Source: an uncultured Chlamydiales bacterium
GTDB taxonomy: Bacteria > Chlamydiota > Chlamydiia > Chlamydiales > JAAKFR01
Direction: 5' to 3'
Assembly: GCA_963832835.1 (NCBI GenBank)
Contig: CAWHVD010000001.1
Span: 1,899,429-1,963,428 of the forward strand
Length of the DNA: 64,000 bases
Shown: positions 1 through 64,000 of the stretch, piece by piece
Layout: each line of letters opens with the position of its first letter
Position numbering within the stretch: position 1 is the first letter of the stretch
The notes under the pieces: generated by a model
What the model was told of the DNA's origin: nothing
The model's database searches: none
The model's input: only the letters and a program-made list of their open reading frames with translations
Position numbers and translations under genes: made by a program

Positions 1-1930
1 AGATTACAATGGCGGGCTTTTCTCCAAGCAACATCAACAACTACGGGCCATACAAGAAATAGTGAGGGGTACAGACAAATCCTTTCTCGAATCTTTGTTT
101 TATTCGTTTACTCCCTCCCTCTTCCAGACATTCATTCTACCTGAAGCTGGAAAGGTATGTGCTTCCCTATTTTTGGAAGCTAAACGATCATCTCTCACTA
201 TCACAAAGCCCTACGAGCTGCTCGAATACCATGAAACCTCATTTTCTGTGGTTGTCATTAAAACAAAGCTCGAGCACCTAAAGACTTCTCTCATTGAAGA
301 GGTGATGAACTTTTCTTTAGCGCTGCACCAATTTGGGTATGCAACCCAGTGTATTAATGGAGAATATTACTTAGGTCTCGTCTACCAATATCCAACCAGC
401 AGAGAGTGGCTTGATGGGCTTCAAGCCATACTCAATGATGCTTGCAATACCCCTAAACAAGATCGAAAATTTCTTCGGATCAATTATGTCGACGGTGACC
501 CTCTCTCCCTCAATCCTCAAATCGGTCTCGATCTACGCTGCCGATCCATCCAAAAAGCTCTTTTTGAAGGGTTAACACGAATCGCTCCCTCTGGAACTCC
601 TGTGCTGGCAGCCGCCCAGAGTGTGGTAGTTTCACCTGATGGAATGACCTATCTTTTTACTTTGAAAAAACTCCAGTGGTCCAACGGTGAAGAGGTTACC
701 GCTTTCCAATTTGAAAAGTCCTGGAAAAAAGCGGTTCGTTCACCCTCGTGCCTCCGCCCCGATTTTTTTTATGTCCTCCAAAATGCTCGCAAAGCCCATT
801 TTAAGCAGGTAGATATCGATGATATTGGTGTCAAGGCACTTGACGCACAGATTCTGCAAGTGACTCTAGAACACCCTGCCCCCTATTTACTAGAAATGCT
901 CGCGCACCCACTCTTTTTTCCCCTGTATGAAGAGTCCGGGGAGCCTTATGTTTTTTGTGGACCATTCACACTCCTTTCATGGCAGCGCCATCAATCTATC
1001 GTCCTCATCAAAAATCCTTATTACTGGGACTTTGAAAATGTCAAGTTGGAGGGGATTGAAATTTCCATCATCCGCGATCCCCACCTCTCCTTCGAAAAAT
1101 ATGAACGGGGTGAGCTCGATTGGATAGGAGGCCCTTTTAGCCCACTGCCTCCCGAGATCGCCGAAGGGATCCAGGAGAGATTGCATAGCGTCGATATCCC
1201 AGGAGTTGCTTGGTTGTACTGCAACCTGGCGCATCCTCTTTTCTCTTCATGCAAGGTCCGAAAAGCACTTGCTATTGCTCTGGATAGAGATTTGCTATGC
1301 CAAAAAGCGCTTCTCACGCCCTCCCCTCTTAAAACACATGTACCCACAGAGCTCTCTCTTTTAGGGCCTGAGGACATCTACCCTACAGCTGATCGAGAGC
1401 AAGCAATTGCCTTGTTTGAAGAGGGCCTACGCGAAACGGGTTGCAGCCGCAATACCCTGCTAGATTTAAGGTTGTTGCACTCCCATATACCTGGGCAAAA
1501 AGAACTTGCCATGGAGATCCAAAGGCAATGGCAGGACATGTTCGGGATCCAAATCCGACGCGTCGAGGAAACCTGGAACAGCTTCTCTCATCAACTAGAC
1601 AACCGGTTGATCCATTTCGGTACCTGTTACCGCCATCCTTTTTATAAGCACTCAATGTATTTCTTTCAGATTTTCTATGAGGCGACCAACATCCATAATG
1701 CATTTGGTTGGCATAGTGACACGTTCAACTATTGGATCGATCAAGCTCGCGCATTTCCCGAAGAAAAGTCTTATCTCAAGCAGGCCGAGCTGGAATTATT
1801 GGAACAAATGCCAGTCATACCTATTCACGGAGTAAGCTATCAATACCTGGCACGCAGTGATGTGCAAGGCATTTATTTTTGTCAATCGGGTGATGTGGAT
1901 TTCAAATGGATTTTTTTTAAAGAGGAATAA
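1..1930 (+). CDS. OppA-like family-5 solute-binding protein with a long N-terminal extension; 5' end lies outside the window; paralogue of 3712..6450
   Basis: The reading frame is open from nt 2. Its first residues (DYNGGLFSKQHQQLRAIQEI) align with an internal stretch of the 912-aa paralogue (DYNGGLFEKQQYQFEILRV), so the GTG at 62 is not the true start. The C-terminal ~470 aa carries the motifs shared by all four paralogues: LRINYVDGDPLSLNPQ, FEGLTR, EHPAPYLLE, GELDWIGGPF, QMPVIPIH. Confidence 0.75.
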   Translation, partial: DYNGGLFSKQHQQLRAIQEIVRGTDKSFLESLFYSFTPSLFQTFILPEAGKVCASLFLEAKRSSLTITKPYELLEYHETSFSVVVIKTKLEHLKTSLIEEVMNFSLALHQFGYATQCINGEYYLGLVYQYPTSREWLDGLQAILNDACNTPKQDRKFLRINYVDGDPLSLNPQIGLDLRCRSIQKALFEGLTRIAPSGTPVLAAAQSVVVSPDGMTYLFTLKKLQWSNGEEVTAFQFEKSWKKAVRSPSCLRPDFFYVLQNARKAHFKQVDIDDIGVKALDAQILQVTLEHPAPYLLEMLAHPLFFPLYEESGEPYVFCGPFTLLSWQRHQSIVLIKNPYYWDFENVKLEGIEISIIRDPHLSFEKYERGELDWIGGPFSPLPPEIAEGIQERLHSVDIPGVAWLYCNLAHPLFSSCKVRKALAIALDRDLLCQKALLTPSPLKTHVPTELSLLGPEDIYPTADREQAIALFEEGLRETGCSRNTLLDLRLLHSHIPGQKELAMEIQRQWQDMFGIQIRRVEETWNSFSHQLDNRLIHFGTCYRHPFYKHSMYFFQIFYEATNIHNAFGWHSDTFNYWIDQARAFPEEKSYLKQAELELLEQMPVIPIHGVSYQYLARSDVQGIYFCQSGDVDFKWIFFKEE

Positions 1931-1933
1931 AAG

Positions 1934-3526
1934 ATGTTATTTAAGCAAGTTCTGCAATTGGCTCTACCTATTATGCTTTTGTTAGGAAGCTGTAGCCAAC
2001 CTAAGGAACCCTCTGTGCGGCAGCAAACTCTACGCATCAATTTTCAGGATGGCGACCTTCCATCGACCCACCCGCATATCGGGATCGATTACCGAATTCG
2101 CTCGCTTCAATCGGCCCTTTTTGAAGGATTAACCCGTATGGACCCTGAGGGCCATCCTCAACCAGCTGCAGCCGAAACCATCCTCGTTTCTGAGGACCAG
2201 ACCCGCTATACCTTCAATCTGCGCCCTTCGGTATGGTCAAATGCGGAGCCCCTCACCGCATATCATTTCGCCGACACCTGGAAACAAGCGATCGCAAAGG
2301 GATCTGCTTGCGTACGGCCAGACCTCTTTTACATCATTAAAAATGCCGAGAAAATCAAAAAAGGAATCCTCCCTTTAAGTGAGGCTGGTATCCACGTCGT
2401 TGACTCAAAAACACTGGAGATTGAGCTTGAGCATCCCGCTCCCTATTTTCTTGAATTGATCTCCAATCCCATGTTTTCGCCCCTTTTTGACAAAACTGAG
2501 GAGCCCATTGTCTTCAACGGCCCATTTCTCATCGACACCTGGAAACATGATCAGACTATCTCACTTAAAAAAAATCAGCTGTATTGGGATTCTCAAAATG
2601 TCTCTTTGGATCGAATAGAGATTATGGTGGTTACAGATCCTGCTACTGCCTTCCAGCTCTTCGAAAAAGGAGAGCTCGATTGGATCGGTAGTCCTTTTAG
2701 TTGCCTGCCAACCGACATGATTCCCTCATGTGCCAAAACAGGTATGCTTAAACACAAAGAGGTTGCACGTATCTATTGGCTTTACTGCAACAATCAAATA
2801 CTTCCTTTTAATAACCCTTCGATCCGCAAGGCGTTAAGCTATGCTATCGATCGTAAGGACATCGTGGATCATGTTCTTCTCGGTCAAACTGCTGCAACTG
2901 CTCCCTTGCCAATAGCTCTCTCTTTGATTGGAGAGCGCTCTCTTCCTGGACATGGAGATACAGGATTAGCTTGTCAGTTTTTCGCACAAGGCCTGGATGA
3001 ACTAGGTCTTACCCCCGAAACGTTTCCTAAGATCACGCTTTCACACAGCCATATTACCGGTCAGCGCCAACTGGCCGAAATCATCCAGAGCAACTGGCAA
3101 ACAACTTTGGGGATAACAGTTGTTTTAGAAGGATTTGAGTGGAATCATTTTTTTAGCAACCTCTCCCATGGAAATTTTGAAGTGGGTGGGTGCATCAAGA
3201 GCGCTCTTTTCCGCGATCCGATGTATCACTTAGAATTGCTGCAAGATAAATCGCATTCCTATAATGTAGGTCGCTGGGAAGATCCTGTATATAAGACCCT
3301 CTTGGAACAAGCGCGTGTAACGACCGATCTGGCAGCCAGATCTACTCTTTTACGGAACGCTGAGCAAATTTTGCTCGAACAGATGCCGGTGATCCCCATT
3401 TACAGCGAGACTTATCTGTATATGATTCGACCTCACATAGAGAGAGTCGTCATCCACGATTTGGGGCATGTCGATTTCAAATGGGTCAAAAGTCAGTTGA
3501 AAAACGCTGGATCCTTGGAAAATTGA
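1934..3526 (+). CDS. oppA: Oligopeptide-binding lipoprotein (OppA-like, SBP family 5)
   Basis: 530 aa. Signal peptide with lipobox (LLLGS/C). SBP-5 motifs: LRINFQDGDLPSTHPH, FEGLTRMD, EHPAPYFLEL, GELDWIGSPF, QMPVIPIY. Confidence 0.8.
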   Translation: MLFKQVLQLALPIMLLLGSCSQPKEPSVRQQTLRINFQDGDLPSTHPHIGIDYRIRSLQSALFEGLTRMDPEGHPQPAAAETILVSEDQTRYTFNLRPSVWSNAEPLTAYHFADTWKQAIAKGSACVRPDLFYIIKNAEKIKKGILPLSEAGIHVVDSKTLEIELEHPAPYFLELISNPMFSPLFDKTEEPIVFNGPFLIDTWKHDQTISLKKNQLYWDSQNVSLDRIEIMVVTDPATAFQLFEKGELDWIGSPFSCLPTDMIPSCAKTGMLKHKEVARIYWLYCNNQILPFNNPSIRKALSYAIDRKDIVDHVLLGQTAATAPLPIALSLIGERSLPGHGDTGLACQFFAQGLDELGLTPETFPKITLSHSHITGQRQLAEIIQSNWQTTLGITVVLEGFEWNHFFSNLSHGNFEVGGCIKSALFRDPMYHLELLQDKSHSYNVGRWEDPVYKTLLEQARVTTDLAARSTLLRNAEQILLEQMPVIPIYSETYLYMIRPHIERVVIHDLGHVDFKWVKSQLKNAGSLEN

Positions 3527-3711
3527 TGATTTTGGCAGTCAATTGCACAGGGGTCTGCTTGCAACTCGTACCATATGTCGATGAGGACATATCCGAACAG
3601 TTAGACTAGAAGACATGGCGGCAAAAATTGCTTCCAAAAGGATGATTTTAAAAGAGCCAGAGGTTCCACAACTGACCTCAAGGGGCATAAATATCTAGGT
3701 ACTTCTACCCC

Positions 3712-6450
3712 ATGCACAAACGATTGCGCGAAGAGATCGAAAAAGCGATCTTGAAATACCCTAATCTGTTTGATGCGCGTTTGCATAATGGCCTTGCCAG
3801 GCTTTGTGCAAATGCGCCAGACAATTTCCTCACTTCGCGCTCTAATAAACATCTGAAAAGCCTAATCGTTGTTCAATTTTTCATGCAGAAGAAAATTGAA
3901 CATGCACTAGAGGAAAAAAATGCAGATCACGATTTGCTTTTGGTCCGGCTGCTTCAAATTGGTTCGCGCATCTGTTGCGCCATCTGCTACCATTCCTCTT
4001 ATAGCTTTCACCAAGAGCAACTCCTCTCAATTTTTCATACTCTACTGCCCGGTATTCAAACCAAGCAACACTCTTCATATACATGGTTTCATCCCATTCT
4101 TTCCTATCAGTTCAGCTACTTCGAAGTGGAAAAAATGCGCGGAAAGGGTCTTTCCACCAAAGATCTGCGTTTCTTCGAAAAATCGATCCGTGAGCAGCTT
4201 CTAGCAGTCTCACCTAGAACACCAACCATATTCTGGCCCTACAACACAGAAGAATCATTCCGCCAGGTACAGTTCCTACAAAAAGAACTTCACAATCCTA
4301 CCGATCTTCCTCATATCTCGATCCTTTTTCAGGAACAAACCCTCACAACTCTTGAATTTTTGATCCATTATGCACGCCCTAAAGGCCCTAACCCCATTGA
4401 AGAAGCATTAGAAAGACTCCCTCACTCTTTCGATTCCTTTCTCCGTTTTAAAAAATTCGTGTCTCAACCCTTTCCAATTGAGATCGGCGCTTTTTCTCTG
4501 AAGGTCCCCTCCTCTGTATTCGATGTGCGCGGATCCATCAACCTCCTTTACGCAAGACGGTATATCGCTAAATATTTAGAAATGATCTGCGGTCCATTCC
4601 GGGATTATAACGGGGGGCTTTTTGAAAAGCAGCAGTATCAATTTGAGATCCTGCGTGTCAACTTAAGCGATAAAATCCCCCTTTTCGATCTGTTTGCTGA
4701 AAAGGTCTTCTATGCACTTCATCCGATCGAAGCCCGGCTTGGCCTCTCGTTAAAAGATGCAGAAAGCCTCTTTTTAGCCTTCTCAGAAATCCTTCAATCT
4801 AAAGAGACCTATGCTATCTCACGTATAGGGGAGAGTGTCATCGTAGTAAAAAATGGACACAGCTCGGAGGTCATTGCCTCTGTTTACAGAGAAGCTGCTG
4901 TCGACACAACAGCTTTCGCTCATCTCAACCTGGGTACTGCCGATTATTTTTGCTGCATAGGACCTCATGTGGGAGTCGACATTCCCGCTCTGATCACACA
5001 AAAAACCTCTGTGCAGAAAAAAATACGGCCCCTGCGGCTCAGTTTCCAAGAAGGAGCCCCACCTTCTCTCAATCCACATCTTTCCTCAGGAGACATGCGT
5101 TGTAGGATGCTGGGCAAGCTCCTATTTGAAGGGCTCATCCGCTTAAATTCACTGGGAGAACCCGAACCCGCCGGGGCGATCGAATATTATGCCTCTGAAG
5201 ATGGTCTTAGGTATACCTTTAAACTCCGTAGCTCTTTTTGGTCGAATGGTGAAAAGGTTACTGCGATCGATTACGTGACCAGTTGGCAACGGGCACTACG
5301 CGACTGTGTGAGCCATCCTGAACAGCTCTTTGTGATCAAAAATGCGCGGCTATTTAAAGATTTCCAATGTGACAGCACAAAACTGGGAGTGCGCGCCGAA
5401 GACTCCAAAACACTCGAGGTCGAGCTCGAATATCCCGACCCCTACTTCTTACATAAACTCGCTCAACCCTTCTTTTTCCCTGTTTTTGGTTCCATGCGTG
5501 AACCCAAATGGTTTAACGGTCCTTATATCATCCACAGCCAAACCCACCAGGGACTCCTTTTGGAGAGAAATCCTTACTTTTGGAAAACTAACCTCTCCTA
5601 CTTAGAACAGATCGAGATCAAATGGCTGGGTGACATGGAAGAGATTTACCGCATGTTCGAGGAGGGGCAGACCGATTGGATTGGAAGCCCCTTAAGCACA
5701 CTCTCCCCGGGCCATATCCAGCTTCTGCAGATTAAAAACCAGCTCAAAACACGCAAAGTAAACCGCCGTTTCCTCTTACATTTTAATACAAAACTGGCCC
5801 ATTTATCCCACCCCAATATCCGCCATGCCCTTAGCCTGTCGATCGAACGTTCTTTGATCTGTGATAAAATATTTCCCCTAAGTACCCCTCTATTTCACAT
5901 TGCATCACCCAGGGAAAACGTACAAAAACTATTTGAGAAAGGGCTTAAAGAAATCCATATGTCAAAAGAAAATTTTCCACCTCTCACCTTCACCTACTCT
6001 CATCAAACCGGACGCGAGGCACTCGCACAATTTCTCCAAGCAGCTTGGCAACAACAACTCGGGATTTCTATCCACATAGAACAAATTGATTGGAACCTTT
6101 TTCGCAATAAACTTGAAAAAGGGGAATTTGAAATCACTGGCACTATCCAAGAAACATTAGAAAATGCTCCTCTCGAATTTCTAGAACGCTTTGAGGGAAC
6201 CAGCTCATGGAATTTTTCACAATGGCAGCACTCAGGCTACCGTTCCTTCTTAGACCTAGCACGGCAAGCCAAAGAAGGAGGAAGACGGCTTGAGCTCCAA
6301 AATAAAGCGGAGGCTATTCTTAGCGCAGAAGCTCCCTTTACTCCCCTATTTTGTTGCTCCCATTTGTACGCACATCACCCCGGCCTCAAAAATTACTTTT
6401 TAGACCAGGAAGGCTGTGTCGACTTCTCCCAAGCCTATTTCGAAGAATAA
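3712..6450 (+). CDS. OppA-like SBP domain fused to a ~450-aa N-terminal domain of unknown function, with no signal peptide
   Basis: 912 aa. The C-terminal half has LRLSFQEGAPPSLNPH, FEGLIRLN, YPDPYFLHKL, GQTDWIGSPL. The N-terminal half has no lipobox, no TM segment and no motif I recognise. Confidence 0.7.
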   Translation: MHKRLREEIEKAILKYPNLFDARLHNGLARLCANAPDNFLTSRSNKHLKSLIVVQFFMQKKIEHALEEKNADHDLLLVRLLQIGSRICCAICYHSSYSFHQEQLLSIFHTLLPGIQTKQHSSYTWFHPILSYQFSYFEVEKMRGKGLSTKDLRFFEKSIREQLLAVSPRTPTIFWPYNTEESFRQVQFLQKELHNPTDLPHISILFQEQTLTTLEFLIHYARPKGPNPIEEALERLPHSFDSFLRFKKFVSQPFPIEIGAFSLKVPSSVFDVRGSINLLYARRYIAKYLEMICGPFRDYNGGLFEKQQYQFEILRVNLSDKIPLFDLFAEKVFYALHPIEARLGLSLKDAESLFLAFSEILQSKETYAISRIGESVIVVKNGHSSEVIASVYREAAVDTTAFAHLNLGTADYFCCIGPHVGVDIPALITQKTSVQKKIRPLRLSFQEGAPPSLNPHLSSGDMRCRMLGKLLFEGLIRLNSLGEPEPAGAIEYYASEDGLRYTFKLRSSFWSNGEKVTAIDYVTSWQRALRDCVSHPEQLFVIKNARLFKDFQCDSTKLGVRAEDSKTLEVELEYPDPYFLHKLAQPFFFPVFGSMREPKWFNGPYIIHSQTHQGLLLERNPYFWKTNLSYLEQIEIKWLGDMEEIYRMFEEGQTDWIGSPLSTLSPGHIQLLQIKNQLKTRKVNRRFLLHFNTKLAHLSHPNIRHALSLSIERSLICDKIFPLSTPLFHIASPRENVQKLFEKGLKEIHMSKENFPPLTFTYSHQTGREALAQFLQAAWQQQLGISIHIEQIDWNLFRNKLEKGEFEITGTIQETLENAPLEFLERFEGTSSWNFSQWQHSGYRSFLDLARQAKEGGRRLELQNKAEAILSAEAPFTPLFCCSHLYAHHPGLKNYFLDQEGCVDFSQAYFEE

Positions 6451-6613
6451 TACCATTTTCAGAAAATAAAGCCATGAAGTGGCACTGTATAACACGCCAT
6501 TTTTGAACGATCCTTTCTCGCTTAGGTGCAAAAACATAGGCTTCGAAACAATCATCCCAATCTGTCATGTTACCCAGTGCCACTTCCTGGCTTTATTTTC
6601 TGGAAATGGTATA
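6450..6613. mobile_element. MITE copy 1 (~164 bp), IS630-type termini
   Basis: Begins taccattttcagaaaataaagccatgaagtggcac and ends gtgccacttcctggctttattttctggaaatggta. It has long terminal inverted repeats and TA at both flanks. It is the same element as at 40514, 53691, 55971 and 60897. Confidence 0.85.
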
Positions 6614-6676
6614 AGAGCTTTTCTGCTTGGTAAACTGGGTCTGCCTTAAGGATTCTGCCGGCTCGTGAATAGTCAC
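6614..6676 (-). repeat. Partial copy of the ~115-bp 'gtgactattcacgagcc' intergenic repeat (family B), abutting MITE copy 1
   Basis: The string ...aaactgggtctgccttaaggattctgccggctcgtgaatagtcac is the reverse complement of the 5' half of the family-B unit seen at 33616, 33739, 33926 and 52352. Confidence 0.7.
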
Positions 6677-6778
6677 AAAACTTGACTATGAGAACGTCTC
6701 GAAACACTCTTTTTTTCTAGATTTTTTTCCTTAATTGCATAAACTCAGAAGAGTTTAAGGACAAATGGGAATACAGGG

Positions 6779-8341
6779 ATGAAAGTAAATTATATTATAA
6801 TTGCCATGCTAATAGCCTGTGTAGGATGCAACCAAAAGCCACCGGCAGTCAAAAACCATCTTCATATCAATTTTCAGGAAGGAGATCTTCCCTCCCTGCA
6901 TCCCCATGACCTGGTGATCTACCTAAGAGGGCTATCATTAGCAAAAACACTTTTCGAGCCGCTCACCCGAATTAACGCTGATGGAAAGATCGAACTTTCC
7001 GGAGCCGAGTCGGTCACCATCTCAGATGATCTGCTTCACTACACCTTCAAGCTGCGGGAAAATACATGGTCCGATGGCACGCCTGTCACTGCAAGCCATT
7101 ACGCATCAGCCTGGAGGGCCGCCCTAGATCCTGGATCTACCTGCTCTCGGGCAGACTTGCTTTATGTGCTGGCTAATGGCGAAAAAGCGAAAAAAGGCGA
7201 AGTGAGCCTCGATGCAGTAGGGGTACGCGTCATCAATCATCGCACTCTCCAGGTGGACCTCGAATTCCCTACCCCCTATTTCCTTGAGCTCATGGCACAA
7301 TCCATTGCAGCCCCCTTAATGGATCCGCAAGGTCATGATCTTACTGTCTTCAATGGCCCTTTTATGGTCGATGAGTGGAAAAAGGGAAATTATCTTCGGC
7401 TAAAGCCAAATCCTCATTACTGGGATAAAGCCAATGTGCCACTCCAGCAGATCGAGATCTCTTTCATCGAAGATGTGAATACAATTTATGCCCTCTATGA
7501 CAAAAAAGAGCTCGACTGGATCGGCGCACCCTTGTGCCCTCTGTCCACAGAATTGATCCACCATTTAGAGGACACACACGAACTGAGCTCTCACCCCATT
7601 GGTAGGTCTTTTTGGGTTTTCTTAAATACGGAACATCCCGCCCTCTCCTCTCCCCACATCCGAAAGGCCCTCAGTCAAGCAATCAACCGCAAAGCAATCA
7701 CTGATCACATCCTTTTAGGCGGACAACCCTCTGTAAAACCTCTTTCCAGCCAACTTCTGCCCATTTTACATGTGGTAGCCCTCGGAGAAGATCTGCAACT
7801 GGCTCGTGAAAACTTCCAAGCTGGCCTTGCCGAGCTGTGCCTAACGCCCGAGACATTTCCCCCATTGGAAATTAGCTACTCGCAGCAATCGGCTCGTAAA
7901 CAAGTGGCAGAATACCTCCAAGAGAGCTGGCATAAACATCTGGGTATCGATGTCAAACTCCATGCAGTTGAATGGAATGTGCTCCGTAGCAACCTGGAGA
8001 AGGGGCTCTACACTATTAGTATGGCCTATGAGGCTGCCTATTACAAAGATCCTCTGGAGCTCCTCGAGCGTTACACGACCCTCAACCCTTCTAATTTTTC
8101 TCAGTGGCTACATACTCCCTTTACCAATATGATTGCAAAGGCCAAATACGAGCCTAATCACTCAAAACGGGCTCAAATCCTTAGTGAATCTGAGCTCATC
8201 CTCATGGACCAAGTTCCCTTTATTCCCATCTGTAGTGACCGCCTCCTTTTTGCGCATCCTCAAAACCTCTCAGGCTTTGTCATCGACTCAATTGGCGCCA
8301 TCGACTTCAGTTATGCTTCCATGACACCTCTTAAGCCCTAA
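6779..8341 (+). CDS. oppA: Oligopeptide-binding lipoprotein (OppA-like, SBP family 5)
   Basis: 520 aa. Signal peptide with lipobox (MLIA/C). Motifs: LHINFQEGDLPSLHPH, FEPLTRIN, EFPTPYFLEL, KELDWIGAPL, QVPFIPI. Confidence 0.8.
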   Translation: MKVNYIIIAMLIACVGCNQKPPAVKNHLHINFQEGDLPSLHPHDLVIYLRGLSLAKTLFEPLTRINADGKIELSGAESVTISDDLLHYTFKLRENTWSDGTPVTASHYASAWRAALDPGSTCSRADLLYVLANGEKAKKGEVSLDAVGVRVINHRTLQVDLEFPTPYFLELMAQSIAAPLMDPQGHDLTVFNGPFMVDEWKKGNYLRLKPNPHYWDKANVPLQQIEISFIEDVNTIYALYDKKELDWIGAPLCPLSTELIHHLEDTHELSSHPIGRSFWVFLNTEHPALSSPHIRKALSQAINRKAITDHILLGGQPSVKPLSSQLLPILHVVALGEDLQLARENFQAGLAELCLTPETFPPLEISYSQQSARKQVAEYLQESWHKHLGIDVKLHAVEWNVLRSNLEKGLYTISMAYEAAYYKDPLELLERYTTLNPSNFSQWLHTPFTNMIAKAKYEPNHSKRAQILSESELILMDQVPFIPICSDRLLFAHPQNLSGFVIDSIGAIDFSYASMTPLKP

Positions 8342-8575
8342 GGGAATTCAACGCAAAGATGCGTAGGCGCGAAGAGGGGATTGGGGGTCAGCACAGAATT
8401 CGAATTCTAAAGCACGCTAAGGATTTAATGCACCTGGACTTGATAACGTTGAGTCAACGAAGGGTTCTGGAATGATTGGCTCGCACAAAACCACTAAAAA
8501 TCTCTCAATAATACATCTATTGCTCAAATCTGGAAGCAGCCCCACAGCTTTGACCCAAAATGAAAATTGCATGGA

Positions 8576-9085
8576 TCATACCAAGAAAATAAAACGATCA
8601 TCAGGACCCCACAGATATTCAGGACTGGCTCGATAACCGCGTATCCAGAAACCATCCTCTCGCCGGCGCATGTAAAAACCATTGGGAAAGTCAGGATCGT
8701 TAGAGAGTTTTTTCATGGCGATATTTTGCCAATTACCGGTGGGTGGATCAATTGGTTGATCAAAATCAATATATTGCAATCTCATATGGAGCCCAAGTTC
8801 GGGAGGACAATACTTAAGACCGAACTCCTTAGCTTTTTGATACACCTCTTCGGTAGTGGCTCCGTTCGAGAATCCCAAATCACCAATAGAAATTTCTACA
8901 GTTTGTAATTTTTTTCTAGTGGGAGAGATAGTAAAATTCTTGTAATCAATAATCTGTAGGGCAAATTCATTGATGCCTATGCTATTACTGTTCAGATTTT
9001 GGAGCAAATCCTCTTTAGATAACCCACCGACCCATATCTCTTTAAAAATAAGTTTATCTTCAGAAATAGGCAATTTTGATTTCAT
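8576..9085 (-). CDS. Hypothetical protein (169 aa), co-directional with and immediately downstream of pyk
   Basis: It is the longest ORF in this interval and lies 56 nt downstream of the pyk stop on the same strand. No recognisable motif. Confidence 0.45.
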   Translation of the reverse strand: MKSKLPISEDKLIFKEIWVGGLSKEDLLQNLNSNSIGINEFALQIIDYKNFTISPTRKKLQTVEISIGDLGFSNGATTEEVYQKAKEFGLKYCPPELGLHMRLQYIDFDQPIDPPTGNWQNIAMKKLSNDPDFPNGFYMRRREDGFWIRGYRASPEYLWGPDDRFIFLV

Positions 9086-9141
9086 AGACTACATACACCC
9101 ATTCCGAATATCCATTGATAACCACCGTTTGTGGTAGGATG

Positions 9142-35181: not shown

Positions 35182-37281
35182 AACCCAAGTTCAGTGAGTT
35201 GCTCTCGAGAAAGGGAGCCGAAGTTTGTCGGATTTAACACTACAACTTGAAAATTCAAAGAATAACTTTTTTACTTTTTAAAATTTGTGTTGGTATCCCG
35301 AGAGACCTATAGACTCCTTTTTGATTTTCCTCTGCATTCGTTGTACTTCTATGATAGAGGATCTTGCCTTCTTTGGTTTTTGCTTGCATCGTCACACGTA
35401 CCCGTTTAGACAACCAATTACGGACTGTCTCCCAATTATGTGAAAGACCCTGTTTTCGGAGTTGATATAGGCAACTTTGAATCAAATGGTAAGCCAACAG
35501 GGTAATCCAAAGATGTCCATCTACTCGATGTTCTTTTTGATGATAAACCGGACGCATCCCTAAAGAGGATTTCATAAACCGAAAGGCATCCTCTACGGTG
35601 CGAAGGGTGTTGTAGAGATTCCATAATTCTTTGGGCGAGAGTTTGATCAGATTTGTTCGTAGAAAATAATAGCCATTTAGCCTCTCACTTAGCTTAGCCG
35701 ATTGCAGTTTCCAGGTAATGTGAAGAGCTGTAAGGCCATCGCTGGAAGGCTCCACGTGTATTTCGTAACATCCCGACACGTGACGATGTTTCTCCCTTAG
35801 CCTCCCTATCCTCTCTAATACTTTGATATATTTTTTTCTCCCCTTGGGCTTACCTAAGCCTTCATTGGCTTTTTTTAATTCCTCTTCAAACCGTTTCTGA
35901 AAGAGCTCTCTCATCTGGGTAGCAACTGCCAATTTGGCTTCAGACTCACAGTAAAGCCATTTCTCTTCTATTCCATCTTCTTGAATAAAGGCAGCTTTAA
36001 CGTTTTTCCCAAGATCCCCCACTTCATCCATGGATCCTTCTATTTCAAGAGAGGGGGCCTTTTGCCTAGCCGATACGATGTAGGTATAATGGTGGTCTCG
36101 CAACCATTTGAGATTCTCCTCTGTTGCAATACCGGCATCCAGGATAACTGTTGGTTTGAAAAGATCCTCAGGGTCGTGAAGCAGCTTTACGATCTGCTCT
36201 AGAGTGCTAGGTTCTGATATGTTTCCAGGAAAAAATGAGGAGCGTCTTGCAAAGCCATATTCATTGATCACGAGCCCTAGAGTGATCAGAGGAGAGTCGG
36301 TCCGTTTTTCTTTTGACCTACCATGCTTGGCTTTGGGGTTGCCTTTTGCCTGCCCTTCCATATAGGTATTGGTTAAATCGTACAGAATCATTGTACTTTG
36401 ATAGCCATGAACTTGCTGCTGAAATACCTCCAGGTGTCTTTCCAATTCTTCTTTGTGATCCAATAATCGGTCGCTGATTTGGTAGAGGTGATCAGAGGAT
36501 GTTTTTTGGAAATTGAAATCTATGAGCTCGCCAAGGCCACTGCTTTCCTCAAGCCACGCATGTGTCGCCCGTTCACTGGCTGGGAAGGTGGCCCTCCCAA
36601 TGATTGTACCGAGCGCTAAGGACGCTTCTCTTTCTGAAAAACCCATCTCCCGTAATTTTTTTGGTATTTGAAGTTGAGTTGCACAGTGCAATAGAACATG
36701 CTCCACCCCTACTGTTCGAGGTTCGCTCTGTTCTATTGTATGGACATCTATTGTTTGGTATTCCTCCTCCTCTTCGCCTTTCATTTCCTGTTTTGGTTGG
36801 TCAGACAGATGACGAAGGAGCTCAGAGGCATACTTTCTGGCCAGCCGTTCTATTCTTGCAGGATAGGACAGAAAAGAGTTAATCCCTGTGAGGATTTCTT
36901 CTATCCGGTTGGCTAGAAGCTTGCTCTCCTGTTTATCCAGTTCGAGATCGGCGCCGAGGTTGAGGAGAATGCGTTGTCTTGGTCCTCGTTCTGTTCGGAC
37001 CGATTCGATAAGCTGAAAATTGTAATATATTTTTTTTGTGTCAGGATGGGTGATGCGTGTTTTTCTGATAAACATGATGCGCAGTATACATCCCGCAGGA
37101 TTTTTCTGATATATAAATAATTATTTTATGAAAGATTTAGACACTACAAGACAATTGAAAATGCAATATATTGGTACTGAATTAGATAGAAAAAACAGGT
37201 TTATCAGAGATTTTTTAAATATGATTGATAATCAGCGTGTTACGCAGTTTTAAAGAAATTCATATAAAATGAACTTGGGTT
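35182..37281 (-). mobile_element. IS1634-family (IS4-like) insertion sequence, ~2.1 kb
   Basis: Terminal inverted repeats aacccaagttca (35182-35193) and tgaacttgggtt (37270-37281). A single 606-aa transposase ORF. AT-rich 5' leader. Flanked by long direct repeats. Confidence 0.75.
35255..37075 (-). CDS. IS1634-family DDE transposase
   Basis: 606 aa. The N-terminus MFIRKTRITHPDTKKIYYNFQLIESVRTERGPRQRILLNLG and the overall length match IS1634-type transposases as I recall them. Confidence 0.7.
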   Translation of the reverse strand: MFIRKTRITHPDTKKIYYNFQLIESVRTERGPRQRILLNLGADLELDKQESKLLANRIEEILTGINSFLSYPARIERLARKYASELLRHLSDQPKQEMKGEEEEEYQTIDVHTIEQSEPRTVGVEHVLLHCATQLQIPKKLREMGFSEREASLALGTIIGRATFPASERATHAWLEESSGLGELIDFNFQKTSSDHLYQISDRLLDHKEELERHLEVFQQQVHGYQSTMILYDLTNTYMEGQAKGNPKAKHGRSKEKRTDSPLITLGLVINEYGFARRSSFFPGNISEPSTLEQIVKLLHDPEDLFKPTVILDAGIATEENLKWLRDHHYTYIVSARQKAPSLEIEGSMDEVGDLGKNVKAAFIQEDGIEEKWLYCESEAKLAVATQMRELFQKRFEEELKKANEGLGKPKGRKKYIKVLERIGRLREKHRHVSGCYEIHVEPSSDGLTALHITWKLQSAKLSERLNGYYFLRTNLIKLSPKELWNLYNTLRTVEDAFRFMKSSLGMRPVYHQKEHRVDGHLWITLLAYHLIQSCLYQLRKQGLSHNWETVRNWLSKRVRVTMQAKTKEGKILYHRSTTNAEENQKGVYRSLGIPTQILKSKKVIL

Positions 37282-37351
37282 AGGCAATCTTAAACTTGAG
37301 AAAGGAAGGTCCCTCCCAAAAGGAAGGGTAATATGGCGGGAGGTGGATGTT
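37281..37351 (+). repeat. Right copy of the ~70-bp direct repeat flanking the IS1634-family element
   Basis: taggcaatcttaaacttgagaaaggaaggtccctcccaaaaggaagggtaatatggcgggaggtggatgtt; see 35111-35181. Confidence 0.8.
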
Positions 37352-37509
37352 AATCAATTTTCAGAGGTAGCATAGAGAATTCCTGAAACGCCACCGACTA
37401 ATACCCCTATGTTCTATAGAAAGTTGTAATACATCCTGTTCGCTCATCATCATTTCTTCCTCTCATTAAGTTTTCTCTGCATTTTATACTGGTCAGTTGC
37501 AAGAATTTT

Positions 37510-37839
37510 TTATTGTGGATCGACAAACGGCTCTTTGCGTGCATAGATTGTATATTTCTCTTTTGGGAGAGGATTAGGATAGTCGCACCGAATGACTTCA
37601 AAATCCGCTTCCGGATCGATGGGAAAATCAGCATGCACTTCTGTAGCAATGCATGAATAATGTTCTTCAATGACTGCACTAACCTCACCATGGTGATAAA
37701 ACATAATCCAAGCAATCTCGTCACCAGGTTCCCATTTTAAAATCACCTTACGTAGTGACGGTATGACTTCACCAAAAAGAGCCCTGGTAATGGAGAGTTC
37801 CAAACCTCTTACAATCACTATATCTTCTTGATTCAACAT
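37510..37839 (-). CDS. Candidate immunity protein (109 aa) for the upstream toxin-like domain
   Basis: Small acidic ORF whose ATG overlaps the stop of the toxin-like ORF by 1 nt (TAATG). Its size and position match a polymorphic-toxin immunity gene. No family recognised. Confidence 0.45.
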   Translation of the reverse strand: MLNQEDIVIVRGLELSITRALFGEVIPSLRKVILKWEPGDEIAWIMFYHHGEVSAVIEEHYSCIATEVHADFPIDPEADFEVIRCDYPNPLPKEKYTIYARKEPFVDPQ

Positions 37840-38198
37840 TATTTTTTTCTCCTGTCAAGCATTCTTTTCAATTTATTGGGATCAACCGGCACAACATGGT
37901 AACCTCCACTCATGTCATAATGGATATCTCCAATAGAAGTGAGCACGCGGGTTTTTGTATCTCGATCAACATGAATCCCAATGATTTCATCAAAAGCAAC
38001 CGTCTCTTTATATCCCGCTTCCCCGAAGGAAAACCGGGTAGGTACACCTTCGCCTAACTTGGGTTTCACTAATTCCTCTAGACGTTGTACTGAAATCGTT
38101 AATTCGCCTTTACCCGCACCTGCATCAAAGTTATTGGCTCCGGGGATATGCTTTTCTTGTTGCCCTAGATGCAGCTTGCGACGAAATGGACTGCCGAA
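37839..38198 (-). pseudogene. Polymorphic-toxin-like C-terminal domain (resembles 'toxin type 50'/Ntox50), out of frame with the upstream 530-aa ORF and lacking its own ATG
   Basis: The frame is open from 38198: FGSPFRRKLHLGQQEKHIPGANNFDAGAGKGELTISVQRLEELVKPKLGEGVPTRFSFGEAGYKETVAFDEIIGIHVDRDTKTRVLTSIGDIHYDMSGGYHVVPVDP. The ORF-track start (GTG at 38069) would remove the conserved QxKHIPG..NF head. Confidence 0.5.
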
Positions 38199-39757
38199 TC
38201 ACAACCCCCTTTGATACAACCTAAACCGACTCCAATTGAAAACACAAAATGCTGATAGTTTGGGTCATCTAAGAAAGTAGGGCGCATGTCGCTTGTGAGG
38301 TAATCAGACAGGGCACATTGTAAATTACCGGTCTCAAAATAGGCGACAGCCCGTTCAAAAAAGGCTTCTTTGTGTTGAGGGTCTTTTTGGATGGCTTTTG
38401 TAAGGGAAGTAATAGCTTCGTCATAGCAGAGCAGCTCATTTAAAAGCCTCCCTTCCTGAAGATAGAGGTCTGAAGTAAGAAATGATTGAAGATTGTTAGC
38501 TTCGGCATAAGCAATCCATTGTCTGATGTCATCGAACGACTCTAAAAAAGCTCCTGTGTGAAAGTGCAGCATTCCACGCTCATAGTAGATCTTGGGATGG
38601 GGATGTTTTTTAAGACATTTTGTATATTGCATTTGAAAGTAACGGATCATCTCATCTGTGGCTGCAAGAAGGTTTTGATGCACGATTTGATGCTCGGCAG
38701 ATGGCAAATTTGTAGAACTGAATTGATCGATAGCATGGAAAATTTGATAATATTGGGAATAAAAATAGGCATGAATAATCAGGCCTCGAGCAAATTCTGC
38801 GTTGATACTATAATTTAAATAAGGGCTGAATTTCTTGGCCTTCATTTCCTGTTTCAAGCTCGTGAAATCTGCAAGCCATTCCAAAACCAGGCTGGCCGTA
38901 AAGCTGATGTTGCTTGCCCAATTTAAGCAATGAGGCCAATAACAAGTGCAAGTTCGATTGGTATCGAGATAGCTTAAGAATTGTTCAAAAAAAGGAAAGT
39001 AAGTTTGGTAACTCCAATTGAAATATCCAGGAAAAATAGAGTGTTGCGTACAGAAATGCCACTGAGGGATTTTTTTTTTAAATGCCTTACAATATTTTCC
39101 AAAAGTATTGTGATGTTCAAGCTCTCCTACGTAGACTCTGTGCCATTCTCCTGCCTTTAGGCAAGAACATCGATATAGCATCAAACCATCACCTCCGGAC
39201 CATCCGCGGTATTGGCCATACCCAAGTGTTTCAGGGTGGTAGTAGTCTCTGATAATGGTATCACCACAAATTGTGCAATGTCCATGGTCGCACGTATCAT
39301 ATGCACTGGTATTTTTAGGAAAAAGGCGCCATTTTTCTCCGATACGCTCGATCAATGTGGTGTCGATCCAAGCCAGCGAATTTCCATCTCGCAGAAACTC
39401 TAACTCGAGATTGCCTTCGTCATCTGATTTCCAGCAGGAACACCCTTTTGGATCGTTGATCAGATGGTTGAGACAGAAATATGGCCACATTGTGTCATAA
39501 ATTTCAGGAATGAACTGACCATCATTAGGCCCTTCGGGTTCATAATTCTCAATTTTTTCCAGCCGTTGACATAATTGCGCATATTTTTTTGCGTACTTTT
39601 CTCCACTATTGAGTAAAAAATCGAGATTTTCAGATGATTTAAGTGGAGCTGGACAGCAAACCAATAGCAGGGGACAAATCCAGTTAAAAATATGATACAT
39701 GGCAAGTTGAAATGATTGTGAACAGGCCATTAAGATCTGCGAATTATTTTTTGTCAA
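38165..39757 (-). CDS. Cys/His/Trp-rich protein with C-terminal TPR-like repeats (530 aa); possible carrier of the downstream toxin domain
   Basis: N-terminus resembles a signal peptide (MYHIFNWICPLLLVCCPAPLKS; the ATG at 39730 or 39700 is more likely than the TTG at 39757). Many Cys/His/Trp residues. TPR-like segment YYERGMLHFHTGAF...EAITSLTKAIQKDPQHKEAFFERAVAYFETGN. The 3' end overlaps the toxin-domain frame by 34 nt. Confidence 0.6.
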   Translation of the reverse strand: MTKNNSQILMACSQSFQLAMYHIFNWICPLLLVCCPAPLKSSENLDFLLNSGEKYAKKYAQLCQRLEKIENYEPEGPNDGQFIPEIYDTMWPYFCLNHLINDPKGCSCWKSDDEGNLELEFLRDGNSLAWIDTTLIERIGEKWRLFPKNTSAYDTCDHGHCTICGDTIIRDYYHPETLGYGQYRGWSGGDGLMLYRCSCLKAGEWHRVYVGELEHHNTFGKYCKAFKKKIPQWHFCTQHSIFPGYFNWSYQTYFPFFEQFLSYLDTNRTCTCYWPHCLNWASNISFTASLVLEWLADFTSLKQEMKAKKFSPYLNYSINAEFARGLIIHAYFYSQYYQIFHAIDQFSSTNLPSAEHQIVHQNLLAATDEMIRYFQMQYTKCLKKHPHPKIYYERGMLHFHTGAFLESFDDIRQWIAYAEANNLQSFLTSDLYLQEGRLLNELLCYDEAITSLTKAIQKDPQHKEAFFERAVAYFETGNLQCALSDYLTSDMRPTFLDDPNYQHFVFSIGVGLGCIKGGCDSAVHFVASCI

Positions 39758-39894
39758 GCATGCAGCCTGGTGGCGGGTGCAATTTCACTCGATAGACTTT
39801 TGGCTGCTGAGAAGCGATATTCACAGACGTGATAAAAATCGAGAAGATAGGACCCTTGCTGTTTCTTACCTCATGGAATGCAGGGAGAGGATTG

Positions 39895-40383
39895 TTAGTT
39901 TTCGGAAGATATCTCTATAAGATCTGTCCAAAGGTAGTGGGTCCAGTCATCGAGGATTTCACCAGCGCGGATCAGTTCGGCTTTGAAGGCTAATATGCCT
40001 TCGCGGCACCAGTAATCTTGATTGATGAGCCGGTGGATTTTCCACCCTTTCCGCTTTTCTATGGGCATATTGAGGGTTTCTATTTCGCGGTTGCCATAAC
40101 GTACTTGTAGGCGCAGAAAGATAGGTTCGGAGCCCATCATGCAACTGCGCGGGAGATTCCAGCGCACAATGACTTGCTGGCCATAATAACACTCTCTGTT
40201 GGGATCTGGTGTGTTTACTCTCTCGGAGGCAAGATGCTGGGGATACAAGTATTCAGAGCGACACGTCACATACCGGCCCTGACACCCTCCTAAGAAATTG
40301 CCCAGAAAGATGAGAAAAAGACAATAGGTGGATTTTTTTACCGCTGAGGACGCAGAGAGATAAACAAAAATGGGGTGTTTCAA
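39895..40383 (-). CDS. Hypothetical lipoprotein (162 aa)
   Basis: Signal peptide with lipobox FLGG/C. No other motif recognised. Confidence 0.55.
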   Translation of the reverse strand: MKHPIFVYLSASSAVKKSTYCLFLIFLGNFLGGCQGRYVTCRSEYLYPQHLASERVNTPDPNRECYYGQQVIVRWNLPRSCMMGSEPIFLRLQVRYGNREIETLNMPIEKRKGWKIHRLINQDYWCREGILAFKAELIRAGEILDDWTHYLWTDLIEISSEN

Positions 40384-40513
40384 TTTAATTGAGTCCTAAT
40401 AGACTTGTCGCAGCCATACAGGCTGCAAGATATCAACTGTCCAGACCCAGGGCGTTGCCCTGGGCTATTGCAATCTCAGCCTTTCAGGCTGAATAAAAGC
40501 TTGTGCATACATA

Positions 40514-40677
40514 ATACCATTTCCAGAAAATAAAGTCACAAATTGACACTGTATAACACACCATTTTTGAACGATCCTTTCTCGCTTAGGTGCAAAAACA
40601 TAGGCTTCGAAACGATCATCCAAATCTGTCATGTTACCCAGTGCCACTTCATGGCTTTATTTTCTGGAAATGGTATA
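40514..40677. mobile_element. MITE copy 3 (164 bp, best-preserved reference copy)
   Basis: ataccatttccagaaaataaagtcacaaattgacactgtataacac...catgttacccagtgccacttcatggctttattttctggaaatggtata, with TA flanks. Confidence 0.88.
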
Positions 40678-40811
40678 ACTTCCATTCTGCAAAACCTTTC
40701 TTCAGCCCGGAGGGGGCCTACACCACCAATAAACAAAGACTTTTCAGGGCAGGCATCCTATGTATCATGATATCTCTTTGCACCTCTGCGTCTTTGCGTT
40801 TAAATCACTCA

Positions 40812-41234
40812 TCAAAAGAGAAGCAAAGCGAAAACGAAAGCAAACAGAGAGAAAGACTCCACAATCCCAATCGCTGCAAAGCATTTTCCGTAAATGGCCG
40901 GCTGTTTAGCAGAGGCCTGGATCCCGGTAGCGCAGCACTTGCCTTGCATGTAGGATGAGACGAGCAGGGCAAGGCCAACAGAAGCTCCTATACCGATCCC
41001 ACCGACTGCTGAAAGAGTCCCCTCTTTAATCGCACCATGCATCAAGAGCATTAAGATGAAACCATAAATCGCCTGGGAAGAGGGCATCGCCGACATCCCA
41101 ATCATTTTTCCATGCCCCTCATCAATGCGCGCCATCACAGCGTGAGAGGCCATTCCGGCCACCGCACATCCAATGGAACTACCCACCATGGCGAGTCCTA
41201 AAACAATGGCTGGGCCTATAACATCAATATCCAT
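40812..41234 (-). CDS. atpK: V-type ATPase proteolipid subunit K
   Basis: 140-aa Gly/Ala-rich hydrophobic protein. It is the last gene of the V-ATPase operon and has a membrane-embedded Glu (GIVESFSLFAF). Confidence 0.8.
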   Translation of the reverse strand: MDIDVIGPAIVLGLAMVGSSIGCAVAGMASHAVMARIDEGHGKMIGMSAMPSSQAIYGFILMLLMHGAIKEGTLSAVGGIGIGASVGLALLVSSYMQGKCCATGIQASAKQPAIYGKCFAAIGIVESFSLFAFVFALLLF

Positions 41235-41259
41235 TTCAATTCCTAACCTGTTTTTGGGT

Positions 41260-43182
41260 TTATTCCCTAAATTTCAACAAAGCGAGCGGGTTAAAGTGTT
41301 TACCCCCTCCCTCAAAGCTATAGTGATACCACTCAATAAAATTAAGACGCAAGCCGTGAATCACTCCTCCCATCAATGCGAGGGTAAAATTGAGAGTGTG
41401 GCCTACGAATATGATCAAGATGCCGAGCACCCATGGCAATTTGGAGGCTATGTTATTGAAGGTAGAAGCCATGATCATACCAGCAAGAGAGAGGGCATAG
41501 ATACGTAAATAGGACATCACATCGGCAAAGACTTGGACGACATGCATGGCTTCTGCCAGCCCTTTGAGGCGGTGCTGGATGAGGGCTAAAACCACAGCTA
41601 TACTCAAACCGCCAAAAACAAGATATTTTCCAATGATGGTCCCTTCCGCGTAGGGGACTAAAAAAACATAATGAATGAGTGAAACGGCTCCCAAAATAGA
41701 GGGGAAGTACAGGTAAGCACCCACAATGAAGATGGCCCACCCGATTCCGGACCAGTTTTTATTGGCATATCTGAGGAAACCTAGAAAAATATGGACAGCC
41801 CCTACAAAAATGGCAAGCTCCAGCAAGACGTTGCTTTGGAAGTTGCTGTAGATGACATATTTGTTCATCCCTTCTTGGTTGCGTGTTACCCCTTTGAGAA
41901 ACTGATCAGCAGTGGTTGCTTGTTTGAGCACAGGATATTCTTTAAGCAAATCGCTATAAGCGGGAGGCTTATCATGTAAAAAGTATTCGGCTTTGCGCTC
42001 CACCATCCAGTTAATGATAGAAATGCTGCGGATTTTATTTTCAGGGGCAAACTCGATGCCAAAAAAGGAGACAAGCAGAACACCCCAGATGATGCATCCA
42101 ATGGAAAGATAGGTAGACAAGAGAGTAAGGCGTCGGACAAAGCCCCCTTTTTTCTTACCATATTTGAAATAAAGCCATAAAGAAATCCCTAGTAGAATAA
42201 TACCATACCCGGCGTCAGCGATGATCATGGAGAAAAATAGAGCAAAGGCAAAAAAGACCCAAAGCGAGGGATCCCGGTCGGTTGTAGCAGGGGTATCGTA
42301 GATACCGATCAAATCTTCTCCCAATCTGCCTACTCCGGTATTTTCCAAATGGGTGGGGACTCGATCTTTGGGCTCAACTGCAATCTTGCTGACATAAAGG
42401 CCCAGCTCTTCTGCGAGGCGCTCAAGATCTTTAATTTTATTTTTAGGAATCCATCCTTCGACTGCGAATACATCACCTTCTAGCAATGGTTCGATGCTCT
42501 CCTTAGAATTCTCGAGATGATACTTATTTAGAGTGTTATATAAACCTTGCTTCAGCAGTTTTTTTTTGTGTGCCAATGAGGCTAATTCGGTTTCATACAT
42601 ATCAATCTGCAAATGGATCTGGGCAAGCTCCTGATTCAATTCTCCTAATGAACGGTGGATGACAATCTCAGTTAAACCATGATATGTAGTGGGCTCACAG
42701 TTGATCGCTAAAAAATAGTCGAGTCCATGTGCTTGGCGTATAAAAATCACTTCAGGGCGTTTTGTAGACTCTGTTTCTGTATTCATTTTACAGAAAAAAA
42801 ATTGGAATACCCGTTTGGAGTCCTGTTCTAGCTCTCGTAGCTGATCTAAAGAGAAATCGCCAAAGACCTCGATCCTTTCAATCTCTTTAGTGAGGATGCG
42901 CCTTTGCTCACGCAGCCGCTCCAGTTCGGCTTCCCGCTCTACGACATGGCGGGCCAATACGTGTGCAGAGCGGTAATCATCAGTAGGCTCTTGCTTGACA
43001 GGGACCATTTGACGCAATACGTGCAGTGCATCTATAAAATTCTGGACCTCAGGAGAAGTTTCTAAGGGAAGCGGCGTTTTGCGGATGAACTCGACAATAC
43101 CCATTTCCTGAATGCGCTTAAAGAAGGCATCACGCAGGAGCATGGGGCCTATGACAAGGTATTTAGTGACATCAATCCGCAT
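41260..43182 (-). CDS. atpI: V-type ATPase subunit I
   Basis: 640 aa. Soluble coiled-coil N-terminal half and polytopic C-terminal half, with the conserved-type motif LSYLRIYALSLAG. Operon position lies between D and K. Confidence 0.85.
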   Translation of the reverse strand: MRIDVTKYLVIGPMLLRDAFFKRIQEMGIVEFIRKTPLPLETSPEVQNFIDALHVLRQMVPVKQEPTDDYRSAHVLARHVVEREAELERLREQRRILTKEIERIEVFGDFSLDQLRELEQDSKRVFQFFFCKMNTETESTKRPEVIFIRQAHGLDYFLAINCEPTTYHGLTEIVIHRSLGELNQELAQIHLQIDMYETELASLAHKKKLLKQGLYNTLNKYHLENSKESIEPLLEGDVFAVEGWIPKNKIKDLERLAEELGLYVSKIAVEPKDRVPTHLENTGVGRLGEDLIGIYDTPATTDRDPSLWVFFAFALFFSMIIADAGYGIILLGISLWLYFKYGKKKGGFVRRLTLLSTYLSIGCIIWGVLLVSFFGIEFAPENKIRSISIINWMVERKAEYFLHDKPPAYSDLLKEYPVLKQATTADQFLKGVTRNQEGMNKYVIYSNFQSNVLLELAIFVGAVHIFLGFLRYANKNWSGIGWAIFIVGAYLYFPSILGAVSLIHYVFLVPYAEGTIIGKYLVFGGLSIAVVLALIQHRLKGLAEAMHVVQVFADVMSYLRIYALSLAGMIMASTFNNIASKLPWVLGILIIFVGHTLNFTLALMGGVIHGLRLNFIEWYHYSFEGGGKHFNPLALLKFRE

Positions 43183-43801
43183 GTTTTACCTTTGCTGCCT
43201 TTCGCCCTTCAATTTTTGATTTTGCGACCTTCGCCTGGCCTACAGCGGCTAGTTGCTGATCCCCTAAAAAGACTTTAATCCGTTTGATATTCTCCTCAGC
43301 TCTAGGGATGAGATTTTTTTCAAAAAGATTTACTCGTATCGAAACTTCTCTAAGCTCTTCTTCCAGTGCCCTTTTCTTTTCTTCAGCAACGAGCACACGG
43401 GCACGCGCAGTGGCCATGAAGCGTAAATCGGTTACTGCGGAATCCAACCACACAGGGGTAGTAAATAGGGGGTATTCAAATGGCGCGAAGACAATACCCT
43501 CAAAAACTGGAATATCAACCCCAGCGATATTCTCGTATGTTTTAGCGATTTGCTCCACTTTGGCAGCATGAGTCAAGTCCAAACCGACTCGTTCACTGAG
43601 AAGACTGCTGCTCTGAGACACCGTTAAACGGGCACTATGAAAAGCCTCTTCGAGCTCAAGGATTTCACCTCTCACCTCGTTTACCTGAACTTGTAACATC
43701 GCCTTTTTGAGCTGAAGCGTGGGCAAATACTTCCTAAGCTGGCTTAAGCGTACTTGCTGTCCTCTCAGTTCATTTTTGGTGAGTCTTACAGTACTTACCA
43801 T
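43172..43801 (-). CDS. atpD: V-type ATPase subunit D
   Basis: Starts [36 protein letters not shown]. The ATG overlaps the atpB stop (TAATG). An alternative ATG lies 12 nt upstream at 43813. Confidence 0.85.
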   Translation of the reverse strand: MVSTVRLTKNELRGQQVRLSQLRKYLPTLQLKKAMLQVQVNEVRGEILELEEAFHSARLTVSQSSSLLSERVGLDLTHAAKVEQIAKTYENIAGVDIPVFEGIVFAPFEYPLFTTPVWLDSAVTDLRFMATARARVLVAEEKKRALEEELREVSIRVNLFEKNLIPRAEENIKRIKVFLGDQQLAAVGQAKVAKSKIEGRKAAKVKHAD

Positions 43802-45099
43802 TAGCCCGGCCAATATTTATCAACGATCGACTGTTTCATACCCACTTCATGTCTTTGGAAACATTCCGCAAGCAATTGCCACCCTAAATCAAGTGCCTGC
43901 TCAAGCTGCATATTCACAGAGAGGTTCATCATTTTCTTTTCGAAGAGATCAGAAAAATTAAGCAGTTTTTCATCCCAGCGAGAGAGCTTAAAGCCCATCG
44001 ATTGTCTTTCCTTCGCTTTTTTTGAGTCAGCATAAAGACGGATCAAGCTGTTGGCAATGTCTCCGTGGTCTTCACGGGTCACCTTGCCAATGACCTGCTG
44101 TTTGAGTCTAGAAAGCGAGCCGAAAGGATCGATATAACCACCGTGGAGATAGAACTGTCCTTCGGTGATGTATCCTGTATTATCAGGAACAGGGTGGGTC
44201 ACATCATCGCCTGGCATCGTGGTGACGCTGATGATGGTAATCGAACCACTCCCTTCAATATCGACTGCTTTTTCGTAGCGGGAGGCCAAATCAGAATAGA
44301 GAGAGCCCGGGTAACCTCTATTGGAAGGGATCTGATCCATCGTAATGGAGATCTCTTTGATCGCATCGGCAAAAGCGGTCATATCAGTCAAGAGCACAAG
44401 TACATCTTTGCCCGATATGGCAAATTTCTCTGCACAGGCCAGAGCAAGATCGGGGGCAAGTAAGCACTCGACTGCTGGGTCTGTAGCCCGATGAATGAAC
44501 ATGACAGTTTTCTGGGCCGAGCCTGAGGTTTCCGCGTTGTCGATAAAGGCTTGATAGTCGGCGAAAGTGAGCCCCATACCAGCAATCACAACCACATCCG
44601 CATCGGTCTGATTGGCGATGCGCATCAATACTTGGTTGTAGGGCTCTCCTGCCACAGAAAAAATGGGAATTTTCTGAGATTTCACCAGGCAATTGAATAC
44701 ATCGATCATAGGAATATTGGTGCGTACCATCTCACGAGGGATAATGCGGCATACAGGATTGAATGAGGCTTGACCGATGGGTATTTTCTCGCCCAAAATC
44801 GCAGGACCTCCATCTACAGGAATACCAGTACCACTCAGGCGCCTACCTAAAAGGGCCCCGCCAAATGTAGCTTCGATCTCGTGCTTCAAAAATGTGACTT
44901 TGTCTCCTGTCGATATCCCGCGTGTCCCCCCAAAAACTTGCAAAGTAACTTGGGTATCGTCAAAACGGAGGACCGAAGCATACGTCGGAGAACCATCCTT
45001 TCTATCGATGCGGGCTAACTCACCTAAACTAACACCTTCGGCTGTCACGGTAATCAGGTTACCGCGCATGTCGTTGATTCTATCGTGAACTTTTTTCAT
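43801..45099 (-). CDS. atpB: V-type ATPase subunit B
   Basis: A/V-type B-subunit strings such as [27 protein letters not shown] and [23 protein letters not shown]. The ATG at 45099 overlaps the atpA stop (ATGA), so it is preferred over 45141. Confidence 0.9.
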
Positions 45100-46874
45100 A
45101 ATTTCCGTGCCGTTTCGATCATTTCTTGAATCCCTGCCCATAAATCCTTGTACTCCTGGCTCTCAAACGGCGCAGAATTTAACGTCTTGATCTTCCCCTG
45201 CAAAGTGAGGAAAAACTCACGCGCTTTGTCACGCGTTGAGAAATCAAACTGAGCCTCGAAGATCTGATTGATGAGGCGGAAAAGAGGAATTTGCCTTTCC
45301 AAAGGACAATAAGCATCCACTTTATCGAAAGCGTTTTGCTGCAAATAGCAAAAATCATACGCCTCCGCCTTCAAGTGAATAACCATATCTTCTAATGACG
45401 TGCCCTCTTCGCCCACTACCTCCATTCTCTTGCCAATCACATCTCCTTCGCGCAAATACCAAGCCGCAAGACGGACCATGTCACCCCAGCCCGGAACCGC
45501 ATGCTCTAATTGAAGAGCAACATCATCCACATATTTCGACCATGAGATTAATTGGTCAATCGCTGGAAAACGTCGGGCATCGGAGCGAGCACGAGATAGG
45601 GCACAAAAGGCGCCGACTACCGCGAGCGTTGACTGTGTTACAGGTTCTTCAAAGCTTCCTCCTGCTGGTGAAACGGCTCCGCAGATGGTCATGGACCCCT
45701 GTCTTCCATCTTTCAAGCTCACACAACCTCCTCGCTCATAAAATGCAGCAATTCGGGATGCGAGATAGGCCGGAAATGCCTCTTCCCCGGGGATCTCTTC
45801 CAAGCGACCAGACATTTCGCGTAGAGCCTGCGCCCAACGGGAAGTAGAGTCGGCGAGCAGTAGCACATCAAGGCCCATCTGACGATAATATTCTGCAATC
45901 GTGGCTCCCATATAAATAGAAGATTCGCGCGCCGCTACCGGCATTGAGGAGGTGTTGCAAATAATACAAGTACGGTTAATGAGGGGCTTATCAGTATGAG
46001 GATCGATTAAAATTGGAAATTCACGTAGAACTTCTACAACCTCCCCCGCCCGTTCACCACAAGCACAAACAATCACGATATCGATTGCAGCGTACTTAGA
46101 GAGGTGGTGCTGGATGACTGTTTTACCAGCTCCGAATGGCCCGGGGGTACAAAATGTCCCCCCTTTCATGATGGGATTCTGAGTATCCAAAGTTCTCAAA
46201 CCCGTATCCATCATCTGGGAAGGCTTAACTTTGGTACCCTGGAAAAGCCCCATTTTGATGGGCCATTTTTGGACCATCGTAAATTCTATATCTTGGCCAC
46301 GCTCTGTTTTCCCACGAGCCACAACTGTATCGACAGTATACTTTCCAGGAGATATGGTCCATGTCAGCGTCACTTTGCCATAAAATGAGAAGGGGACCAT
46401 AATATGGTGCTCAAAACGGCCCTCTATCGTCGTCCCTAAGGTATCTCCACGCTCTAATTGATCGCCCACATGAGCACGAGGCAGATAATCCCACTCGGTT
46501 TCTCTATCAAGAGAGGGCACATAGATGCCTCTTGGTAGAAAATAACCTGTTTGTTTTGCAATCACTTCCAGACGGTTTTGCAAACCATCGAAGACCGATT
46601 TTAGCAAGCCAGGTCCCAGCTCTGCTTCAAGTAAATCCCCTGTAAAAGAGACCGGTGTATTGAGTTTAACCCCACGCGTATCTTCATAGACCTGAAGCTT
46701 GACCTCGTCACCCACAACTTCGATGACTTCAGCTTTGAGATGATTGCCGTCTACTTCGACAAAGGCGACCTCTCCTTGGCGCAAATGCCCATCAAATTTC
46801 ACTTGGAGGAGGTTTCCGAATGCTTTTACAACACGACCAGTTGCTCGTGGAGCGTTCTCTATTTCAATGCTCAT
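45096..46874 (-). CDS. atpA: V-type ATPase catalytic subunit A
   Basis: 592 aa. Walker [10 protein letters not shown]. Also CGERAGEV and [20 protein letters not shown] strings. Confidence 0.93.
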
Positions 46875-47665
46875 GCTATTTCCTTTTCAATCCTGTCTAC
46901 TATTTGAATGCCCTTTTGGACATTGAGCTCAAGCCAACGCTCCACAAGGATCAACCGGGCCAGATAATTCAGGATCCGGTCTATCGTAAATGGCTCTGTC
47001 CCCCACAATTCAATGATATAGTTGAATTGATATTCATAAAGCGCTTTGTGCATTTCCAAAGGAGAATTTGAATAGGCCTCGAAAATTGGTTTAAGCTCTT
47101 TATATTCAAAAGGTGGTTCGTAATTTTTGCCATCTCCTTGCGCCAAAATTTGGGCAACAATGGGATCTGACCCATCTTCATATTGGAGCTCTTCGGCTAC
47201 ATTTTTACCCAATTTTTGTGCACGAAATCCCAACATCACTAAGCGAAATTCCCGCTGAAAAGCAAAGTACTTATTCACAAAGCCACTCGTGTGCTCGATC
47301 TCATACGCAAAAAACTGAGTCATCAAAAGAGAAAAATGCCCAAGGCGCTCCTCTGTCCCACGGTATTTTTCTAAAAAATCGGTCAAATAAGGAGGAAAAG
47401 GCTCTCCGTCTTCCCAAGCATAATCTATAAGAGCTTGGCTCATCTGATCGCGCGTATAATTTCCCCGAAAATCGAAAGCTTCATCTGCCCATAGAGCGCG
47501 CAGATTTTCGAGATCGATCAGATGTAAAAAATCGCGAACATTGTGCAGATCTTTACGGCTAAGATTCTCATTCATCAAGGTTTTGAACTCTGCAAACCCA
47601 AGAGTAGGGACGTGCCCGATCTCTAATGGAGGAAGGAGGCTTGCGAGAAAAAAATACTCATTCAT
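46871..47665 (-). CDS. Conserved V-ATPase-operon protein (264 aa) at the position of the chlamydial hypothetical gene between atpE and atpA; possible subunit C analogue
   Basis: 4-nt ATGA overlaps with both neighbours. The assignment rests on position in the chlamydial operon order E-x-A-B-D-I-K. Confidence 0.6.
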   Translation of the reverse strand: MNEYFFLASLLPPLEIGHVPTLGFAEFKTLMNENLSRKDLHNVRDFLHLIDLENLRALWADEAFDFRGNYTRDQMSQALIDYAWEDGEPFPPYLTDFLEKYRGTEERLGHFSLLMTQFFAYEIEHTSGFVNKYFAFQREFRLVMLGFRAQKLGKNVAEELQYEDGSDPIVAQILAQGDGKNYEPPFEYKELKPIFEAYSNSPLEMHKALYEYQFNYIIELWGTEPFTIDRILNYLARLILVERWLELNVQKGIQIVDRIEKEIA

Positions 47666-48300
47666 CCTGTTTCCTGCGCTTGGAAAAGAAGATCACGAAA
47701 ATCTTTCCGGATGTATCTACCGAGCAATTCCTTTAATGCTTCATCACTGAGGTCGAGTGTCAGCTGCCGGTCGTGCAATTTGAGCTGAACCCCGCCGGAA
47801 ATTCCACCCAAAACCACTGATTTTTCTTGGAGCTTGCCAAGCACCTCTTTCAATAAGAGGGCGTTGACTTTTTCAGCAGGAATCTGAGAGGGAATAATGG
47901 CTGACAGTTGGGCGCTTGTCCCCTCTTTCTCCACAGCTTTCACAATCGCATTGATAAGCTTTGCAGCAAGATCTGGATCTGCAGCCTGCTTACTTAGCCA
48001 CTCGGATAAACTTGCATTAAATAAATTATTTTCGATCTCTTGCCTAAGAGATTCCATAACCTGTGCGCAGGCTAGGCGGATCGAATGATCAAAAAGCTCT
48101 TTCTGCTTCGCCATTTTGACCTTCGCTGCAGAAATGATCTCTTCAGCTTGAGCCTCAGCTACGCGCTGGATGTTACGCGCCTCTTGCTCTGCGACTTCTA
48201 CTATCTTTTGCGCCTCTGCTTGAGCGGGTTGCAAAGTTTCATTTTTTAGAATTTCGCAAATCTTCTTGATTTTGTCTTTGCCAGTATCTAAATTCTCCAT
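47662..48300 (-). CDS. atpE: V-type ATPase subunit E
   Basis: 212 aa. Charged coiled-coil N-terminus (AQAEAQKIVEVAEQEARNIQRVAEAQAEEIISAAKVK). First gene of the operon. Confidence 0.8.
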   Translation of the reverse strand: MENLDTGKDKIKKICEILKNETLQPAQAEAQKIVEVAEQEARNIQRVAEAQAEEIISAAKVKMAKQKELFDHSIRLACAQVMESLRQEIENNLFNASLSEWLSKQAADPDLAAKLINAIVKAVEKEGTSAQLSAIIPSQIPAEKVNALLLKEVLGKLQEKSVVLGGISGGVQLKLHDRQLTLDLSDEALKELLGRYIRKDFRDLLFQAQETG

Positions 48301-48427
48301 TATTCTGGACCCCTAGAGAGTTTTGTATGGTTGTCGCCCTATCTCAAATTACCTTCTCAAATTACAGATTAGATTTAAACTGGACTTATCATAGCTAGCA
48401 TAAATCTAACTCGAGAAGTGCGATAGG

Positions 48428-49138
48428 TTGTCAAAGGAACGTTTAAAAATCAAGAGGTTTCGAGTGTTTTTGAAATCTATTTTCCTGTTACTTTTGATCA
48501 GTAACTGCGCCTTTGCTCAAAACCTGAGCTTTGGATTGTCCTCGTCGAATGTAAAGAAAATAACGCAGCACAATTTGGGATTTTCCGCCGATGTAAAAGG
48601 CCAAAGACCCCTTGCAACACCAAAACGCAAAAAAGATACAAGTAAAGTCCCTGAATTTAAGATAGAAAAATCTAAAACTCAGACTAGGGGGAATGATAGC
48701 ATTTATATTACCCATCCACCTAAGGGTTGGGAATGCATTAACGACCCTCAACAGTTACCTCAAAAAGTGAAGATCATCTTCGTGGGTTCCGGACAAGGAA
48801 ATAATCCGTTCACACCCTCTATCAATCTAGCCACCGAAGCCACCACGCTTTCCCTGAATGAATATATCGCCCAAGCAAAAGCGTATCATGAAGGACGTGC
48901 AGGTACGCGCTGCAATTTGATAGGTCCTATTCAGACAAATGTGGGTCCCGCTCAACTGTTGCAAATCGAGCGAGCCTCACAATGGGGCGATATTCGGTTT
49001 TTACAAGCAGTATATATACAAGACTCAGAGGCCTACGTAATCACAGCAACGTGTCTCAAAAGTGATTTCCCCACCCTCTCATCACAGATTTTTAAGGCCA
49101 TCCAATCCTTCTCTCTTCCTATTTGCCAGAATGATTAG
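48428..49138 (+). CDS. Hypothetical secreted protein (236 aa)
   Basis: N-terminal signal peptide (IFLLLLISNCAFA/Q). TTG start as given by the ORF track. Confidence 0.5.
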   Translation: MSKERLKIKRFRVFLKSIFLLLLISNCAFAQNLSFGLSSSNVKKITQHNLGFSADVKGQRPLATPKRKKDTSKVPEFKIEKSKTQTRGNDSIYITHPPKGWECINDPQQLPQKVKIIFVGSGQGNNPFTPSINLATEATTLSLNEYIAQAKAYHEGRAGTRCNLIGPIQTNVGPAQLLQIERASQWGDIRFLQAVYIQDSEAYVITATCLKSDFPTLSSQIFKAIQSFSLPICQND

Positions 49139-49242
49139 AGGAACTAGTGATTCTAAATCAAAATTTTGCATCACTTTACCATCTCGAACTGCCGTTTTTA
49201 GGATAATCACAAAACCATTGCCAACAAATTGATTTTTTTGCT

Positions 49243-49680
49243 ATGCCTAATCTTTTAACGGAGAGATGGTCTGTGAAAAAATGCATTTCGATTTTGACAA
49301 TTTTTTGTTTCTCTTTAGTGACACCCCTGTCGGCTGATACAAGTAGCACTTATATCGACTACCAAAACTTCAATCATGGATATTGCCCTACTTGCAATTG
49401 TTATCCTTGCGCCTGTGCCCCTCAAGCATACCCACCTCCTGGTCCTCCACCTATACCCCCCATGCCACAGCCAACTGGGCCTATACCTTGTGGTACACCT
49501 GGCCGAGGCCCTGGACCATGCCCCTCTTGCAACCCATGTGGTCCATGCGATCCTTGTGCGCCTGTTTGTGGAACAGATTGTGGGGTTTCAATCTGCGCAA
49601 TTGCAGTGGCTGTAGTTGCTGTTGCTGCAGCAGCAGCAATTATTGTAGCTTCAGGAAACGGGACTAGTACAACTCATTAA
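49243..49680 (+). CDS. Cys/Pro-rich, C-terminally membrane-anchored small protein (145 aa)
   Basis: Signal peptide. Conserved box YIDYQNFNHGYCPTCNCYPCACA. Pro-rich linker. CxxC-rich segment. C-terminal TM segment (ICAIAVAVVAVAAAAAIIVA). Confidence 0.6.
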   Translation: MPNLLTERWSVKKCISILTIFCFSLVTPLSADTSSTYIDYQNFNHGYCPTCNCYPCACAPQAYPPPGPPPIPPMPQPTGPIPCGTPGRGPGPCPSCNPCGPCDPCAPVCGTDCGVSICAIAVAVVAVAAAAAIIVASGNGTSTTH

Positions 49681-49684
49681 GGAT

Positions 49685-50068
49685 ATGTCTAATATGAAAG
49701 GGCTGATCTCTCTTATCTGTATCTTTCTAGCAGCAGCGGCTCCCTTAAAAGCTGCCAGCGATACTTTTATCGATTATCAAAATTACAATCATGGCTACTG
49801 CCCAGATTGCAATTGCTATCCTTGTCGCTGCGCTGAAAACGTTGATGCGCCCGTCCCACCACCGCCACCTCCACCTCCTCCTGGAGCAGCAGCAGCGGTA
49901 CCTCCTCCACCTGCATCTCCATGTGGTCCTAAACCCGATGCCTGCACCCCCGCCACTATTTGTGCAACAAATTGTGGGATTAGCTTATGGATAGTTGGAT
50001 TAGTGATTGCAGGTGTCGCAACAGCGGGCGCTTTGATTGTGAGCTCAAACAATGGTGCGCATCCTTAA
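49685..50068 (+). CDS. Cys/Pro-rich, C-terminally membrane-anchored small protein (127 aa), tandem paralogue of 49243..49680
   Basis: Signal peptide. Box FIDYQNYNHGYCPDCNCYPCRCA. Poly-Pro run (PPPPPPPPP). C-terminal TM segment (LWIVGLVIAGVATAGALIV). Confidence 0.6.
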   Translation: MSNMKGLISLICIFLAAAAPLKAASDTFIDYQNYNHGYCPDCNCYPCRCAENVDAPVPPPPPPPPPGAAAAVPPPPASPCGPKPDACTPATICATNCGISLWIVGLVIAGVATAGALIVSSNNGAHP

Positions 50069-50507
50069 GTTTTTGGCCAGCTTAACTTTTTTTGCCTTAG
50101 CGGGATGTATCCAAAATTCCCCTTGGCAATATCAAGAAATGGCTTCCTGCTCTCCTGAGTATAAATCCACAAAGCTCACTCTGCCCCCTCCTAACCCTTT
50201 CAACGGCATCGGAATTGAACTGATCAAGACAGAAGGTGTCATGCGTGGTTTTTTCAATGTACACGCGGGACAAATGGCCTCAGATGAGGGTGTTATTTGG
50301 ATCAACAATCAACCCATTTGTTTTAAGGGAATTTTAATGGAAGGGAAGCAACGTTTATTGCTACCCCATGCGATCACGCGTGATATCATCCAGGCCCTAG
50401 CTGAAGGGCAATCAGTCACTGCCTCTATCCAAGGTTATGCCACAGCACTGAGCACGGATACTGCTCAAATAACTCTGAAATTCAAAGAATTAAACACGCT
50501 CCTCTAA
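50052..50507 (+). CDS. Hypothetical lipoprotein (151 aa)
   Basis: Signal peptide with lipobox ALAG/C. Its start overlaps the end of the preceding gene by 17 nt. Confidence 0.5.
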   Translation: MVRILKFLASLTFFALAGCIQNSPWQYQEMASCSPEYKSTKLTLPPPNPFNGIGIELIKTEGVMRGFFNVHAGQMASDEGVIWINNQPICFKGILMEGKQRLLLPHAITRDIIQALAEGQSVTASIQGYATALSTDTAQITLKFKELNTLL

Positions 50508-50559
50508 ATTGCAGGTTTTTTTGATAAAAAGATTTGACAGTCATTACATCCTTTATATT

Positions 50560-50634
50560 AGGCTTCGAAACGATCATCCAAATCTATCATGTTACCCAGT
50601 GCCACTCATGGCTTTATTTTCTGGAAATGGTATA
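50560..50634. mobile_element. MITE copy 4, half element (~75 bp; right arm only)
   Basis: taggcttcgaaacgatcatccaaatctatcatgttacccagtgccactcatggctttattttctggaaatggtata. It ends 1-2 nt from the stop of the convergent 127-aa gene. Confidence 0.8.
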
Positions 50635-50635
50635 A

Positions 50636-51019
50636 CTACTGAGCTTGGGTGCGGATAGCGGGAATGTCTTTCAGAGGTTCGACTCTAAAATAAATCACCG
50701 ATTTTTTCCCGTTGATGTTCAATTCAATTACAGAACTCAGCCGAGTGAGCAAAATGTTGAATGGAACTTGGACATGGTGAGTCCCCACATCAATTGCAAT
50801 AGCGGTACTCCCCAGAATCTCTTCGGAAGCATAAATTTGTTGGCATAAAGCCTCGAATTGCGTCAAATGCCTCAATAAAGTCTCATCCTGGAAGGCATGT
50901 TTACGGCCGCAAGCTTCGCATGCGACAATCTTATTGAAATGCTCACGATCCAGGACGGAAAATAGGATCGGGGCTTCACATTCCTGACAATGAAACTGTA
51001 GCTTGTGACCATCTTGCAT
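50636..51019 (-). CDS. Hypothetical zinc-ribbon protein (127 aa)
   Basis: The pairs CQECEAP...CEACGRKH form a CxxC...CxxC motif at the N-terminus. Confidence 0.5.
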   Translation of the reverse strand: MQDGHKLQFHCQECEAPILFSVLDREHFNKIVACEACGRKHAFQDETLLRHLTQFEALCQQIYASEEILGSTAIAIDVGTHHVQVPFNILLTRLSSVIELNINGKKSVIYFRVEPLKDIPAIRTQAQ

Positions 51020-51150
51020 TTTCAGTCCTTAATTAGAAACTTTCGACAGCTTACCAAATACATCTACAAAAATCTAGGGTTTAGAAATATTCTAAAAATG
51101 TTTTTAATTTCCTTAAATTTTTCAATTGATTATAATTTTACTTCACTTAG

Positions 51151-51735
51151 ATGGAGTTATCTATGAAAAAATGGTTCTCTTTTCTTATATGTGGTTTGTT
51201 GCTTACCCCTCTTGGGATGCAGGCAGCCGTTGCTAAGCCTCCTCCGGTAAAGGATGCTAAAAAGACCCAACAGATCAAAGAAGCTAAATACATCTTTGAA
51301 GAAACCGTGTATGTCCCTCTTCCACAAAATGCTCTGAATAAATGGAAGTTAGGCCTTCAAAAAGCAGATGAAAAAAAAGGTTCCACAGTAACCCGATATT
51401 TCTTGGAATCGGAAACTGAGAACAACTGGACACAATTGATCAACATCCAGTTCAAAGATACGAAACTGGTGAAACTTGACAGTGCCGAATCCGCAATGCA
51501 AGAAGAATCAGCCAAAAGCCAAGTGGTGAATCAAAAGGTGCATTTTCAAAATCCTCATGACGTTCTCTATGAAAGAGAATTTCCTACAGGTGAACACGAA
51601 ATCGTTCGGTTGATCATGACAAAAAAGGGACTTCACCGGGTGGCTTATGTGAAAAAGGGACCCATGACAAAGGAAGAGCGGATTGCCTGGGTTCAAATCC
51701 TATCTAAAGGAATGATCGGCGGAAAGGAACGCTAA
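51151..51735 (+). CDS. Hypothetical secreted protein (194 aa)
   Basis: Signal peptide (FLICGLLLTPLGMQAAVA). AT-rich upstream region. Confidence 0.5.
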   Translation: MELSMKKWFSFLICGLLLTPLGMQAAVAKPPPVKDAKKTQQIKEAKYIFEETVYVPLPQNALNKWKLGLQKADEKKGSTVTRYFLESETENNWTQLINIQFKDTKLVKLDSAESAMQEESAKSQVVNQKVHFQNPHDVLYEREFPTGEHEIVRLIMTKKGLHRVAYVKKGPMTKEERIAWVQILSKGMIGGKER

Positions 51736-51759
51736 GCTCAGCGTTCCTCTCCTGTGTGG

Positions 51760-52212
51760 TTACTCTTTTACTTTGATCTTTTTTGACTCGATCTGTTTTT
51801 CTTTTGTCTTTGAAAAGATTACTTTCATCACTCCATCTTTACACACCGCTTCGGGTTCCTTCGATGAATCGATCTCTTCCCAAAGAGGGACACAGTAAGA
51901 GAAGCTAAGCTGAGATTGCTTATAATATTTTTTCTGTTTATCCTTCTCTTCAGCCCTTTTCTCACCTTTGATCCATAAGCAGTTATTCGCGTCGATGGAA
52001 ACATCTACATCTTTAGCAGTCAAACCAGGCACATGTGCTTCGACGTAAATGGATTTATCGTCACTTGAGATACTCAATCCGGATTGGGCAGGTGCTATTG
52101 CTTCTAATTCCTTCTCAAGGTTATCAAATAAATGACCTAGATTGAAGAGCTCACTTGCACGTCTTCCACCAAATTTGGGAAATTTGTTTTGCCATTGAGG
52201 TATAAGGCTCAT
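51760..52212 (-). CDS. Small heat-shock protein, Hsp20/alpha-crystallin family
   Basis: 150 aa. Alpha-crystallin-type pattern IYVEAHVPGLTAKDVDVSID...LWIKGEK...FSYCVPLWEEID...EAVCKDGVMKVIFSK. Confidence 0.8.
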   Translation of the reverse strand: MSLIPQWQNKFPKFGGRRASELFNLGHLFDNLEKELEAIAPAQSGLSISSDDKSIYVEAHVPGLTAKDVDVSIDANNCLWIKGEKRAEEKDKQKKYYKQSQLSFSYCVPLWEEIDSSKEPEAVCKDGVMKVIFSKTKEKQIESKKIKVKE

Positions 52213-52351
52213 ATCTTCCTCCTAAATTTTAGTTTAATAAACTCTATAAACATAAGTATATTATTTAATAGATATATACGAAACTAATAAATAAATATTT
52301 ACTATCTATTTAAATAAGTAAATTAAAACTCATGATCTGAATAAAATATTC

Positions 52352-52545
52352 GTGACTATTCACGAGCCAGCAGAATCCTTAGGGCAGCCCCAGTTTGTCA
52401 AGGTGGGAGTGGATAGTCACCACAGAGAGGCTTTTAACCAAAAAGATGGATTACCTGAATAGTTACAAATATTCGTGATTATTCATGAGCCGCTAGAGTG
52501 CACTAGGGAAGATGCACGTCATCAAGACGGGAGTGGATAGTCGCG
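52352..52545 (+). repeat. Family-B repeat: one good copy (52352-52466) followed by a degenerate copy (52475-~52545)
   Basis: gtgactattcacgagccagcagaatccttagggcagccccagtttgtcaaggtgggagtggatagtcaccacagagaggcttttaaccaaaaagatggattacctgaatagttac, followed by gtgattattcatgagccgctagag...gggagtggatagtcgcg. Each copy is preceded by aaatattc. Confidence 0.8.
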
Positions 52546-52645
52546 AAAAGTGAAACAAAAAGTAGAAACTAATTGCCTAATTAGTAATTCTATGATAAAA
52601 ATTATAGAAAGAGCGTATATTTATTTTTTTGAAATAGAGGGATCG

Positions 52646-53626
52646 ATGAGCAAATTAGACCGACTTAAGCAAATGACTACAGTTGTGTGTGATACGGGGG
52701 ACATCAATAGTATCAAAAAATACGAGCCCACCGATGCGACCACCAATCCCTCTTTGATTTTTCAAGCGGCTCAAGAAGAGCAATATCAATATTTAATTGA
52801 TGATGCCATCCGCTGGGGCACCCATAAGACCTCAAATGAGCCACAAATGCTCCACCATATCATGGATAAGTTATTTGTCAATTTCGGGATAGAGATCTTA
52901 AAGATAGTTCCAGGACGCGTTTCGACCGAAGTGGATGCCCGCCTCTCTTACGACATAGCGGGAAGCGTGCATAAGGCAACATCGCTTATCGGGTTATACG
53001 AGTCTGCCGGGATTGACAGAAGTCGCATCTTAATCAAACTCGCCTCAACCTGGGAAGGAGTACAGGCAGCCCAGCTGCTCGAAAAGGAGGGCATCCACTG
53101 CAACATGACACTACTCTTTAGTCTGGTTCAAGCAGTCGCGTGCGCACATGCAAAAGCAACTTTAATTTCTCCATTTGTGGGTCGCATTTTGGATTGGTAT
53201 CTAATACATGATAAAGTCGATTCTTACCCACCCGAAAAAGATCCAGGCGTGACTTCGGTTACCCAGATTTATAATTACTACAAAAAGTTTGGCTTTAAAA
53301 CGCAGATCATGGGAGCTTCTTTCCGCAATGTAGACGAGATCCTACAATTAGCTGGCTGCGACCTTCTGACAATTGCTCCCAAATTCTTAGAAGATCTTTC
53401 CAACGCACAAGATGAGGTATCTCGCAAATTGAATCCAGAGGCTGCAAAATCCATGGATATCGAAGAGCTAGAAATCGATGAGAAATCTTTCCGATACCTG
53501 CTAGGAGATAACGCAATGGCAATTGAAAAGCTCTCCGAGGGTATCCGCAAGTTCGCAGCCGACACGATTAAGCTGGAAAAGCTTATCCTCGAGCGAGCCA
53601 AAACTAACAACTTGACCCAGAAGTAG
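52646..53626 (+). CDS. tal: Transaldolase
   Basis: [39 protein letters not shown] compares with E. coli TalB [21 protein letters not shown]...[10 protein letters not shown]. The ATG at 52646, preceded by agaggga, is preferred over 52550, which lies in a repeat. Confidence 0.92.
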
Positions 53627-53690
53627 TAATAGGAACATATATTTCCATAAGCTCTTTTTTTAGAGCTGCTTGCAAAACAATGCTCGGATT

Positions 53691-53855
53691 TATACCATTT
53701 CCAGAAAATAAAGCCATGAAGTGGCACTGGGTAACATGACAGATTTGGATGATCGTTTCGAAGCCTATGTTTTTGCACCTAAGCGAGAAAGGATCGTTCA
53801 AAAATGGTGTGTTATACAGTGCCAATTTGTGACTTTATTTTCCGGAGATGGTATT
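53691..53855. mobile_element. MITE copy 5 (165 bp), inverted relative to copy 3
   Basis: tataccatttccagaaaataaagccatgaagtggcactgggtaacatgacagatttggatgatcgtttcgaagcc...gccaatttgtgactttattttccggagatggtat. Its right end supplies or overlaps the stop codon of the 146-aa gene. Confidence 0.88.
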
Positions 53856-54294
53856 ACACCTTAAGAGTTAAATAGTCGCTCTTGACACTGACCCCATTCC
53901 CGTAGGCTGTTATTTCAACAAGCTCCTGGTTGGCATACTTTGCAAGAGTTTCGACCGCATTCATTCGCCGGCCATTGTCATCTTCTAGGTGCATCTTAGC
54001 TAGATTCCATTGGTCTCCACCCGACCTGGAAAAAACCTCTTTCCAGGCACCGATCGTCCGTGTTTCCATGGGTTCCAATTTGACAGAACCTAGATTGCAT
54101 GCAAATTTTTGAGGACTCTGGGTTTGATTTTCCGAAATAGTACAAATAATCTGAGCCTGGATTTGCCAAGCATCGCCTGCTTTATTTATCGAACACACTA
54201 GTTCCATTTGTTTTTTTGGCGCAATGGCAAGCAGGAGATTTAGTGTTGAGTTGTCTTCAATAAAAACTGAATCTGAAATTGGTTTGAATGACAT
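53854..54294 (-). CDS. Hypothetical protein (146 aa), downstream partner of the PRTase-motif gene
   Basis: 41-nt gap from the upstream 460-aa gene on the same strand. No motif recognised. Confidence 0.45.
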   Translation of the reverse strand: MSFKPISDSVFIEDNSTLNLLLAIAPKKQMELVCSINKAGDAWQIQAQIICTISENQTQSPQKFACNLGSVKLEPMETRTIGAWKEVFSRSGGDQWNLAKMHLEDDNGRRMNAVETLAKYANQELVEITAYGNGVSVKSDYLTLKV

Positions 54295-54335
54295 AAAATC
54301 CTAATAAATATTAAAATATTAACATGAAATCTATT

Positions 54336-64000: not shown

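Follow-up and report, generated by a model that had tools for sequence, protein, structure and literature searches.

The window, a stretch of 64 kb from an environmental member of the Chlamydiales, very probably carries one polymorphic-toxin gene and its cognate immunity gene, the toxin gene being broken by a 421-nt deletion and the immunity gene being intact. The polymorphic toxin was found to be freshly inactivated and its immunity gene retained. In its intact form, as seen in relatives, the toxin is a protein of about 740 aa, in which a putative signal peptide of the Sec type is followed by a Cys-rich alpha/beta domain, a TPR region, a helical pre-toxin linker (about 140 aa) and, at the C-terminus, an Ntox50 domain. 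The internal deletion eliminated this linker and caused a frameshift, leaving a 530-aa scaffold protein without a toxin. The Ntox50 domain is probably not translated here, or yields at most an inactive 76-aa fragment, and the immunity gene is intact with its own ribosome-binding site. With a broken toxin and an intact immunity gene, the strain most likely no longer produces the toxin but is still immune to it. The following features were identified:

38165..39757, minus strand: 5′ part of the toxin gene (530-aa ORF) with a signal-peptide-like N-terminus, a Cys-rich alpha/beta domain and a TPR region
38179..38180, minus strand: deletion junction with 421 nt missing, from blastn of the intact allele L090 against the window
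37839..38198, minus strand: Ntox50 domain of the MafB2-CT / YxiD-CTD RNase type (PF15542, hmmscan), now in the −1 frame and without a usable start
GTG 38069 to 37839, minus strand: callable toxin fragment ORF of 76 aa, without the KH catalytic His (YxiD H447 equivalent)
37510..37839, minus strand: intact MafI2-family immunity gene of 109 aa (PF26541 and fold)
37280..37364, no strand: 85-nt direct repeat, 89% identical to its partner at 35111-35194, the pair flanking the insertion sequence (self-blast)
35181..37281, minus strand: IS1634-family insertion sequence with the transposase at 35255-37075 (minus strand), a neighbour outside the toxin system

The toxin frame is open from position 38198 to the TAA at 37841-37839 and its translation reads ...FGSPFRRKLHLGQQEKHIPGANNF...IHYDMSGGYHVVPVDPNKLKRMLDRRKK*. 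Using hmmscan, this frame was matched to Ntox50 (PF15542) with an E-value of 1.6e-16 and 61.3 bits (gathering cut-off 22.2 bits) over model positions 2-92 of 92, so that the Ntox50-like domain proposed by the sequence-only reading was recovered at full length. The PDB sequences matched by the domain were 9v8i_B (YxiD-CTD; E 3e-4 over about 100 residues) and 8hhj_B (MafB2; E 4.4e-4). A match to VopV in the toxin search was discarded as a low-complexity repeat artefact with about 3 bits per stretch.

The active-site histidines of YxiD are H447, H521 and H528, and mutation of H447 abolishes its activity (PMC12700104). The corresponding histidines of MafB2 are H335, H402 and H409 (PMC9970974). In the alignment with 9v8i_B, the equivalents of the catalytic YxiD residues H447, H521 and H528 were found in the motifs EKH, IHY and HVVP, and the equivalent of the substrate-binding lysine K446 is kept as well. 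K524, the other substrate-binding lysine, is required for the activity of YxiD (PMC12700104); the window and the intact allele L090 both have Met instead, and this position is occupied by Lys in many members of the Ntox50 family, for example P0019 and L005. The fold was tested with the AF2 model of P0065, the protein of the intact allele, whose toxin domain is nearly identical to that of the window. The model was aligned to 9v8i_B with a target-normalised TM of 0.68 and 31% identity (Foldseek), which predicts a BECR / RNase-A-like fold. By homology with YxiD-CTD and MafB2-CT, the domain would cleave tRNA or other RNA by means of a three-histidine active site.

The final A of the toxin TAA (37839) is shared with the ATG of the 109-aa ORF, which results in a 1-nt overlap (TAATG), and a separate AGGAG is located 9 nt upstream of this ATG. 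The immunity ORF is acidic with a pI of 4.68, compared to a basic pI of 8.73 for the toxin domain. Both the overlap and the acidity had been described in the sequence-only reading. The Pfam family PF26541 (MafI2) is precomputed for the 109-aa protein of the window and for 13 of its relatives. The local Pfam copy gave no match to the immunity ORF, a profile of 14 immunity sequences did not reach MafI2 (8hhj_A) among the PDB sequences, and the single sequence yielded chance matches only in the PDB. In view of the results with the local Pfam copy and the profile, membership in the MafI2 family is based on the precomputed Pfam match together with the fold. The AF2 model of the 109-aa protein (pLDDT 87.6) has its best Foldseek match in 8hhj_A (MafI2) with an E-value of 4.2e-6 and TM values of 0.68/0.74. 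This was the only match at E<1e-3, the next one having an E-value of 1.6e-2.

The expected linkage of the 109-aa ORF to toxin-50 domains elsewhere was borne out by homologues downstream of Ntox50 toxins in all related loci examined, namely L002, L003, L005, L087 and L090, and a MafI2-type gene holds the same position in the window and in L091. The MafI2-type coding region adjoins the toxin in L002 and L005; in L003 it is located 107 nt downstream and is fused to a toxin remnant. Between the immunity protein of the window and the copy beside the intact toxin, a single amino acid differs. When the species-representative genomes of GTDB were searched with the immunity profile, no member was confirmed, and the genome of the window itself was likewise not recovered. 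The MafI2-like protein may attach to the basic face with which the toxin binds RNA and thereby block access to the substrate, which would protect the producer and its kin.

The 530-aa ORF starts with a signal-peptide-like N-terminus (MYHIFNWICPLLLVCCPAPLKS) and contains Pfam matches to TPR. Most of its 47 homologues are 680-760 aa in length and carry a C-terminal Ntox50 domain. In relatives, a single protein of about 610-760 aa comprises the signal peptide, the Cys-rich domain, the TPR region, the helical linker and Ntox50; L002, L003 and L005 encode TPR-Ntox50 proteins of 609-635 aa. Using tblastn, residues 215-371 and 507-612 of the L005 protein were mapped to the two frames of the window, and residues 372-506 are absent. 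Judged by these alignments, the 530-aa "Cys/TPR protein" and the Ntox50 frame are two halves of one toxin gene. The sequence-only reading had placed the toxin frame downstream of the 530-aa protein and had taken it for a separate gene. Neither the toxin nor the immunity gene has a second copy in the 64-kb window, where generic TPR matches were the only ones. In a Foldseek search with the full-length model, TPR matches dominated and gave no information on the Cys-rich domain or the linker.

The nature of the break was revealed by L090, a 2.7-kb Logan contig which is 96-98% identical to the window and encodes P0065 (735 aa). Positions 39598-38180 of the window correspond without gaps to positions 34-1452 of L090 with 95.7% identity (blastn), and L090 aligns on both sides of 38180|38179. 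The dN/dS of the 5′ part relative to L090 was determined to be 0.24. The missing 421 nt equal 140 codons plus 1 nt and correspond to residues 485-624 of P0065, the helical pre-toxin linker. The deletion takes out this linker and throws Ntox50 out of frame. Due to the frameshift at the junction, the 530-aa ORF ends at a premature TAG (38165-38167), which falls within the toxin frame, itself −1 relative to the 530-aa ORF. A complete translatable Ntox50 domain is therefore absent from this genome. As the toxin frame contains no ATG, GTG or TTG upstream of GTG 38069, the 76-aa fragment is the sole callable toxin ORF. The pairing of toxin and immunity gene described by the sequence-only reading was supported, but with the out-of-frame deletion it is not a working pair here.

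It is very improbable that the split gene is functional, with a stand-alone Ntox50 protein and the 109-aa protein acting as a cytoplasmic toxin-antitoxin-like pair, which is what the classical arrangement named in the sequence-only reading would imply. Translation would require a rare start codon (for example CTG 38174), initiation at GTG 38069 or −1 ribosomal frameshifting in the 33-nt overlap of the two frames. The Ntox50 frame has remained open throughout and, 3′ of a 6-nt patch, hardly differs from the intact allele, a GAGGA is located 4 nt upstream of GTG 38069, and a nonsense codon in L087 leaves a stand-alone 96-aa Ntox50 ORF starting with M-GKHIPG. However, no ATG, GTG or TTG precedes the KH motif, the product of the GTG start would lack the equivalent of H447, the residue whose mutation abolishes the activity of YxiD (PMC12700104), and the full-length relatives examined are mostly single fused proteins. 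Programmed −1 frameshifting was rejected as a candidate, since no X XXY YYZ slippery heptamer was found between TGA 38199-38201 and TAG 38165-38167, the limits of the 33-nt overlap.

All six public metagenome runs covering the junction site (X1, X2, X3, X5, X6 and X9) contain the intact form, reading ...CCCTCCCTTTTTAATACG... (PSLFNTIYGL) past 38180, and the deleted junction was found in no public short-read run searched. Scans of the JGI metagenomes gave no match for the exact intact-junction 24-mer or for the 530-aa protein. The six runs and the seeming origin of the window from a long single-contig assembly (2.585 Mb) would fit an assembly or consensus artefact in an organism that truly has the intact 740-aa toxin gene, which is nevertheless very unlikely. 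A clean loss of 421 nt is atypical of a consensus error, and L091, a separate contig of 4690 bp with 99.87% identity to the window (3 mismatches and 3 indels over 4690 bp), carries the identical deletion and the same IS neighbour, the deletion being supported only by these two assemblies, which possibly come from one project. Furthermore, the sequences flanking the cassette in the runs with the intact junction differ from those of the window, so that these runs represent other strains. The lesion is recent, as wild strains with 96-99% identity keep the whole gene.

The scaffold family is rare, with 82 clusters in 1.84 billion, and the members bearing a source name are mostly MAGs of Chlamydiae or Verrucomicrobia. 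The sequence-only reading had considered a decaying acquisition. Decay applies to this copy; an acquisition was not supported, as close wild strains have the intact gene and the scaffold family is rare.

The transposase next to the cassette is of the IS1634-type DDE class (NCBIfam transpos_IS1634, NF033559; E 2.2e-80, 271 bits, cut-off 100), in agreement with the IS1634-family element named in the sequence-only reading. The ends of the element were placed at approximately 35181-37281 by comparing IS copies that have different flanks in metagenome contigs, about 230 bp from the immunity stop codon, as also stated there. The search for terminal inverted repeats of this element was convincing nowhere. 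The 85-nt repeat pair around the element may be an old long target duplication. Rfam gave one sub-threshold match and none above threshold over positions 37000-41300, and the scan for promoters and terminators was no better than with shuffled sequences. The position of the cassette relative to atpK appears to differ from that in sister strains.

Among 58 full-length scaffold proteins, the C-terminal domain was Ntox50 in 38 and an HNH/LHH DNase in one, and it had no Pfam match in the remaining 19. A sample of seven of the latter contained at least three further sequence types, none of which could be identified by Pfam. The homology of the scaffold extends to a point about 35 aa N-terminal of the toxin domain. 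Downstream of the HNH member lies an unrelated gene of 160 aa, and in another Ntox50 subgroup this place is taken by proteins of about 232 aa from an unrelated family. The immunity gene switches along with the toxin domain. As relatives combine the scaffold with other C-terminal domains, including one HNH DNase, the system is truly polymorphic.

Toxin loss was also found in relatives. The toxin gene of L001 contains two frameshifts and that of L087 the nonsense codon mentioned above, and the immunity gene is kept in both. L087 has extra orphan immunity genes in addition, and L003 contains a displaced Ntox50 remnant which is fused to the MafI2 ORF. As read from these sequences, immunity is retained after toxin loss in three independent lineages, namely the window, L001 and L087.

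Among the effectors of chlamydiae, secreted proteins rich in TPR are common. The intact toxin family could be an effector RNase directed against the eukaryotic host, the immunity protein merely shielding the producer before export, and the conservation of tRNA across the domains of life would be compatible with such a target. Most toxin domains in intracellular bacteria are described as host-directed (Zhang et al., 2012; PMC3482391). We regard this explanation as rather unlikely, because dedicated immunity genes lie directly 3′ of the toxins, extra orphan copies exist (L087) and immunity is kept in the three lineages with a broken toxin, as would be expected where toxin-producing neighbours pose the threat. 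The pattern of retained or orphan immunity genes is a criterion for intra-specific conflict (Zhang et al., 2012; PMC3482391).

We tentatively propose, as a possibility somewhat short of even, that environmental chlamydiae own a small family of Sec-exported polymorphic toxins for antagonism against chlamydiae or other endosymbionts in shared protist hosts. The scaffold would then be a trafficking part that fits no named module, with an interchangeable payload (mostly the Ntox50 RNase, in one case an HNH DNase, and three or more types without a Pfam match). The window might show this arms race at a moment when the toxin has just been lost and immunity has been kept, the cassette also lying elsewhere relative to atpK than in sister strains.

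Bacterial warfare is usually considered of little use to obligate intracellular bacteria, whose toxin domains are mostly interpreted as effectors acting on the host. A complete toxin-immunity system in environmental chlamydiae, the swappable tips on one scaffold and the repeated toxin loss with immunity kept argue for toxin-producing neighbours. The near-identical intact and deleted alleles represent a natural pair of producer and immune non-producer, which is usable for competition tests in amoebae. For annotation, a single pseudogene should replace the separate entries of a 530-aa TPR protein and a 76-aa Ntox50 protein, and the 109-aa ORF should be named a MafI2-family immunity protein. Polymorphic toxins in chlamydiae have already been reported, with Ntox50 among the numerous domains listed (Zhang et al., 2012; PMC3482391). 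Calling such a cassette unexpected in an intracellular bacterium, as in the sequence-only reading, was overstated; immunity genes are, however, described as rare in intracellular bacteria (Zhang et al., 2012; PMC3482391).

In comparison with known systems, the cassette resembles MafB2-CT / MafI2 of Neisseria meningitidis B16B6 (PDB 8HHJ; PMC9970974) in the combination of an Ntox50 toxin with a downstream immunity protein of the MafI2 fold and in the pairing of a basic toxin with an acidic immunity protein. The chlamydial N-terminal part, in contrast, is not MafB-N (DUF1020), mafA and a maf genomic island are missing, the toxin gene is broken in the window, and the two immunity proteins share only 23% identity in the structure alignment.

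The C-terminal domain is also similar to that of the LXG toxin YxiD of Bacillus subtilis 6633, which is paired with YxxD (PDB 9V8I; PMC12700104), with the equivalents of K446/H447, H521 and H528 retained. From this similarity, a metal-dependent tRNase activity would be expected for the chlamydial domain. It differs from YxiD in the missing LXG/T7SS N-terminal domain and in the Met at the position of K524, and the immunity protein is MafI2-like without visible similarity to YxxD.

A conserved N-terminal trafficking scaffold, swappable toxin tips and downstream immunity genes are shared with the polymorphic toxins described by Zhang, de Souza, Anantharaman, Iyer and Aravind (2012; PMC3482391), as are the displaced toxin remnants and extra immunity genes seen in the relatives of the window. 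Ntox50 was listed without any known immunity family in that study. The chlamydial scaffold (Cys-rich, TPR, helical linker) fits none of RHS, FHA/CdiA, LXG/WXG, MafB-N, PAAR and MuF. The contact-dependent delivery (CdiB/CdiA, T5SS) considered in the sequence-only reading was not supported, as FHA repeats and a VENN pre-toxin motif are missing, Pfam gives TPR and Ntox50 only and no CdiB-like neighbour occurs in the loci examined. Secretion-system genes consistently adjoining the cassette were not seen in these loci either, the signal-peptide-like N-terminus being the only visible export feature.

The state of the cassette in the window corresponds to the orphan immunity known from colicin, CDI and T6SS systems, where the toxin is likewise inactivated and the immunity gene is intact, here nearly unchanged (1 aa). 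It differs from these cases in that the window belongs to an obligate intracellular lineage and that the lesion is very recent, as judged from the near-identical wild alleles.

At this locus, a polymorphic-toxin gene was broken recently and its immunity gene, of the MafI2 type, was kept. The following features were assigned in the window:

39757-38165, minus strand: 530-aa ORF, Cys-rich and then TPR (ORF reading)
38198 (open) to the TAA at 37841-37839, minus strand: Ntox50 frame (translation)
37839-37510, minus strand: 109-aa ORF, immunity (ORF reading)
37075-35255, minus strand: transposase of an IS1634-family element, about 230 nt beyond the 109-aa ORF (ORF and family match)

The Ntox50 frame (...RRKLHLGQQEKHIPGANNF...IGDIHYDMSGGYHVVPVDPNKLKRMLDRRKK*) is −1 relative to the 530-aa ORF, whose TAG (38165-38167) lies inside it. 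The first ATG, GTG or TTG is the GTG at 38069; since no start codon precedes it, the sole formal ORF is 76 aa in length. The toxin stop codon and the start codon of the 109-aa ORF overlap by one base (TAATG).

Using hmmscan, the frame was found to match Pfam PF15542 (Ntox50) at model positions 2-92 of 92 (E 1.6e-16; 61.3 bits, cut-off 22.2 bits). With the toxin frame as query, the PDB sequence matches were 9v8i_B, the YxiD-CTD of B. subtilis (E 3e-4), and 8hhj_B, the MafB2 of N. meningitidis (E 4.4e-4). YxiD-CTD was determined experimentally to be a metal-dependent tRNase with the active-site residues H447, H521 and H528 and the substrate-binding residues K446 and K524 (PMC12700104), and MafB2-CT to be an RNase-A-like ribonuclease (H335, H402, H409; PMC9970974). 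In the sequence alignment with YxiD, EKH, IHY and HVVP of the window fall on K446/H447, H521 and H528, and the K524 position is occupied by Met. The first His is missing from the 76-aa GTG product. The domain is basic (pI 8.73) and, by homology, would have RNase or tRNase activity.

The 109-aa ORF is intact and acidic (pI 4.68), and no match was found in the local Pfam and NCBIfam copies. PF26541 is on record in the protein database for this ORF and 13 relatives (55-76% identity); the genome-context annotation of the relatives names this family MafI2. An AlphaFold2 model (13 sequences; pLDDT 87.6, pTM 0.81) had 8HHJ chain A, which is MafI2, as its sole PDB match below E 1e-3 in the structure search (E 4.2e-6; TM 0.68/0.74; 23% identity), followed by a second-best match at E 1.6e-2. 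MafI2 was not found when PDB sequences were searched with the immunity sequence profile alone. An AGGAG of its own lies 9 nt ahead of the ATG of the ORF, which is therefore independent of toxin-frame translation. By analogy with MafI2, the protein may neutralise the toxin by occluding its basic RNA-binding face. The sequence-only reading had correctly proposed an Ntox50 domain with an immunity gene, and its own tests were passed by the PF15542 match and the Ntox50-adjacent homologues.

In related contigs, a single long protein always precedes the MafI2-type gene (609, 635 and 614 aa in L002, L003 and L005); each of the three begins with what resembles a signal peptide, continues with TPR repeats and ends in Ntox50. 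With tblastn, L005 residues 215-371 aligned to window 38656-38168 in one frame and residues 507-612 to 38183-37860 in another; residues 372-506 had no counterpart in the window. A search with the 530-aa ORF gave 47 homologues, most of them 680-760 aa long with 85-97% query coverage including the Cys-rich part and Ntox50 at the end. Of the proposed toxin-immunity cassette, the domains and the TAATG overlap stand; the toxin is not a gene of its own, having been severed from the 530-aa ORF.

One member of the 90%-identity cluster of the 530-aa protein, P0065 (735 aa), is unbroken: ...GGCDSAVHFV-PSLFNTIYGLGKG...(140 aa)...NEFKKQ-CKLHLGQQEKHIPG... Its DNA is the 2699-bp Logan contig L090. Positions 34-1452 correspond to window 39598-38180 (95.7%, no gaps) and 1874-2646 to 38179-37402 (97.8%); 1453-1873, a length of 421 nt (3 x 140 + 1), is missing from the window. 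As a result, residues 485-624 of P0065 are lost and the reading frame moves by one. No microhomology was evident at its ends when the junction sequences were compared.

Contigs of six public metagenome runs (X1, X2, X3, X5, X6, X9; from soil, wetland, marine sediment, groundwater and sediment) part from the window exactly at 38180 and read CCCTCCCTTTTTAATACG..., coding PSLFNT. Before 38179, X1 reads ...AAAAAGCAGT, giving back KKQC, and X2 and X6 have at least 99% identity to the window beside the junction. The deleted junction was found in no indexed run, as would be expected of an artefact; this explanation is nevertheless very unlikely, since both the junction and the IS neighbour recur in another assembly that is not identical to the window (L091, 4690 bp; 99.87% to window 39869-35183). 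The deletion is taken as real and recent.

Compared with L090, the scaffold of the window (39598-38180) has a dN/dS of 0.24 and a dS of 0.115. The immunity gene differs in 4 bases and 1 residue (F24 for W), with a dS of 0.03. This roughly fourfold contrast, based on small numbers, would fit a recent exchange or sweep at the toxin-immunity end of the locus (38179-37510). At 38100-38125 a toxin-domain patch is 6 nt longer in the window (NNFDAGAGKGELT vs NNFREGRGELT), owing to three small indels with the frame restored; downstream, both alleles are identical as far as the toxin stop.

The AF2 model of P0065 (26 sequences; pLDDT 80, pTM 0.71) has the following parts:

about 40-230: N-terminal Cys-rich alpha/beta domain
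to about 480: helical and TPR region
498-624: helical domain, the piece missing from the window
625-735: small alpha+beta domain

TPR proteins dominate the Foldseek matches, and the C-terminal domain matches YxiD-CTD 9v8i_B (target-normalised TM 0.68, 31% identity). Sec-signal-peptide-like N-termini occur in homologues, e.g., MKKFILFLFSLCTSLSASS. No secretion-system gene was consistently adjacent to the toxin loci.

The scaffold family is truly polymorphic. In the protein alignment, homology holds to a [KR]AN..LT[LF]E motif about 35 residues ahead of the toxin domain. Past it follow Ntox50, an HNH/LHH colicin-DNase (P0040), a 'MPGKPHS...QQKPY' type lacking a Pfam match (P0039, P0043, P0049, P0050) or two singletons. 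The 58 full-length members comprise 38 with Ntox50, 1 with HNH and 19 with a C-terminus without Pfam match. The four 'MPGKPHS' proteins share R[IV]MPGKPHS...QQKPY...EAHI as a conserved motif in their last ~120 aa, a candidate for a toxin domain not yet described. Directly after the HNH member comes an unrelated 160-aa gene, and after another Ntox50 subgroup a ~232-aa family unrelated to MafI2 (L088:6883-7578, L089:7160-7861; no Pfam match). This family, also present in the multi-immunity locus of L087 (9272-9961), probably provides a second type of immunity to Ntox50. Only 82 of 1.84 billion clusters match the rare N-terminal Cys-rich domain at E<=1e-3, and the homologues with a source name are mostly from 'Chlamydiales / Chlamydiae bacterium' MAGs. 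An uncultured Chlamydiales MAG encodes a V-ATPase A subunit 88% identical to the window's.

In L003, a displaced Ntox50 remnant is fused to its MafI2 ORF. L001 has two frameshifts in the toxin gene, and L087 an in-frame stop 18 codons ahead of the toxin domain; the MafI2 genes of both are intact. The three different lesions of the window, L001 and L087 point to three independent events, with sequencing error possible in the relatives. Besides two MafI2 genes, L087 carries a gene of the 232-aa type and an IS3 transposase. Because immunity genes are present, with extra ones in L087, and outlast toxin loss, the pattern suggests a role in conflict between bacteria and not in host attack; the same criterion was used by Zhang et al. 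(PMC3482391).

The IS1634 element, present at the distance of about 230 nt reported earlier, is a neighbour and not part of the toxin system. Direct repeats of 85 nt (35111-35194 and 37280-37364, 89% identical) lie on both sides, the left one overlapping the 3′ end of the DAHP synthase gene. Long target-site duplication is known for IS1634, and the repeats may be an old one; no terminal inverted repeats of the element were found.

In L090, X1 and one 704-nt X3 contig, the immunity gene 3′ flank leads straight into an atpK piece (V-ATPase subunit K) beginning at codon 18, without start codon (window 37402-37410 and 41127-41184; L090 2642-2699). In the window, the cassette is downstream of atpK and a 162-aa ORF, and 37365-37409 resembles a degraded relic of that piece. 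The cassette or its flanks have been rearranged between strains 96-99% identical. The 162-aa ORF (39895-40383, minus strand), between atpK and the toxin gene, has a lipoprotein-like signal (…FLGGC), no family match and no toxin linkage in other loci. Five copies of a MITE-like repeat (about 165 nt) lie in the window (40512-40676; near 6539, 50561, 53730 and 56060); the X3 strain is without the copy at 40512-40676. The word depth of the repeat in metagenomes (1000-1700x vs ~5x for the flanks) suggests hundreds of copies per genome. A shorter repeat is located at 39783-39862.

Ntox50 was predicted to be an RNase of the BECR fold (motif H, S, K, T, H, K, HxVP) and was recorded from chlamydiae among other phyla, no immunity family being known for it then; intracellular bacteria were remarked to be rich in toxins and poor in immunity proteins (Zhang et al., 2012; PMC3482391). 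Polymorphic-toxin domains in Protochlamydia were mentioned without further study (König et al., 2019). Among the papers searched from 2013 on, none was found that joins polymorphic toxin, Chlamydiae and immunity protein. The scaffold is, as far as could be found, undescribed, and the toxin-immunity pair belongs to an already known type.
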